Assembly: GCA_041694815.1 (NCBI GenBank)
Contig: JBGFSC010000045.1
Span: 35,807 to 99,806, forward strand
Length of the DNA stretch: 64,000 nt
DNA from: Elusimicrobiota bacterium
GTDB lineage: Bacteria; Elusimicrobiota; Elusimicrobia; UBA1565; JACRDR01
Direction of reading: 5' to 3'
The translations under genes and the position numbers were made by a program. The notes beneath the pieces are model-generated. The model searched no databases and was not told the origin of the DNA. It saw nothing but the letters and a program-made list of their open reading frames with translations. Below, piece by piece: positions 1 through 64,000 of the stretch (positions within the stretch are counted from its first letter, which is position 1; each line of letters starts with the position of its first letter).

Positions 1-1
1 T

Positions 2-352
2 TTTCGGAAAATCTCCGAAACGTTCCCTTTTCCGGGTCAGGTACTCGATTTTCTTTTTCACCAAATCTCCGCAAAAGTCCATCCAGTCATGGATTTTCAG
101 CCCGTCCAACCAACCCGAGGCCTGCAAAGCCTCGATGAACTTGTGGGCGTCCCCGTCCCAGTGCGCGCCGCGGGCGACGGCGACCCGGCTGAATCGCTCG
201 AGGCTTCCATCCTGCCAGGCGAACTTGAGCGTGAAATGCCACAGAAGATGCAGGTGGCCCACGGCCTGGGCGACACCGATCCCTAATCGCTCGGCCAGTT
301 CGAAGGTCTTGGGGTGGTCGCCTATATCGACATGGCTCTCGATCCAGGCCAT
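2..352 (-). CDS. Phage replication initiator / replisome-organiser N-terminal domain (partial, runs off the window)
   Basis: Not in the ORF track. Translated by hand from the ATG at 352, which overlaps the upstream TGA: MAWIESHVDIGDHPKTFELAERLGIGVAQAVGHLHLLWHFTLKFAWQDG...IHDW. This resembles phage replication-protein N-termini. Confidence 0.65.
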   Translation of the reverse strand, partial: MAWIESHVDIGDHPKTFELAERLGIGVAQAVGHLHLLWHFTLKFAWQDGSLERFSRVAVARGAHWDGDAHKFIEALQASGWLDGLKIHDWMDFCGDLVKKKIEYLTRKRERFGDFPK

Positions 353-630
353 CAATTGCCTCCCGGCTTGTGTTTGGCCGGCTGCGCGACGGCCGATCGG
401 TAGGAGTTCCTGAGGTCCCCGATCTTACATTCCACCTCGTGGACATCCCGTATCAGGCGCACGCATAGGGCCAGGGCACAGTGGTGATGCAGGACGATAT
501 CCGTGCTGCGTCCCATCCAGCCGATGATGGGATAGGCGAGCCTATGACCGCAGTAAAAGCAGGGCTCCGCAGCCTCCACTTGGAAGGCCCAAGGATAGCC
601 GTCTTCGCCGTCTCGAAACGTGATACCCAT
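352..630 (-). CDS. Phage hypothetical protein, possible Zn-binding (CFYC...HHHC)
   Basis: 92-aa ORF translationally coupled to both neighbours. Confidence 0.6.
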   Translation of the reverse strand: MGITFRDGEDGYPWAFQVEAAEPCFYCGHRLAYPIIGWMGRSTDIVLHHHCALALCVRLIRDVHEVECKIGDLRNSYRSAVAQPAKHKPGGN

Positions 631-890
631 TACAATTGCCTCCTGGCTTCATCGTAAAGTGCGTCGATGAAGCGCTCATCGTCTTGGATTTTCCGTGGAA
701 CTGGCGTGCCGTCGTCGTAGGCGGCGCTCACGACGTCGAGCTCGTCCGGATCGCCGGGATCTGAAAACGCCGGATGATCGGGGTCAGAGCATCGAGGAGG
801 CGGACGGCCCGGTCTATAGTTGACCTCGGCACAGATTCTGCGGAGCGCGCCGTCCGCGTCTTCCCAGTCAAATTCCAGGCTCAGTCTCAC
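630..890 (-). CDS. Phage hypothetical protein
   Basis: 86-aa acidic ORF overlapping the flanking genes of the leftward operon. Confidence 0.6.
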   Translation of the reverse strand: MRLSLEFDWEDADGALRRICAEVNYRPGRPPPRCSDPDHPAFSDPGDPDELDVVSAAYDDGTPVPRKIQDDERFIDALYDEARRQL

Positions 891-1810
891 GGCGATCGCA
901 CCAGGTAGTCTTTATGGACCTCTCCGTTGGCCTGCGAGCCCCGAACATGCATGGGCCACCAGTAAATGCCGTGGTTCTTGCCGAAAAGCCCTTGCTGCCG
1001 GAAATCTTTGAAATGGCCCCGGCAGATGTGCAGCGCCTTGGGACTGAGCATGGAATTGCCTCCGTTTGCGGAGCCCACGATTTTCTTGACCGGGTCGATG
1101 ACCAAGGTATGCCAGCGGACCAGTGGCTCCCGGTCGCGCCGTTGCCGCGCCTGTTGCAGCCGGGCCTCCCACGCCGGCCCCTTGACCAACTCCACTTTTT
1201 TGCAGTGCATGAAGGTCAATGCCATGAAAGGCACGGGGAGAAACCAGTACAGACCGGTGGCCTCGTTCCAATCGGCTTCCGTTGGTTCGAAGCTGAATTT
1301 GAATAACGGGTTGAAAGACAGCCTTACGCCGATGCCGCCGTCATTGAGGCTTTCGGGCACGTAATGGCCGTCTTCCGAGACAAACCAGGTGATGCTCGGC
1401 GGCATTGAGAATCCGTCATCGACGTGCAAAATGAAATTCCCGATGCACATCCAGCGGGCTTCCGGCGGAGGTTTGCGAACGGTGTCCGGCAGGAGAGTTT
1501 CCATTTCGGGGTCCCTCAGGTCGATTCCCAAGATGGAGAACCCGGCCCGGATTCGATCAGGGCCCGGGTCGTCCGGCGGGATGTCATGGAACGACCAGCG
1601 CCTGCTGTGAGACCATTCCATCCAGAGATTGTCGAAGGGTGGGGCGATATTCGGGAAATCCCTTCGAAAATCCCAGTCTCCGGCCGGCGACTGGAAGACG
1701 TAGTCGGCGACGTTGTGTATTTTGACCGCCGTGGCGGTTCGCAGGAGTTCGAGAAACCATCCGGCGTTGGGAACGGATTTTCCGTATTCCAGCACGTCAT
1801 CGATCAGCAT
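887..1810 (-). CDS. Phage hypothetical protein with C-terminal HxxRGH(F/W) motif
   Basis: Likely start is the ATG at 1810 after an AAGGAG RBS. C-terminus reads LHICRGHFK...WWPMHVRG. Confidence 0.65.
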   Translation of the reverse strand: MLIDDVLEYGKSVPNAGWFLELLRTATAVKIHNVADYVFQSPAGDWDFRRDFPNIAPPFDNLWMEWSHSRRWSFHDIPPDDPGPDRIRAGFSILGIDLRDPEMETLLPDTVRKPPPEARWMCIGNFILHVDDGFSMPPSITWFVSEDGHYVPESLNDGGIGVRLSFNPLFKFSFEPTEADWNEATGLYWFLPVPFMALTFMHCKKVELVKGPAWEARLQQARQRRDREPLVRWHTLVIDPVKKIVGSANGGNSMLSPKALHICRGHFKDFRQQGLFGKNHGIYWWPMHVRGSQANGEVHKDYLVRSP

Positions 1811-1821
1811 AGATCGGCTCC

Positions 1822-2232
1822 TTAAAGTTTTTCGTCCACCCCCAGGAGGGTGATCCGGACGCCGATCTCGCCGTTTTGGGAATAGAGTTTCCGGCACTCA
1901 AGCCACACCACGCGCGAGTCATCGGTGAAGAACTGCGCCTGCTGCAGGGCGTCGAGTACCGCCTTGGCGTAGTTGTCCAAGTCCGGCCGCACGCAGGCCC
2001 AGACGGCGTCCTTAGCGCCTTTAGGCCGTGGGACGTAGAAGTCCAGGATTACGCGCACGGGAAAGTCGATCGGCTCCCGCGGGCGGTGCGGAAGGGCCAG
2101 CAGCCTTGCCTTCTCCTTCCACTGCTCGCAGTCCCGCGGGTTTGTAGTGACGAACTTGCCGGCCGCCCGATGCCAAAAGGTCCGCGGTCGGGCCTGGGGC
2201 ACCGGACGGCCGGCGATGAAGAGCCGGATCAC
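1822..2232 (-). CDS. rusA: RusA-family Holliday junction resolvase
   Basis: Motifs G-P-P-ARPR, RPDLDNYAKAVLDAL and DDSRVV. GTG start at 2232 overlaps the upstream TGA. Confidence 0.85.
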   Translation of the reverse strand: MIRLFIAGRPVPQARPRTFWHRAAGKFVTTNPRDCEQWKEKARLLALPHRPREPIDFPVRVILDFYVPRPKGAKDAVWACVRPDLDNYAKAVLDALQQAQFFTDDSRVVWLECRKLYSQNGEIGVRITLLGVDEKL

Positions 2233-2654
2233 GGCTCGAAGACCGAACCTTCCATGACCGGCTCGCCGTAGGGCTCGACATCCCGAACCACGTTCCAGAC
2301 ATTGCCGTTGGAGTCTGGCTTCTGGTCCACATGGCCCCAGAGATATTTGCCCAGCCATCGCTGCGGCTCCACGTTGAGGGCGCCTTGATAGGGCTCGCCT
2401 ATGGTCTTGAGGAAATGGATGGCGATGCCGGCGCCCTCCGAGCCCTCGGGCAGGAAGGTGACGTGGTGGAAGCGGATACGCCGCCCCTGATAGCGGCCAT
2501 CCATCACCTTGAACGTAACGGTGACCTTGGGATCGGCGTTCTTGGACCGCCCTTCCGCCGCCTGCTCGATTTTGAGCAGGTACTTTCCCTTGGGCAGGGG
2601 CTCAAAGCCCCCACCCGTGGGCTTGACGTTGGTGGCGTTGTACTGGAAGCTCAT
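2229..2654 (-). CDS. DUF669-like phage protein (putative ssDNA-binding)
   Basis: FEPLPKGKY...KVMDGRYQGRRI pattern, located directly after an AAA ATPase as in phage recombination modules. Confidence 0.7.
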   Translation of the reverse strand: MSFQYNATNVKPTGGGFEPLPKGKYLLKIEQAAEGRSKNADPKVTVTFKVMDGRYQGRRIRFHHVTFLPEGSEGAGIAIHFLKTIGEPYQGALNVEPQRWLGKYLWGHVDQKPDSNGNVWNVVRDVEPYGEPVMEGSVFEP

Positions 2655-3742
2655 TTCTTTCCTCCCATTGGGACCGTCGCGAGCTCTTTGATCCTCTGGC
2701 GGATCGCCTTAAGCCCATCACGAAGTTTTCCGATCTCCAGCTCGGCCAAGGCCGTCCACGATCTTGTCCCGAAGGCCTCGAAGACCAGGTCGGTCTTGAT
2801 TTTCTTGTCCTCGGAGGATTGGCCGGGGAAGGCCGAGAGCAGCTCGCCCTGTATCTCCTCGAGGAGTACTTCTTTCTGCCGCCGCTGCTCGTAGAAGTTC
2901 TCCTCGGAGCCCTTCTCAAAGAGCTTGGTCGAGTCCTTGTCGGTGACTACGCCCACGTGCTCGCCGCCGATATTCAGGTAGTCGAACACGGGCTTGAAGT
3001 TCTCAAAGGTCGGATTGACGAAGCGTTGGCCCTCGATGCGCGAGGTCCTATCCTTGAGCACGATAGCCACGTGATCCCAGAGCTTGGCTTCGACGGCCTT
3101 GTCCTGGTTCTCGCGCCGGTCGCGGATCATCTCGATGAGCAGAGAGGGCTCGTAGCCCATATCGGTCTCGGCCTTCATCTTGGTGCCCGTCTTTTCCAGA
3201 ACCTTGGCTCCGGCTTCGTCGGTGAAATAGTCGTACTCGTAGCCGGCCCGGCCGCACATGACGATGTGGACGCGGCTGTTGAGGTAGAGGTCCGTAAAGC
3301 CGGCCCAGGTCTCCTTGAGCGGCCCCCAGTCTTGGAACAGAAGCCGCTTGCGGTTGTTGGCCTTCATGTAGGCCCGCTGCAGCTCGGTCCAGAAGTGCGA
3401 GATGCTGTCGATGATGAGCACCCCAGCGTTTCCCTCCGCGGCCTTGACCCCATCGACTAGATCGGTGAAGGCCCGGCTCTTGGAGACATAGAATGGGATG
3501 TCCCACTCCTTGAACTTGGGGACCAGGAAGTCCGAGCCCGTCTCGGTGTCCAGGAAGAACACCGGTTTCTTGGCCTTGAGCCTCTCTACGATGCCCTTGG
3601 CCATCAGGGCTGCGGTGTAGGTTTTGCCTGCGCCGGCGAATCCGAGGAGGCCTGCTTTGAGATAGGCCTGTTGGTTGACCGCCTCCTGGAACGGCCCGAA
3701 GGCGACCGGCGGCTTGCTTGCTCCGTTATTTGTCGTTTCCAT
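2651..3742 (-). CDS. Phage AAA-family ATPase (AAA_24 / Sak4-like)
   Basis: Walker A GFAGAGKT, LDTETGS, Walker B VLIIDSISH; RBS AGGAG. Confidence 0.8.
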   Translation of the reverse strand: METTNNGASKPPVAFGPFQEAVNQQAYLKAGLLGFAGAGKTYTAALMAKGIVERLKAKKPVFFLDTETGSDFLVPKFKEWDIPFYVSKSRAFTDLVDGVKAAEGNAGVLIIDSISHFWTELQRAYMKANNRKRLLFQDWGPLKETWAGFTDLYLNSRVHIVMCGRAGYEYDYFTDEAGAKVLEKTGTKMKAETDMGYEPSLLIEMIRDRRENQDKAVEAKLWDHVAIVLKDRTSRIEGQRFVNPTFENFKPVFDYLNIGGEHVGVVTDKDSTKLFEKGSEENFYEQRRQKEVLLEEIQGELLSAFPGQSSEDKKIKTDLVFEAFGTRSWTALAELEIGKLRDGLKAIRQRIKELATVPMGGKK

Positions 3743-3899
3743 TTTTCTCTCCTGTTGGTTTGGGTGATTCTTCGGCCAACAAATCCTTGAGCTGATCGCT
3801 TTCGGCCAGGTGCAAGAACCCGGCGGCCAAGACCTCGGCTAAAGCGTCCATGCGCTGCTCCGGCGTCATGTCCTTGGGATCGGCGAATGGGGGAATCAT
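3726..3899 (-). CDS. Small hypothetical protein (57 aa), first gene of the leftward replication operon
   Basis: Hand-translated: MIPPFADPKDMTPEQRMDALAEVLAAGFLHLAESDQLKDLLAEESPKPTGEKNGNDK. It lies directly behind the conserved box at 3905-3941. Confidence 0.6.
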   Translation of the reverse strand: MIPPFADPKDMTPEQRMDALAEVLAAGFLHLAESDQLKDLLAEESPKPTGEKNGNDK

Positions 3900-3904
3900 G
3901 CTCT

Positions 3905-3941
3905 CACCAATGGAGAGCCCCGCGCTGTCAAAAGTGGCGAA
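3905..3941 (-). promoter_or_regulatory. Bipartite box copy A (TTCGCCACTTTT-N8-GGGGCTCTCCATTGGTG), putative promoter for the element-encoded sigma factor
   Basis: Identical 12-bp and 17-bp blocks with the same 8-bp spacing recur at 6029-6065. ATG lies 5 nt downstream. Confidence 0.65.
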
Positions 3942-3944
3942 ACC

Positions 3945-4463
3945 CTAGTCGAGCAAGCCCTTGGATTCCAAGAGCCTCTTGAGCTTTTGCACGTGGTAAT
4001 CGACGGTCTTTCTCGGCCGCCCGAGACGGCGCGCGGTCTTGGCCACGTCGCCTTCCTCTAAAAGGAGATCCCAGAGGCTCTTTTGCTCCTCGCTGAGTTC
4101 CTGGTAAATCTCAAGCAGCCTCTCTTGGAGATCACCCTCCTCGCGATCCGATTCTGAAAGCAGCTCTTCAAGTCGGATCTCGCCCTCTTTACCCTCGGTC
4201 ATGCCGCGCTCGAGGGAAACGAGCACTTCCCGCCGGCGTGACCACACCGCGATCCGCCTCTCCGCCTTGCGCAGCAGCGATAAGGCGAGATAGGTCTTCC
4301 AATCCTTGATCGCATTCGTTTTCTTGCTCTTGATCTTGAGCAGGTGAGCGCAGAGCTCCGACTCGAGATCATCCGGATCTGCTTGGCGTGCGAATTTCTT
4401 CACTACGTTGCGGACCAACTCCATCTCCCAGACTTCGATTTCCGGCGTGCAACGTTCGTCCAT
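3945..4463 (-). CDS. Sigma-70 family (ECF-like) RNA polymerase sigma factor
   Basis: Region-2-like DPDDLESEL...WKTYL and region-4 HTH LSEEQKSLW...VAKTARRLGRPRKTVDYHVQKLK; RBS GAGGAGG. Confidence 0.75.
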   Translation of the reverse strand: MDERCTPEIEVWEMELVRNVVKKFARQADPDDLESELCAHLLKIKSKKTNAIKDWKTYLALSLLRKAERRIAVWSRRREVLVSLERGMTEGKEGEIRLEELLSESDREEGDLQERLLEIYQELSEEQKSLWDLLLEEGDVAKTARRLGRPRKTVDYHVQKLKRLLESKGLLD

Positions 4464-4506
4464 GGCGGCCTCCTCGGCCGACCACGGACAGGCGTTTTCT
4501 GGGCAT

Positions 4507-4555
4507 AAAAAAAGAGGCCGCTCGGCCCGGTGTTAACCGGAACCGAACGGCCTCT
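4507..4555 (-). terminator. Intrinsic terminator/attenuator upstream of the sigma factor gene
   Basis: Minus strand: AGAGGCCG-TTCGG-TT-CCGG-TTAACA-CCGG-G-CCGAG-CGGCCTCT followed by a T-tract. Confidence 0.75.
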
Positions 4556-4630
4556 CGTGGCTCAGCGCGTCTCTAGGACGCCCTGCCCGTAGTCAGCCTA
4601 CTGTTGAATTATGAATTACGGGCAGTTTGT
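4507..4630 (-). ncRNA. Putative structured cis-acting leader RNA (three hairpins)
   Basis: Perfect 9-bp stem 4583-4591/4617-4625, 5-bp stem 4567-4571/4577-4581, and terminator stem 4513-4555. Confidence 0.5.
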
Positions 4631-4651
4631 CCCTATCACTGGCGTTGAGCT

Positions 4652-5104
4652 CTACTTTTCCTCTTCGAAAGGAAGCAGCGCGTTGGGCGGCCTCTCGTTG
4701 TTTGAGTCAGCCACCATCGACGCCGAATACTTCGGAAGAGAAGCTATGTCCTTCAAAACGTAAACCTTGCAGACGCCCTTGAAGGCGTTGGGCGCGGAGC
4801 GGCTTAAGCGCGAATGGTCCCAAGAAATCGGCACGCCGTCTTGAACCTTGATCTCGTGGATAATACCCTGCGGAAAGGACTCGTCTAAGAAATCGCGGAA
4901 CTCAAGCCACGGCGCCGGCAGATTTTGCCACTCGAAATAAACAGGCTGCGAGATCTCGGCGCCGCGCTTGATGTTGCGCGACCAGTCATTGCAGAAAAGC
5001 GGGGTGCGCTGGAAAATGGTCGTGTCCCTCACTACGCCGAAGCCCACGTCCTGGCAGAAGTGGATGTAGGACAGAAATAGCCTTCTCTTTTGCTCGACGT
5101 CCAT
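4652..5104 (-). CDS. Hypothetical two-repeat protein, candidate antitermination factor
   Basis: Internal repeat FCQDVGFGVVRDTTIFQRTP / FLDESFPQGIIHEIKVQDGVP, directly upstream of the structured RNA and terminator. Confidence 0.55.
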   Translation of the reverse strand: MDVEQKRRLFLSYIHFCQDVGFGVVRDTTIFQRTPLFCNDWSRNIKRGAEISQPVYFEWQNLPAPWLEFRDFLDESFPQGIIHEIKVQDGVPISWDHSRLSRSAPNAFKGVCKVYVLKDIASLPKYSASMVADSNNERPPNALLPFEEEK

Positions 5105-5120
5105 CGCGGCGACCCCTGCG

Positions 5121-5765
5121 TCACTCGAAATCTTTAAGAACCTTGATGACCCTGCCTAAAATACGGAAGTCCTTGATCTTTTCCCTGGGAACCCGGATAT
5201 CCGAGAACTTGGGATTGGCGGCCTCGAGCACGATCTCGCTCCTTTCCTGCCGGAACCGCTTGAGCGTCCAGTCGCCGTCAACGACGGCAATCACGAGTTG
5301 CCCGCTCTCAGCGGTCTCCTGAGGTCGGACCAAGACCCAGTCGCCGAGGTTGATACCAGCCCCGGTCATACTTTCACCCCTGACCCGGATCACGAAAAGC
5401 TCCTCATCCCGCCGGGACTTGAAAAATCGCCGGTCGATCACGGCCGTGCCTTCCACGAGCTCCGGCATGGGTCTTAGCGGGCCCGCAGGAACACCGGAGG
5501 GCAACTCACGGAGCAGGAAGGTATTCGGCGAAACAGGGCTCTCGTCAAAAGGGTTCACGAGAATGGACAGCCCGCGGAAGCGCCCCGTGATCTTGAGAAA
5601 CCCTTTCCGCGACAACTCCTTGAGCTGGTAGGCGATGGCGCCGGTCGAGGCCAGGCGCGCGCCGGCCATGATCTCGCGGACCGCCGGCGTGCGCCCTTCG
5701 CGGCGGACATAGTTGACAATGAAACGCAGGATCGCGGCCTGGCGCTCGCTTAGAGTCTCATCCAT
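5121..5765 (-). CDS. lexA: LexA-family transcriptional repressor (winged HTH plus S24 peptidase)
   Basis: LSERQAAILRFI...P.VREI N-domain, cleavage site VPAG, catalytic VRGESM and TLKRF. Confidence 0.85.
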   Translation of the reverse strand: MDETLSERQAAILRFIVNYVRREGRTPAVREIMAGARLASTGAIAYQLKELSRKGFLKITGRFRGLSILVNPFDESPVSPNTFLLRELPSGVPAGPLRPMPELVEGTAVIDRRFFKSRRDEELFVIRVRGESMTGAGINLGDWVLVRPQETAESGQLVIAVVDGDWTLKRFRQERSEIVLEAANPKFSDIRVPREKIKDFRILGRVIKVLKDFE

Positions 5766-5952
5766 TGACTTCGTCCAGGGTGTAACGACGCATCTGGACC
5801 CCCCCTGAAGTCGGGTGCACGAATCTCAGATTGATGTGCTTGGGAACGGCGGGCTGATTGCCGGGTTCGGTCACCAGCTCCAGGTTTAGCTCAAGCTTCT
5901 CTTGGCAGCAGGGACAGGTCGTCGTTTCCGGGCTTTGGTTGGTTTCAGGCAT
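5758..5952 (-). CDS. Small hypothetical protein (CPCC motif)
   Basis: 64 aa with strong RBS AAGGAGG; overlaps the lexA start. Confidence 0.6.
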   Translation of the reverse strand: MPETNQSPETTTCPCCQEKLELNLELVTEPGNQPAVPKHINLRFVHPTSGGVQMRRYTLDEVNG

Positions 5953-5969
5953 GGCGGCCTCCTTTTGAA

Positions 5970-6006
5970 TTAGGACAAGTTAGGACATTTAGGCTTCAGC
6001 TGTCAA
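5970..6006 (-). promoter_or_regulatory. Sigma70-type leftward promoter overlapped by TTAGGACA direct repeats
   Basis: Minus strand TTGACA (6006-6001)-N18-TAACTT. TTAGGACA occurs at 5970 and 5980, with a partial TTAGG at 5989. Confidence 0.55.
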
Positions 6007-6028
6007 ATTCCTCGTCGGAACACCTCGA

Positions 6029-6065
6029 TTCGCCACTTTTTGACCTTAGGGGCTCTCCATTGGTG
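6029..6065 (+). promoter_or_regulatory. Bipartite box copy B, putative promoter for the element-encoded sigma factor
   Basis: TTCGCCACTTTT-TGACCTTA-GGGGCTCTCCATTGGTG; ATG lies 6 nt downstream at 6072. Confidence 0.65.
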
Positions 6066-6071
6066 GAGGGC

Positions 6072-6374
6072 ATGATGCGAAACGCGATACCCGGCGGTTT
6101 CCTGTACCGCTTCACCGTCTTGACGCCGAGATCCGAAGGGTTGCTCCGGTCTCTTTTGAAGTTGGCGTTGGCCGAGACCGAGGTGGTCTTTGGCAAGACC
6201 AAGGTCAAGCTTGAGACCGCTTACGACTTTTCAGCCAAGGGGCCGGTCTGCACCGTCGAGGGCGGCACCGACTGCGGCGAGCACCTCGCCAAATTGCTCA
6301 CCGGCTTCCTGATCAAGAAGTTCGGTGAGGATGGGTTTCAGGTCGAGAGGCTCTCCCGGCGGGGACAGGGTTGA
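6072..6374 (+). CDS. Mobile-element hypothetical protein
   Basis: 100 aa ending GFLIKKFGEDGFQVERL; coupled to the next gene (TGATG). Confidence 0.65.
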   Translation: MMRNAIPGGFLYRFTVLTPRSEGLLRSLLKLALAETEVVFGKTKVKLETAYDFSAKGPVCTVEGGTDCGEHLAKLLTGFLIKKFGEDGFQVERLSRRGQG

Positions 6375-6889
6375 TGACGGCGCGGCCCGAGACCTGTCCG
6401 ACCTGTGGCCATAGGATCAAGGTAGGCGTCAAGACCTTCGAGGGCTTCATGGCTCATCTCTTTATCGTCGCGGTCAAGCTGTCCAAGGATGCCGAAGTCG
6501 AGTGGCGTGCGGATCGGGCCGACGCCAAAAGCCGGGTCAAGAAGGCGTTTCTCCGCGACGTCGTGTTCTCGAAGGATGTGCGCGATGCCGGTTATGCCAC
6601 CCGCTACGCGCGGCTCGGCGATCTCAAGTATTGGGGCTTGTTGCGCCAAGATCCGGAGCATTGGCATCAGGGTATCTATCAGCTCACCGACCTGGCTATG
6701 GATTTTCTCTCGGGTCTGGCGACTGTCCCGAAGCGATTGAAAGTGACCGGCGGCAAGGTGCTCGAGGTGTCTGAGGAACAAATCGATCTTCGCTCGGCAT
6801 TGGGCGGGAAATGGAATGAGATCGCGGACTGGATTACGGATTGGCGGCGCCGGCACGTGGAGGAGGGCGGGCAGGGGATGCTGTTTTGA
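6374..6889 (+). CDS. Phage hypothetical protein (CPTCG knuckle, possible winged-helix)
   Basis: CPTCG...DLKYWGLL...GIYQLTDLAMDFL pattern. Confidence 0.6.
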   Translation: MTARPETCPTCGHRIKVGVKTFEGFMAHLFIVAVKLSKDAEVEWRADRADAKSRVKKAFLRDVVFSKDVRDAGYATRYARLGDLKYWGLLRQDPEHWHQGIYQLTDLAMDFLSGLATVPKRLKVTGGKVLEVSEEQIDLRSALGGKWNEIADWITDWRRRHVEEGGQGMLF

Positions 6890-6924
6890 CTCGGGCGCAG
6901 GGCCGATTTGATTCGCAAAATCGC

Positions 6925-6956
6925 TTGATTCCCGTCGGAACACCGTATATCGTTCC
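6925..6956 (+). promoter_or_regulatory. Putative sigma70 promoter of the recombinase with an internal operator
   Basis: TTGATT-N17-TATCGT. The spacer contains CGTCGGAACACC, which also occurs at 6013-6024. Confidence 0.5.
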
Positions 6957-6970
6957 TTCAAGAGGATAGA

Positions 6971-8689
6971 ATGGCGCCGAGCGTTATTACCGAAGAGAAG
7001 AACAAGATCGTTCAGATCGCCGTCTATACCCGCAAGTCAAACGACGAAAATTTGGCGGGCGAGGTGACCTCGCTGGATAGCCAGAAGGGAGCCTGCCGAG
7101 CGTACATCGCCATTCAAAAGGAAAAGGGCTGGCGGGAGTACACCGAGGCCTTCGACGACCCCAACGAGTCCGGCAAGAGTTTGAACCGTCCCGCCATGCG
7201 CCGGCTGCTTAATGCGGTGGAGGAGGACAAGATCCAGGGCGTGATCGTCTATAAGCTGGATCGGCTCACGCGCAACAGCCGGGATTTCCACCAGCTGCTC
7301 GAGCTTTTCGAGAAGCACAACGTCGCCTTTGTCTCGGCCACGGAATCCATCGATACCAAGAGCCCGCAGGGACGCCTGATGACGGCGATCATGGTCCAGT
7401 TTGCCCAGTACGACAGGGAAATGGACGTGGAGAGATCCAAAGACTTCCACCTGGCCCGGGCGCGCAAGGGGCTGTGGTCGGCGGGGCTGCCACCTTTGGG
7501 CTACGATTTCAAGGACAAGCAATTGGTCGTCAACCAGGAAGAAGCTGCGCTGGTGCGCAGAATCTTCGACCTCTACCTCGAGCGCCGCTCCGTGCTGCGC
7601 GTAGCCGAAGAGCTCAACCGCCTTGGGTTTCGGCGCAAGAGCTACAAGCTCAAGGATGGGAGACTGGTCGGGGGAAAGCCCTTTGACATCAACAGCGTCA
7701 TCCGCATCCTGCAGCGCAAGGTCTATATCGGCATCATCACCAACGAGCGCACCAAGCAGGAGTTTTCGGGACAGCACCAGCCCATCATCGACCCCGCCGT
7801 CTTCGAAAAAGCCCAGGAGATTCTTAAGTCGCATGCACGGCGGGAGGGGCAGATCACCTACGCGACCAATAGGCACGGCTTCCGGCTCAAAGGTCTGACA
7901 CGCTGCGGGGAGTGCGGCAGCTCGGTGGCGAGCGTGGCCCGGCCCCGAGGCGACAAGAAGGTCTACCTCTACTACAAGTGTCTGGCCAAGCAGAACGGGC
8001 TTCCTGTTGGTTGCGTCTTCACCAGCATCGGCGCGCAGAAGCTCGAGGAGTACGTGATCGAGAAGCTTGCGGCTGTAGGCTGGGACCGGCCGCTTCTGGA
8101 GAGGGTGGTCCGGAAAGTCAACGAGCTATCCCGCGGACGGGTCGCCCCGCTTGAGGAAGAGAAGCGCCAACTTTCAGGCAGGCTCCAAGGACTGCGCGGG
8201 GAGATCGGCAACCTGATCGGCCTGGCCAAGGCCCAGGGGGCGAACCAGGAGCTGACGCAGGAGCTGGGCCGGCTGGACGAGGCCAAGAGGACCCTGGAGG
8301 CGCGGCTGCACGAGATCGAGGCCGAGATCGGGCGCGGCCGGCAGGTTGTCTACGACGCGGACGTGATCCAGGGCGCCCTCCAGCGCTTCGCCCGGTTCAT
8401 CTACAAGCTGCCGATCGAGCGTCAGGTCCAGACGATCCAGCTTTTGGTGCAGCAGGTGACGCTTTTCAAGGACCGGGTCCGGGTAGAGCTCCACGAGCTG
8501 CCGATCCCGGACCTCCAGAGGGCCCTGGATGCCAGGATCGCGCAGCGTGGGATTCTGGAGCGAAAATTTCCAATCCCGCGGTGCTCAAACGGCGGGAGCA
8601 AAATACCACATGCCGAGCGAACAGGCGTTGTGGAATTGGATAAAGAGTGGCGGGGTCGACGGGATTTGAACCCGCGGTCTCCGCCTTGA
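6971..8689 (+). CDS. Large serine recombinase (integrase)
   Basis: Catalytic AVYTRKS, SGKSLNRP, VYKLDRLTRN, recombinase domain (PPLGY), zinc ribbon (CGECG...YYKC) and coiled coil. Confidence 0.93.
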   Translation: MAPSVITEEKNKIVQIAVYTRKSNDENLAGEVTSLDSQKGACRAYIAIQKEKGWREYTEAFDDPNESGKSLNRPAMRRLLNAVEEDKIQGVIVYKLDRLTRNSRDFHQLLELFEKHNVAFVSATESIDTKSPQGRLMTAIMVQFAQYDREMDVERSKDFHLARARKGLWSAGLPPLGYDFKDKQLVVNQEEAALVRRIFDLYLERRSVLRVAEELNRLGFRRKSYKLKDGRLVGGKPFDINSVIRILQRKVYIGIITNERTKQEFSGQHQPIIDPAVFEKAQEILKSHARREGQITYATNRHGFRLKGLTRCGECGSSVASVARPRGDKKVYLYYKCLAKQNGLPVGCVFTSIGAQKLEEYVIEKLAAVGWDRPLLERVVRKVNELSRGRVAPLEEEKRQLSGRLQGLRGEIGNLIGLAKAQGANQELTQELGRLDEAKRTLEARLHEIEAEIGRGRQVVYDADVIQGALQRFARFIYKLPIERQVQTIQLLVQQVTLFKDRVRVELHELPIPDLQRALDARIAQRGILERKFPIPRCSNGGSKIPHAERTGVVELDKEWRGRRDLNPRSPP

Positions 8690-8726
8690 CAGGGCGGCGT
8701 GTTGGGCCAGGCTACACCACGACCCC
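8648..8726 (-). tRNA. tRNA-Asp (GTC)
   Basis: Cloverleaf GGGGTCG...CCGCC-CTGTCAA-GGCGG...GGTTCAAATCC...CGACCCC-G-CCA. Confidence 0.95.
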
Positions 8727-8830
8727 AGAGGGGACCCTCAGTATATCACTTTCCCGGCGTCACTTAAAAGTGACCGCGCTTCCCCGAGGCTGAATGCTAT
8801 GATGGGCTTCCCGAAAGAAAGGAGGCCAAA

Positions 8831-8983
8831 ATGAATTCGATGCGTCAAAAACGCGCCGCGCGCAGGAACATCAAGAAGGCCGCCGCAGCCGCCCGCAGGA
8901 AGCGTACCATCGCCCATCTTCCCAGGCGCACCCGCCGCGCCTTGGGCAAGGAAGCCGCCAAGGCCGCGGCGCGCTCCCGGTAG
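8831..8983 (+). CDS. Small highly basic protein (50 aa)
   Basis: Hand-translated MNSMRQKRAARRNIKKAAAAARRKRTIAHLPRRTRRALGKEAAKAAARSR; RBS AAGGAGG. Confidence 0.7.
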   Translation: MNSMRQKRAARRNIKKAAAAARRKRTIAHLPRRTRRALGKEAAKAAARSR

Positions 8984-8987
8984 GGCC

Positions 8988-9911
8988 ATGCAAGACGGGC
9001 GTGGGATACGCCGCATCCAAAAGATCTGGCGCAGCGAGCCGACCATCGAGGGCGCCGGCGTCCACCTCAAGCGGGCCTTCGGCTTCCACGAGATCCCCCA
9101 ATTCGACCCGTTCCTGCTGCTCGACGATTTCCGATCCGACAATCCAGACGACTATAAGCTCGGCTTTCCCTGGCACCCGCACCGCGGCATCGAGACCATC
9201 ACCTACGTGCTCGACGGGGAGGTGGAGCACGAGGACAGCCTCGGCAACGGAGGGGTGATCTCGCCCGGGGACGTGCAGTGGATGACGGCCGGCAGCGGCA
9301 TACTCCATCAGGAGATGCCCAAGGGCAATCGCATGGGCCACATGTACGGCTTCCAGCTATGGGCGAATCTGCCGGCCAAGAGCAAGATGGTCGACCCGCG
9401 CTACCGCGACGTCAAGGAAAAGGACATCCCCGCGGTCAAGGTCGATGGGAGCGTGGTGCGCGTCATAGCCGGCAGCGTCAACGGCGTCCGCGGGCCGGTG
9501 CGGGGCGTCGTTATAGATCCCGAGTACATCGACGTCTCGATGCGCTCCGGCTCAGCCTTCAGCCATCCCGTCCCGGCCGGGCACACCGCCTTCGCCTACG
9601 TCATCGACGGGGAGGGGTACTTCGACCCCGGGCGCGACCCCTACGCCCGCGACGCCGTCGGCGCCAATTATTTCGACATGGCTAGGCCCTGCGCCTGCCC
9701 GAGGGACACGCTGGTGCTCTACGGGCCGGGGGACAGCGTCTCCGTGAGCACCCAGAAGATGCCAGTGCGCTTTCTGTTGATATCGGGCCGCCCGCTCAAG
9801 GAGCCGATCGCCTGGTACGGGCCCATCGTGATGAACACGCGCGATGAGCTGCGTACGGCTTTCGAGGAGTACGAGAAGGGGGACTTTATCAAGTCCTACG
9901 CGAAGAGGTAG
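8988..9911 (+). CDS. Pirin family protein
   Basis: DPFLLLDDF, HPHRGIETITY, QWMTAGSGILHQE, GPIVMNT. Confidence 0.93.
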   Translation: MQDGRGIRRIQKIWRSEPTIEGAGVHLKRAFGFHEIPQFDPFLLLDDFRSDNPDDYKLGFPWHPHRGIETITYVLDGEVEHEDSLGNGGVISPGDVQWMTAGSGILHQEMPKGNRMGHMYGFQLWANLPAKSKMVDPRYRDVKEKDIPAVKVDGSVVRVIAGSVNGVRGPVRGVVIDPEYIDVSMRSGSAFSHPVPAGHTAFAYVIDGEGYFDPGRDPYARDAVGANYFDMARPCACPRDTLVLYGPGDSVSVSTQKMPVRFLLISGRPLKEPIAWYGPIVMNTRDELRTAFEEYEKGDFIKSYAKR

Positions 9912-9958
9912 CGGGGACGATAGGCGCGCGCGGACGGCCGTAAACGGGGAGAGCCGGA

Positions 9959-10123
9959 TTACTTGCCGTTGAGGAGCTGGGCCAGCTTCCTCATGTCGTC
10001 GCCGATGGAGCTGTAGCGCTCTTCCAGGTGCTCCCACTCCGGGTCCATGTCGGGATACACTGTCTTCGCGGCCACCTTGCTCCGTCGCCCATGACTCGGC
10101 GTCTTCTTCTTTTTCATGGCCAT
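9959..10123 (-). CDS. Small hypothetical protein
   Basis: MAMKKKKTPSHGRRSK...WEHLEERYSSIGDDMRKLAQLLNGK, downstream of tRNA-Val. Confidence 0.5.
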   Translation of the reverse strand: MAMKKKKTPSHGRRSKVAAKTVYPDMDPEWEHLEERYSSIGDDMRKLAQLLNGK

Positions 10124-10170
10124 CCGGAGTATAGACCGTGATCCGATTCCGCGCAAGGCCCAAATCGATT

Positions 10171-10242
10171 TGCGCGGTGCAGGATTCGAACCTGCGGCCC
10201 CCTCCTTGTAAGGGAGGTGCTCTACCGCTGAGCTAACCGCGC
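10171..10242 (-). tRNA. tRNA-Val (TAC), CCA not encoded
   Basis: GCGCGGT-TA-GCTCAGCGGTAGAGC-A-CCTCC-CTTACAA-GGAGG...GGTTCGAATCC...ACCGCGC-A. Confidence 0.93.
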
Positions 10243-10377
10243 GACGGGTCCATTGTACAACAATAATCCGGAGCGAGCCCCCGCGTTTCTTGAGAGAGAA
10301 CTGAGCCCCGATTGAGCCCTATTTGAGCCTACGGCGCTATCCTGTCCAGGTTCGAAGGCGTTATATAAGGAGGACTC

Positions 10378-10821
10378 ATGAAAAACCATGTTGCCGTCGT
10401 CGGCGCGGCCTTGGGCGCGGCCTTGCTGGCCGCTTGTGACAGCCCGCCCAGCCGGGTGCGCAAGGGCAAGGTCATCGAGACCATCAGCCAGAGCCCGGTG
10501 CAAAACAGCTACGTGGAGGCCATCGGCATCGGCGCCTCCGACCCCGATTTGCCCACCGAGACGCAGCGCAAGTCCCTGGCGCGGGACGCCGCCATCGTCA
10601 AGGCACAGTTCGAGATGCTCTCCATGATCAAGGGCGTAACCTTGAGCGGGGGGGTCACCGTCCAGCGCGCCATGGAGACCGACTCGACGCTGGAGGCCCG
10701 CATCCACGAGACCATCCGCGGGGCCGAGATACTCAAGAGCGAATTCACCTCCGACAGCGGCTGCGTGGTCACGATCCGGCTGCCGAAAGCGCGCCTGCAG
10801 GAGATTTTAGGCAGGCATTGA
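10378..10821 (+). CDS. Lipoprotein (LPP20-like)
   Basis: Lipobox LLAAC; EAIGIG...ARDAAIVKA pattern. Confidence 0.65.
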   Translation: MKNHVAVVGAALGAALLAACDSPPSRVRKGKVIETISQSPVQNSYVEAIGIGASDPDLPTETQRKSLARDAAIVKAQFEMLSMIKGVTLSGGVTVQRAMETDSTLEARIHETIRGAEILKSEFTSDSGCVVTIRLPKARLQEILGRH

Positions 10822-10864
10822 CAGGGCTTGGAACAAGGGTTAGACTAAATGCGGTTCTTTTTTC

Positions 10865-13708
10865 ATGAAGAAAAGACCGCTCTTAGCGGACGCCCTCATC
10901 GGGCTGGGGCTGACCCTTTTCGTTCTCGGTTCGTACCTGGTACAAGCCTCTTTTTTAGAGAGCCTCGAGCTTAAGGTCTTCGACCTGCGCTCGACCCTCC
11001 GCGGGGATCTCGACGCCGGCGGCCGCGAGATCGCGATCGTTTCCATCGACGACGACTCCATCGCCCGGCTGGGGCGCTGGCCCTGGCCGCGCACCCGCTA
11101 CGCCGAGATGATCGACCTGCTGGCCAAGGCGTCGCCCAAGGTGATCGGCTGGGACATTTTCCTCTCGGAGCCCGAGCGCAACCAGGGCTTGGCCGAGATC
11201 CAGGCCCTGGAGGCCAGCTACCAGGATCTCGTGCAGCGCAAGAAGATCATCGAGAAGGGAGTGAAATTCGCGCCGGAGTTCTCCGCTGCGGCCGTGAGGC
11301 TCGACACCGACGCCCGTCTGCTCGCCTCGCTGGAGGAGGCGAAGAAAGTCGTTCTCCCCATGTTCTTCGCCACCGGCGGAACCATCGGCGCCAAGCCAGA
11401 GCCCCTTCCGGAGATCATCTCCAATTCCCTCCTGACCATCGACATGAGCGCCGGCGTCGGGATGGAGCAGGCCCTGCTCGAGGGCACCCAGGCGACGGTG
11501 CCGCTGACGGCTTTTGCCGAGAAGGCGATGGGCGTGGGGCATATCAACGTCTATCCCGATTTAGACGGGGTGGTCCGGCGGGAGTCGCCCGTCATCAAGT
11601 ACGGCGACGGGCTATACCCCTCCTATGCCCTGCAACTGGTGATCGCCTATCTCGGTTTTAAGCCGTCGGAGGTCAAGGTCGCTCCGGGGCAGTTCATCGA
11701 ACTGGGCAAGACCAGGATCCCGATCGACGAGACGCAGTCGATGCTGGTGAGCTTCAACGGCCCTTACCAGACCTTCCGCTACTACCCCTTCCACGAGGTG
11801 CTGGGCGGCAAGGTGGCCTTGGACGTGTTCAAGGACAAGATCGTCATCGTCGGACCCTCGGCCTCGGGCATCTCGACCCTGTTCGTGACGCCCGTCGCGC
11901 ACAACCTACCCTCCGTCGAGCTCATCGCCAACGTGGTTGAGAACATACTTCACCAGAAATTCCTGGTGCGCCCTCCCTGGGCGCTCAACGCGGAGCTGGG
12001 GCTAGTGTTGGCGATGGGCCTTTTCCTGATGATCCTCCTCCCGCGCCTGAAGGCGGCGGGCGGGGCTATCGTGACCCTGCTTTTGGCCGCCGCGCTGCTC
12101 GGCACCGGCACCATGCTTTTCGTCCAAGGTCAGTGGCTCAAGGTGGTCTATCCGACCTTCCTGCTCGCCATGGGCTACCTGATCCTCATGACCAAGCGCT
12201 TCGTCTTCACCGAGAAGGGCAAGGAGTTGGTGGAGGCCTCGGCGATCGAGACCAACAAGATGCTCGGGCTCTCCTTCCAGGGGCAAGGGATGCTGGATCT
12301 GGCCTTCGACAAGTTCCGCCTTTGCCCGCTCGACGACCAGCTTAAGGACCTGCTCTACAATCTCGGGCTGGATTTCGAGCGCAAGCGGCAGTACAACAAG
12401 GCCGTCTCGGTCTACGAGCACGTCGCCTCCAAGGACCCCAAGTACAAGGACATCCCCGATAAGATCAAGACCTTGAAGGCCGCCGCCGAGGGCGCGGTAT
12501 TCGGCGGCATCGGGGGGGGACAGAAAGAGGGCACGGTGCTCATCTCGGGCGGGGCCTCCAAGCCTACGCTCGGCCGCTACGAGATCGAGAAGGAGCTCGG
12601 CCGCGGCGCCATGGGCATCGTCTACTTGGGCAAGGACCCCAAGATCAATCGCAAGGTGGCCATCAAGACGATGATGCTCGAGGAGGGCTCCGACCCCGCC
12701 GCGTTCAAGGAGGTCAAGGAGCGCTTTTTCCGGGAGGCGGAATCGGCCGGGACCCTCAACCACCCCAACATCGTCCGCATCTTCGACGCCGGCGAGGAGC
12801 AGGACATCTCCTACATCGCCATGGAGCTTTTGGACGGCCAGGACCTTATCCCCTTCACGCGCAAGGAATCGCTGCTTAAGCCCGAGGTGGCCATGGAGTA
12901 CGTGGCCGTCGTCGCCGACGCGCTCGATTACGCGCACGCGCAGGGGATCGTGCACCGCGATATCAAGCCGGGCAACATCATGCTGCTTAAGGACGGCACG
13001 ATCCGCGTGGCGGATTTCGGCATCGCGCGCATCACCGCCTCCTCCAAGACGGCCACAGGCACGGTGATGGGCACGCCGTCCTACATGAGCCCCGAGCAAG
13101 TGGCGGGCAAGAAGGTCGACGGGCGCTCGGATCTCTTCAGCCTGGGCGTCGCCCTCTTCGAGCTGCTCACGGGCGAGAAGCCCTTCAAGGGAGGCGAGGG
13201 CATCGGCACGCTGCTTTTCCAGATCGCCAACGACCCCGAACCGGAGCCCTTGGACCTAAATCCCAACCTGCCCCGCTGCGTATCGCCGATCATCCACAAG
13301 GCCTTGGCCAAGGATCCAGAGAAGCGCTACCTGCGCGGGTCGCAGCTGGCAGCCGACCTGCGGCGCTGCCTGGCTTCCTTGGGCGGCTCCGCGGGCGCGC
13401 CGGCCCAGGCGAAGGAGTCGACGGCGCCTATCCCGGTGCCCGCCCCGCAGCCGCAGGCCGCACCCGCCGCCGACGCGACGATTCCGGCCGGTGCCCTATC
13501 CGCCCCGATTTCCGCGCCGGCCCCCGCTCCGTCTCCGGCGCCCTCTCCCGCCGCGATCCCGGTGATTTCGGCGCCGGCGCCCGTTGTCACCTCGGATAAG
13601 ACGATCCCCGCCACGACGCCGCTGGACGCGACGCTTCCGGCCGGGTCCATGCCGGCCCAGGACAAGACGCAGCCGGGCGCCACCCGTGGCCCGAGGCCGT
13701 CTCCGTGA
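10865..13708 (+). CDS. CHASE2-domain Ser/Thr protein kinase
   Basis: CHASE2 (IDDDSI..LGRWPWPR, DLDGVVR), three TM segments, Hanks kinase (LGRGAMG, VAIK, HRDIKPGN, DFG, GTPSYMSPEQ) and a Pro/Ala-rich tail. Confidence 0.92.
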   Translation: MKKRPLLADALIGLGLTLFVLGSYLVQASFLESLELKVFDLRSTLRGDLDAGGREIAIVSIDDDSIARLGRWPWPRTRYAEMIDLLAKASPKVIGWDIFLSEPERNQGLAEIQALEASYQDLVQRKKIIEKGVKFAPEFSAAAVRLDTDARLLASLEEAKKVVLPMFFATGGTIGAKPEPLPEIISNSLLTIDMSAGVGMEQALLEGTQATVPLTAFAEKAMGVGHINVYPDLDGVVRRESPVIKYGDGLYPSYALQLVIAYLGFKPSEVKVAPGQFIELGKTRIPIDETQSMLVSFNGPYQTFRYYPFHEVLGGKVALDVFKDKIVIVGPSASGISTLFVTPVAHNLPSVELIANVVENILHQKFLVRPPWALNAELGLVLAMGLFLMILLPRLKAAGGAIVTLLLAAALLGTGTMLFVQGQWLKVVYPTFLLAMGYLILMTKRFVFTEKGKELVEASAIETNKMLGLSFQGQGMLDLAFDKFRLCPLDDQLKDLLYNLGLDFERKRQYNKAVSVYEHVASKDPKYKDIPDKIKTLKAAAEGAVFGGIGGGQKEGTVLISGGASKPTLGRYEIEKELGRGAMGIVYLGKDPKINRKVAIKTMMLEEGSDPAAFKEVKERFFREAESAGTLNHPNIVRIFDAGEEQDISYIAMELLDGQDLIPFTRKESLLKPEVAMEYVAVVADALDYAHAQGIVHRDIKPGNIMLLKDGTIRVADFGIARITASSKTATGTVMGTPSYMSPEQVAGKKVDGRSDLFSLGVALFELLTGEKPFKGGEGIGTLLFQIANDPEPEPLDLNPNLPRCVSPIIHKALAKDPEKRYLRGSQLAADLRRCLASLGGSAGAPAQAKESTAPIPVPAPQPQAAPAADATIPAGALSAPISAPAPAPSPAPSPAAIPVISAPAPVVTSDKTIPATTPLDATLPAGSMPAQDKTQPGATRGPRPSP

Positions 13709-14526
13709 AAACCCGGACCCTGGAGATCGCCGGCAAGACCGATCCGGGCTGCGTGCGGAAGAACAACGAGGACAGCCTGGCCGTGGTCCCGGAATTAGGC
13801 TTGATGGCCGTTGCCGACGGCATGGGCGGGCACAGCTCCGGGGAGGTGGCTAGCCAGATCGCGACTGAGACTATTCGCGACTTCGCGGATAAGATGATCG
13901 GCGGCAGCAAGCAGTTGCTGCCGGAGGGAGCCGCCGATCCGGCGCGCTCGGCCCGCTCGAAGCAGCTGGAATTTTTCGTCAAGACGGCCAATACGATGAT
14001 CTACGAGAAGGCCCGGGCCTTCCCCAAGGATCACGGCATGGGCACGACGATCGTCGCTGCGATCGCCGACGAGCGCTCCATGACGGTGGCACACGTCGGC
14101 GACAGCCGGCTCTATCTTTTGCGGCGCGGAGAGCTGCAGGTAATGACGGAGGACCACTCCTTGGTCATGGATCAGGTGCGCCGCGGGCTCATCACCGCCG
14201 AGCAGGCGGAGAAATCTGCCATCCAGAACATACTCACACGGGCCCTCGGGACTGAGGCGGAGGTCGTCGTCGACGTGCAGGACCACCCCTTGTTTCCCGG
14301 AGACCTCGTGCTCCTGTGCTCGGATGGACTGACCAAGATGGTTCCCGAGGCCGAGATCGAGAAGATTCTAGAGGGTGCGGAATCCTGCGCTTCAGCCTGC
14401 GATGCGCTTATCGAGAGGGCCCGGGCGGCGGGAGGCGTCGACAATATCACCGTGGTCGTCGCGCGCGTCCCGGAGGATCCAGGGGCCGGCATCAAGAAGC
14501 TTTTTTCGAGGATATTCAGCCGATGA
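13705..14526 (+). CDS. PP2C-family Ser/Thr phosphatase (Stp1-like)
   Basis: RKNNED, VADGMGGH, HVGDSR, LCSDGL, DNIT. Confidence 0.93.
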   Translation: MKTRTLEIAGKTDPGCVRKNNEDSLAVVPELGLMAVADGMGGHSSGEVASQIATETIRDFADKMIGGSKQLLPEGAADPARSARSKQLEFFVKTANTMIYEKARAFPKDHGMGTTIVAAIADERSMTVAHVGDSRLYLLRRGELQVMTEDHSLVMDQVRRGLITAEQAEKSAIQNILTRALGTEAEVVVDVQDHPLFPGDLVLLCSDGLTKMVPEAEIEKILEGAESCASACDALIERARAAGGVDNITVVVARVPEDPGAGIKKLFSRIFSR

Positions 14527-14539
14527 TGGGGGGGAGGCC

Positions 14540-15268
14540 ATGGCCAAGCTGCTGCTGAAATTCAATGCGGCGGTGATCAAGGAAATCCCGTTCGACAAGG
14601 AGACGCTCACCGTCGGCCGGAAACCCGACAACGACATCGTCATCGACAATCCCGCTGTCTCGGGACATCATTGCAAGATCGTCCGGCAGGCCGACGCCTA
14701 TTTCATCGAGGATCTCAACTCGACCAACGGCACCTACGTCAACGAGAAGCGGGTCATGAAGGCTGGCCTCCATCCCAACGATGTCGTGGGCCTGGCCAAG
14801 CACGCCCTGGTCTTCGTCGATGACAAGCCGGCCCCGGTGCCCGCGGCGGCCGCACCGGCCGAACCCGCCGGCGAGAAGACCATGCTGATCTCGCCCGAGA
14901 AGCAGCAGGAGATGGCCAAGGCCGCGGCCACGAGCGCGGCGGTGAAGGGAGAAAAGGTCGGCGGGTTGAGGATGCTTAAGGGCGTCGTGGGTCCGATGGA
15001 ATACGAGCTCAAGGGGCTTTCGACCTATATCGGCAAGTCCGACCGCGTCCAGATCCCCATCAAGGGCTCCGGGATATTCGGCTCGGCCCCGGAGGTCGCG
15101 GCCTCCATCCACCGCAAGCCGGAGGGCTACGTGCTGGTGGCGGTCAAGGAAGGCTACCCGGTGGTCAACGGATCGAGCGTCACCGGCCAGGTATTGCTCA
15201 ACGACGGCGATCTCATCGACTGCGGCGCGACCACGATGCAATTCTTCCTTAAGGAATCCGCGTCTTAA
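14540..15268 (+). CDS. FHA-domain protein
   Basis: VGRKPDNDIVIDNPAVSGHH...DLNSTNGT, plus a second degenerate FHA-like domain; ATG at 14540. Confidence 0.88.
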   Translation: MAKLLLKFNAAVIKEIPFDKETLTVGRKPDNDIVIDNPAVSGHHCKIVRQADAYFIEDLNSTNGTYVNEKRVMKAGLHPNDVVGLAKHALVFVDDKPAPVPAAAAPAEPAGEKTMLISPEKQQEMAKAAATSAAVKGEKVGGLRMLKGVVGPMEYELKGLSTYIGKSDRVQIPIKGSGIFGSAPEVAASIHRKPEGYVLVAVKEGYPVVNGSSVTGQVLLNDGDLIDCGATTMQFFLKESAS

Positions 15269-16914
15269 CGCTGGGGGAACGGCTGTGGCAACTTCCGACG
15301 GGCGCGATCTGTCTGAGCGCGGCCCAGGCAGCAGATGTCTCCCTCTCTGACGGCAAAAGGCCTTAAATCCGAAAGCAGGGTGTCGCAGCGGGTGATGATT
15401 CCGGTTGACCCGATGCCTGCGAGAAAAGCCAGAAGACGGCCGGGAAGGTCCACCTTCACCCAATAAAGATAGGTAATCAAGGTCGGCTCCCGCGTGCGTT
15501 GAAAGGCGAAATAGGTCATATCGTCGACGGCCAATCGAAGCTCCTTCTCCTTGCCTATTCCGCAACGCAGAGCTGCGGTATCGATCTGCATGTGCGTCCG
15601 CGTCGAATCATAGTTCGAAAGTGCGATACTGGGTCCGATGGTGCTTTCACGAATGCCAATTAAGCGATGGAACGAGGACAGCAGATAAGCTTGGCTGGCG
15701 AAAGAGGAAAGAAGAAGCATGACGGCCGCGTAACTCGCCGAGGAAGGGGGAGATATCCATGGCAGCGCTTCCGAGACGAGCAGTAGGTCGACCAGCAGGA
15801 TTAGCGGAAGAATTAGGCTTGAATCATAGAAGATCTTATGCGCCTGGAAGAAACCGACGATCGCGATCGTGACCGAGAGGGCTAGAGGCATCGCTGTCTC
15901 TACCGTGAGCCGGCGGAGAGCGTAGTCTCGACGCAGCCGCAGGTACAACGCGAGTATGCCGTATGCCAGTGCCAACGAGAAGATCGTTCGAACCAAAATA
16001 TGGAGCGGGCGCAGAAGAAAAGCGGGGGTGTGGAAAGCGGAAGGAAGCCAGAGTACTTGGTATTGAGAACGAAAGGAGGCGGAATCGAGATAGGCCGCGA
16101 AGCCGTAGAGGCTTTTAAGGCCGGTCTGGAAAAAAAGGAATGGGTCCGAGCGCAACAAAGAAAGGGGAACGGTGGGCACGAAGCCCAGAGCCTCCACGCA
16201 CTGGACCCTCGCGTTCCAGACGGAAAAACTTTGATCGGCTAGAAGGCCCAGGCTGCTGGCAAGGAGAAGGAATGCGAGCCAGTCTCTAGAGGGACGGCAG
16301 ATGTAATAGAGCGAGACCGACAATAACGGCAAGAACAACATTGCCTTCGGATGCTGCGGCAACATTAAGGCGGCGGCGCCGAGAAGCGGCAGGCCGAGTA
16401 ACAGGGTATTGCGACGGGAGGGGCGCTCCACCCGGCCGGCGATAAGCGGGAGAAGACAGGCGGTCGCGGCGCCGATGCGCAGAATCTGTTCTGGACGGTT
16501 GAGGACCATCATGAGCGGAAGCGTGCCCAAACTAGTGAAAGAAACGATGCCTGCCATGGAGTATAAAAACGAAAAGCCCTTGCCCATAACGACTTTTGCC
16601 GTCCCCACCATCACTCCAATCCACAGGAGAAACAGGGCGACACCGATGAAGCGAAATGCGAGAAGATCCGTCAGCCGGCCGTACAACGCCCATTCGATGA
16701 GACGTTCGGGAAGCCAGAACCATGGGGCGGCGACCGTAAGGCATTGAGGCACCATCATCAATAATCGGCCTTCGTCCCGAAATAGCCGCGAATTGAGCAA
16801 CCGATAATAAATCTCGTCAGGGTAAATCGGCGAAAAGCAGGCCAAAAATAGGACGGCGGAAAAGAATACCAAGGCGACATAGGAGGCCGCCCGAATGAGG
16901 CGCATTTGCAGCAT
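15265..16914 (-). CDS. Polytopic membrane protein (possible GT-C-type transferase)
   Basis: Many hydrophobic segments and a PDE motif after the first TM; visibly lower GC than its neighbours. Confidence 0.55.
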   Translation of the reverse strand: MLQMRLIRAASYVALVFFSAVLFLACFSPIYPDEIYYRLLNSRLFRDEGRLLMMVPQCLTVAAPWFWLPERLIEWALYGRLTDLLAFRFIGVALFLLWIGVMVGTAKVVMGKGFSFLYSMAGIVSFTSLGTLPLMMVLNRPEQILRIGAATACLLPLIAGRVERPSRRNTLLLGLPLLGAAALMLPQHPKAMLFLPLLSVSLYYICRPSRDWLAFLLLASSLGLLADQSFSVWNARVQCVEALGFVPTVPLSLLRSDPFLFFQTGLKSLYGFAAYLDSASFRSQYQVLWLPSAFHTPAFLLRPLHILVRTIFSLALAYGILALYLRLRRDYALRRLTVETAMPLALSVTIAIVGFFQAHKIFYDSSLILPLILLVDLLLVSEALPWISPPSSASYAAVMLLLSSFASQAYLLSSFHRLIGIRESTIGPSIALSNYDSTRTHMQIDTAALRCGIGKEKELRLAVDDMTYFAFQRTREPTLITYLYWVKVDLPGRLLAFLAGIGSTGIITRCDTLLSDLRPFAVREGDICCLGRAQTDRARRKLPQPFPQR

Positions 16915-17408
16915 CAGCTGCAGAGATAGGCTAGAAGGTCTCGGGCCGAGACCACTCCTAGGCCGCCGCTCTTCGTGCGCACGGGGAGATGGTAGTGGCC
17001 TTGCACGGACATCTTATGGAACGCGAAGGCGATCGGCTGCTCCTCGCCGACGCAGTCGGGATCCCGGCGCATGGCCCGGGCCACCGGGATGAGGGACGGG
17101 TCCTCGCCGGGGGGGAGATTCAGGAGCAAGTCGCGCTCGGTGAAGATGCCGCTTAAGGCCCCGCCGTTGGTCGCCAGCACGCAGCCGGTCTTATGCTTGC
17201 GCATGCTGCGTACCGCCTGGGCCACGCTTTCGGTCTCCTCGACGGTCAAGGCCTCGTGGACCCTGAGATCGCCGACCGTCCCGGAAAGGATCCTGCGCTG
17301 CATGCCGCCCTTGGGTTGCGGGGTCGCTAGCGCGGACAGCGAGGCGTGGCAGGAGACGCAAAGCTCCTCGCCGGGCAGGTTCGCGGTCCCGCAATCGGGG
17401 CACTTCAT
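16914..17408 (-). CDS. Zinc-ribbon plus CBS-pair protein
   Basis: MKCPDCG...CVSC followed by CBS motif GIFTERDLL. Confidence 0.85.
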   Translation of the reverse strand: MKCPDCGTANLPGEELCVSCHASLSALATPQPKGGMQRRILSGTVGDLRVHEALTVEETESVAQAVRSMRKHKTGCVLATNGGALSGIFTERDLLLNLPPGEDPSLIPVARAMRRDPDCVGEEQPIAFAFHKMSVQGHYHLPVRTKSGGLGVVSARDLLAYLCS

Positions 17409-18427
17409 TTCACTTCCCAAGTCTCCGGACCGGCGATGAGTTTTTCGATATCGGTTTGCCCGGCCTCGGAGGCGGAATGGATCTGCTCTTCCATCATCGA
17501 CTCGTAGGTGGGCTCCTCGATGCAGCGGAAGATCCCTACGGGCGTGGGAAACTCCGCTCCCAGGTCGGTGAGCATATACGCCAACGCCGAGCTCGCCTTC
17601 TCGTCGTGCACCGCCAGGCGGGGGGGCGGCTTGCCCGGCTCGAAGGTCACGAGCTCCGGCTTGAGCCCGTCGAAGGCAAGCCCGCGATCCTTGGCCTTGC
17701 CGAAGACCATGGGCTTTCCGTGCTCGAGCTTGAGCGCCTGGTCCTCGCGGGTCGAGCGGTCCTCGACGGCCGCGAAGGCGCCGTCGTTGAACACGATGCA
17801 GTTCTGGAGGATCTCGATGAAGGCCGAACCCTTGTGCTGGGCGCCGCGCGCCAGGATCACGGAGAGATGCTCGACGTCCGTGTCGATGGAGCGCGCGACG
17901 AAGGTAGCCTCCGCCGCCAAGGCGAAACGCAACGGGTTGATGGGCCGATCGATGGTTCCCAACGGCGAGGACTTGGTCTTCTTGCCGAGCTCGGAGGTCG
18001 GCGAGGCCTGACCCTTGGTCAAGCCGTAGATCCGATTATTGAACAGCAGTATCTTTAAATCGACGTTGCGCCGGAGGGCGTGCAGCAGATGGTTGCCGCC
18101 GATCGACAACCCATCCCCGTCGCCGGTGACCACCCATACTTGAAGATCCGGCCGAGCACATTTGAGGCCCGTCGCGAAGGTGGGCGCGCGGCCGTGGATG
18201 GTATGCATCCCGTAGGTGTTCATGTAGTAGGGAAAGCGGCTTGAACAGCCGATACCCGAGATGAAGACGAACTTTTCCCTCGGGATGCCCAAGGCCGGCA
18301 TTACCTTCTGCACCTGCGCGAGTATGGCGAAGTCCCCGCAGCCTGGGCACCAGCGCACCATCTGGTCGGAGACGAAATCCTTGCGGGTAAGTCCCGGCGC
18401 CGGGACAGGAGTGGATGTTTCTGGCAT
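17405..18427 (-). CDS. korB: 2-oxoacid:ferredoxin oxidoreductase beta subunit
   Basis: WCPGCGD, SGIGCSSR, HGRA, TPP-binding GDGDG...NNRIYGLTKGQ. Confidence 0.92.
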   Translation of the reverse strand: MPETSTPVPAPGLTRKDFVSDQMVRWCPGCGDFAILAQVQKVMPALGIPREKFVFISGIGCSSRFPYYMNTYGMHTIHGRAPTFATGLKCARPDLQVWVVTGDGDGLSIGGNHLLHALRRNVDLKILLFNNRIYGLTKGQASPTSELGKKTKSSPLGTIDRPINPLRFALAAEATFVARSIDTDVEHLSVILARGAQHKGSAFIEILQNCIVFNDGAFAAVEDRSTREDQALKLEHGKPMVFGKAKDRGLAFDGLKPELVTFEPGKPPPRLAVHDEKASSALAYMLTDLGAEFPTPVGIFRCIEEPTYESMMEEQIHSASEAGQTDIEKLIAGPETWEVK

Positions 18428-18430
18428 GGG

Positions 18431-20281
18431 TTATCCCTCTAAAAGCTGCGTGATGGCGTCGCGTATTTCCGAGATCTTGAAGGGCTGGCCTTTAACCTTG
18501 TTGAGGCCGACGGCCGGCACCGCGTATTTAGCGCGCAGCAGCAGCAGCAATTGCCCGAGGTTGAGCTCGGGCACGAGTATTTTCTCGTAATGGCTTAAGA
18601 TGTCGCCCAAATCCGGCGGGAAGGGGTGGATATGCCTCAGGTGGATCGAGGCCACCGCCTCCTCCCGGGCCTGGAATTCCCGCACGGCCGCCGTAATGGC
18701 GCCATAGCTCGAGCCCCAGCCCACGACGAGCACCTTACCCTTCTTGGGCCCCAGGACCTCCGTCGGCGGGATCTCCTTGGCGATGCCGGCGATCTTCTGC
18801 GCCCGCAGGCGCACCATATGCTCGTGATTGTCCGGCTCGTAATTGACGTTGCCGGTCACATCCTGCTTCTCCAGCCCGCCGATGCGGTGCTCGAGCCCCG
18901 GGGTCCCGGGCAGGGCCCAGGGCCTGGCCAAGGTCTCGGGATCGCGCTTGTACGGCTTGAAATCCTTGGGGTCGGTCGCATTGGGCACTCGTAGGTTGGG
19001 GAGTTCGGAAAGCTTGGGCAGGCGCCAGGGCTCCGAGCCGTTGCCGAGATAGCCGTCGGACAAAAAGAAGACCGGGGTCATGTACTTAAGCGCGATGCGG
19101 CAGGCCTCGATCGCCATGGTGAAGCAGTCTCCGGGAGTGGCGGCGGCGACGATCGCGACGGGGCATTCGCCGTTGCGGCCAAACATCGCCTGGAGCAGGT
19201 CGGCCTGCTCCGTTTTCGTCGGAAGTCCGGTCGAGGGGCCCCCGCGCTGGATATCGAGGATGACGAGCGGCAGCTCCATGGTGACCGCCAGGCCGATGGC
19301 CTCGCTCTTGAGGCAAACGCCCGGGCCGCTGGTGCCCGTGACGGCCAGATGCCCGCCGAAGGAGGCGCCGATGGCCGCCCCGATGGCGGCGATCTCATCT
19401 TCCGCCTGGAAGGTGCGCACCGCCAAGCCCTTGTGCAGCGAGAGCTCATGGAGTATGTCGGAAGCCGGAGTGATCGGGTAGGAGCCGTAGAAGAGGGGCC
19501 GGTTGGCGAGCCTGGAGGCCGTGACGAGCCCCAGCGCCGTGGCGGTGTTGCCGACGATGTTGCGGTAGCGGCCCGGGGCGATCGGGGCCTTCTTGACGCG
19601 GTAGTGGTGGGTGAATATTTCGGTGGTCTCGGCGTAGGCGTGCCCGGCCAAGAGGGCCTTGGTGTTGGCGTCGGCGATCTCGGGGGATTTCTTGAACTTT
19701 TTCTGGATCCATTGCAGCGTCGATTCGATCGGACGCTCGTAGAGCCAATACATGAGCCCCAGGGCGAAGAAATTCTTGCAGCGGTCCACCTGGGTGCGGC
19801 TCAGGCTTTTACCCTTGAGCGCGTTGTCGGTCAGGGTGGTCAGGGGGATCGAGAGGACCCGGTATCCCGAGAGCGTGCCGTCCTCCAATGGGTTGGAGGC
19901 GATGCCGGCCTTCTGGAAGGCCTGCGCCGTGAAGGCGTCCGTGTTGACGATCACGGTGCCGCCAGCCTCTAAGTCCTTCAGATTGGCCTTGAGCGCCGCC
20001 GGGTTCATCGCCACGAGCACGTTGGGGGCGTCCCCGGGCGTGAGTATGTCGCGCGAGCTAAAGTGTATCTGGAAGCCGCTTACCCCGGGAAGCGTGCCCG
20101 CCGGTGCGCGGATCTCGGCCGGGAAATCGGGAAGGGTGCTGAGGTCGTTGCCCGCCAGGGCCGTGGAGGTGGTGAACTGCCCACCCGTCAACTGGATGCC
20201 GTCGCCGGAATCCCCCGCGAAGCGGATCGTGACGGCGTCTATCTCCTGAACGGGCTTCGAGGCTGTTTCCATATGCGTCAA
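18431..20281 (-). CDS. korA: 2-oxoacid:acceptor oxidoreductase alpha subunit
   Basis: FAGDSGDG, YPITPAS, QAEDEIAA, RGGPSTGLPTK. Confidence 0.92.
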   Translation of the reverse strand: MTHMETASKPVQEIDAVTIRFAGDSGDGIQLTGGQFTTSTALAGNDLSTLPDFPAEIRAPAGTLPGVSGFQIHFSSRDILTPGDAPNVLVAMNPAALKANLKDLEAGGTVIVNTDAFTAQAFQKAGIASNPLEDGTLSGYRVLSIPLTTLTDNALKGKSLSRTQVDRCKNFFALGLMYWLYERPIESTLQWIQKKFKKSPEIADANTKALLAGHAYAETTEIFTHHYRVKKAPIAPGRYRNIVGNTATALGLVTASRLANRPLFYGSYPITPASDILHELSLHKGLAVRTFQAEDEIAAIGAAIGASFGGHLAVTGTSGPGVCLKSEAIGLAVTMELPLVILDIQRGGPSTGLPTKTEQADLLQAMFGRNGECPVAIVAAATPGDCFTMAIEACRIALKYMTPVFFLSDGYLGNGSEPWRLPKLSELPNLRVPNATDPKDFKPYKRDPETLARPWALPGTPGLEHRIGGLEKQDVTGNVNYEPDNHEHMVRLRAQKIAGIAKEIPPTEVLGPKKGKVLVVGWGSSYGAITAAVREFQAREEAVASIHLRHIHPFPPDLGDILSHYEKILVPELNLGQLLLLLRAKYAVPAVGLNKVKGQPFKISEIRDAITQLLEG

Positions 20282-20742
20282 GCTCCTTCTGCTTCTTGGG
20301 GCAGATCGAGTGTCGGCGGGAGGTTCATGACCTCCGCCGGGAAGTTCTCCGCGAGATAGCGGATGATGCGGCCGACGGTCAATAGCCCCGTCGGGTGGCC
20401 GTCGTCGTCGACGATCGGGAGGTTGCGGAAGCGTTTTTCATGCATGAGCTCGATGGCCTCCCCGAGCGTCCGGTCCGAATGCACGGTGACGGGGTGCGTC
20501 GACATCACGCGTCCGATCGGGGTCTTGGGGTCGACCCGTTCTAGGCAGTGCTTATAGAGGTAGTCGCGTTCGGTGAACACTCCCGAGACGGCGCCGTTGT
20601 TGCAAATGACGACCGAGCCCCGCTGGAGGCGGCGCATGCGCTCCAACACCTCGCCGTAGGACATGGTTTCTTCGACGACGATGGGGGGCAGGAGGTCCAA
20701 ATTTCCCAGGGTCTCGTTAAGAGCCTTGGTTTTTGACGACAT
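20278..20742 (-). CDS. CBS-domain protein
   Basis: GVFTERDY, FRNLPIVD. Confidence 0.88.
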   Translation of the reverse strand: MSSKTKALNETLGNLDLLPPIVVEETMSYGEVLERMRRLQRGSVVICNNGAVSGVFTERDYLYKHCLERVDPKTPIGRVMSTHPVTVHSDRTLGEAIELMHEKRFRNLPIVDDDGHPTGLLTVGRIIRYLAENFPAEVMNLPPTLDLPQEAEGA

Positions 20743-20865
20743 TGTCTACAGTATAACACATTTGGATTCCGGGCGATGGTAGCGCGGATAGGGGGCAAAA
20801 TTGTTGCCCCGTGTCACGGCAATAACATAAAATAAAAATAGAGGTGGTGGACGCGCGGAGGCCCT

Positions 20866-22047
20866 ATGCCGGACCCTAAATCGGAAGCGGAAGCGTTGCT
20901 CAAGACGGTCGCCAAGAAGCCGGCGGACTATTCGCCGGGCTTAGAGGGTGTCATCGCCGCGCGGAGCCGGCTCTGCCAGATCGACGGCGCCGCCGGCAAG
21001 CTCTATTATCTCGGGTATCCCATCGAGGAGCTGGCCCAGCACGCCACCTACGAGGAGGTCTGCTTCCTGCTCTGGTACGGGCGGCTGCCGAAGCACGAGG
21101 AGCTCGAAGCTCTGGAGAAGCTTTTCCGGGAACATCGCGCGCTGCCTCCCGAGGTGGTCTCCTTCATCGAGCTCTTGCCGCATACCAGCCACCCGATGGA
21201 CGCCTTGCGCACCGTCGCCTCGCTGCTGTCGACCTTTGACCGCAACCCGGAGCGGTCGCCGGAGGCCAACCTCCGCCGCGCCATCCAGCTGACGGCGCAG
21301 TTTCCGACTATCGTGGCCACCTTCCACCGGCTGCGCGAAAACCAGAAGCCAATCCCACCGCACCCCAAGCTCGACCATGCCGCCAATTTCCTATACATGC
21401 TCTTCGGTAAGGAGCCCGACGAGGTCAAGGCGGACGTCATGGACACGGCGCTGGTGTTGCACGTCGACCATGAGATGAACGCCTCCACCTTCGCCTCCCT
21501 CGTGACCGCCTCGACGCTTTCGGACATGTACTCGGCCGTCTCCTCGGGTGTGGGCGCCCTCAAGGGCCCGCTGCACGGGGGTGCCAACGAGGCGGTGCTC
21601 AAGATGCTCCAGGAGATCGAGGATCCCAAGAACGTCGAGCCCTGGGTGGAGCAGGCCCTCGCCAAGAAGATCAAGATCATGGGCTTCGGCCACCGGGTCT
21701 ACAAGAACTACGACCCGCGGGCCCGCATCCTCAAGGAATACGCCCGGCGCCTCTCGGAGAAGACCAAGTTCTCCAGGTTCTTTCAGATCAACGACAAGCT
21801 CGAGCAGGTGATGCAGGCCAAGAAGGGCCAGCACGGGATCTTCCCCAATGTCGACCTGTATTCGGGCATCGTCTACCACCAGATGGGGATCGCGACCGAC
21901 CTGTTCACTCCGATCTTCGCGATCGCGCGAGTGGCCGGTTGGACGGCCCATGTCCTGGAGTATTGGCAGGACAACCGCCTTTTCAGGCCCAATTCGGTCT
22001 ACGAGGGTCCCTCGCCCCGCAACTACGTGCCTATTTCCCAGCGGTGA
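20866..22047 (+). CDS. gltA: Citrate synthase
   Basis: GLEGV, DHEMNAST, GPLHGGANE, GFGHRVYK, PNVD. Confidence 0.95.
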   Translation: MPDPKSEAEALLKTVAKKPADYSPGLEGVIAARSRLCQIDGAAGKLYYLGYPIEELAQHATYEEVCFLLWYGRLPKHEELEALEKLFREHRALPPEVVSFIELLPHTSHPMDALRTVASLLSTFDRNPERSPEANLRRAIQLTAQFPTIVATFHRLRENQKPIPPHPKLDHAANFLYMLFGKEPDEVKADVMDTALVLHVDHEMNASTFASLVTASTLSDMYSAVSSGVGALKGPLHGGANEAVLKMLQEIEDPKNVEPWVEQALAKKIKIMGFGHRVYKNYDPRARILKEYARRLSEKTKFSRFFQINDKLEQVMQAKKGQHGIFPNVDLYSGIVYHQMGIATDLFTPIFAIARVAGWTAHVLEYWQDNRLFRPNSVYEGPSPRNYVPISQR

Positions 22048-23207
22048 AGCTGCTCGAGCACGAAGCCAAGGCCATTTTCCGCGCGCGGGGCATTCCCGTG
22101 CCTCCGACTGGCGGCGTTATCGACGCGCCGGCGCGATTGGTGTCCGCCCTCAAGCGCGCCGGTAAGGGCCCTTGGGTGCTCAAGGCCCAGGTGCTCGCCG
22201 GAGGGCGGGGCAAGGCGGGAGGGGTCAAGCTCGCCAAGACCCCGGCCGAGGCCAAGGCCGCGGCGAAGGCCATCCTGGGCATGACGCTTGTCTCACCGCA
22301 GACCGGCCCGGAGGGCGTCAAGGTCCGCGAGGTCTTAGTCGACAAGGCCACCGATATTGCCCGCGAGCTCTACCTCTCCGTCGTCCTCGACCGCCGCGAG
22401 GGCCGGCCGGTCGTCATCGCCTCCGCCGAGGGCGGGGTCGAGATCGAGGCCTTAGCCCACAGCCGCCCCGAGGCGATATTGCGCGAGGCCGTGGACCCGG
22501 TCTCAGGCATCGAGGACTTCCAGTCCCGGCGACTGGCCTTCAAGCTGCGCCTCGGCCCGGAGCTTGTCGGCCCTTTCGTGCGGATGCTGCGCGATCTAGT
22601 CGGGGTCTTCTTGGAATGCGACGCGAGCTTGGTCGAGGTCAACCCGCTCGTCGTCACCAAGCGGGGAGGACTTGTCGCCCTCGACGCCAAGATGACGCTC
22701 GACGACAACGCCGCCTTCCGCCATAAGGACCTGGCTCTTCAAGACCACGAATCCTCCGCCTTGGAGCGCGAGGCCAAGAAGGTCGGCATCTCCTATATCG
22801 GCTTGGACGGCAATATCGGCTGCATGGTCAACGGGGCGGGGCTGGCCATGGGCACGATGGATATCGTCTCGCTCGCCGGTGGGCGCCCGGCCAACTTTCT
22901 CGACGTGGGCGGCGGCGCGAACGCGGAACAGGTGACGCGCGCCTTCCGCATCATCCTCAAGGACCGGCGGGTCAAGGCCGTGCTCGTCAACATTTTCGGC
23001 GGCATCATGAAATGCACGACCATCGCCGAAGGGGTGATCGCGGCGGTCAAGGCGGTGGGCCTGAAGGTGCCGTTGGTCGTGCGCCTGGAGGGAACGCAGG
23101 TGGAGGAGGGCAAGGCCCTGCTATCTAAGTCGGGCCTGCCGCTGATCCAGGCCGACAGCCTTTGGGACGCGGCGCAAAAAGCGGTGAAGGCTGCGGGCAA
23201 GCCATGA
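22044..23207 (+). CDS. sucC: Succinyl-CoA synthetase beta subunit
   Basis: GTG start; [30 protein letters not shown]. Confidence 0.95.
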
Positions 23208-24100
23208 GCATTCTCATCAATCGGGAATCGAGAATCGTCGTTCAGGGTATTACCGGCTCGGCCGGATCATTCCATGCGCAACAATGCATCGCCTACGGGA
23301 CCAAGGTCGTCGCGGGCGTCACCCCGGGAAAGGGTGGCGGCTCGCACTTGGATGTCCCGATCTTCGATACCGTGCAGGACGCCGTTCGCAATACAGGGGC
23401 CAACGTGTCGCTCGTCTTCGTGCCGCCTCCCTTCGCCGCTGACGCCATCCTGGAGGCGGCCGATGCGGGCGTCAAGCTTATCGTCTGCATTACCGAGGGC
23501 ATCCCGGTCTTGGATATGGCCCGCGTCAAGAAATACCTCCGCGAGTACTCGGCCGCCGGCAACCCCGTGCGGCTTATCGGGCCCAATTGCCCCGGTGTGA
23601 TCACGCCCGGGCAGTGCAAGATCGGCATTATGCCTGGCTACATCCACAAGCCGGGCCCCGTCGGGCTCGTCTCGCGCTCGGGCACCCTGACCTACGAGGC
23701 GGTCTGGCAGTTGAGCTCCAAGGGGTTCGGGCAATCCACCGTCGTGGGAATCGGGGGGGACCCGATCGCCGGTTCCACTTTCACCGATATCCTAAGCCTC
23801 TTTGAGGAGGATCCGGAGACTTCCGCCGTCGTCTTGATCGGCGAGATCGGCGGCTCGGCTGAGGAGGAGGCGGCCCGGTTCTTCAAGGAGCGCATGACGA
23901 AGCCCGTCTTCGCCTTCATCGCGGGCAAGACGGCGCCGCCGGGCAGGCGCATGGGTCACGCCGGGGCGATCGTGGAGGGTGGGGCGGGGACTCACTCCTC
24001 CAAGGTCAAGGCCTTGTCGGCGGCGGGCATCCGCGTGATCGAGAACTTGAGCGGCATCGGTGAGGCGGTCGCCGCCAACGCCGCGGAGCTGGTATCCTGA
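23204..24100 (+). CDS. sucD: Succinyl-CoA synthetase alpha subunit
   Basis: [26 protein letters not shown]. Confidence 0.95.
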
Positions 24101-26175
24101 TGGCCGAAGAACAGGGAAAATCCGCCACCGACCGCTTTCCGTACTACGTCGCGCTGGGCATCAGCCTGGCGTTGTGGCTCGTCAACGCCCTTAACGGCTT
24201 CGCGCTGCTCGACAAGAAATGGACCGACCAGATGCTGCGCTGGCGCGGCATGGAGCGGGGTGATTCCCGCGTCACGGTCATCGCCATCGACGATGCCTCG
24301 ATCAAGCAGATCGGGCAGTTCCCGTGGCCGCGCAGCGTATACGCCCGACTCTTCCGTAAGCTCGACCAGCTCGGCGTCCAGGTGGCCGCGGTCGACGTCC
24401 TCTTCATGGACCGGTCGACCCCCTCGGAGGACGCCGCACTGATCGAGGCCACCGCGGGCGCTAGGATGAAGATCATCCACGCCGTGGGCGAGGACACCAA
24501 TATCCTCGACCGGCACGTCTTCGTGCACCCCTTCGCGGCGCTGCGCAAAGCGAGCCGGCACTTCGGCGGCGTCAGCCAATGGCTGCTGGATCCCGACGGG
24601 GCCGTGCGCTGGACCTTCCTGATGTACGGGGAGGATAAAAGCGACCCCTCCAAGTGGTTGAGCGACCCGAATCGGGTGCCCTCGCTGGGGCTTAAGGCCG
24701 TCGCCCTGCTGGAGGGCCGGTCTCCCGACGAGTACGTCCGGGAGCGTAATGCCCTGTACATGAACCTCCGCGGGGAGGCCTTGAAGATTGTGGGCAAGAC
24801 GACACGCGACGGGGTCAGCGAGGATCTCGTCCTTCCGGACTACGGCATCGCCCGCATCCCCGCCTGGAAGATACTCTACAATCAGCTCGACGAGGCGCAG
24901 CGCAAGGCCCTCAAGGGCGGCATCGCCCTGATCGGCTCGACGGCCCTGGGCGCCTACGACCACTACCCCAGCGCGTTTTCGGAGATGACCCCGGGTGTCG
25001 AGGTGCACGCCAACGTCATCGACAACCTGCTCAACGACCGCGAGCTCCGCTGGCATTCGCGCCGGTGGACCGCCTTGGCCATACTCGCCTTTTCCCTGCT
25101 GGCCGCCTGGGTGCTCAATCTGGGCCCGATGGCCGCGACCGGCATCGTGCTCGCCGTGCTCGCCGCCTGGGTGGGGTTCGACTACAAGCTTTTCCGCGGC
25201 CTGCGCGTGCTGGAGTTTACGGCCCCGACGCTCTCGTTGGCGGGGACCTTCGCCGTGCTCATCATCCGCAAGACCCTGCTCGAGAACCGCGAGAAGCGCT
25301 TCATCAAGCATACCTTCGGGCAGTTCGTGGCCCCCGAGGTCGTCGACGACCTGGTTAAGGACCCCGCGAAGGTTAAGCTCGGCGGTGAGAAGCGCGATAT
25401 GACGGTGCTTTTCCTCGATATCGCCCATTTCACGACGATCTCCGAAAGGATGACGCCGGAGGCCCTGATCCAATTTTTGAACAAGTATCTGTCCGCTTTA
25501 AGCGAGGTGATCCACGTCCATAAGGGTGTCGTCGACAAGTACATCGGCGACTGCATCATGGCCTTTTGGAACGCCCCCCTGGAGCAGAAGGACCACCGCA
25601 CGCAGGCCTGCGTGGCCGCCGTCGAATGCATGGAGGCTCTCCGGGAGCTAAACAAGACGCTCGATCCGGCCCTCCCGGAGCGTCCCGCCATTCGGATCGG
25701 GCTCAACTCGGGAGAGATGACGGTAGGGCTTACCGGCTCCAAGCAAAAGCTGCAGTACACCGTCATCGGGGACGAGGTCAACCTCGCCAGCCGCCTGGAG
25801 GGGGCCAATAAGTTCTTCGGTTCCGATATCATGGTCAGCGAGTCCTGCTTCAATGGGGCTAAGGCCAGCGTCGAGGGCCGGGTGCTCGGCGAGGTCCGCG
25901 TGGTCGGAAAATCCATCCCCATCCGCGTCTACGAGCTCCTGGGCAAGCGGGGGCAGCTCTCGCCGCAGTGGCAGAAGGCCCTGCCGCTTTACGAGAAGGG
26001 GCTCGAGCTGTTCCTGAAGGGCGACTTCGCCGGCTCGCACGCCGCCTTCGGCGATGTGCTCAAGGTCATCCCCGAGGACAAGCCGTCGAAACTCTACTAC
26101 AACCGTTCCCACGACTACGCCAACATACCGCCGGTAGACGACGACTGGCGCGTCTTCAACTTGACCGCGAAATGA
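24100..26175 (+). CDS. CHASE2-domain adenylate/guanylate cyclase
   Basis: CHASE2 plus three TM segments plus class III cyclase (FLDIAHFT, DKYIGDCIMAFW, GDEVNLASRLEG). Confidence 0.9.
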   Translation: MAEEQGKSATDRFPYYVALGISLALWLVNALNGFALLDKKWTDQMLRWRGMERGDSRVTVIAIDDASIKQIGQFPWPRSVYARLFRKLDQLGVQVAAVDVLFMDRSTPSEDAALIEATAGARMKIIHAVGEDTNILDRHVFVHPFAALRKASRHFGGVSQWLLDPDGAVRWTFLMYGEDKSDPSKWLSDPNRVPSLGLKAVALLEGRSPDEYVRERNALYMNLRGEALKIVGKTTRDGVSEDLVLPDYGIARIPAWKILYNQLDEAQRKALKGGIALIGSTALGAYDHYPSAFSEMTPGVEVHANVIDNLLNDRELRWHSRRWTALAILAFSLLAAWVLNLGPMAATGIVLAVLAAWVGFDYKLFRGLRVLEFTAPTLSLAGTFAVLIIRKTLLENREKRFIKHTFGQFVAPEVVDDLVKDPAKVKLGGEKRDMTVLFLDIAHFTTISERMTPEALIQFLNKYLSALSEVIHVHKGVVDKYIGDCIMAFWNAPLEQKDHRTQACVAAVECMEALRELNKTLDPALPERPAIRIGLNSGEMTVGLTGSKQKLQYTVIGDEVNLASRLEGANKFFGSDIMVSESCFNGAKASVEGRVLGEVRVVGKSIPIRVYELLGKRGQLSPQWQKALPLYEKGLELFLKGDFAGSHAAFGDVLKVIPEDKPSKLYYNRSHDYANIPPVDDDWRVFNLTAK

Positions 26176-26882
26176 CCTTATTCTGGAGGCTGATGTTCGG
26201 GCATCTTCTGTCCGACTTCACCTTCCAGTCGAATTTCATCAACGCGTGGAAGCGTAAAAGCATTTGGGGCATGCTGGCGCATTGCGCCATGCACCCGGTG
26301 GCCTACATGGCGCTCACTTATCCCTATCTCAACGAATACTGGATCAATACCCGCTGGCTCCGCCTCCAGGGCTGGACCTGCGTGCTGCTCATCTTCCTCT
26401 TGCATTTTATTGAAGACCAGTGGCGGGTATTTACGATTTTCCGCTTTAAGACCCCCGACAACTCGGTCTATTTCATCTGGGACCAGCTCGTGCATTTCTT
26501 CTGCATCTTCCTGTTCTTGCCGCTCAACGTGCTCGACCCCTCGGCGGGCTGGGTTCCCGAGAAATGGCCGGTCCTAGGCTGCCTGTTCGTATTGGTCACC
26601 CATTTTTGCACCGTGCTCATCTATTTCCTGGAAAAGGACCTCTTCTCGGGCTATTTCCCCGAGTTCGACGAGAAGTACATGGCGATGGCCGAGCGGCTGG
26701 TTCTGGCCGTGTGCTTCCTTCTGCCCGGCTGGTGGTGGATTCCCGTGGCCGGGGCGTGGCTGGCCAATATGTTCTATATGCGCTACCGGCGCCTGGTCGA
26801 ATTTTCCTGGTTCAGCTTTTACGTCGGCGGTGCGGTGGCGCTGGCCTGCGGCGCGCTCGCCCGCGTCGTCTACTACAGTTAG
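26172..26882 (+). CDS. DUF3307-like membrane protein
   Basis: GHLLSDFTFQ...H...HFIED...DQLVH. Confidence 0.7.
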   Translation: MTLFWRLMFGHLLSDFTFQSNFINAWKRKSIWGMLAHCAMHPVAYMALTYPYLNEYWINTRWLRLQGWTCVLLIFLLHFIEDQWRVFTIFRFKTPDNSVYFIWDQLVHFFCIFLFLPLNVLDPSAGWVPEKWPVLGCLFVLVTHFCTVLIYFLEKDLFSGYFPEFDEKYMAMAERLVLAVCFLLPGWWWIPVAGAWLANMFYMRYRRLVEFSWFSFYVGGAVALACGALARVVYYS

Positions 26883-26892
26883 GTATTAGCTA

Positions 26893-26984
26893 GGTGCCAG
26901 GCATACACTTTCTACACTTTATTGACATTCTCAGTGTACTGCCGAAGTAAGTTGTGAAAGTGTAGAAAGTGTATGCCTGGCACC
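26893..26984. repeat. 92-bp MITE/REP-like element with perfect 28-bp inverted repeats
   Basis: GGTGCCAGGCATACACTTTCTACACTTT ... AAAGTGTAGAAAGTGTATGCCTGGCACC. Confidence 0.85.
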
Positions 26985-26995
26985 AAGGGGGTCTT

Positions 26996-28138
26996 ATGGA
27001 GGAGATTTTGATTTTAAGCGGCGCTCGGACGCCGATCGGGACGCTGAACGGGTTCCTATCCAGCTACAGCGCGCCGCAATTGGGCGCCAAGGCCATTAAA
27101 GCTGCGCTCGACAAGGCTCAGGTCAAGCCCGAGGAGGTCGGCGAAGTGGTCATGGGCAATGTCGTCTCGGCCGGCATCGGCCAGGCCCCGGCGCGCCAGG
27201 CGATGATCGCCGCCGGGCTTCCCCCTTCCGTCGGTGCGACGACGGTCAACAAGGTCTGCGGCTCCGGCATGAAGGCCGTGATGATGGCGGCGCAATCGAT
27301 CGTGCTCGGGGATTCCGACACCGCCGTCGCCGGCGGCATGGAGTCGGCCAGCAAGGTGCCCTTCCTCTTGGAGAAGGCGCGCTCCGGCTACCGGCTCGGG
27401 CACGGCCAGCTGGTGGACGCCATCATCAAGGACGGGCTCTGGGACCCCTACGGCAACGTCCATATGGGTGATTGCGGGGAGGCCTGCGCCGAGAAATATG
27501 CCATCTCTCGCGCCCAGCAGGATGAGTACGCGATCCAAACCTACAAGAACGCCCAGGAAGCCCAGAAATCGGGGGCCTTCGACGCGGAGATGGCCTCCGT
27601 CGACGGCATCAATCAGGACGAGGAGCCGGGGCGCGCCTCCTTCGACAAATTCCCCAAGCTCAAGCCCGCCTTCAAGGCGGGGGGGACGATCACCGCGGCC
27701 AACGCCTCCAAGATCAACGACGGTGCCGCGGCCCTGGTGCTGGCCTCCTCTAAGGCGGCTGCTGGCCGCCAGGCCCTGGCCAAGATCAAGGGATGGGCCA
27801 CCTTCAGCCAGGAGCCTCAATGGTTCACCACGGCTCCGGCGGGCGCCATCGAGCGGGTGCTGGCCAGGGTCGGCTGGAAAAAGGAGGATGTCGATCTCTA
27901 CGAGGTCAACGAGGCCTTCGCCGTCGTGGCCTTGGCCGTTATGCAGCTCGTCGGCCTGCCGCGCGAGAAGGTCAATGTCAACGGGGGCGCGGTGGCCTTG
28001 GGCCATCCCATCGGCGCCAGCGGGGCGCGCATCCTGGTGACGTTGGCGCACGCGCTCCAGAAAAGGAATCTCAAGCGCGGGGTGGCCGCCATCTGCCTGG
28101 GCGGCGGGGAAGCCGTTGCCGTAGCCCTCGAACGCTAA
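26996..28138 (+). CDS. Acetyl-CoA C-acyltransferase (thiolase)
   Basis: NKVCGSG, NEAF, GHPIGASG, CLGGG. Confidence 0.95.
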   Translation: MEEILILSGARTPIGTLNGFLSSYSAPQLGAKAIKAALDKAQVKPEEVGEVVMGNVVSAGIGQAPARQAMIAAGLPPSVGATTVNKVCGSGMKAVMMAAQSIVLGDSDTAVAGGMESASKVPFLLEKARSGYRLGHGQLVDAIIKDGLWDPYGNVHMGDCGEACAEKYAISRAQQDEYAIQTYKNAQEAQKSGAFDAEMASVDGINQDEEPGRASFDKFPKLKPAFKAGGTITAANASKINDGAAALVLASSKAAAGRQALAKIKGWATFSQEPQWFTTAPAGAIERVLARVGWKKEDVDLYEVNEAFAVVALAVMQLVGLPREKVNVNGGAVALGHPIGASGARILVTLAHALQKRNLKRGVAAICLGGGEAVAVALER

Positions 28139-29274
28139 AGCGAGGCCTCTAGCCAGCGGGAGCGGCAGGCGCTCGAGAAATCATAGCTGATCCTGCGCGA
28201 ACGGGGATAATAAAGGAACGAGGCGGTGGTTTGCAAATAGCCGCCGTGCACGCATAGGGTCGTGTCGGTGGGGCTGCCCTCGGGCCCATGATCCGCCAGC
28301 ACGGCTTTGAGCTCCCGCTCCCCGAGCGCTCCCCCGTCCAACAACAGCTGGGCGAGCCGCGCGGCCCGCCGCTCGGCCGAGTCATGGACCCTCTTGCCGC
28401 GCAAGGCCCGCGGCGCGCGCTCTCCGAAGATGGCGTCCTCGCGCAGTTCGACCTCCCGCATCGCCGCCCCGCAATAGCGGTTGGTGTGAAAAATATGATC
28501 CTGTCCCGGCTCCGGCCGGCGTAGGTGGACGCGGGTGTTGGAGAGCTCCAGAGAGGCGATGTCCCCCGCGGCGTCGGCCAAAAGCAGCAATCCTCCTCCC
28601 CAGCGGGGCCTCGAGGCGATACGTTCCGCCGCCTCCGCTACGCTCGAGCAGCGGGCCAGCGCCTCCGAGACGGCCATGGAGATGGTGCCGGCGGGGCGGG
28701 GATCGTCAACGGCGAAGGCGTAATTGTAGGCGATGGCGAGGCCGCGCTCGTTGACGCCGTCGATGGCCCCGGCCATCGGGGCGGCGATGAACTCGAGGGA
28801 CTTGAGTCCGCCCGCCGGCCGGCCTTCGCGCAGCCCGTAGAACAGCTGCGTGAGGGGGACGTAGTCGAAGTTGCGCGCGATCACGGGTTCCCCGCTTCGC
28901 GAGCGGCCCGCGCGAACCGCGAAGGCGGAGCAGGCCCCGGCCGGAGCCGTTTTGTCCCGCAGCGAGCCTAGGTATATCTCCAAGGCGTTGAGCAGCACCA
29001 GTGAGTCTAGGCGCAGCCCGCTGGACTCGGCGATGCCTTCGAGGCGTTCGAGCATATCGGGAAAATCCCTGGAAAACGGGGCCTTAAGCGCCTTCGAGAC
29101 TCGCCTTTCCGCCAGCAGCCTGAAGAGCCGCATCGGCAGCCAGCGGGGCCGCGCGAGTTCGAAGGCCTCCAACTCGGACAAGCGGTCCCATGCCTCGTGT
29201 ATGCGCGCGCGCAGGGCCCGGCCCTGCGCGCGGCCCATGTCCCGCGGGGAGCCGCCGCAGATCACATCCGCCAC
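28135..29274 (-). CDS. C45-family Ntn hydrolase/acyltransferase
   Basis: Autoproteolytic GACSAF, ARNFDY, GVNERGL, HTN. The start is uncertain (GTG 29274 or ATG about 29238). Confidence 0.75.
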   Translation of the reverse strand: MADVICGGSPRDMGRAQGRALRARIHEAWDRLSELEAFELARPRWLPMRLFRLLAERRVSKALKAPFSRDFPDMLERLEGIAESSGLRLDSLVLLNALEIYLGSLRDKTAPAGACSAFAVRAGRSRSGEPVIARNFDYVPLTQLFYGLREGRPAGGLKSLEFIAAPMAGAIDGVNERGLAIAYNYAFAVDDPRPAGTISMAVSEALARCSSVAEAAERIASRPRWGGGLLLLADAAGDIASLELSNTRVHLRRPEPGQDHIFHTNRYCGAAMREVELREDAIFGERAPRALRGKRVHDSAERRAARLAQLLLDGGALGERELKAVLADHGPEGSPTDTTLCVHGGYLQTTASFLYYPRSRRISYDFSSACRSRWLEASL

Positions 29275-29306
29275 GGTATAAGAGTAGCATTTGCTAAAAT
29301 CCAAGC

Positions 29307-30812
29307 GTGAAGCCGTTTCTTTTGGGCGGACGCATTTCGCGCGAGGATCTGCTGCAGGTCGCGAGGTTTGGCCGCCTGGTGCGGTTGCCCCCCGCGGCCC
29401 GCGCGCGGATCGCCGCCGCGCGCCGCGTCGTGCTCCGTCATGCCGCCGGCGGCGAGCCAATCTACGGGGTCAATACCGGCTTCGGGGAGCTCGCCTCCGA
29501 GCGTATCTCGCCCGAGAATTTAGAACGCCTCCAGTACAATCTCATCCGCAGCCACGCCTCCGGCGTCGGAGAACCCCTCTCTCCTGAGCAGTCCCGTGCC
29601 ATGCTGCTGTTGCGCGCCAACGAGCTTTCCCGCGGGCATTCCGGTTGCCGTCCGGAGCTCGTCGATATGCTCGCCGAGATGCTCAACCGGGGCGTCACTC
29701 CCGAAATCCCCAGCCGAGGGTCCGTGGGGGCCAGCGGCGACCTGGCTCCACAGGCGCACGCCGCGCTTGTCCTCATCGGGGAAGGCCGCGCGCGCATGGG
29801 GCGCTCGGCGCCATGGGGGCGGCCGTTAAACGGTTCCCAGGCCTTGCGGGCGGCGCGGCTCAAACCCATGAGCCTCGAGGCGAAGGAAGGTCTTTCCCTG
29901 GTCAACGGCACCCAGGCAATGCAGGCCGTGGGGGGATTGGCGCTCGAGGACGCCTTCCGCGTGCTGGAGGCCGGCGATCTCGCGGGTGCCATGAGCCTGG
30001 AGGCCCTCAAGGGGACGCCGGTTCCCTTCGACGCCCGCGTCAACGATTTAAAGCCGCACGCCGGCCAGCGTCTGGCGGCCGCCCGACTGCGAGCCCTGCT
30101 TAAAGGCAGCGAGATCCGCGAGTCGCACCGCCACGGGGATCCGAGGGTCCAGGACGCCTACAGCTTGCGTTGCATGCCCCAGGTGCACGGCGCGGCCTAT
30201 GACGCGCTCGAGTACGCCTCCGCCACACTGGAAGTAGAGATGCGCAGCGTCACGGACAACCCGGTCGTGGTCGGGGGCTCGATCCTCTCGGGAGGCAACT
30301 TCCACGGGCAGGCCTTGGCCCTCGCCCTGGACGCGGCGGCCATCGCCCTGACCGCAGCGGCGAATATCTCCGAACGGAGGATATTCCAGCTCATCAGCGG
30401 TAGGGAGTTGCCTCCCTTCCTGGCGGAGCATCCGGGGCTCGAGTCGGGTTTCATGATCCCGCAGGTGGCCGCCGCGGCGCTGGCTTCCGAGAACAAGGGA
30501 CTGGCCCATCCGGCTTCCGCTGATTCCATCCCCACCTCCGGGAACAAGGAGGATTTCGTCAGCATGGGCATGGGGGCGGCGCTTAAGTTCGAGCGCGTCG
30601 TGGATAACGCCGCCCAGATCGTCGCCATCGAGCTTTTGGCGGCCGCCCATGGCGTGGAAATGCGCGGCCTCTCGCCGGGCGTCGGTGTAGCCGAGGGTTT
30701 GCGCCGGTTGCGCTCGGGGGTCCCGCGGACGAAGGGCGACGTGGTCTTCAGCGAACCCATGCGCCGCGCCAAGGCACTGGTTCTGGGCGGCGCATTCGCC
30801 AAGATAGTATGA
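29307..30812 (+). CDS. hutH: Histidine ammonia-lyase
   Basis: [11 protein letters not shown] motif [22 protein letters not shown]. Confidence 0.95.
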
Positions 30813-32470
30813 GCCCGACGGTCCCCGCGGTGCGCGCACCGCGCGGTCGTGCGCTGCGCTGCAAGGGCTGGCAGCAGGAGGCGGCCCTGCGGATGCTCAT
30901 GAACAATCTCGACCCCGCGGTGGCGGAGAAGCCCGAGGATCTCATCGTCTACGGCGGGCGGGGTCGGGCGGCCAGGGACTGGGCCAGCTACCGCGCCATC
31001 GTCTCCTGCCTTAAGGCCTTGGCCGGTGATGAGACCCTCCTGGTCCAATCTGGCAAGCCGGTCGCCGTCCTGCGCACCTTCGAACACGCTCCGCGGGTGC
31101 TTATCGCCAATTCCAATCTTGTCGGCCAGTGGGCCCGGTGGGAGGTATTCGACGAGCTCGAGCGCAAGGGGCTTATGATGTACGGGCAGATGACGGCTGG
31201 CTCCTGGATTTACATCGGCAGTCAGGGCATCGTGCAGGGCACATACGAGACATTCGCCGAGGCGGCGCGACAGCATTTCGGCGGCAGCCTCAAAGGAAGG
31301 CTGCTCGTCACCGGCGGGCTCGGTGGCATGGGCGGAGCCCAACCCCTAGCCGCCGTGATGAACGGGGCGGCGTTTTTGGCGGTCGAGGTCGATCCGGCGC
31401 GCATCGCCAAGCGCCTTAAGACCCGCTACCTCGACGCGATGGAGACCTCTCTCGACCGGGCCCTCGAGCGCGTGCTCCAGGCGAAGTCCCGGGGGGAGGC
31501 GCTTTCCATCGGCCTGGTGGGCAATTGCGCGGAGCTTCTGCCGGAGATCGCGCGCCGCGGCGTGGGCGTCGACCTGGTGACCGACCAGACCTCGGCGCAT
31601 GACCCGCTCAACGGCTACATCCCCGAAGGCTTTTCCTTGCCCGATGCCGCAGATCTTCGCCGCCGGGACCCCAAGGAATACGTGCGGCGGTCGATGGATT
31701 CTATGGCCAAGCATGTTCGCGCCATGCTTGATCTCAAGGGCCAGGGAGCCATCGCCTTCGATTACGGCAATAATATCCGCCGCATGGCTTTCGACGCCGG
31801 GGAAAAGCGCGCCTTTGAATTCCCGGGGTTCGTCCCGGCGTACATCCGGCCGATGTTCTGCGAAGGCAAGGGGCCGTTCCGTTGGGTGGCGCTCTCCGGG
31901 GACCCCAAGGACATCGCCCAGACCGACCGGGCCGCGCTCGAGCTTTTCGGCGAGGACGAGGGGCTGCGCCGCTGGCTGGCATTGGCCGGCAGCCGGATCG
32001 CGTTCCAGGGCCTGCCGGCCCGGATCTGCTGGCTGGGGCAGGGAGCCCGCGCCGAGATGGGCCTGCGCCTCAACGCGATGGTGCGGCGGGGAAAGCTCTC
32101 GGCCCCCATCGTCATCGGTCGGGACCATTTGGACTGCGGATCGGTGGCCAGCCCCTACCGCGAGACCGAATCGATGCTCGACGGCTCCGACGCGGTCGCG
32201 GATTGGCCGGTGCTCAATGCCCTGCTCAATACGGCTTGTGGGGCGTCTTGGGTGAGCTTCCATCATGGCGGCGGGGTGGGCATCGGCTACTCCCTGCACG
32301 CCGGGCAGGTTACGGTCGCCGACGGGACGAAGGGAATGCAGGCGCGCTTAGAACGCGTGTTGACCAACGACCCCGCGCTAGGCGTGGCGCGGCACGCCGA
32401 CGCGGGCTACGCGCTCGCGGCCGAGACCGCGCGCAAGCACAAGATCAAGATCCCGATGGGAGGAAGATAA
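30809..32470 (+). CDS. hutU: Urocanate hydratase
   Basis: [30 protein letters not shown]. Confidence 0.97.
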
Positions 32471-32967
32471 TGGCGCAGGATTTCTCATTCGACGTCGTCT
32501 CAAAGGTCGACCTGCACGTCGTCGAGGAATGCGTGCAGGCGGCCATCAAGGAGATCGGCACGCGCTTCGATTTCAAGGGCTCGGTCTCCAAGATAGAGTT
32601 CGACCAGAAGGGGCCGGCTCTGTCGGTGACCGCCGACGACGAGTTCAAGCTCAAGAGCGTCCACGACATCCTCAACACGCGCCTGGCCAAGCGGGGCCTG
32701 CCGCTCAAGAACTTCGCGCCGCAGAAGATCGAGGCGGCCTTGGGCGGTTCCGTGCGCCAGGCCGTGAAGGTGCAGCAGGGTATTCCCTCCGACAAGGCCA
32801 AGGAGATCGTCGCCGCGATCAAGAAATCGGGCCTCAAGGTCCAGGCATCGATACAGGGGGATCAGCTGCGGGTCTCGAGCAAATCGAAGGACGCCTTGCA
32901 GCAGGCGATAGCGCTGCTTAAGGCCGGCAGCTTCGGCGTCGAACTGCAATTCACCAACTACCGGTAA
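32470..32967 (+). CDS. yajQ: YajQ-family nucleotide/cyclic-di-GMP-binding protein
   Basis: SFDVVS...RFDFKGS...KVQASIQGDQLRV...LQFTNYR. Confidence 0.92.
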   Translation: MAQDFSFDVVSKVDLHVVEECVQAAIKEIGTRFDFKGSVSKIEFDQKGPALSVTADDEFKLKSVHDILNTRLAKRGLPLKNFAPQKIEAALGGSVRQAVKVQQGIPSDKAKEIVAAIKKSGLKVQASIQGDQLRVSSKSKDALQQAIALLKAGSFGVELQFTNYR

Positions 32968-32970
32968 GCC

Positions 32971-33005
32971 AAAAAAACCCCTCCCTCTGTCACAAGGGGA
33001 GGGTT
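32971..33005 (-). terminator. Intrinsic terminator between convergent yajQ and 33020-33505
   Basis: GC-rich stem (ACCCCTCCC...GGGGAGGGTT) with a T7 tract on the minus strand. Confidence 0.6.
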
Positions 33006-33019
33006 GGGGGGTGGAAACG

Positions 33020-33505
33020 TTATTTCTGGACGAGCTGCACCTGCCGGACGACCGCGTCCTTCTTGAGCCCCTCGATCTGCTCGAACGGCACGGCCCCGCG
33101 CACGCGGTAGACCGCGGTTTCGGCCGTCGAGGGATAAGGGAGGATGTTGAACATTTGTACCTGCTGGGGCTTGTACCCAGGGTCCCAACTGACTCCATAG
33201 GAGCTCGCCAGCGCCTGGAGCGCCTGGGGCAGTGCCTTCTCGGCCTTCACGTCGACCGGCAGGCGGATCTCCACTAGGACGGTAACTACCGGAAGGACGG
33301 TGATCTGTTGGGCCAGGGCCTCGCTGCGCCGGGATTGGCGTGCCACCGGCACCGGCTGGGGAATCTCGTCCTGGTCGCGGAAAAGTTCCAAATAGGTGAT
33401 TCTCGTCTTGGAGTCGAAGAAAAGGCGCACGCCTTCGTTTTGGGCGGCGAAAATGTTGCCAGTTCCGAGGATCAAGATGGTTGCTACTTTAGTGATGGTC
33501 TTCAT
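33020..33505 (-). CDS. Secreted hypothetical protein
   Basis: Signal peptide MKTITKVATILILGTGNIFA; RBS AGGAGG. Confidence 0.7.
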   Translation of the reverse strand: MKTITKVATILILGTGNIFAAQNEGVRLFFDSKTRITYLELFRDQDEIPQPVPVARQSRRSEALAQQITVLPVVTVLVEIRLPVDVKAEKALPQALQALASSYGVSWDPGYKPQQVQMFNILPYPSTAETAVYRVRGAVPFEQIEGLKKDAVVRQVQLVQK

Positions 33506-33555
33506 AGGGTCCTCCTACAACGGGTACATTGTATCCGTCAACGCTGCACCGTGCA

Positions 33556-33569
33556 TTGACCGCGGTCAA
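33556..33569. promoter_or_regulatory. FNR/CRP-family-like box TTGAC-N4-GTCAA
   Basis: Perfect palindrome TTGACCGCGGTCAA, centred 29.5 bp from a minus-strand TACAAT (33533-33528). Confidence 0.55.
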
Positions 33570-33615
33570 CTTTCCAGATTAATTTAGATCAACTTTTTAA
33601 GGTAAAATCGGCTCG

Positions 33616-34881
33616 GTGAATACTCTCGTTACGAATATCGGCGCGCTTGTGTCCATGCAAGGCCCGCCATGGGCCCGCCGTGGGGCCGAAATGCGTAAGA
33701 TCGGTCTTTATAGAGGCGGCGCGGTGTTGACGGGGGACTGCCAGGTCCTGGCAGCCGGCCTGGCCGATGTCGTCGGACGGCGTCCCGAGGCCGCCAAGGC
33801 CCGCGTCATCGACGCCAGGGGCGGGATAGTCCTTCCCGGTTTCGTCGACAGCCATGCCCACCCCGTCTTCGCCGAGCCGAGGCTTCGGGATTTCGAGATG
33901 CGCCTGGGAGGCGTCGGCTACGAGGAGATCGCCGCCGCGGGGGGGGGTATCCTGAGCAGCGTCGACGCGGTGCGCGGCTGCTCCGAGGACGGGCTCGCGA
34001 GCGCCTTAAGCGCATGGGCCGGTCGCTTCATCGAATGCGGCACCACGACCCTCGAGGCCAAAAGCGGGTACGGACTCGATTTGGACTCCGAACTAAAGAT
34101 GCTCCGCGCGGTCGCTCGCGTTGGCCGCAGCTCCTCCTTGGAGCTCGTGCCCACCTTCCTCGGCGCGCATGCCGTGGCTCCGGAGCATCGGAGAAACCCC
34201 CACGAATACGTCCGCAGGCTGTGCTCGGAGATGATCCCCAGCGTCGCCCGGCAAGGGCTCGCCCGATTCGTCGACGCCTTCTGCGAGAATAATTATTTCT
34301 CGCAGCCCGACGCCGAGCTCGTCCTGCGCGCGGGCATGGAGGCCGGCCTTGGGGTGAAGGTGCATGCGGAGCAATTGAGCCGCTCCGGTGGCGCGGCGCT
34401 CGCCGCGCGGCTGAAGGCGGTGTCGGCCGACCATCTCGACCGGGTCGACGACTCCGACATCGACGCGCTCAAGGACGCGGGCGTCGTGGCCACCCTGCTG
34501 CCGGCCTGCAACTATTTCCTTGGGCTGGGAGGCTACCCTCCGGCCCGCCGCCTCATCGATCGCGGCGCCGCCGTCGCCCTGGCCACCGACTTCAATCCTG
34601 GCACGGCACCCTGCTGGAACATGCAGATGGTATTGTCTTTGGCCTGCACGCAGATGAAAATGAGCGTCGAAGAGGCCTTGACGGCGGCGACGATCAACGG
34701 CGCCCACGCGCTGGGCCTGGGCGCTACGCATGGCTCCCTGGAGCCGGGGAAACAGGCTGATCTTTTGATCTTCGACGTCCGGGATTATCGCGAGTTACCC
34801 TACTACTTCGGCGGCAACCAGGTGAGCCTGGTCATGAAAAAAGGGACCGTCGTCCATTCCCTCGGCGGCCGCGAGCTGTGA
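33616..34881 (+). CDS. hutI: Imidazolonepropionase
   Basis: PGFVDSHAH, GGGILSSV, EAKSGYGL, HAEQL, ATDFNPG. Confidence 0.95.
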   Translation: MNTLVTNIGALVSMQGPPWARRGAEMRKIGLYRGGAVLTGDCQVLAAGLADVVGRRPEAAKARVIDARGGIVLPGFVDSHAHPVFAEPRLRDFEMRLGGVGYEEIAAAGGGILSSVDAVRGCSEDGLASALSAWAGRFIECGTTTLEAKSGYGLDLDSELKMLRAVARVGRSSSLELVPTFLGAHAVAPEHRRNPHEYVRRLCSEMIPSVARQGLARFVDAFCENNYFSQPDAELVLRAGMEAGLGVKVHAEQLSRSGGAALAARLKAVSADHLDRVDDSDIDALKDAGVVATLLPACNYFLGLGGYPPARRLIDRGAAVALATDFNPGTAPCWNMQMVLSLACTQMKMSVEEALTAATINGAHALGLGATHGSLEPGKQADLLIFDVRDYRELPYYFGGNQVSLVMKKGTVVHSLGGREL

Positions 34882-35639
34882 GGACGGATTGGTGGAAGCG
34901 CTTCTTTAAGAGCTCGGGTTTTCCCTTGGCTGACGAGGTGCGGGTCCGCGACACGGAAACGGAGATACGCAAGCTGCTCAAGCTCTTGCCGCTGCCTCGG
35001 GGCGCTAAGGTGATCGACGTCGGCTGCGGCATCGGCCGGCATAGCGTGCTGCTCGCGCGACGGGGGTACCACGTGACGGGGGTGGATTATTCTCCCTCCT
35101 ACCTGCGGGAGGCGAGGAGCCGCGCCGGCGGGCAGCGGCCGCGCTTTCTGCGCCGCGACATGCGAGCGTTGGGCTTTGAAAACGAGTTCGACGCCGCGAT
35201 CAACCTCTGGACCAGCTTCGGATATTTTTTAAGACCTTCGGAGGACCTTCGCGTGTTGCGTTCGATCCATCGGGCCCTCAAGCCCGGGGGTAGGCTCGCC
35301 ATCGAGCTCATCAATGGTGCTGGCCTTCTTCGTAAGGGGCCCGGTGGACGGCTCTGGGAACGCCGAGGCCGCTATTGGGTGCTCGAGGAATGGCGAGTGC
35401 GCCGAGGCGTAGATTGCGCCGTGCTGGGCACTCGCATATATATCGATTCCAAGGGCCGTAGCTTCAAGGGAGAGACCTTCGTTCGTCTCTATGATCGCCG
35501 GCGCCTCGACCACGTGATGCGCCGCGCCGGTTTCGGCCGCATCCGCTACTTTACCGGGCTCCTGGAGCAGGGCCCGGGAAACAGGCAGCCGCGGAGGCTG
35601 TTGGCCGTGGCTCAGAAAATAGTACCCTCCACCTCGTGA
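34878..35639 (+). CDS. Class I SAM-dependent methyltransferase
   Basis: VIDVGCGIGRH, NLWTSFGYF, LKPGG. Confidence 0.88.
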   Translation: MRTDWWKRFFKSSGFPLADEVRVRDTETEIRKLLKLLPLPRGAKVIDVGCGIGRHSVLLARRGYHVTGVDYSPSYLREARSRAGGQRPRFLRRDMRALGFENEFDAAINLWTSFGYFLRPSEDLRVLRSIHRALKPGGRLAIELINGAGLLRKGPGGRLWERRGRYWVLEEWRVRRGVDCAVLGTRIYIDSKGRSFKGETFVRLYDRRRLDHVMRRAGFGRIRYFTGLLEQGPGNRQPRRLLAVAQKIVPSTS

Positions 35640-37105
35640 AGCTCGTCGAGTGCGTCCCCAATTTTTCTGAGGGCCGCGACCGGGCCAAGATCGAGGCGAT
35701 CGTCTCGGCGGCGCGGGGCGTGGCGGGGGTGCGCGTCCTGGACATCGAATCCGACCCGGACCATCACCGCTCGGTGCTGACCTTCGTGGCACCCCCCGAG
35801 GCGGTGGCGGAGGCCGCCTTCCGCGCCGCCAAGGCGGCCACGGAACTCATCGACCTCACCCGGCACAAGGGGGAGCATCCCCGCATGGGAGCCGTCGATG
35901 TGATCCCGTTCATCCCCGTCTTGGGGACGGGGCTGGAGGAATGCGTCCGCCTGGCGAAAGAGCTGGGGGAAAGGCTGGGGAAGGAATTGCAGATTCCCGT
36001 TTATTTGTATGGAAAGGCGGCGGCCAGGCACGATCGCGAGGATTTGGCGGCGGTGCGCAAGGGGCAATTCGAGGGCCTGCGCGAGGCGATCGAAAAGGAC
36101 CCGGCCCGCGCGCCTGATTTCGGCCCGAAAAAGATACACCCCACGGCCGGGGCGGTGGCCGTAGGGGCCCGCGAGCAGATCATCAATTTTAACGTGAACC
36201 TAGATACCACCGATTTGGAAGCCGGCAAGGCGATCGCCAAGAAAATCCGGACCTCGGGGGGCGGGCTGCCCGCCTTGCGCGCCAAGGAGATCGTGCGCTC
36301 CGACGGCAGCATCCAGATATCGACGGTGCTCACCGATTACCGCGTCACCTCGATCGGCGCCGTGCTGGCCGCCGTCCTGACGGAGGCGCGCGCGTGCGGC
36401 GCCGACCTGCTGTCGACCGAGATCGTTGGCCTGCTGCCCCGGCAGGCGCTCATCGATTACGGCGTCGAATCGCTTAAGTTATCGAACTTCACGCAGGAGC
36501 AAATCCTCGAGAACCGGCTCGAGGCCCTGCCGCCCGACTGGCGCCAGGCCGGAGCGATCGTCGCCGCCGCGCTGGCCGGCACGGACGCGACGCCCGGCGG
36601 CGGGTCGGCCGCCTGCCTCGCTGGGGCGATGGGCTGCGGCCTGGGTGAGATGGCCTTAGGCATTACCTTGGGGTCCAAAAAGCTCGATGCGGCCAAGCGC
36701 CCCGAGCTTTCGCGCGTTCGCCAGGAGCTCGAGAGCTACCGCGTGGAGATGGACCAGTTGGCCGCGGAAGACGCGGCCGCCTTCGAGGGGGTGATGGAGG
36801 TTCTCAAACGCCCTAAGGACGATCCCCAACGCGCCTCATTGCTCGAGGCGGCGCTGATCGCGGCCGCCGAGGTTCCGTTGCGGACCGCGCGCCGGGCGGC
36901 GGGCGCCCATAAGCTGATCAAGGAGTATTCCGCCTCGGCCTCCGCATCGGTGGCGTCGGACATGAACTGCGCGGCGCATCTTTTGCGTTCGGCCGCGCTT
37001 TGCGCCGCCGAGAACGTCAAGATCAACGCCGTGGCCTTGAAGAACTTAGAGGAGGCCGAGCGGCTCTTGACGGAAACATCGAAGGTTTTGGAAATTCTCG
37101 GCTAA
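35636..37105 (+). CDS. ftcD: Glutamate formimidoyltransferase-cyclodeaminase
   Basis: ECVPNFSEGR, HHRSV, HPRMGAVDVIPF and C-terminal TPGGGSAA. Confidence 0.92.
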   Translation: MKLVECVPNFSEGRDRAKIEAIVSAARGVAGVRVLDIESDPDHHRSVLTFVAPPEAVAEAAFRAAKAATELIDLTRHKGEHPRMGAVDVIPFIPVLGTGLEECVRLAKELGERLGKELQIPVYLYGKAAARHDREDLAAVRKGQFEGLREAIEKDPARAPDFGPKKIHPTAGAVAVGAREQIINFNVNLDTTDLEAGKAIAKKIRTSGGGLPALRAKEIVRSDGSIQISTVLTDYRVTSIGAVLAAVLTEARACGADLLSTEIVGLLPRQALIDYGVESLKLSNFTQEQILENRLEALPPDWRQAGAIVAAALAGTDATPGGGSAACLAGAMGCGLGEMALGITLGSKKLDAAKRPELSRVRQELESYRVEMDQLAAEDAAAFEGVMEVLKRPKDDPQRASLLEAALIAAAEVPLRTARRAAGAHKLIKEYSASASASVASDMNCAAHLLRSAALCAAENVKINAVALKNLEEAERLLTETSKVLEILG

Positions 37106-37259
37106 TCTAAAAGGCGGCGGCCCCAAGAACCTAGGACCGACGGCCTAAAAGGCAGGGTCCCTTTTTTGCCGGGCCTCTGGGCCTTAAGGCTCAGGCATAA
37201 CCTCGGCTTTTCTCCATATAATGAAACGGATCCTATAGGCGAATAAAAAAGGGGTAATT

Positions 37260-37709
37260 ATGAATTATCGGAATGTATTTGTCGCGGTCGTCTCGTTGTT
37301 GATGTGTGGAGCACAGGTTTTCGCCAACCCCCATGAGTACGATGCCGATGACTATGATATTGGTAACGACTATGGGAGTTCTGTGGGAATGGGGGAATTG
37401 TGGGAGGAGCCTAGTAGACTCGGGCCCGCCAGCTCCCCGGGCAAGGCCTATTACCGAGGCGTTATGCTTCGAGATCTGACTCTAATGAAGTTGGAAAAGA
37501 GGCGGCTCGAGTCGACTCTCACGCTCCAGGAAAAGCAGTTACAGAAGCTTCGTTCCGTCCGGAAAAAAAGCCGTAATAATCTCAGCGAGTATTATGCTTG
37601 TAACGAGGAAATTAGGGACCTCCAGCGTGCTATTAAAAAGAATCGATACGCCCTCAAATTAACCAACCGCAGAATCGCCAAGAAAGAAAAAGAAGTTAGG
37701 CTCTTCTAG
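37260..37709 (+). CDS. Secreted coiled-coil hypothetical protein
   Basis: Signal peptide, acidic N-terminus and basic coiled-coil C-terminus; AT-richer than its surroundings. Confidence 0.65.
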   Translation: MNYRNVFVAVVSLLMCGAQVFANPHEYDADDYDIGNDYGSSVGMGELWEEPSRLGPASSPGKAYYRGVMLRDLTLMKLEKRRLESTLTLQEKQLQKLRSVRKKSRNNLSEYYACNEEIRDLQRAIKKNRYALKLTNRRIAKKEKEVRLF

Positions 37710-37710
37710 C

Positions 37711-38835
37711 GTGAAAGCGTTTTTGTGGGCTGCCTTTTGCCTTTGGTGTGCCTGTCCGGTGGCCGGTGAGCCGGATTCCGTTTTCGACGGAGCCCACGTT
37801 GCGCCGGAGGCGTCAGCCCCTGCGGCCCTGGCGACCCAGGAAGGGTTGCTTCCGAAATTCCCGCTGGAGCTCAAGGAACACGCCTTTGGTGGCCATTCGA
37901 TTGTCTATAGCCCGGATGGATCGAGATTGCTTACCCGCTCGGGCTATAGTTTCGTCGTTGAGTGGGATCCGAACACCCTTTTGCCGATCCGCACTTTTAA
38001 AATTCATGCTCCCGTTTATAGTGCCACCTATAGTGACGACGGCTCGAAAATCATCGCGGTAAGCGACGACTTTGCCGTTGTCTGGTCGGCGCGCAGCGGG
38101 CGGAAGCTGAAGACTCTTAAACATGAAGGCCTTCAGGGCGCGGCGTTGAGCCCTGACGGATCGCGGGCGGCTACCGGCGGCGCCGACGGCAAGGTTATTC
38201 TATGGAATACCCGCTCTGGCAAACCGTTGAAAACGCTGGAAGGAGCGGATCCCAAATATTGGTCCTATTCGGTCTCGTTTAGCCCGGATGGCTCGAAGCT
38301 CGCCGCGATCAACGAATCGAACGTATTGATATGGGATATCCGGACTGGAGAAATCGTGTGCAAGCTGGAAAATGGGCGAGGTCCAGGCTTTGTTCGCTTT
38401 AGCCCGGACGGTCGTTTCGCATTGACGCGCTCTTACAGCGTTGCGTTGCTATGGGACGCGAGAACGGGCGCCATGCTGCGGGCTTTCAAGGGCCATTCCG
38501 ATGACATTCAGGCCGGGGCCTTCAGCCCGGACGGCTCGAAGATCGCCACCGGTGGCGATGACGGGACCGTGATCCTCTGGGATGTGGCAAGCGGCAAGGC
38601 GCTCATGACCCTTGATGGGCAATCCATCGGGGTTACCGGAGTGGCCTTCAGTGCGGATGGGTCCCGGGTCGCGACGGCGACCAAGCATAAGACTGGAAAG
38701 ATCTGGCAGATCGCGTTGAACCCCAGTGAGATCGTCGGACTAGATAAGAAACTTTCTGAGCCCGTGAGGGGCGAACTCGATTCCGCGTTGGACGGCGAGA
38801 CCGCCGAGAAGCGCTATAAACTGTCCCGCAACTGA
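37711..38835 (+). CDS. Secreted WD40-repeat protein
   Basis: Signal peptide and repeated FSPDG...WD units. Confidence 0.85.
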   Translation: MKAFLWAAFCLWCACPVAGEPDSVFDGAHVAPEASAPAALATQEGLLPKFPLELKEHAFGGHSIVYSPDGSRLLTRSGYSFVVEWDPNTLLPIRTFKIHAPVYSATYSDDGSKIIAVSDDFAVVWSARSGRKLKTLKHEGLQGAALSPDGSRAATGGADGKVILWNTRSGKPLKTLEGADPKYWSYSVSFSPDGSKLAAINESNVLIWDIRTGEIVCKLENGRGPGFVRFSPDGRFALTRSYSVALLWDARTGAMLRAFKGHSDDIQAGAFSPDGSKIATGGDDGTVILWDVASGKALMTLDGQSIGVTGVAFSADGSRVATATKHKTGKIWQIALNPSEIVGLDKKLSEPVRGELDSALDGETAEKRYKLSRN

Positions 38836-38935
38836 TCCATCGTCTGTTTGGGGATAACTTCCGCGCCAGCGCGGAAGAATACGCAAATATCATGGAATAG
38901 CAGTATTTTTTCTTTCGAGTGCTGACGAGACAGCG

Positions 38936-39637
38936 CTAGCTAGAGGTTGGCTTTTCTTCGAGCAGCTTCTTTAGATGCACCTTGATGTCCTCGAATACTT
39001 CCTCGATGCCCTTGGAGGCGTCGACGATGGCGAACTTGTTCTGGGCGGCGATCGTGTCGAGGCGGTCGATAAGGCGTTTTTGGTACTCGCAGAAGCTGTC
39101 GAAGAGGCTGTCGCCCAGATGAAGGTCCATGCCCGACTCCCAGTAATCGAAGCCGGTGGAATGCAGGACGCGTGGGATCAGGGTCTCCAGGTCCGTTTTG
39201 AGATAAATACTCAGATCGGGCTTTAAGGCGATGCTGAAGATTCCCTCGAGCCATTCGGTGTCCATGCCGCGCACGGCCGCGCGCGCGATCAGCGAGTAGA
39301 TATAGCGGTCGGTGAGCACGACGAAGCCGGCCTTGAGCGCCGGGATCACCACGTTCTCGAGCCGGTCGACGAAATCCGTGGCGTAGAAGAGAGTCATGGT
39401 GGCGGGGCCGAGGGTATGCCCCTCCTTGGCCTCCTTGAGCCCGGCGCCCGTGAGCTGCGAGTCGGTCATCGCCGTATCGAGCACGGCCATGCCGTTGGAC
39501 TCCAGCCATAGCCGGATCAGCGAGATCTGCGTCGAGCGGCCGACGCCATCGGTGCCCTCGAGCACGATCAGCTTGCCCGTGAGCTCGTTTAGATCGAGTC
39601 GAAGAATCCCTTGACTGTAGGGCTTAAGTTCACCCAT
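38936..39637 (-). CDS. Thymidylate-kinase-like protein (degenerate P-loop)
   Basis: EGTDGVGRSTQ, DRYIYS. Confidence 0.8.
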   Translation of the reverse strand: MGELKPYSQGILRLDLNELTGKLIVLEGTDGVGRSTQISLIRLWLESNGMAVLDTAMTDSQLTGAGLKEAKEGHTLGPATMTLFYATDFVDRLENVVIPALKAGFVVLTDRYIYSLIARAAVRGMDTEWLEGIFSIALKPDLSIYLKTDLETLIPRVLHSTGFDYWESGMDLHLGDSLFDSFCEYQKRLIDRLDTIAAQNKFAIVDASKGIEEVFEDIKVHLKKLLEEKPTSS

Positions 39638-40317
39638 CTGCGCACCTTGGCCTTCTTGGCGTGCTCGAGCCGCTTCTGGATCTCGGCCCGCACGATGGCC
39701 TGCTGTTTGTGTATTGGCTGCGTGGCGTCGATGACCACGAAATCGAACTCGGAGATCATCTTCTCGTACTCCTTGAGAATGATCTCCTGGAAGCGGATGA
39801 AGGACTCCCGGATATCCTGCGACAGGCCCAGGTCCATGCCCGCCTCGTAGAACTTGAGTTGGCCGCGACCTCCGAGTATGCGCTGCACGGCGATCTCCAG
39901 GGGCACTTTAAAATAGAAGGCTACCGTGGGCTTGACGGCGAACTTGTAGAGGTTGCGCAGCCACACCGGGTCGCAACCGCGCGCGGCGTCGCGCGCGAAG
40001 GCGGTGTAGATGTAGCGGTCGCAGAGCACGATCGAGCCGGCCTGCAGCGGGGGGATGATCTCGCGTTCGACGCGGTCGGCGAAATCGGTGGCGTGCAGCA
40101 GGCTGAAGGTCGTCGGGGTGAACATCTGCTTTTCCTTGGCCGCCTTGGTCGTCGCCTTGACCAGCGGCGAGGAGTTCCAGTTGGACATGAGCGCGGAATA
40201 GCCCGACTGCATCAGCCATTGCTGCAGCAGCGAGAGCTGCGTGGATTTGCCGGAGCCGTCGATGCCCTCGACGACGAAGAGCCTTCCCGGGTAACGGTGC
40301 TCGCCGTAGGTCTTCAT
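39589..40317 (-). CDS. Thymidylate-kinase-like protein
   Basis: EGIDGSGKSTQ, DRYIYT. Confidence 0.82.
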   Translation of the reverse strand: MKTYGEHRYPGRLFVVEGIDGSGKSTQLSLLQQWLMQSGYSALMSNWNSSPLVKATTKAAKEKQMFTPTTFSLLHATDFADRVEREIIPPLQAGSIVLCDRYIYTAFARDAARGCDPVWLRNLYKFAVKPTVAFYFKVPLEIAVQRILGGRGQLKFYEAGMDLGLSQDIRESFIRFQEIILKEYEKMISEFDFVVIDATQPIHKQQAIVRAEIQKRLEHAKKAKVRRWVNLSPTVKGFFDSI

Positions 40318-40958
40318 TTCCAGCCGTCTTTCCTGTGATAGCGGCGCTTGGCCCGGACGCTGACGATGCGGCGTTCGGGAAGAATTACGGCCGTGAGCTT
40401 GCCGCCGTAGACGCAGCCGGTGTCCAATCCGATGGCGTTGTCACGAACGATGGGCTCGCGGTGCACCCAGTGGCCAAAGACGACGAGTCGTTTATCCTTA
40501 TACGACTCATACCAAGGAGTTTCGCGTCGGCCGATGCGGCGGATATTAGTAAGCTCCCAGGCCGATTGCCGTGAAATCGGCTCCGATGGGTCGAAGCCTC
40601 CATGCACCACGATGAAGTCTTTATAGGCGACGTAGATCGGCCACGAATCGATAAAACGCATATAGGTATCGTACTTGCGCCCCATCTGCCTCGCCGTCTC
40701 GAGGTCATATGGCTTCTCGTCGGGCGTTAGCCCCCTCTGCCAATGCTGCAGGAAACGGTACTCATGATTGCCCAGCACGCAGCTGAGGTTCCTCATGCGC
40801 ATGGCGCGCTCGAGAACCCCCTTGGTCGAGGGACCCTTGCAGATCAGATCACCCACGCTGATGATGCGATCCTCCGGCCTCGCGCGGACCTTCTTGAGCA
40901 ACGCCTCCAATTCACGCAGGCAGCCGTGCAGGTCGCCGAAGATGATGGTGCGGCCCAT
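40314..40958 (-). CDS. Calcineurin-like metallophosphoesterase (ApaH/PrpE-like)
   Basis: GDLHGC, VGDLICKGP, LGNHE, VHGG, FGHW, LDTGCVYGGKLTA. Confidence 0.88.
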   Translation of the reverse strand: MGRTIIFGDLHGCLRELEALLKKVRARPEDRIISVGDLICKGPSTKGVLERAMRMRNLSCVLGNHEYRFLQHWQRGLTPDEKPYDLETARQMGRKYDTYMRFIDSWPIYVAYKDFIVVHGGFDPSEPISRQSAWELTNIRRIGRRETPWYESYKDKRLVVFGHWVHREPIVRDNAIGLDTGCVYGGKLTAVILPERRIVSVRAKRRYHRKDGWK

Positions 40959-40980
40959 GCGATTCGCTGGGGGTTTCTAG

Positions 40981-41856
40981 TTACTGCGCCGCCGCGGGCT
41001 CGTATTTGGCGCTCTCGCGTAGCTCTTTTAAGTATACGGGCCACGTTTTCGTGACCTTCTCGGCTAGGAGCGCCTGCTTTATATCCTTTTCGACCTCTTT
41101 ATAGGAGGCCGCCTTCGCGGGCCGGATGCTCTCGACGAAAAAGAGATGCTGGTTGAGGCCGATCTTCACCGGACCTCCCGCCTCGCGGGCCTTGAGGGAG
41201 AACACAAGCTTCTCGATCTCGGGCAGGAGCACGCCGCGATTGATCAAGCCGAGATCGCCGCCCTTTTCCTTGGTCGCCGCGTTGAGCGAGGCGTGCTGGG
41301 CCAGCTTACCGAAATCCGCTCCGGCGCGGACGGCGAGGAGGAGATCATTGGCCTCCTTCTCCGAGGCGACTTCCAGCTGGCGCAAATGGACGGCCTCCGG
41401 GGCGCCCAGCCGGTCCTTGTTGGCGTTGAAGAATTCCCGGGCCTCGCCGTCGCTAACGGAGAGCCTTTTGGCCTTGATGACGAGATTTTCCCGCAAGGCC
41501 TGCGTCTGCAGCTGCGCGCGCAGCTGCTCGAGGCTCGAGCCCCCGGCGGCGAGCTGCGCGTTGAAGGTGGCGGCGTCCGGAAACTGCTGGCGGATCCGCG
41601 CCAGCCGCGCCTCCACCTGCTGGGAGTCTGCCGTTACCTTGAGGCGCTCGGCGGCCTGGCGGATGAGTATCTCGTCGGCCATCTCGTTGATGACGGTCGT
41701 GCCGTATTGTTTCCACGCGCGATCCTGGGCCTCGGCGCGCGAAATGGGCACGCCGTTGACCTTGACGAGCACGGGGCCGGGGCCCTCCGTGGCGGCTTGC
41801 GCGAAGCCCGCCAGGGGCAGACAGAAGGTTAGAAGCGCGGAACCAACGGGATGCAT
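40981..41856 (-). CDS. Exported parvulin-type peptidyl-prolyl isomerase (PrsA/SurA-like)
   Basis: Signal peptide, KVNGVPI, ADFGKLAQHAS...KGGDLG. Confidence 0.8.
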   Translation of the reverse strand: MHPVGSALLTFCLPLAGFAQAATEGPGPVLVKVNGVPISRAEAQDRAWKQYGTTVINEMADEILIRQAAERLKVTADSQQVEARLARIRQQFPDAATFNAQLAAGGSSLEQLRAQLQTQALRENLVIKAKRLSVSDGEAREFFNANKDRLGAPEAVHLRQLEVASEKEANDLLLAVRAGADFGKLAQHASLNAATKEKGGDLGLINRGVLLPEIEKLVFSLKAREAGGPVKIGLNQHLFFVESIRPAKAASYKEVEKDIKQALLAEKVTKTWPVYLKELRESAKYEPAAAQ

Positions 41857-41898
41857 GGGAATTCCTCCTCGAGCAAGGGTTTCCGGCACGATAGCATT

Positions 41899-42951
41899 TT
41901 AGGCTTTGAATTTCTTGCGGAGTAGGGCGGCGCGCAAGAAGTCGCGGTCGGCGGCCGAGAGCTCCTTTTGGGCCACCATCTGGATATGGGCCGGCTGGGC
42001 CAAGATAATGAGCTCGTTGAGCATCTCGAAGGAGGCCGGCACCTTCCAGCCGAGGCTTAAGGCCATGCGCAGATAGGAGAGATGCTGCATCGTCTCCTCG
42101 TAGGATATCCGCCGGGCGTGGCTCAGTATCCCCAGGGCCCGGTAGATCAAGTCCTCCACCTGTGTCTTCTGGGCGCCTTCGACGAGGGAACGGCGCAGAT
42201 CCATCTCCTTAGCGACCAGGCCTGAGACCGCCCGCGCGACCTTTTCAAGGAATTGGGCCTCGGAGAGGCCCATCGTCGTGGCGTTGGAAATCTGATAGAA
42301 GTCGCCTATCACCTTCGTGCCCTCGCCGTAGATTCCTCGCGCCGTCATCTGCAGGCGTCCGAGCCCTTCGAGCAGCGGGTTAATCTGGCCCGCCAGGGAG
42401 AGGGCTGGCAGATGGACGAGGGCGGAGAGGCGTAGGCCGGTGCCGGCGTTCGTCGGGCAGGCGGTCAGATGGCCCCAGCGCGGATCGGCGGCAAACTCCA
42501 GGCCCTGGGCCAGAGCCTCATCGAGCGCTTCGGCCTTTTGCCATAGCTCCTTGAGGCAGAGTCCTGAATCCACCGCCTGCAGGCGCAGGTGGTCCTCCTC
42601 ATTGACCATCACGCTCAGTACCTCTCGCTCCCCGACGATCACGGCGCGGTGCTTGGGCTCCGCGGCCAGGGCGTGGCTGATGAGCCGTCGCTCGATCAAG
42701 AACTGGCGTTCGATCGCCTCGAGCCCCTCGAGTTCCAAGAAAGCGGCGCCCTTGAATGGCGCCGCTTTGCGCGCCGCGCCGAAGACGCTTTGCAGCACCG
42801 CGGCGCAGGCCTTGGGAGAGGCGACGGAGGTGAAGGGCGCGCGCGAGAGATTGCGCGCCAGGCGCACGCGGGAGGAGAGCACGGTCTCGTGCTGCGGGCC
42901 CGTCGCCTGCGCCCACGCCATCCTCGTCCTGAGCATGTTCTGTAGCTGCAT
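41899..42951 (-). CDS. mcsB: Protein arginine kinase McsB
   Basis: SSRVRLARN, VNEEDHLR, LTACPTNAGTG, RGIYGEG, YQISN. Confidence 0.9.
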   Translation of the reverse strand: MQLQNMLRTRMAWAQATGPQHETVLSSRVRLARNLSRAPFTSVASPKACAAVLQSVFGAARKAAPFKGAAFLELEGLEAIERQFLIERRLISHALAAEPKHRAVIVGEREVLSVMVNEEDHLRLQAVDSGLCLKELWQKAEALDEALAQGLEFAADPRWGHLTACPTNAGTGLRLSALVHLPALSLAGQINPLLEGLGRLQMTARGIYGEGTKVIGDFYQISNATTMGLSEAQFLEKVARAVSGLVAKEMDLRRSLVEGAQKTQVEDLIYRALGILSHARRISYEETMQHLSYLRMALSLGWKVPASFEMLNELIILAQPAHIQMVAQKELSAADRDFLRAALLRKKFKA

Positions 42952-42958
42952 AAATGCG

Positions 42959-43456
42959 CTAGCCCTTGTAAGCCTGAAGGCGGTGAATTTTATCTCGAAG
43001 GGCCGCCGCCTCTTCGAAGCGTTCGCGTTCGACGGCGAGCTTAAGGGCCTCCTGGAGGCGCCGGAGTTCCTCCTGCTTGCGAGCCTCGTCCTTGGGCTCG
43101 CGCTTCTCCGAAGAAAGCCGGCCCTTGTGCCGGTCGGAGCCGTGGATGCGCTGCAGGAGCTCGGAAAGAGGGCCCTGGAAGGAATCATAGCAGCGAGCGC
43201 AGCCGAGCCGGCCGGTCTCCTGAAAGCGCGCGTAGCTCAGCCCGCAGCCCGCGCATTTGAGGCTCTGGGTTTCGTGCGGCCGGACGGGGCCGAGCCCGGC
43301 GAGGCCTCCCAAGAGCTGCAAGAAGGCATCCGCCGCCGGAAGCAGCGGCAGTTTCTGGGCGCATTCCGCGCACAGCGCCCGCTGCGTGACCTGGTTATTG
43401 ACGATCTGCTTGAGAAGGATCTCGGCTTGGTTCTGGTGGCACTCCGAACATATCAC
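42959..43456 (-). CDS. mcsA: McsA (Zn-binding, UVR domain)
   Basis: Four CxxC motifs, GRLGCARCY and UVR domain ERFEEAAALRDKI. Confidence 0.9.
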   Translation of the reverse strand: MICSECHQNQAEILLKQIVNNQVTQRALCAECAQKLPLLPAADAFLQLLGGLAGLGPVRPHETQSLKCAGCGLSYARFQETGRLGCARCYDSFQGPLSELLQRIHGSDRHKGRLSSEKREPKDEARKQEELRRLQEALKLAVERERFEEAAALRDKIHRLQAYKG

Positions 43457-43504
43457 TTGGCCCCCCCGCGGGGGGCCAAGTAGCTGGGGGGGTTCGTCCT
43501 TTTA

Positions 43505-44398
43505 TTAGGCCGTCGCCGAAGCTGTCTGATAAATTGGCGTACCATTCTTCGATGCGTAATCGCGGAAGAGCTCCATCACCTGCTTGGTGAGCGGCCCCGG
43601 TTCCCCCTTGCCGATCACGCGCCCGTCGATCCTGACGACCCCGATGACCTCCGCGCCCGTCCCCGTGACGAAGACCTCCTCGGCGCGGTAGAGTTCAAAG
43701 CAGGTGAATACCTCCTCGAGCACCTCCATCTTCAGGCGCTGGCGCGCCAGGCCGATGACGGCGTTGCGGGTCACGCCTTCGAGTATCCCGGCCCACACCG
43801 GCGGCGTGTAAAGCTTGCCGTCGCGCAGGAAGAAGACGTTGTCCCCCGAGCATTCCGCCACGTAGCCTTGCTGGTTGAGCATCAAGGCTTCGTGCGCCCC
43901 TGCGCGGGTCGCCTCGGCGCGCGCGAGGATGTTGTTGAGATAATTGAGGGATTTGATCGAAGGACTCAATTGATCGGGGGAGAGGCGGCGCAGGCTCGAG
44001 GTGACCACTTCGAGCCCCTTCTTGTAGACGGACTCGGGAAACAGCGCGATCTTGTCGGCGATGATGATGAGGCTTGCGCGCTTGCATTTGCGCATGTCGA
44101 GGCCCAGGTCGCCGACGCCGCGCGTCAGCAGCACGCGGATGTAGGCGTCCTTGAGCCCGTTGAGGCGTATGGTCTCGAGAATGGCGGCCTCCACCTCGGC
44201 GCGGGACCACGGTACGTCGAGGAGTATGCCCTTGGCGGAATTGAAGAGGCGGCCCAGGTGTTCGCGTAGGCAGAACACCTTGCCGTTGTAGGCGCGGATG
44301 CCCTCGAAGACCCCGTCCCCGTAGAGCAGGCCGTGGTCGAAGACGGAAACCCGGGCGTCCTCCTTGTCGTAGTGCTTGCCGTCGATGTAGATCTTCAT
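43505..44398 (-). CDS. ilvE: Branched-chain amino acid aminotransferase
   Basis: DHGLLYGDGVFEGIR, KSLNYLNN, ILEGVTR. Confidence 0.93.
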   Translation of the reverse strand: MKIYIDGKHYDKEDARVSVFDHGLLYGDGVFEGIRAYNGKVFCLREHLGRLFNSAKGILLDVPWSRAEVEAAILETIRLNGLKDAYIRVLLTRGVGDLGLDMRKCKRASLIIIADKIALFPESVYKKGLEVVTSSLRRLSPDQLSPSIKSLNYLNNILARAEATRAGAHEALMLNQQGYVAECSGDNVFFLRDGKLYTPPVWAGILEGVTRNAVIGLARQRLKMEVLEEVFTCFELYRAEEVFVTGTGAEVIGVVRIDGRVIGKGEPGPLTKQVMELFRDYASKNGTPIYQTASATA

Positions 44399-45099
44399 GA
44401 ACCCCCGTTCCCTATGCGGCCGTCGACGAGATGGACCGTCCTCGAGGCGAGACGGCAGGCCTCTTCGTTGTGCGTCACCACGACGACGGCGACGCCCGAG
44501 TCTCCCGCCAAATCCCTGAGGGTATTAAATACCAATTCTCCGTTCGGCCTGTCCAGGTTGCCCGTCGGCTCGTCGGCCAATATCGCCGCCGGTTCCAGGA
44601 GCATCGCCCGGGCGACGGCCGCCCTTTGGCGCTCGCCGCCCGAAAGCTGTTGGGGAAAGCGCTCCGCCAAATCCGCGATGCCTACGCGCTCGAGCAGCTC
44701 CCGGGCCCTTTTTTCGAGGCCTGGAAGGGCCGCCGTTTCCCGTCGGGCGATCCTGCCCGGCATCGCCACGTTCTCGAGCACCGTGAACTCGGGCAGCAGG
44801 GAATCGAATTGGAACACGAAGCCGAGGCTCGAGCGACGCCAGAAGGCCCTCTCCTCCTCGCCAGCGGCGCTCGAAGGCCGGCCGTGGAGGAACACCTCGC
44901 CGACCGAGGGCCGGTCCATGAGTCCCAACAGGTGCAGCAGTGTCGACTTTCCGGATCCGCTGGGGCCCAACACGGCGACGAATTCGCCCGCGCGGACGGA
45001 GAAGTCAACGCCCCTGAGCACAGCAAGCTCCCCGGCTCCCTGCCGGTAGCTCTTGCTCACGCCCTGAGCTTGCAGGATCGGCAGCGCCGGATCAGCCAT
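44395..45099 (-). CDS. lolD: Lipoprotein-release ABC transporter ATPase
   Basis: GPSGSGKST, LSGGERQR, ADEPTGNLD; follows lolC/E. Confidence 0.85.
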   Translation of the reverse strand: MADPALPILQAQGVSKSYRQGAGELAVLRGVDFSVRAGEFVAVLGPSGSGKSTLLHLLGLMDRPSVGEVFLHGRPSSAAGEEERAFWRRSSLGFVFQFDSLLPEFTVLENVAMPGRIARRETAALPGLEKRARELLERVGIADLAERFPQQLSGGERQRAAVARAMLLEPAAILADEPTGNLDRPNGELVFNTLRDLAGDSGVAVVVVTHNEEACRLASRTVHLVDGRIGNGGS

Positions 45100-46318
45100 A
45101 GCGGATCGCATCGACCGGGTCGCTGCGAGAGGCGCGCGAGGCGGGGTAAAGCGTCGCGGCCAAGGAAAGGAGCAGGCCGCTGACGCCGATGGCCGCAATG
45201 TCGCGCGGCTCGACGTGTACTGGCACTCGGGAGAGATAGTAGATGTCGGCCGGCAGCTCCACGATGGGAAAGCGCCAGATGAAAAAGCAGATGGCCAGGC
45301 CCAGCAGCGTGCCCAAGGCGGTTCCGAGCCCGCCGATGAGCAGGCCCTCCCACAGGAAGACGCGGTGGATGTCCGCCGGGGTCGCTCCCATCGCCTTGAG
45401 CAGGCCGATGTCCCGCAGTTTCTCGGTGCCCAGCACGATCAGGTTGGAGGCGATGTTGAAGGCCGCCACCAGCACGATCAGGGCGATGAGTAGGAACATC
45501 ACCGCCTTTTCCAGCTTGAGGGCGGCGAATAGGGTGCGGTTGAGTTGGCTGAAGGAGCGGACGTTGTACTCGAAACCCAGGACGGCCTGCAGGCGGCGGG
45601 CGGTCTCATCGGCCTTTCCGAGCTCCCGGACCCGCACCTCCATGCCCGAGGCCCCGCCCGGCAAACCGAGGAACGAGGCGGCCTCCGCGAGGTAGGCGTA
45701 GGCCGTTGCGCTGTCGTACTCGTAGTAGCCGGTACGCAGCAATCCGACGACCTTGAATTTTTTCATCTTCGGGATCATCCCGAGCGGTGTTTGCGCCCCC
45801 TGCGGCGAGATGAGGACCACCTCCTCGCCGCGCCAGACGCCAAGGTTCTGGGCCAGCTCCTCTCCCAGCACGATGCCCGGGGATGGGCCGTCACGGCGGA
45901 CGACCTTGGACCAGTCGCCCTGGGTCAGGGAGGCCCCTAGCTCGTTGACCTTGAAGGATTGCGCCGGGTCGAGGCCCTTGAGCACGACGCCGCTGGTGCG
46001 CCCCTGATAGGCGATGATCGCCTGTCCGAGGGCGAAGGGTGCGGCGGCCACGACTTCCTTTTGCCGGCCCAGCACGGAACGCAGTTGCTCGAGCCCCCCC
46101 TGTCCCATGTCGCCATAGACGACCACGTGGGCCTGGGCCCCGACGATCTTCTTCTGTATGTCGGCTTGGAAGCCGTTCATCACCGACAGCACGGCGATCA
46201 AGGCCGCTACGCCGGTGGCCACGCCCGCCACGCCGATGAGCGTCGTGATCCAGGTGAAGAGCCCCTGGCGCTTGGCCTTGAAGTAGCGCCAGGCGATGAA
46301 CAGTTCGAAGGGCATCAA
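45092..46318 (-). CDS. Lipoprotein-release ABC transporter permease LolC/E family
   Basis: VLSVMNGF, LKLEK, VAAFNI, YPASRAS. Confidence 0.88.
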   Translation of the reverse strand: MMPFELFIAWRYFKAKRQGLFTWITTLIGVAGVATGVAALIAVLSVMNGFQADIQKKIVGAQAHVVVYGDMGQGGLEQLRSVLGRQKEVVAAAPFALGQAIIAYQGRTSGVVLKGLDPAQSFKVNELGASLTQGDWSKVVRRDGPSPGIVLGEELAQNLGVWRGEEVVLISPQGAQTPLGMIPKMKKFKVVGLLRTGYYEYDSATAYAYLAEAASFLGLPGGASGMEVRVRELGKADETARRLQAVLGFEYNVRSFSQLNRTLFAALKLEKAVMFLLIALIVLVAAFNIASNLIVLGTEKLRDIGLLKAMGATPADIHRVFLWEGLLIGGLGTALGTLLGLAICFFIWRFPIVELPADIYYLSRVPVHVEPRDIAAIGVSGLLLSLAATLYPASRASRSDPVDAIRYG

Positions 46319-47817
46319 TCGGGCTTAAGGGTCGGGAATAGGATCACTTCGCGGATTGACGGGTGGCCGCAAAGGACCATGGCCACCCGGTCGACGCCGA
46401 TGCCGATGCCGCCGGTCGGTGGCATGCCGCACTCCATCGCCTGCACGAAGGCCTCGTCTAGGATGTCTGCCTCCTCGTCGCCCCCCGCGCGTTGGCGTAT
46501 CTGCTCCTGCAGGCGCTCGCGCTGATCGAGAGGGTCGTTGAGCTCCGTGTAGGCGTTGGCGATTTCCTCGGTGCCGATGAAGAACTCGAAGCGCTCCACT
46601 AGGGACTCGTCGCCGGGCTTGCACTTGGCTAGCGGGGTGATGGCCGTCGGGTGGTCCAGGACGAACGCGGGCTCCTGGAGCTCGCCGAGCAGGCGCGCAT
46701 CGAAGATTCTCTCGAACACCTTGGCGCTGGGGGTGGCGTCGGAGGCCTCCACGCCCAGTTTTTTGGCGAGCGAAAGCAGCCCGGACCGGTTGAACCCCTT
46801 GCCCTCGAGCACGTCGTGGATATCCGCGCCGCAGCGCTCTCGCCACAATTCGGGAAGGCTCAGGCGCCGGAAAGGAGGCTGAAGCGACAGGCGCCTGCCG
46901 CGGTACTCTACGGAGTCAATCCCCAGGGCGGCGCAGGCGTCGGCGAATACCCGCTCGACTAAGGCCGCCATGTCGTTGTAATCGCTGTAGGCGGCGTAGG
47001 CCTCCAGCATGGTGAACTCGGGGTTGTGACGGGTGTCGATGCCCTCGTTGCGGAAGATGCGCCCGATCTCGTAGACCTTCTCGAAGCCACCGATGATGAG
47101 ACGCTTGAGGTAGAGCTCGGTGGCGATGCGCAGGTAGAGCTCGGTGTCCAAGGCGCGGTGGAAGGTCTTAAACGGGGTGGCCGCCGCGCCTCCGGCTTGC
47201 GGCAGCAGGATCGGCGTCTCGACCTCCAGATAGCCAAGCGAGCGGAAGGTGGAGCGGATCGAATCGACGATGCGCGAGCGCGTCTCGAAGATATTGCGCA
47301 CCTCGGGGCTCGCGATGAGGTCGAGGTGCCGGCTCCGGTAGCGGAGCTCGGTGTCCTTGAGCCCGTGCCATTTCTCGGGAAGCGGGCGCAGGGCCTTGGC
47401 GAGCAGGCGCAGGCTTTTGACGGCCAAAGTCGGCTCGCCGGTCTTCGTCTTGAAGGCCTCACCTTGGATCCCTACGAAGTCTCCGACCTGCACGTCGTTC
47501 TTGAAGAACTCGAAGGCCTCCTCGCCCAGCGTGTCCTTGCGGACGTAGGCCTGGGCCCTGCCGGAGCCGTCCTGCAGGTGGAAGAAGGCGGCCTTGCCCA
47601 TCAGCCGCAGGGTGACCACGCGCCCCGCAACGGTCAATTCCTTGCCGCTGTGCTGCTCGGCGGCCAGCGCGGCGGCGGCCGCGAGTATGTCGGAAACCGG
47701 GTTTTTCCTGTCGAAGCGGTGGGGGAACGGGTCAAGGCCTCGGGCCTTGAGCTCGCGGACCTTGGCCGTCTTGAGGGCGATGATGCTCTCGACGGTGCCG
47801 GCGGTCTCGGGCGGCAT
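46315..47817 (-). CDS. lysS: Lysine--tRNA ligase (class II)
   Basis: [39 protein letters not shown]. Confidence 0.97.
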
Positions 47818-47821
47818 GCGA

Positions 47822-48220
47822 CTAAGCGGCCTTCTTGGTCGAGAGGATGCTGGCGATGAGCTCGCGCAGCATCTTGGGGTCGAAGGGCTTCTGCACGTAG
47901 GCGGCCACGTTGGGCGCCATTTCGAAGAGGTCGCGCATCTTCTGCCCCTTGGCGGTCAGCACCAAGATGGGGATATGGCGCGTGCGATCGTCTTTTTGCA
48001 GCCTGCTGTTGAGGGTGTAACCGTCCATGACGGGCATCATGATGTCGAGGATGATGAGGTCGGGCAAGAGGGTCCCCGGCGCCGGGGGCTGCACGCCCAG
48101 CCGCTCCAAGGCGACCTGGCCGTTGGAGGCCTCCAGGATGGAATAGCCGTCCTTCTCAAGCACGAAGCGCAGCAGCGTGACGATCTCGGGCTCGTCGTCG
48201 ACGACCATGATGGTCGCCAT
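47822..48220 (-). CDS. Single-domain response regulator
   Basis: VVDDE, LDIMMP, LTAK, KPF. Confidence 0.9.
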   Translation of the reverse strand: MATIMVVDDEPEIVTLLRFVLEKDGYSILEASNGQVALERLGVQPPAPGTLLPDLIILDIMMPVMDGYTLNSRLQKDDRTRHIPILVLTAKGQKMRDLFEMAPNVAAYVQKPFDPKMLRELIASILSTKKAA

Positions 48221-48618
48221 CAGGGCGTTCCTCCTTTTCCGGAGAGCGCGCCCGCCACGAGCTCGCGCAGGCGCTTGGGGTCGAAGGGCTTTTCGATGTA
48301 ACCGGCTACGTTGGGGGCCATCTCGAAGAGATCGCGCATCTGCCCCTTGGCGGTCAGCACGATGAGCGGGATGGGGCGCGTGGCGGGGTTCTCCCGCAGG
48401 CGCATCGCGGCCGTGTAGCCGTCCATGACGGGCATCATGACGTCCATGATGACGAGGTCCGGCAGGGGAAGGTCCGGCTTGCTGGGCTCGACGCCGACGG
48501 CGGCGAGCGCCTCGGCGCCGTGAAAGGCCTCGGTGATGGCATGCCCGTCCTTCTCCAAGAGGAATTTAATGAGGGTGACGACGTCGCGTTCATCATCAAC
48601 CACCAGGATGCGGGCCAT
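48220..48618 (-). CDS. Single-domain response regulator (paralog of the adjacent gene)
   Basis: VVDDE, MDVMMP, LTAK, KPF. Confidence 0.9.
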   Translation of the reverse strand: MARILVVDDERDVVTLIKFLLEKDGHAITEAFHGAEALAAVGVEPSKPDLPLPDLVIMDVMMPVMDGYTAAMRLRENPATRPIPLIVLTAKGQMRDLFEMAPNVAGYIEKPFDPKRLRELVAGALSGKGGTP

Positions 48619-48653
48619 CGCGCGATTTTATTGTACTAAAAACACGCGAAGAT

Positions 48654-48701
48654 GGTGCCAGGGATTGACTTTCGCCTAGGCGAAAGTCAATCCCTGGCAC
48701 C
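48654..48701. repeat. 48-bp perfect palindrome, REP-like
   Basis: GGTGCCAGGGATTGACTTTCGCCT|AGGCGAAAGTCAATCCCTGGCACC. Confidence 0.85.
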
Positions 48702-48733
48702 GCCACTCCGGTCGGCGCCGCGTCCGTTGTTGC

Positions 48734-50530
48734 CTACGCGCCGACCGGCGTCTTGCTCAGGCGGCTTTCCAGCTCGGAGAGTTGGCGGCGGATTTCCGCG
48801 GGAAGGCGGGAGCCGAAAGCGTCGAAGAAGGACGAGAGGGCCTTGAGCTCGGCCATCCAGTCCTGCGGGCGCACCTCCAAGAGGCGCCGCATCGTCTCCC
48901 GCGGCACGTCGAGTCCCGCCAGGTCGAGGGCTTGGGGGGCGGGCGTCCAGCCGATGGCCGTCTTGGTCGCAGCGCCCTCCCCGCGGCAGCGCTGGAGTAT
49001 CCATTCCAGCACGCGTACGTTCTCGCCGTAGCCGGGCCATAGGAAGCGGCCCGATGCGTCGGTGCGGAACCAATTGACGTGAAAGATCTTCGGAGGCTTC
49101 TTGAGGCGCGTTCCCATGGACAGCCAATGGCCGAAATAATCGGCCATGTTGTAGCCGCAGAACGGCCACATGGCCATCGGGTCGCGGCGAACCTCACCGA
49201 GCTTGCCGACCTGGGCCGCCGTGCGCTCGGAGGCCATCGTCGCCCCTACGAACACGCCGTGCGCCCAGTTGAAGGACTGATAGACCAACGGCGCCAGGCT
49301 GGCACGCCGCCCGCCGAAGATGATCGCGGAGATCGGGACCCCTTGGGGATCATCCCAATGGGGGGAGAGGCTGGGGCATTGGGAAATCGGGGCCGTGAAG
49401 CGGCTGTTGGGGTGGGCCGCGGGAGCGGGCTTTCCGTCGCCGCCGGACGGCGGCCACGGCCGGCCGCGCCAATCCGTCGCGCGGGACGGGGCGGGACCCT
49501 CGCCCTGTTCCCACCATACCGTGCCGTCGCCCAACAGCGCGACGTTGGTGAACAGGGTGTTCTTGCGGACGGTCGCCAGCGCGTTGGGATTGCTCTTGGA
49601 ATTCGTGCCAGGCGCGACACCGAAGAATCCGGCTTCCGGATTGATCGCCCACAATCGCCCATCGGGGCCGATGCGCAGCCAGGCGATGTCGTCTCCCACC
49701 GTCCAGAACCGGTAGCCCTTGGCCTTTAGGCTCTCGGGGGGGACGATCATGGCCAGATTCGTCTTGCCGCAGGCGCTGGGGAAGGCGCCCGTGACGTATT
49801 CGACGTTGCCTTGGGGGTCTTGCACCCCCAGGATCAGCATATGCTCGGCCAGCCAGCCTTCCTGACGCGCCATCCAGCTGGCGATGCGCAAGGACAGGCA
49901 TTTCTTCCCGAGCAGGGCGTTGCCGCCGTAGCCCGAACCGACGCTCCAGATCGCGTTGTCCTCCGGGAAATGGAGGATCAGGCGCCGGTTGGGGTTTAGA
50001 TCCGCCTTGCCGTGCAGGCATTTCGTGAACGGACCGCTGCCGAGGGCCTTGAGGGCGCCTTCGCCCACCCGTGTCATGATGCGCATGCTCAGGGTGACAT
50101 AAATGCTGTCGGTTAGCTGGACGCCGATCTTCGAAAAGGGCGAGCCGAGCGGGCCCATCGAGAAGGGGATGACGTACATCGTCCGGCCGCGCATCGAGCC
50201 CTGGAATATCTCGCCGGCACGCCGATACCCCTCTTCCGGCGCCATCCATTGGTTGTTCGGGCCGGCGTCCTCGCGCCGGCGGCTGCAGATATAGGTGAGG
50301 TGCTCCGTGCGGGCGACGTCCTGGGGATCGGTGCGGTGGTAAAAGCAGCCCGGCAGCTTCTCGCCATTGAGGGCAAGCAACTCGCCGGTGGAGACCGCCT
50401 CGGCCTCCAGGCGCCGGGCCTCGGACTCGGAACCGTCGATCCATACTACATGATCCGGCTGGCAGAGGCGGGCGCATTCATCCACCCACGCCTTCAGCTT
50501 GGGGTTGCCGGCGACGTCCATGGCGCTCAT
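48734..50530 (-). CDS. pckG: Phosphoenolpyruvate carboxykinase (GTP)
   Basis: GSGYGGNALLGKKC, AFPSACGKTNLAM, GDDIAW, HPNSRF. Confidence 0.96.
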   Translation of the reverse strand: MSAMDVAGNPKLKAWVDECARLCQPDHVVWIDGSESEARRLEAEAVSTGELLALNGEKLPGCFYHRTDPQDVARTEHLTYICSRRREDAGPNNQWMAPEEGYRRAGEIFQGSMRGRTMYVIPFSMGPLGSPFSKIGVQLTDSIYVTLSMRIMTRVGEGALKALGSGPFTKCLHGKADLNPNRRLILHFPEDNAIWSVGSGYGGNALLGKKCLSLRIASWMARQEGWLAEHMLILGVQDPQGNVEYVTGAFPSACGKTNLAMIVPPESLKAKGYRFWTVGDDIAWLRIGPDGRLWAINPEAGFFGVAPGTNSKSNPNALATVRKNTLFTNVALLGDGTVWWEQGEGPAPSRATDWRGRPWPPSGGDGKPAPAAHPNSRFTAPISQCPSLSPHWDDPQGVPISAIIFGGRRASLAPLVYQSFNWAHGVFVGATMASERTAAQVGKLGEVRRDPMAMWPFCGYNMADYFGHWLSMGTRLKKPPKIFHVNWFRTDASGRFLWPGYGENVRVLEWILQRCRGEGAATKTAIGWTPAPQALDLAGLDVPRETMRRLLEVRPQDWMAELKALSSFFDAFGSRLPAEIRRQLSELESRLSKTPVGA

Positions 50531-50592
50531 TGTACTATAAACGGAGGAGTTCGAGCGGTTAGAGCCGTGACGTTTTTGCTAAAATAAAACAC

Positions 50593-51099
50593 ATGGCAAT
50601 CGAACAAACCTTGGTATTGGTCAAACCGGACGGCCAGAAACGGGGCTTGACCGGCCTCGTGATCGACCGTCTCGACGCCGCGGGCCTGGAGATGGTGGCG
50701 GCGAGGGTGGTGCGGGTGACGGAAGCCCTGGCACGGGAACATTATAAGGAACTGTCAGATAAACCGTTTTTCCCTAATCTGATCCGTTATATCCGAGGCG
50801 AATTCCACGGCTTGAAGCATCAGCAGGTGCTGGCCTTGGTCTATCAAGGAGAGGGCGCCGTCGCCCTGGTGCGGAAATTGGCCGGGGCCACGAACCCGGA
50901 GCAGGCCGATCCCCATTCCATCCGGGGCTCCTTCGGCCGCATCACGACCATGGGGCAATTCGAGAACGTGCTGCACGCGTCCGGGACGCCGGCTGAGGCT
51001 GAGCGGGAGGTCAAGCTCTGGTTCTCTCCGGAGGAGATACTCTCGCCCCTTTATCCCGTCGTCGAGAAGGGTCCGGCCAAGGCATGGGCCTCGCGTTAG
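50593..51099 (+). CDS. ndk: Nucleoside diphosphate kinase
   Basis: TLVLVKPDG, GATNP, SIRG, NVLHAS. Confidence 0.9.
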   Translation: MAIEQTLVLVKPDGQKRGLTGLVIDRLDAAGLEMVAARVVRVTEALAREHYKELSDKPFFPNLIRYIRGEFHGLKHQQVLALVYQGEGAVALVRKLAGATNPEQADPHSIRGSFGRITTMGQFENVLHASGTPAEAEREVKLWFSPEEILSPLYPVVEKGPAKAWASR

Positions 51100-51950
51100 C
51101 ACTAGGGCTCTCATTGTGCGCCGCCGCGCTCGCGGCGGAGCCTACACGCAGCACGGCCACGGCCGTCTCACCGGTTAAAAGGGCGCTGCCGGGCGAGCCC
51201 GTGGAGCTCAAGACCAAGGACGGCTGGACCCTGGCGGCTCGCTATCAGCCGGCCAAGGAGGGCCGGCCCACGGCGCTGCTCCTACACGCGGCGGGGGGGA
51301 AGAAGGAAGATTGGATGCCCTTAGTCCGCCTGATGAACCGCTCGGGGTACGGCACCTTTGCCCTGGACCTGCGCGGCCACGGCGAAAGCCTCATCGGCCC
51401 GGACGGGCAGCCGTCGCCGTGGCGCAAGTTCCAGGTTTCCAGGGGCCGCAATCCTTGGAGCCAGATGGCTTTGGACGTGGAGGCCGCCGTCGGTCATTTG
51501 CTCGGGCTGGGGCTGGCAGAATCCTCGATCCCCATCGGCGGCGCGGACTTCGGCGCCAGCCTCGCCCTCAAGCACGCCGCCACGCGAGCCGAGGCGCCGA
51601 TGGTGTTCCTGCTCTCGCCGGGGATGAGCTATAAGGACGTCAACATCGTCAACGCCGTCCGCGCCTTCGGGCCGCGCCCCATGCTGCTGGTCGTCGGCTC
51701 CGACGACCAGCGCTCCGTTCGGGAGGCCGCCGTACTCTTCGAGATCGCCAAGTACTCCATCGGTCCCGAGAACGCCTCCTTGATACAGGTCCATCGCGAG
51801 CACGGCACCCGCATGCTCTTCTTCAACAAGTCCCTTCCGGCCCGAATCGTGGAATGGATCGCCAATCCCGTTCGCGCGCCCGAGGGGGCCGCCGTTTCCA
51901 CGGACTCCGCGCAGCCCCCGGTCGCTCCATCGACGCCCCCGGAGGAGTAG
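51084..51950 (+). CDS. Secreted alpha/beta-hydrolase-fold protein
   Basis: Signal peptide, DLRGHGES, GADFGA elbow, LLSPG. Confidence 0.8.
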   Translation: MGLALALGLSLCAAALAAEPTRSTATAVSPVKRALPGEPVELKTKDGWTLAARYQPAKEGRPTALLLHAAGGKKEDWMPLVRLMNRSGYGTFALDLRGHGESLIGPDGQPSPWRKFQVSRGRNPWSQMALDVEAAVGHLLGLGLAESSIPIGGADFGASLALKHAATRAEAPMVFLLSPGMSYKDVNIVNAVRAFGPRPMLLVVGSDDQRSVREAAVLFEIAKYSIGPENASLIQVHREHGTRMLFFNKSLPARIVEWIANPVRAPEGAAVSTDSAQPPVAPSTPPEE

Positions 51951-51951
51951 G

Positions 51952-52857
51952 GTGGCGGCGGTGACGGCGCCTAGCGTCTATCGCCTCCTCGACACCGAAA
52001 GGCTCCATCCCGCGATCCGGGACCTCGACCTAAAAAGCTCCAAGGCCCTCGTGGGCCTCATCAACCGCGAGGACCGGCGCGTGGCGGCGGCCGTGGGCCG
52101 GCAATCGACTCGCATCGCGCGGGCCGTTGATCTTTTGGTCTCGGCGTTGCGCAAGGGGCGCCGGGTGGTTTTCGTCGGCGCGGGCAGCAGCGGCCGCCTA
52201 GGCGTGCTCGAGTCGGCGGAATGCCCCCCGACCTTCAACACCCCTCCGGGTCTTATCCGCGCCGTCATCGCGGGCGGTCCGCGGGCGGTGTTCGAGGCTC
52301 GCGAGGGGGTCGAAGATGACGAGGGGCAGGGAGCGCGCCGCCTGGGCCGCCAGGCCCGCGCCGGTGACGCCGTCGTCGGCATCGCCGCCTCGGGCGTCAC
52401 CCCGTTCGTGCGCGGCGCGCTGCGCCGGGCGCGCGCGATGGGCTGCCGGACGGTGCTAGTCACCTGCAACCGGCGCGGGGTCACGGCGCCCGCCGACATC
52501 GTCATCGATCCCCAGGTGGGGCCGGAGGTGATCGCGGGCTCCACGAGGCTTAAATCCGGGACCGCCGCGAAACTGGTGCTCAACACCCTGACCACCGCCG
52601 CCATGATCCGCCTGGGGAAGGTGCATGACCGCTGGATGGTGGATCTAAAACCCGTCTCGCGCAAGCTGCGCCTGCGGGCCATCCGTATCATCTCGGAGCT
52701 GGGAGGGGTCGGCGCGGCCAGGGCCGAGCTGCTGCTGGAGCGCTGCGGCCGCGAGGTCAAGACGGCCGTATTGTCGGCGCGATGCGATCTCTCTCCCGCC
52801 CAGGCGCGGGCGCGACTGAAGGCTGCGGGAACCCTACGCAAGGCCATGGCGCGATGA
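51952..52857 (+). CDS. murQ: N-acetylmuramic acid 6-phosphate etherase
   Basis: GAGSSGRLGVL, ECPPTF, GPEVIAGSTRLKSGTA. Confidence 0.93.
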   Translation: MAAVTAPSVYRLLDTERLHPAIRDLDLKSSKALVGLINREDRRVAAAVGRQSTRIARAVDLLVSALRKGRRVVFVGAGSSGRLGVLESAECPPTFNTPPGLIRAVIAGGPRAVFEAREGVEDDEGQGARRLGRQARAGDAVVGIAASGVTPFVRGALRRARAMGCRTVLVTCNRRGVTAPADIVIDPQVGPEVIAGSTRLKSGTAAKLVLNTLTTAAMIRLGKVHDRWMVDLKPVSRKLRLRAIRIISELGGVGAARAELLLERCGREVKTAVLSARCDLSPAQARARLKAAGTLRKAMAR

Positions 52858-53846
52858 AAGGGACGGTGCAATTCGAAACCATCGGCAGCCGACTGCTCAA
52901 GGGCAATCCGCTGGGAGATTCTAGGGTGCGCGAGGTGCCGGTCTATCTGCCCCCGGGTTTTGCCGCCTCCAAGCGACGGCGCTATCCCACGGTTTATTTC
53001 CTTCCCGGCTTCGGCGGCAATGCTCGGGCGGCCCTGAACACCCACCCGTGGCGGGACAATGTGGCCCAGCGCCTCGACCGGCTCATCGCCTCCGGCCGAG
53101 TGAGGCCCTGCCTGCTGGTGATCCCCGACTGTTTCACGCGCTACGGCGGAAGCCAATACATGAATTCGGAGGGAACGGGACGCTACGAGGACCATATCGC
53201 CGACGAGCTCGTCGGCTATATCGACGACAAGTTTCCCACCGAACGACTTCCTGAGGCGCGCGCGATCGTGGGCAAGTCCAGCGGGGGATACGGGGCGCTT
53301 CGGCTGGGCCTGCGACGGCCGAATTTGTTCGGCCACGTCGCCTGCCACAGCGGCGACATGTTTTTCGAGATGTGCTACGGCCTGGAGTTTCCGCGTTGCG
53401 TGAACGCCTTATCGAAATACGGCGGGAGTTTCCATGCCTTCTGGCGGGAGTTCTGCGCCTCCAAGCGGAGGGACCGTTTCCCGCACGAGCTCGTCAATCT
53501 CGCGGGCATGGCCTCCTGCTACTCGCCCAATCGCCGCAGCCCCGTCGGCTTCGACCTGCCCTTCGACGAGGTCACCGGAGAGAGGAAAGCCAGCGTCTGG
53601 TCGCGCTGGCTCGCCGAGGACCCGCTCGTCCTTGTCGAACGCCATCGCGCGAGCCTTCGCAAGCTCAAGACCCTCTATTTCGACTGCGGGGACCGCGACG
53701 AGTACTTCCTCCATTTGGGCGCGCGCGCGCTGCGGCGCCGCCTGCGCGAGTTGGGCGCGCGGCACGTCTACGAGGAATATCCTGGCGGGCATTTCGACAC
53801 GATCGACCGCTACGACGTCTCGCTGCGGCGGATATTTCCCGCATGA
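52854..53846 (+). CDS. Putative esterase (alpha/beta hydrolase)
   Basis: VYLPPG, YPTVYFL, GKSSGG nucleophile. Confidence 0.82.
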   Translation: MKGTVQFETIGSRLLKGNPLGDSRVREVPVYLPPGFAASKRRRYPTVYFLPGFGGNARAALNTHPWRDNVAQRLDRLIASGRVRPCLLVIPDCFTRYGGSQYMNSEGTGRYEDHIADELVGYIDDKFPTERLPEARAIVGKSSGGYGALRLGLRRPNLFGHVACHSGDMFFEMCYGLEFPRCVNALSKYGGSFHAFWREFCASKRRDRFPHELVNLAGMASCYSPNRRSPVGFDLPFDEVTGERKASVWSRWLAEDPLVLVERHRASLRKLKTLYFDCGDRDEYFLHLGARALRRRLRELGARHVYEEYPGGHFDTIDRYDVSLRRIFPA

Positions 53847-54952
53847 AGGGCCTCGCGCTGGGCCTGATGTCGGGCACTTCCGCGGACGGGGTGAGTTTGG
53901 CGCTTATCCGCGCGGGGGGAGATAGGCTCAAGGTGCTCGCGCACGCGACCTATCCGTATCCGGCAACGCTGCGCGCGCGCATCCTCAAGTCCTATCGGGC
54001 CTCGGCGACCGAATTGACGCGCCTTCATTTCGAGCTAGGCGCGGAGTTCGCGCGGGTGGCCGAGCGCTTCCTGCAGAAGAATCGCGTGCCCGCCGGGCGC
54101 CTGGCCGCCGTCGGCAGCCATGGGCAGACCGTCATCCACCTGCCGCGCTCGAGACCTCCCGCGACGCTGCAGATCGGAGAGCCTTCCGCCCTGGCCGAGG
54201 CGTTGCGGGTTCCGGTCGTTTCGGATTTCCGGCCCCGTGACATGGCGGCCGGGGGGGAGGGCGCGCCGCTGATGCCGTTCTTAGACGAATTCCTTTTCGG
54301 CCATGGCCCGATCCGCGCCCTGCAGAACATCGGGGGCATCGGCAACGTCGCCCTGGCGGGGCGGGGGGCTCCCGCGCTTGGCTTCGATACCGGCCCGGGC
54401 AATTGCCTCATCGACCTGGCCGTCCAACGGATGACGCGGGGAAGGCTCGCCTTCGACCGCGACGGACGGATCGCCCGGCGTGGCGTCATCGATCTCGATA
54501 AGACGGACCGGCTACTGCGCCTGCCCTATTTCCGCCGTCCTCCCCCCAAGTCCCTCGACCGCTCCGAGTTCGCCGACGCCTTCCTCCAGCGCCATTTCGC
54601 CACGGAGCTTCGCCGCCGGCCGCAGGACGCCGTCGCCACGCTTACGTATTTCACGGCCTTGAGCATCGCCGACGCCTACCGCCGGTTCTTCCCGGCCCGG
54701 GCCAGGCCGCGGGAGGTTGTCGTCAGCGGCGGCGGAGCGCTCAACCCCGTATTGATGGAGCATTTGGGCGAGTCGCTCGCGCCGCTACCCGTGCGCTCCA
54801 TCGAGCGCTTCGGGATGCACCCCTTGGCCAAGGAGCCGGCGCTGATGGCCTTGATGGCGCTGCGCGCCGTAATGGGGCTCCCGAACCATTTTCCCGCCGT
54901 GACCGGGGCCTCCGGCGCGCGCATATTAGGTAAAATAACCCCCCGGAGCTGA
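53843..54952 (+). CDS. anmK: Anhydro-N-acetylmuramic acid kinase
   Basis: GLMSGTSADG, GSHGQT, GGEGAPL, NIGGIGN, FDTGPGN. Confidence 0.95.
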   Translation: MKGLALGLMSGTSADGVSLALIRAGGDRLKVLAHATYPYPATLRARILKSYRASATELTRLHFELGAEFARVAERFLQKNRVPAGRLAAVGSHGQTVIHLPRSRPPATLQIGEPSALAEALRVPVVSDFRPRDMAAGGEGAPLMPFLDEFLFGHGPIRALQNIGGIGNVALAGRGAPALGFDTGPGNCLIDLAVQRMTRGRLAFDRDGRIARRGVIDLDKTDRLLRLPYFRRPPPKSLDRSEFADAFLQRHFATELRRRPQDAVATLTYFTALSIADAYRRFFPARARPREVVVSGGGALNPVLMEHLGESLAPLPVRSIERFGMHPLAKEPALMALMALRAVMGLPNHFPAVTGASGARILGKITPRS

Positions 54953-54954
54953 AT

Positions 54955-56289
54955 ATGAAGACCTTGGCCAAAAACGGCGTTTCGAGCGCCATCAATCTCG
55001 AGAATTTCTGGATGCCCTTCACGGCGAACCGCGCCTTCAAGGCCGAGCCGCGCCTCGTCACGGGGGCCAAGGGCGTCTACGTCAAGAACGAGAAGGGGGA
55101 GGAGGTCGTCGATGCCGCGGCCGGGCTCTGGTGCGTCAACGCCGGCCACGGCCGCGAGGAGATCGCCCAAGCCGTCTACGACGCCGTCCGGCAGCTCGAT
55201 TTCGCGCCGACCTTTCAGATGGGGCATCCGGGGCCCTTCAAGGTCGCCGAGCGCCTGGCCAAGATCCTGCCTCCAGCCCTCAACCGCATCTTCTTCACGA
55301 ATTCCGGATCGGAAAGCGTGGAGACGGCGCTCAAGATCGCGCTGGCCTACCATCAGATGCGTGGCGAGGGCTCGCGGACCCGGCTCATCGGGCGCGAGAA
55401 GGGCTACCACGGGGTCAATTTCGGCGGCATCTCGGTCGGCGGCATCGTCCGCAACCGGCAGTTCTTCGGCCCGCTGCTACCAGGCGTCGACCATCTCCCG
55501 GCGACCGTTTCAAAAAAGAAATTTGTCCGGGGCTTCTTCCCCGCTGACCCGTTCTTTTCCGATGAGCTCGAGCGTATCGTCAACCTGCACGGCCCTCGCA
55601 ACATCGCCGCGGTCATCATCGAGCCCATCGCGGGCTCGGCGGGCGTCTACCTCCCGCCGGAGGGCTATCTTAAGGCCATCCGCGAAATCACGCGCAAGCA
55701 CGGCATCCTGCTCATCTTCGATGAGGTGATCACGGGGTTCGGGCGCACCGGGGGCGGGGCCTTCGCGGCGCAGGCCTTCGGCGTGGAGCCCGACATCATC
55801 ACGATGGCCAAGGGGCTTTCCAACGGGGTGGTCCCCATGGGCGCGGTTGCCGTGCGCCAGGAGATCCACGACGCCTTCATGCAGGCCTCCGAGGGCATCG
55901 AGTTCTTCCACGGCTACACCTATTCGGGCAATCCCGTCGCCTGCGCGGCCGCCCTCGCGACCATGGAGATCTACGAGAAGGAGGGTCTCTTCGAAAGGGC
56001 CTCCAAGATCGCGCCGAAATTCCAGGACATGCTCTTCTCCTTCGCGGGAAAGCCCGGCATCGCGGACGTGCGCGGCATCGGTCTCATCGGCGCCATCGAG
56101 CTCGAGCCGCAGGGAGCTGCCGGCGCGGCCGGCATGAAGGCCTTCGTCTCGGCCTGGAAGGCCGGGGTGATGGGCCGCGTCACCGGCGACACCCTCGCGT
56201 TCTCGCCGCCCTTCATCATCGAAGAGGGGCACATCGAGAGAATCCGCCAGGTCTTCGAGGGCGTGCTCTCGAAGCAGTACGGCTGGTAG
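54955..56289 (+). CDS. Class III aminotransferase (omega-amino acid--pyruvate type)
   Basis: FWMPFTANR, GLWCVNAGH, IFDEVITGFGR, MAKG. Confidence 0.9.
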   Translation: MKTLAKNGVSSAINLENFWMPFTANRAFKAEPRLVTGAKGVYVKNEKGEEVVDAAAGLWCVNAGHGREEIAQAVYDAVRQLDFAPTFQMGHPGPFKVAERLAKILPPALNRIFFTNSGSESVETALKIALAYHQMRGEGSRTRLIGREKGYHGVNFGGISVGGIVRNRQFFGPLLPGVDHLPATVSKKKFVRGFFPADPFFSDELERIVNLHGPRNIAAVIIEPIAGSAGVYLPPEGYLKAIREITRKHGILLIFDEVITGFGRTGGGAFAAQAFGVEPDIITMAKGLSNGVVPMGAVAVRQEIHDAFMQASEGIEFFHGYTYSGNPVACAAALATMEIYEKEGLFERASKIAPKFQDMLFSFAGKPGIADVRGIGLIGAIELEPQGAAGAAGMKAFVSAWKAGVMGRVTGDTLAFSPPFIIEEGHIERIRQVFEGVLSKQYGW

Positions 56290-56295
56290 CGCCCT

Positions 56296-56311
56296 TAGGA
56301 CTTAAGTCCTA
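56296..56311. promoter_or_regulatory. Perfect palindrome TAGGAC-TTAA-GTCCTA (putative regulator site)
   Basis: 16-bp palindrome; related boxes at 37132, 37178, 56343 and 57720. Confidence 0.55.
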
Positions 56312-56409
56312 GAAAGGTTTAGGCCGAAAAAGCATCTCGAGATAGGCCTTTTGCTCCAGGCGTTCCTTGGTTTCCTCCATTAAAATGCAAGCAGCACAGG
56401 AGGAATACA

Positions 56410-56892
56410 ATGGAAAAGAAATTATGGATCGCAGCCTTGATCGTTGCTATTTCGCAGACTGCCGTTTTCGCGGGGGAGGAGCTCAGCGGCGCGGCGGCGC
56501 TTTCGCAGGAAGCCGTGGCCGCGGCCTCGGCGGGCCAGTTGGAGGCCGGCAGCGCCTTGGGGGCGCAGGCCTTTGAGCAGGCGACTGGGAAGGGCGTCGT
56601 CAGCGCCGTCACAGCGGGGGCAGGCTCAATCGGCCGCTCCGCGCGTGTCGAGGCATCGGCAGGCGTAGGCCGGAAACAGCGGCATGGCGCCCTCGTGGCC
56701 CGGCCTGAAACCGCCTCCTCCGGACAAGGGCTGAGGGCGAAGGCAGCTGGAATGCTTTCGGGAAATAGGATCATGCCAACGCCCTACGGATGGATCGCCA
56801 TCATCCTAGGCGTCTTTGCGGCCATCTATACTGGAAACATGGCCTTTCTCTTACTTGCGGTTTTGGGCCTTTTCAAGGCGCAAGGCAAATAG
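56410..56892 (+). CDS. Secreted/membrane-anchored hypothetical protein
   Basis: Signal peptide and C-terminal hydrophobic hairpin; RBS AGGAGG. Confidence 0.7.
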   Translation: MEKKLWIAALIVAISQTAVFAGEELSGAAALSQEAVAAASAGQLEAGSALGAQAFEQATGKGVVSAVTAGAGSIGRSARVEASAGVGRKQRHGALVARPETASSGQGLRAKAAGMLSGNRIMPTPYGWIAIILGVFAAIYTGNMAFLLLAVLGLFKAQGK

Positions 56893-56902
56893 TCCCGTAG
56901 CG

Positions 56903-57673
56903 ATGCCTGCAAGGCTAGGCATACTCCTCCTGCCCTTCTTGTTCTGCGCGCCGAGCGCGCTAGGGCAGGAGGAGACGCCTTCGGCGGGCATGCTCGTCTC
57001 GGCGCGTTCCCGTTTAGCCCAAGTCGGCCGTCCGGTCGATAAAGTCCTCGACGACGCGTTCTACGGCGCGTTCAAGCTCATCTACGGCAAGCGTTTGTTG
57101 GCTCCCACGGAACAGATCGAGCGCGTCTTCCGCGAGATATTGGAGGCCAATGGGATCCAAGGGCTCTATCCGTGGCGGCTGCATTACGTCGACGATCCCC
57201 TGGTGAACGCGGCGGCTTTTTCCTACGGCCGCGTGTATCTCTTCGACGGGCTCATCCAACGCGGGCTTACCGAGGAGGAGCTCGCCGGCATCCTCGCGCA
57301 CGAGATCGCGCATGTGCTGCGGCATCATCTCCGCCATAAGATGCAGTTGCTGCTGGGGCTTAGCGCTATCGAACCCCTCGCCGCGTGGGTAGAGGCCAAT
57401 CTCGGCGTCCCGGGCCAGGCGCGATACGCGCTCTCCGCCGCGGAGGCGTTCTACTTTTTGCATATGACCCGCGACGCGGAGCGCGACGCCGACGCGATGG
57501 CCCTGCGCCTCTTGGAACCCACGACTTTCCGTTGCCTGGCGTTGAGCCGCGCCCTCAAGAAATTATCCTCTGGCCCAGAGAGCTTCGCCGACAAAATCCC
57601 GGTTTACCTCAAGACACATCCTTCGATCGCCGAACGGGTCGAGGAGACCCGCGCCTACTGCGCCCCCCGATAA
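56903..57673 (+). CDS. M48-family metallopeptidase
   Basis: VNAAA, ELAGILAHEIAH, ERDAD, THPSIAER. Confidence 0.88.
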   Translation: MPARLGILLLPFLFCAPSALGQEETPSAGMLVSARSRLAQVGRPVDKVLDDAFYGAFKLIYGKRLLAPTEQIERVFREILEANGIQGLYPWRLHYVDDPLVNAAAFSYGRVYLFDGLIQRGLTEEELAGILAHEIAHVLRHHLRHKMQLLLGLSAIEPLAAWVEANLGVPGQARYALSAAEAFYFLHMTRDAERDADAMALRLLEPTTFRCLALSRALKKLSSGPESFADKIPVYLKTHPSIAERVEETRAYCAPR

Positions 57674-57789
57674 CCTAACACGGCTGTTACAAACCTGGGC
57701 CTCATAGGGTATCTTTACCTGGGCCCTATGCCTCAGGCCTCTGACCGGCCTTTCCGCGTATAATAGCGCTGTTTTTCCCGAGGAGAGAA

Positions 57790-58335
57790 ATGCTAGCGAA
57801 AAACCTTTTTGTGCTGGTCGTCGTCGGCCTCGTTCCCGCATGCGTTAAGGCGGACGATTTGGAGAAGGCGTGGGCGGAGCAGGGCCGTCGTTTCGATTTT
57901 ACGGCAATCCTCGAGGAATCGGCTGTCTCCGCGTCGGTCGGCGCGATGGGACCGGCTCGCGCGCTCACTCCGGCCCCTAAAAAGAAGGCGCTTGCCATGC
58001 CCTCGCCCACGCGACGCTGCGGCGGCGAAAACAAGCCCGTCCATCCCGCCGCCAGAGCCATGGGACTACTCGGAGGCTCCATCACCGCCCTTCTGGGCTT
58101 CGCCGTGGGAGTCGTCGTCGTCGGCTCGATCGTCTTGCCGCTGCTTCTTGCGGTGGTTACCTACGATTACGACAGCAGCTTTGGCGACCGGCTAGGGAAA
58201 ATTTTGGCCTGGCCGATCGCCTTGCCGATTCAGGGCTTTAAATGGGGCCGAAAGGCCGGCATCGAGGCGGCCTATAGCTTCGCGCAAAACATTCGGAAGG
58301 CTATTGAGGCCCAGTACAAGTCTAAGTTCCCATAG
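57790..58335 (+). CDS. Secreted/membrane hypothetical protein (paralog of 59425-60087)
   Basis: Signal peptide, Gly-rich hydrophobic stretch and PIALPIQGFKWGRK. Confidence 0.7.
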   Translation: MLAKNLFVLVVVGLVPACVKADDLEKAWAEQGRRFDFTAILEESAVSASVGAMGPARALTPAPKKKALAMPSPTRRCGGENKPVHPAARAMGLLGGSITALLGFAVGVVVVGSIVLPLLLAVVTYDYDSSFGDRLGKILAWPIALPIQGFKWGRKAGIEAAYSFAQNIRKAIEAQYKSKFP

Positions 58336-58336
58336 A

Positions 58337-59428
58337 ATGCAAGTTCTCCTGTTTTTTGTTTTCTTGCTGTCCGCCCTTCCGGCGCATGCAAAAAAAGGTC
58401 CGGGCAGAGTTCCTTCGCAGCCCGACGCCGCGCATGCCTCTTCCGAGAAGGGACTGCTCCGGGAATTCCAAACGCTTAAGGAAGTGGCGGTGATGCGGGA
58501 GGGCGAGCTCAGTTTCGTGGCCTTCGCCCCGTCCGGCGGAGTGCTGCTGGCAGGCGATCACGGCGCCGCGATCTGGGACGCTCGCAGCGGCAGGGAGATG
58601 ATCCGATTTCAGGGGCATCAAGGCGCACTGTACTCGGCGGCCTTTAGCCCCGATGGCCGTTCCGTGGCGATGGCGGGCGAAGAAGGACGCGTCTACCGCT
58701 GGGACCTCGACGGGACTTCCCTGGGCGAGCCTCTTGACGCGGGCGGCTGGGTGAACGCCCTGGCCTTTAGCACCGATGGGGCCCATCTCTTGGCCGTATC
58801 GCCTGAGAAGAACCGGGCCATCGTTTTCGACATTGAAGCGGGAAAGAAGTCGGCCGAAGTCGAGGTCAAAGGGCTTCGTTCCGCCGCCTTCAGACTCGGC
58901 GCCGCCGAGATCATCACCCTCGATGAGAAGGGCCATTGCGTGGCCTGGGGGCTGCAATCGAAGCCCGTCAACAGCCGCAAGCTGGGGGAATTCGGGAAGG
59001 TCGATTCCGCGATCTTTAGCGCCGACGGCTCTAGGGTCCTGATCAGGCCCCGCCGCTTCGGCGAAGGCTTTCTCGTCTGCGAAGCGTATTGGGGGCGATG
59101 CCTCGGTGATTTTTGGCATGGCCAAGGACTTGCCTTGAACGCCAACGGTTCGAAGGTCATTATGAGCGATGAAAAAGAGGTGGCCGTCATGGATGTCGCG
59201 ACCGGAAAGCGGGAACGCACCCTGGCGTCGCCGGGCGGCCGTGCGTACGCGGCGGCCTTAAACGACAAGGCATCCCGGCTAGTCTTTTCCGACATCGATT
59301 CGGCCCGCCTATGGAGGATCGGCATGGGCGAGGAGGATTTTAAGGAGATGAGGCGGGTGCTGGAGGAAAAGGCGGGTTCCCTCGGCGGGGCGGACGGGGA
59401 AAAAGCGGAGGATCGCTTCCGGCTATGA
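58337..59428 (+). CDS. Secreted WD40-repeat protein
   Basis: Signal peptide, GHQGALYSAAFSPDG...WD repeats. Confidence 0.82.
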   Translation: MQVLLFFVFLLSALPAHAKKGPGRVPSQPDAAHASSEKGLLREFQTLKEVAVMREGELSFVAFAPSGGVLLAGDHGAAIWDARSGREMIRFQGHQGALYSAAFSPDGRSVAMAGEEGRVYRWDLDGTSLGEPLDAGGWVNALAFSTDGAHLLAVSPEKNRAIVFDIEAGKKSAEVEVKGLRSAAFRLGAAEIITLDEKGHCVAWGLQSKPVNSRKLGEFGKVDSAIFSADGSRVLIRPRRFGEGFLVCEAYWGRCLGDFWHGQGLALNANGSKVIMSDEKEVAVMDVATGKRERTLASPGGRAYAAALNDKASRLVFSDIDSARLWRIGMGEEDFKEMRRVLEEKAGSLGGADGEKAEDRFRL

Positions 59429-60087
59429 GGATCGGGAGTCTCGCGTTCGCCGCTTTGCTCGCGCTCTGCGGCGCGTCGCTCGGAGAGGAGATGGAGAACG
59501 ACTGGGCCCGGCAAGCCCGCCCCTTCGACGGCGGGCGCGTCGTTTCGGCGCCGACCGTTTCCGCGCGATCCGGCATCGCCCTCCGGGCGGCCCCGATCTC
59601 GATTAGACCCGTGAAGGCGCGAGCGGCCGTCGCGCCCCCCGGGCCGTCTTGCGCCAAATCGAACCGGACGATGGCCGAAAAGATCGGCCTGAGGGCGGCC
59701 GCGGGCGTGTCGCACGCGGTGGGCATGCTCGTCGGCGCCATCGCGCTCGCCGCCGGAGCCGCGTTCGCGGCTTCAATATTCGGTCCCGTCATTTTGGCCG
59801 GGCCCGACGATTTCGAAGGTACGACCTACGGAGAGCGGCTGGGGAAGATGTTTTCCGCGCCCATAGCCCTGCCCATCCGAGGCTATAAGTGGGGAAGGAA
59901 GGTCGGCTTGGAAGCCGCCTACGGCCTGGCGCATGCGGTGCGGGCTGCCCGCGGCGAGAACTATATCCCCGACCTGCCGCCCGACACGCGCCGCGACATT
60001 CAGGATTTAAGGGACCGCTACGAGCGCGGGGAGTTCGACAAGCCGGAATTCCGGGAAAGGCTCAAGCGGCTTTTAGGGCTGAACTAA
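59425..60087 (+). CDS. Secreted/membrane hypothetical protein with SHOCT-like C-terminus
   Basis: PIALPIRGYKWGRK shared with 57790; C-terminus LRDRYERGEFDKPEFRERLKRL. Confidence 0.7.
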   Translation: MRIGSLAFAALLALCGASLGEEMENDWARQARPFDGGRVVSAPTVSARSGIALRAAPISIRPVKARAAVAPPGPSCAKSNRTMAEKIGLRAAAGVSHAVGMLVGAIALAAGAAFAASIFGPVILAGPDDFEGTTYGERLGKMFSAPIALPIRGYKWGRKVGLEAAYGLAHAVRAARGENYIPDLPPDTRRDIQDLRDRYERGEFDKPEFRERLKRLLGLN

Positions 60088-60571
60088 AGCGCGCGGCGAG
60101 GGCGATATGCCCTGCCTCCTCTCGGGCGATCTCCCCAAAGACGCGCGCGCTCTCCGGATCGAAATCCGCCATCTCCGACTGAAAGCGCAATTCGGCGTTC
60201 TGGCCCCGCCGCTCGGCGCTGGCCATGAACTCGAGAAAATCGCCCGCGTTCTCGCAGCCGACGAGCGAGCGCCATAGCGCGTCGGAGACCGGTCGCTCGG
60301 CCACGTCGACGCCGAGCTCCCGCATCCGTTCCAGCAGCCAGCCAAAATGCTTGTGTTCCGAGGCCGCTAGTTCCCGCCACGCCCGGCGCAGCGGCTCGGG
60401 AGCCTCCGCGAAACGCTCGACGGCCCATAGGAAGGCCTCGCGGGCCTGCAGCTCCGCGAAGGCGGCCGTCCTCAATCGATCAGCCACGCCCTCTCGGGTC
60501 TTAAGCGGTCTGGGCGCGGGCGGGCGCTCCCCATCCGCGCATAGGCGAAACGGGTTCCAGTCCCGGCTCAT
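60062..60571 (-). CDS. Ferritin-like di-iron protein (DUF455-like)
   Basis: AELQA...SEHKHF...AERRG...EEAGH; ATG at 60571. Confidence 0.7.
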   Translation of the reverse strand: MSRDWNPFRLCADGERPPAPRPLKTREGVADRLRTAAFAELQAREAFLWAVERFAEAPEPLRRAWRELAASEHKHFGWLLERMRELGVDVAERPVSDALWRSLVGCENAGDFLEFMASAERRGQNAELRFQSEMADFDPESARVFGEIAREEAGHIALAARFSSALKAA

Positions 60572-62085
60572 AGCGCGCGGAAGCTGTTGAGAAAGCGCTC
60601 GAAGTCGGGACGATAGTCGAGATAGGTGTCGCGCAGCGAGGACAGCTTCAGTATGAAATAACCCGATTCGGCCGGTACCATTGCATAATAATGGTGCAGC
60701 CAAAACCAGGAAGCCGGCAGGCGGTCGAGCGGCAAAAGCCGCTTCTCGGTGATCTCAAAGCGTCGGGAAGCGCGGCGATTCACGGGCCGGCGCTGCACGG
60801 AGCCGGCCGAGCGTTCGACCTCGTCGACGGACTGGCGCTCGCGCTTGAGCGCCTCCTCGAACGGCATGAATCCCTTGCGGCCCTTCTCGATGAAATGGAC
60901 ATGGAGCGCCGCCCGGTAGGCGCCTCCGGCCTCGGGCGGCCCGAGGAAGCGTGCCACCGTGCCGTAGGGCGCCTCCTCCTCGACGACCTGCCAGTCCGAG
61001 GGGAGCTCGGCGGAAAAAACGCGGTTTTGGAAGGTGCCGGCCCGATGGGGCTCGGGAGAGCCCCCCTGAGCAGGCTCGGTCTGTGCCAGGAAATCGGCAT
61101 CGTCGTGCGGGCGCCGGCTCCAATCCGCGAATTGAGCGCTCAGCTCGCCGTCGAGCTTGGGGGGCTTGCCGCGCCTTTGAAGCTCGCCGTAGAAGGCCAT
61201 CTGGGCCTCGCGCGCCCTGCGGCGCGCCTCGGCCGCGGCCGGCGGCAGGCCGCGCAGCTTGGAGTCAAGCAGCGTCAGCTCGGCCAAAAGCGAGCCGGCC
61301 ATCTGTTCGGTCGAAAAGCTCAGGCGCCGGGATTTGGCGGGAGGCGGCGGGTCCTCGGGGAGCAGCATCTCACCGGCGGCGAAGAACATCGTGCGCCGGG
61401 CCGCGACGGCCGGGCCGGAATTGATCACGATTTGAGTCTTGCCGACCGGAGGGGGATCCTGGGGAGGCAGCAAGGTCCTCGAGCGCAGCGAGGTCTGCGA
61501 GCGCCGCGAGTCGAGCAGTATGGGGGGGGCCAGGCGCATCAGGGCTCCCAGGGCGGCGCGTCGCTGCGCGGCGGGAGCGAAGTCGGCGATGAGCTCGATC
61601 ATCTGCTTGGCCTGCCGCCCATAGGCGGCGTCGTTGAGGAAAATCTGGAAGGCGGTGGCCGAGATCTCGGCATACTCCTCGAACGCAACGGTGGGTCGGG
61701 CGGGGGGCGCCGGCAGTGGGAGGGGAAGCCTCGCTTCCACGAGGGCCTGGGGGGGCGGCGTGGCGAGCTCGACCGAGTACCGCGGGGCTGCCGGGCCGCT
61801 GTCTAAGGCGTCGATTTCCTCGGGCGAGAAATAGGAGCGCAACTCCGCCTTGAGCTCGCGGGAAAGCGCGGGCCAATGGGTCCGGCCGATCTGCCGCAGC
61901 TCCTCCACCGCTTCGGGCGGGAGGCTCTTGCCGTGGCGGGCCTTGAGCACGTCGATCTTGAGCGTCGCCTGGAGGCGCTCACGGGCCGCGGCCTCCTCGG
62001 GCGACTCCATTTCGGGCGAAATCTCGGCGGCCGGGGCCGGGCATCCCAGAGCTAAGAGGAGAAGGCCTAGGCGAACGAATAGCAT
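60568..62085 (-). CDS. Exported hypothetical protein, C-terminal PsbP/Mog1-like domain
   Basis: Signal peptide; FSAELPSDW...FERFLNSFR ending. Confidence 0.6.
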   Translation of the reverse strand: MLFVRLGLLLLALGCPAPAAEISPEMESPEEAAARERLQATLKIDVLKARHGKSLPPEAVEELRQIGRTHWPALSRELKAELRSYFSPEEIDALDSGPAAPRYSVELATPPPQALVEARLPLPLPAPPARPTVAFEEYAEISATAFQIFLNDAAYGRQAKQMIELIADFAPAAQRRAALGALMRLAPPILLDSRRSQTSLRSRTLLPPQDPPPVGKTQIVINSGPAVAARRTMFFAAGEMLLPEDPPPPAKSRRLSFSTEQMAGSLLAELTLLDSKLRGLPPAAAEARRRAREAQMAFYGELQRRGKPPKLDGELSAQFADWSRRPHDDADFLAQTEPAQGGSPEPHRAGTFQNRVFSAELPSDWQVVEEEAPYGTVARFLGPPEAGGAYRAALHVHFIEKGRKGFMPFEEALKRERQSVDEVERSAGSVQRRPVNRRASRRFEITEKRLLPLDRLPASWFWLHHYYAMVPAESGYFILKLSSLRDTYLDYRPDFERFLNSFRAL

Positions 62086-62233
62086 GCCCTTAAATTAAAG
62101 CATTCTTGTTTCGCGGATATTGCGATCTCACTAATTATTCCGGCGCGGTGGTGTCGATGGGAGACGGTCTGGGTCCTGTCGCCGTGGGGCCCCATCGCCT
62201 ACTCGTTGCCCGGCGCCCGAGTCATAAGGCATA

Positions 62234-63742
62234 ATGCGGGCCGTGAGCGGAGAGGTTTCCATCGAACGGCAGGCCGCAGCGCTGGTCATGCCGGGCTTTA
62301 ACTTTGGTGTCGACGATCCGGCCCAGGCCGAGCGCTTAGTCGAGCTCGGCGTCGGCGGGTTTTGCCTCTATGGGGGGGCTTCCCAGGAGATTGCCGAATT
62401 CACGCGCAGGCTGCAGGAGCGGGCCCCTCGCCCGTTGCTTTTTTCGGCCGATTACGAAGACGGCGCGGCCGCCCATGTCCCCGACGCCACCCCGCTGCCG
62501 TCCAACATGGGCCTGGGGGCCGCCGGAAGCGAGACCCTCGCGTTTGAAAAAGGCTTGGTGACGGCCGCCGAGGCGCGGGCCATCGGCGTGCGCTGGGTGT
62601 TCGCTCCGGTGCTCGATCTGGCCACGGTGGCCGACAACCCGATCGTTAACGTGCGCTCCTTCGGCTCCGACCCCGGCCTCGTCTCGCGGCTGGCCCGAGC
62701 GTACATCAAGGGTTTATCGAGCCTTCGGGTGCTCTCCTGCCTCAAGCATTTCCCCGGGCACGGCGAGACGCATAAGGATTCCCATCTGGAGTTGCCCGTG
62801 CTCAGGCGCAGCCGGGCGCAGCTCTCGCGCCGGGAGCTCTTGCCCTTTAAGCACCTAGCGCCCGAGGCCGATTCGGTAATGCTGGCGCATCTGCGCATCC
62901 CCGCCTTCGGCGAGCGCCTGCCGAGCTCGCTTTCGAAAAAGACGGTCGGTTTGCTGCGCGGCCTGGGATTCGACAAGCTCGTCGTCACGGACGCGCTGTC
63001 GATGCGTGCCGTCTCCGGACGCATGAGCGACGCGAAGGCCTGCAAGGCCGCCCTGGCGGCCGGCGTCGACGTGCTGCTCGTGCCCACCGACGCCCCCGCC
63101 GCCGTATACGCGGTGATGGAGTTGGCCCAAGGCGAGCCGCGCCTGCGGGGGCATATCGCGGCGGCCTACGGCAGGCTGGAGCAGGCCCGGCGCGCCTGCG
63201 GGCTATACGAGGACCGCGGCATCCCCTCGGCGATGGAGCGGGCCACCTTCGCCGCGCCCGAGCACCGCGCCCAGGCCGAGAAAATGGCGGCGGCCTGCCT
63301 CGCCTGGGTCCGGAAACCGCCGCAGCCAACGGCGAGAAGCCTCCGCTATCTGGAGCCGGACGCCTCGGGCGCCGGGGAGTGGCAGGGCAAGGCCTTCGTC
63401 GAGGAATTGAGGGCGCTCGGCGTCCGCGTCACGCCGTATCCCGAAGGGGAGGGACCGGTCCTGGTCGCGTGTTTTTTGAGCCCGCGGGCTTATACGGGCC
63501 GCATCCGGTTCTCGCCGGAGGAGCTTCGCCCCGCGCAAAAGGCGCTCTCATCGGTCTCCGATTCGGTTCTCGTCTCCTTTGGCAGCCCCTTCGTCTTCGA
63601 CGAGTTTAAGGGGTATAATACCGGGCTCTGTGCTTTCGCCGGCAGCGAGGTCTCGCAGAAGGTGGCGGCGAGGGCGCTCATGGGGATGCAGGAAGCCGCG
63701 GGCAGAATTCCGGTCCGGCTTAAGTCTACCATGGATGAATAA
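62234..63742 (+). CDS. nagZ: GH3 beta-N-acetylhexosaminidase
   Basis: SADYEDG, APVLD, RSFGSDP, KHFPGHGETHKDSH, TDALSM. Confidence 0.88.
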   Translation: MRAVSGEVSIERQAAALVMPGFNFGVDDPAQAERLVELGVGGFCLYGGASQEIAEFTRRLQERAPRPLLFSADYEDGAAAHVPDATPLPSNMGLGAAGSETLAFEKGLVTAAEARAIGVRWVFAPVLDLATVADNPIVNVRSFGSDPGLVSRLARAYIKGLSSLRVLSCLKHFPGHGETHKDSHLELPVLRRSRAQLSRRELLPFKHLAPEADSVMLAHLRIPAFGERLPSSLSKKTVGLLRGLGFDKLVVTDALSMRAVSGRMSDAKACKAALAAGVDVLLVPTDAPAAVYAVMELAQGEPRLRGHIAAAYGRLEQARRACGLYEDRGIPSAMERATFAAPEHRAQAEKMAAACLAWVRKPPQPTARSLRYLEPDASGAGEWQGKAFVEELRALGVRVTPYPEGEGPVLVACFLSPRAYTGRIRFSPEELRPAQKALSSVSDSVLVSFGSPFVFDEFKGYNTGLCAFAGSEVSQKVAARALMGMQEAAGRIPVRLKSTMDE

Positions 63743-64000
63743 GGATCATGTACGTAATACTTTTTGCCGTAATCGAGTTCGCGCTGGCGTTCCCGTGTTT
63801 CAGTGCCTGGGCGCAAAATGAATCCTTATTTTTTAATGCGGCAGAAACAATCAGGGAATCGTTTAATTCTCAAAATGACCCACTCCTGTCCGGTTAAAGT
63901 TGGAGGCATAGCTGGAGGTCTTGACGCCTGAGGCGGTCGAGCCTTTTGGGGTTGAGGTGGAGCAGATCGAAAAGCGAGGCTCGCTCAAGCAAGGTTTCTT

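Follow-up and report, generated by a model that had tools for sequence, protein, structure and literature searches.

We lean toward the view that positions 3899-6072 of the window (the whole 64,000-nt stretch of DNA analyzed here) hold the switch by which a temperate siphovirus, integrated beside tRNA-Asp in an Elusimicrobia-like genome, is induced, and we judge it somewhat better than even that this region acts as an SOS-to-sigma cascade for induction in which a terminator and start-codon masking serve as gates; we infer each of its mechanistic steps. In the proposed scheme a sigma70-type promoter (P_lexA, -35 at 6006-6001) would drive an "immunity" operon of p64, a putatively self-cleavable LexA-type repressor and p150. 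The repressor probably sits on the two TGTCCTAA repeats that cover the -10 and start site of its own promoter, which would keep the operon low and self-limited in the lysogen. Immunity-operon transcripts would halt at a very strong intrinsic terminator (4556-4507), and in the rare read-through RNA the sigma start codon would be hidden in a -26.6 kcal/mol hairpin. Upon DNA damage (RecA*), the repressor would be cleaved and P_lexA fully opened, and enough RNA would then run past the terminator and be unmasked for the phage-owned ECF-like sigma factor to be made. Its predicted target promoters, the only two in the genome, are a pair of twin boxes from which it would turn on the replication and recombination genes jointly. 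The route past terminator and mask is one that we likewise infer; the scheme is anchored in the observed identities of the LexA and sigma genes, the terminator and masking hairpin themselves, the uniqueness of the boxes, the conserved layout and the lineage-specific co-variation of the box pair.

A siphovirus-like prophage of ~37 kb adjoins tRNA-Asp, and the region makes up its regulatory end. The genes for terminase, portal, capsid, tape measure and tail share one strand, upstream of the switch region on the contig, and on the plus strand p172 (6371-6889; phrog_2693) is followed by a large serine recombinase (integrase; 6971-8689) whose 3' end overlaps tRNA-Asp (8648-8726, minus strand). The original prediction of a "prophage/ICE" is upheld for its prophage half, given the structural genes on the same strand, but not for its ICE half, as the element is a tailed prophage; its further point, that repressor and lytic genes run in the same direction, is correct. 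The genome scanned comprises 2.77 Mb and is 97.8% complete, and the host encodes RecA.

The gene at 4463-3945 on the minus strand had been taken for a sigma factor, and profile and structural evidence agree that its 172-aa product is a divergent, ECF-like member of the sigma-70 family with sigma2 and sigma4 domains. TIGR02937 matched residues 15-167 (model positions 12-163 of 165) at E 1.4e-10 and 41.0 bits, just below the curated cut-off of 42.9, and all 15 family members matched the same model at E<=0.001, with subsets matching other ECF models. The predicted structure (pLDDT 72.8) contains sigma2-like and sigma4-like domains: residues 1-76 superposed on sigma2 with Z 7.4-7.7 and rmsd 1.9-2.6 (8b3z, Z 7.7; 3ugo, Z 7.4, rmsd 1.9) and residues 100-172 on sigma4 of ECF sigmas with Z 8.3-9.0 and rmsd 2.6-2.9 over 67-72 residues, Z values that fall in the middling range of the comparison tool's scale. 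The best 50 Foldseek rows were nearly all sigma factors, every one with an E-value of at least 0.03, and a 52%-identical homologue carries the NCBI name sigma-70 family factor.

Pfam returned no sigma-domain match for the 172-aa protein itself, only generic HTH models (HTH_30 at E 3.2e-5 and two weaker), and among its 15 relatives Sigma70_r4_2 was matched in three and Sigma70_r2 in one. A six-frame genome search with TIGR02937 listed six places, the 172-aa gene not among them, a profile search of PDB sequences with the protein found no sigma, and hhalign comparisons with two host ECF sigmas stayed below a probability of 1%. The score short of the curated cut-off, the HTH-only Pfam matches and the insignificant hhalign result, together with box halves that are alike in the L031-type lineage (TTCGTCA, TTCGTCT), as in a direct-repeat binding site, would suit an HTH activator that binds the boxes and recruits host holoenzyme like PrtN or phage late activators, a reading that we consider unlikely. 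Against it, the TIGR02937 match is full-length across both sigma regions and common to all 15 relatives, both domains superpose on their sigma counterparts with sigma factors dominating the best Foldseek rows, no sigma70-type -10 hexamer lies downstream of the boxes in the window, and the box halves are spaced as we take ECF -35 and -10 elements to be.

Between p150 and this sigma gene lies a structured leader, read on the minus strand. The predicted intrinsic terminator (4556-4507) is present: its stem of 20 pairs encloses an inner CCGG hairpin and runs into U7 (4513-4507); the stem (4556-4514) folds at -37.5 kcal/mol (z -8.61) and is kept in 4/4 family-1 loci with one compensatory pair. Beyond it, a masking hairpin formed by S2 with S3 (4490-4457; -26.6 kcal/mol, z -5.06) holds the sigma AUG (4463-4461) within its stem and the SD GAGGAGG (4475-4469) in loop and stem, with 94.6% of cells paired. 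This conserved hairpin burying the sigma start codon had been overlooked in the original prediction. Upstream of the terminator, the 17-nt segment S1 (4598-4582) is complementary to S2 in the RNAalifold consensus, a pairing with 98.5% of cells paired in four sequences and covariation that is not significant. A first hairpin (4625-4583), in which S0 (4625-4617) pairs with part of S1, is weak, its register is not conserved, and on its own it is not significant (z -1.54; 17/200 shuffles fold equally well), so that the "multi-hairpin" description stands for the fold of the whole p150-sigma intergenic region (z -8.26) but not for this hairpin. The 3' part of the leader retains 79-88% identity between relatives versus 62-79% for the flanking genes; for the leader of the window itself, covariation lacks significance, being matched in 75-81 of 500 shuffles. 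In a second lineage (family 2), a terminator and an analogous RBS hairpin precede sigma, with 11 of 52 pairs compensatory.

The 150-aa orphan p150 (5104-4652, minus strand), directly upstream of the leader, had been described as a two-repeat, antiterminator-like protein, and neither description found support. Its best self-alignment scores 19, which 457 of 500 shuffles reach; Pfam, PHROGs and NCBIfam searches gave no family match; a search of 1.84 billion representatives gave only three matches at E<=0.001, of which one is a spurious repeat protein; no usable structure model was obtained (pLDDT 40.8); and it occurs in 3/101 genomes of the order (G000 included). It is kept together with the leader in the three closest loci, and in other relatives the same LexA-to-leader slot is filled by a small zinc-ribbon protein and assorted cargo. 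Five of the seven proteins typed from relatives are small zinc-ribbon proteins that match generic zinc-ribbon models only, below cut-offs, while the two longer ones match nothing and no Com family model was matched; the window itself contains no zinc-ribbon gene of the relatives' type. A small protein gene does lead the leftward unit, as predicted: p64 (5952-5758, minus strand; 64 aa, CPCC...H...H pattern), whose stop overlaps the LexA start (ATGGATGA), has a 56%-identical homologue in L017 and none in L013 or L014. With p64, like p150, unmatched in Pfam, PHROGs and NCBIfam, and with no Rfam family in 3700-6300 (nothing reached the gathering score, nut/put-like elements included), the search for a recognizable phage antitermination system (N/nut, Q, put RNA, NusG-like) came out negative.

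Active protein-plus-RNA antitermination, in which p150 (with or without p64) binds the leader RNA and lets polymerase pass the terminator at 4507, is in our estimate quite unlikely. The position of p150 immediately upstream of the leader, its conservation with the leader in the three closest loci and the conservation of the leader's 3' part above the surrounding genes speak for such a partnership, and in the second lineage, where a zinc-ribbon protein precedes the structured leader, a protein-RNA partnership is conceivable. Set against this are the lack of any Pfam, PHROGs or NCBIfam match, remote relatives, usable fold or significant internal repeat for p150, the absence of any Rfam match, nut/put-like or other, and a slot that varies in relatives; moreover, p150 is co-transcribed with the repressor and so would already be present in the lysogen. 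Most likely p150 is cargo expressed in the lysogen, outside the switch that we propose.

Upstream of p150, the gene at 5765-5121 (minus strand, 214 aa) had been predicted to be LexA-like, and by its domains and equivalog score it is a true LexA-type repressor. PF01726, the N-terminal LexA winged-helix DNA-binding domain, matched residues 3-60 at E 2.8e-15, PF00717, the C-terminal S24 peptidase domain, matched at E 2.3e-23, and TIGR00498 scored 140.8 bits, above its cut-off of 110.95. LexA proteins are defined by an Ala-Gly cleavage site and a Ser/Lys catalytic dyad, both of which the repressor carries (VPA94-G95, GES132M, TLK169R); G95 and K169 are invariant across nine LexA homologues and the serine is found in eight, with Cys in L013. 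The prophage LexA may undergo RecA*-stimulated self-cleavage.

The sigma70-like promoter predicted at 6006 is borne out by a perfect TTGACA (6006-6001, minus strand), which together with its layout also occurs in L013, L014 and L017, but its likely -10, TAACTT (5982-5977, after an 18-nt spacer), is weak and the site was not among the matches of a consensus promoter scan; these three relatives have better -10 hexamers (TAAACT, TAGAAT) at 17 nt. Two direct TGTCCTAA repeats 10 bp apart (5987-5970, minus strand) overlap the -10 and start region, arranged as TGTCCTAA-N2-TGTCCTAA over the -10, and are a candidate operator of the LexA-type repressor. The 64-kb window has no further TGTCCTAA copy, the 2.77-Mb genome has TGTCCT-N4-TGTCCT at a single place, the LexA gene's own promoter, and the repeat is kept in L013, L014 and L017; in L030 and L032 a palindrome lies between the -35 and the -10. 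LexA usually binds a palindromic SOS box in its promoter, whereas the candidate operator in the window is a direct repeat. With repressor and sigma on one promoter, induction would also raise repressor synthesis.

The prophage repressor is the sole S24/LexA match in its source genome, which is nearly complete, and LexA is present in 24 of the 31 genomes searched (G000 included); together with its score as a true LexA equivalog, this could indicate that it is mainly the cell's SOS repressor, a captured or replacement gene, with the sigma link an incidental read-through control. We regard this as very unlikely, since the candidate operator appears in the genome only at the gene's own promoter, G023, which carries the same module, has a further LexA match outside it, and LexA lies upstream of sigma in 10/11 distinct related loci, among them two IMG/VR viral contigs. 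The phage induction switch that we favor has a conserved layout, with the order LexA, variable slot, leader, sigma and p100 common to 10 of the 11 distinct loci; L028 carries the sigma module without an adjacent LexA. The gene-order check named in the original prediction was thereby borne out for LexA and sigma, and its co-occurrence check in part: sigma and leader recur with LexA, but p150 is confined to few loci and its slot is variable. As to the three-tier switch that it proposed, the first tier (an S24/LexA repressor) and the third (a dedicated sigma with predicted cognate twin promoters) fit the domain evidence and the kept gene order, while the second stands only by half, in that the terminator and conserved leader are real but nothing ties p150 to antitermination.

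The two matching bipartite boxes named in the original prediction are present as inverted twins. Box A (3941-3905, minus strand), a 37-nt conserved block that contains a -35-like TTCGCCA, 17 nt and a -10-like CTCT, begins 4 nt past the stop codon of sigma; its far end lies 5 nt ahead of the ATG of p57 (3899-3726, minus strand), the first gene behind it, whose homologue in relatives lies directly upstream of the serine recombinase. Box B (6029-6065, plus strand), 22 bp from the P_lexA -35, ends 6 nt ahead of the ATG (6072) of p100 (6072-6374, plus strand), an ORF for a phage protein conserved in related loci. The boxes share a 17-nt perfect inverted repeat and a 12-nt upstream half, and TTCGCCA-N17-CTCT has two matches in the window versus none in 100 shuffles and two copies in the whole 2.77-Mb genome, boxes A and B only. 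Each points into the next gene, box A heading the replication (and morphogenesis) operon and box B the p100-p172-serine-recombinase operon. With only two boxes, ~34 kb of late genes would rest on one promoter or on unseen ones, and boxes ending 5-6 nt from the ATGs leave a very short leader.

Across the window and 12 related loci, the second inverted box copy had both halves in nine, one half in two and none in two, and p100 lies directly behind sigma and box in 13/13 sigma-bearing related loci; in the window, p57 and p100-p172 have traded places behind the two boxes compared with the relatives. Within one locus the box copies match, and from lineage to lineage they differ (CTCTCCATTGG, GTCTCTGTA, TTCGTCTTTA), around a spacer of constant length and variable sequence, and this lineage-wise co-variation, with twins agreeing within a locus, fits predicted sigma-specific promoters. 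That the boxes are instead recombination or operator sites, whether they bound a cassette that can be inverted or exchanged or act as operators shutting both flanking operons, is highly improbable. In its favor, they are inverted repeats bracketing the regulatory module beside a serine recombinase, and the swapped genes suggest exchange at or near them; against it, only the halves are conserved while the spacer differs between copies, unlike a crossover core, every box lies just upstream of and points into a start codon, and the enzyme is a large serine integrase beside tRNA-Asp.

Lambda CI/Cro/N and other S24-repressor prophage switches combine a self-cleaving S24 repressor, autoregulation, a terminator before the lytic genes and SOS induction, each of which has a counterpart in the scheme proposed here. 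They differ in that the repressor gene in the window precedes the lytic regulator and points the same way, that no Cro-like or N-like gene was found among the Pfam and PHROGs matches, and that the post-terminator step would fall to a sigma factor acting at promoters of its own rather than to antitermination into the lytic operons. Start codons buried in a hairpin are familiar from the rpoS leader, where DsrA and RprA free the codon through alternative pairing, and from phage Mu, where the RNA-binding zinc protein Com opens a leader hairpin and unmasks mom translation. The sigma start codon is likewise buried in a leader hairpin, but here the segment that competes, S1, belongs to the transcript itself and precedes the terminator, and the Com-like ingredient, a zinc-ribbon gene, is found in relatives, matches no Com family model and is absent from the window.

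In the pyocins of Pseudomonas aeruginosa, as outlined in PMC13114513, the RecA-sensitive S24-type repressor PrtR restrains a single positive regulator, PrtN, which acts at repeated cognate sites to activate phage-tail-like lysis genes. Measured against that outline, the window shares an S24-type repressor over one proposed dedicated activator with predicted repeated cognate sites; it differs in that the activator would be a sigma-70-family protein rather than PrtN, is encoded downstream in the repressor's own transcription unit, where an intrinsic terminator and a start-codon mask precede it, and has as predicted targets two operons of a complete prophage, one for replication and one with the recombinase. 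The group V sigmas TcdR, UviA, BotR and TetR are characterized in the pertinent parts of PMC4885068 as small, divergent and element-encoded, some phage- or plasmid-borne, each with its own promoter specificity and a handful of promoters. By that description, the 172-aa protein resembles them as an element-borne, divergent, small sigma-70-family factor with few predicted promoters; here the host is Elusimicrobia, the predicted targets are phage replication and integration genes, and expression would be controlled through the LexA operon upstream together with a terminator and an RNA mask. GIL01 (gp6/gp7 with host LexA) is a further temperate phage with a switch built around LexA, and the accounts in PMC6182141 and PMC4551915 describe a phage LexA homologue with a small accessory protein, name gp6 a late-gene activator by title and have the phage depend on host LexA. 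Relative to those accounts, the present phage has a full LexA of its own, with intact cleavage site and dyad, and a sigma factor as its proposed activator. Collectively, the proposed cascade is best read as a variation on known repressor-to-activator cascades.

The switch region forms the regulatory end of a roughly 37-kb tailed prophage. Upstream in the contig, on the minus strand, lie genes for a replication initiator and a DnaC-like loader, for terminase, portal, protease and major head proteins, and for head-tail adaptors, tape measure and tail proteins, while a large serine recombinase (6971-8689, plus strand; Resolvase, Recombinase and Zn_ribbon_recom domains) marks the right end of the element, its 3' end overlapping a tRNA-Asp gene on the opposite strand (8648-8726). 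Given these structural genes and a serine recombinase at tRNA-Asp, the prophage half of the original prediction of a prophage or ICE stands and the ICE half falls away. The tRNA overlap covers the final ~14 codons of the recombinase gene and the contig of a related locus, L013, terminates in the same recombinase C-terminal motif, so that the attachment site seems to lie within the 3' end of the integrase gene. A search of C6:1-20000, at the start of the contig, for direct repeats of the tRNA-Asp region returned no long repeat and did not fix the left prophage end; the one 15-mer, within the tail genes, was taken as chance. Just past the tail genes, a 2109-aa ORF (L001:3-6329, minus strand; G000:C6:3-6329) runs off the contig start and adjoins an excisionase-like HTH gene (L001:7114-8079, plus strand).

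A leftward transcription unit places the repressor gene upstream of the gene for the activator, a sigma factor. On the minus strand, a TTGACA hexamer (6006-6001) and two TGTCCTAA repeats 10 bp apart (5987-5970) precede p64 (5952-5758), whose stop overlaps the start of LexA (5765-5121), followed by p150 (5104-4652), a 188-nt intergenic region and the 172-aa sigma gene (4463-3945). The hexamer and the repeats are both conserved in relatives, and the predicted promoter at 6006 is upheld in its -35 element; its -10 element is weak in the window, and a consensus scan did not pick this promoter up. After the sigma gene comes box A (3941-3905, minus strand) and then p57 (3899-3726, minus strand), with AAA_24, DUF669, RusA and further genes behind it. 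Box B (6029-6065, plus strand) precedes p100 (ATG at 6072), p172 and the recombinase.

The LexA-like gene proved to encode a genuine LexA, matching PF01726 and PF00717 and scoring 140.8 bits with TIGR00498 (cut-off 110.95). Residues A94-G95, the cleavage site of the LexA motif, and S132 and K169, its catalytic dyad, are all in place. This is the sole S24/LexA match in the 97.8%-complete host genome, which also encodes RecA; among the genomes searched, LexA was present in 24 of 31, the host included. Genome G017, which carries the LexA-less related module L028, is likewise without a LexA match. In alignment A8, the LexA of L013 (3591-4235, minus strand) has Cys at the nucleophile position (GDCM) instead of Ser, and those of L031 and L032 have a Leu-Gly cleavage site instead of Ala-Gly; on these residues, the LexA of some relatives may cleave differently or not at all.

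We have high confidence in assigning the 172-aa protein, as originally predicted, to the sigma factors, of which it is a divergent member. TIGR02937 covers it nearly end to end (E 1.4e-10; 41.0 bits, just below the 42.9 cut-off) and matches all 15 members of its family, with other ECF models matching subsets, Pfam Sigma70_r4_2 found in three of the 15 and Sigma70_r2 in one. In an AlphaFold model (pLDDT 72.8), the C-terminal half superposes on ECF sigma4 (Z 8.3-9.0, rmsd 2.6-2.9) and the N-terminal half on sigma2 (Z 7.4-7.7), and the best 50 Foldseek rows are nearly all sigma factors, every E-value being at least 0.03. Several sequence searches were negative: the window protein itself has no Pfam sigma domain, its gene was not among the places found in a six-frame genome search, its hhalign comparison with two host ECF sigmas was insignificant, and a profile made from the sigma alignment gave only chance-level matches among PDB sequences. 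A tblastn search of 50,697 GenBank phage records with sigma and p100 returned no match.

The two bipartite boxes were borne out. Boxes A and B have in common a perfect 17-mer and a 12-nt upstream half, and the pattern TTCGYCACTWTT-N11-13-CTCT occurs twice in the window, against none in 100 shuffles, and only twice in the whole genome. In relatives, the box behind sigma has an inverted second copy, which is located upstream of LexA in the divergent region and faces a p57-like gene and the recombinase. When the window and 12 related loci were tested for this copy, both halves were found in nine (window, L013, L014, L029, L030, L031, L032, L036 and L037), one half in two (L017 and L027) and neither in two (L028 and L033). 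Most lineages keep the core TTCG(C/T)CA of the upstream half, each lineage has its own downstream half (CTCTCCATTGG, GTCTCTGTA or TTCGTCTTTA), both copies agree within one genome, and the spacer varies in sequence at constant length; counted by hand, CTCT begins 17 nt past CA in seven of the eight boxes of family 1 (the window, L013, L014 and L017) and 18 nt past it in the eighth. Such a pattern would be expected of a recognition protein that is specific to each lineage and reads a bipartite site of the -35/-10 type, and the spacing presumably resembles that of ECF promoters.

A 240-aa ORF that precedes the head protease and capsid genes contains a third, weaker box-like site (TTCGCCAGTTTT, a 17-nt spacer, then CGTC) at G000:C6:27277 (minus strand), some 8.5 kb to the left of where the window (G000:C6:35807-99806) starts. 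Chance alone would yield about 0.3 sites of this kind per 45 kb, and this one may be either a random match or a late promoter. Behind the two boxes, the window and its relatives (L013, L014, L027 and L030) have their genes in swapped positions: in the window p57 follows sigma and p100-p172 lie on the recombinase side, while all relatives have p100(-p172) behind sigma and p57 before the recombinase. This swap suggests that cassettes were exchanged at the inverted boxes or close to them.

Sigma homologues were found in nine of 401 genomes sampled from the phylum, one sigma, P0008, is 74% identical, and gene context was read in 15 related loci, 13 of which hold sigma; two named relatives are Elusimicrobia MAGs, and L036 and L037 are IMG/VR viral contigs. 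L036 repeats L032 and L038 appears to repeat L028, leaving 11 distinct loci. LexA lies upstream of and co-directional with sigma in ten of these, the exception being L028, and both the co-directional repressor layout and the predicted LexA-leader-sigma order are kept in those ten; the p150 position is occupied by other genes in the second lineage (L027-L033). Directly behind sigma, p100 was present in all 13 sigma-holding loci. This protein (6072-6374) is the best conserved of the module, at 44-71% identity to the window's compared with 24-53% for sigma, invariably comes first behind a box, and in the ESM Atlas falls close to three clusters (375, 129 and 113 members) of proteins that are unnamed and mostly viral. 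Given its place immediately behind an ECF-like sigma, one may ask whether it has an anti-sigma or feedback role.

The original prediction had cast p150 as a two-repeat, antiterminator-like protein, neither part of which found support. No internal repeat was significant, with 457 of 500 shuffles scoring as high, and the protein matched no family, antiterminators included, in Pfam, PHROGs or NCBIfam. Homologues were confined to three of 101 genomes of the order, the host included, and one metagenome contig, and an IMG/VR search with the p150 alignment found no relative. Two other candidates were set aside: the 670-aa P0005, a repeat protein matching a 30-residue stretch, was judged spurious, and plant-transposase look-alikes from the ESM Atlas were disregarded for low recognition. 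The predicted p150 structure has a pLDDT of 40.8, too low to be usable, and a predicted complex with sigma scored 0.00, which carries no weight either way. The slot between LexA and leader holds p150 in family 1, and in six second-lineage loci a 57-84-aa CxxC...CxxC zinc-ribbon protein, which stands alone in L027 and L030, is preceded by a 98-aa ORF in L029 and is followed by larger genes in L031, L032 and L028; L033 instead has an XRE-like protein, a 347-aa protein and a 109-aa cysteine-rich protein. Five zinc-ribbon proteins tested matched generic models only, all below cut-offs. Because the slot is variable in relatives and p150 lacks any homology, a cargo gene expressed during lysogeny is a likelier role for p150 than a part in the switch.

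The intergenic RNA between p150 and sigma folds into a weak first hairpin, a terminator and a masking hairpin. The predicted multi-hairpin region is supported as a whole (z -8.26), its first hairpin (z -1.54) not being significant, and the intrinsic terminator (4556-4507, minus strand) is confirmed as strong (-37.5 kcal/mol, z -8.61, then U7). The masking hairpin (4490-4457, minus strand; -26.6 kcal/mol, z -5.06) holds the sigma AUG in paired bases and the SD in its loop and stem. Among three distinct versions of the leader, identity in the 3' part is 79-88%, compared with 62-79% for the flanking genes. RNAalifold gave an alternative in which S1, a conserved 17-nt segment upstream of the terminator (4598-4582), pairs with S2 (4492-4476), the 5' arm of the masking hairpin. 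Both the masked and the S1:S2 structures are 96-98% paired, against 30-53% when slid. Covariation of S1:S2 and S2:S3, S3 being the partner of S2 in the masking hairpin, was not significant among four family-1 sequences (the observed value is matched or exceeded in 75-81 of 500 shuffles) because the leaders vary so little. The masked state is favoured in the window (-103.4 vs -92.1 kcal/mol for the S1:S2 state), and the two are equal in L017. Rfam searches of 3700-6300 and four related loci gave nothing at gathering score except one tRNA in L031, and the exact leader motif had 0 matches in IMG/VR.

Structured RNA also lies upstream of sigma in the second lineage (minus strand: L027:6573-6719, L028:6639-6783, L032:6616-6763; plus strand: L029:5844-5992, L030:5829-5974, L031:5868-6014, L033:5771-5912). 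This leader, of about 145 nt, comprises P1 and P2 hairpins, a conserved single-stranded stretch and a terminator, with 73 invariant columns; the alignment including the RBS hairpin has 52 pairs, 11 with compensatory changes, and no Rfam family matched. Six of the seven loci carry the zinc-ribbon gene upstream of this leader, either next to it or separated from it by a further ORF. By eye, the inner-hairpin loop of the terminator seems complementary to the RBS hairpin loop, with co-change between loci. We treated the two leaders as separate because the second-lineage covariance model R1 had no match in the window intergenic region at E<=10 and matched L013 and L014 weakly (22-25 bits). With a terminator and a masked sigma start in both lineages, this arrangement is therefore a shared design realized by two different RNAs.

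The switch logic rests on gene identities and conservation. The order would run from repressor to terminator and mask, then to sigma and finally to two promoters; we infer LexA operator binding, RecA-dependent cleavage, sigma-box recognition and the way in which terminator and mask are overcome. Four features sit uneasily with this model: the candidate operator is a direct repeat, only two boxes (and one weak extra candidate inside a gene) serve a roughly 34-kb gene string, the leaders behind the boxes are very short, and repressor and sigma share a promoter. A bolder reading, which we consider unlikely, is that the leader is a two-state RNA gate through which sigma synthesis would rise steeply and non-linearly with the activity of the immunity promoter. 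S1 would pair with S2 in cis on read-through RNA or, alternatively, in trans, with the plentiful terminated 3' ends of the repressor transcript behaving as a small RNA derived from a 3'UTR, and lysis commitment would follow only if derepression, terminator escape and RNA unmasking coincide. Under such a gate, the same principle would recur with a different RNA in the second phage lineage, beside a small zinc-ribbon protein.

The closest known logic is PrtR-PrtN (PMC13114513), followed by the element-borne group V sigma factors (PMC4885068). Further relatives are lambda-type S24 switches and the LexA-centred switch reported for GIL01. In the literature searched we found no description of a LexA-terminator-sigma prophage module. 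To our knowledge, lysis-lysogeny switches are known in detail for few phage types, and we know of none for Elusimicrobia. In this arrangement a single lytic master regulator sits behind four locks: its promoter is repressible, its transcript meets a strong terminator, its start codon is masked, and it is itself a private sigma with only two promoters. If true, it would provide an orthogonal sigma/promoter pair that is compact and carries its own threshold, two candidates for new cis-regulatory RNA leaders testable by simple reporters, and a natural case in which an SOS signal is turned into a sigma-factor decision within a complete prophage.
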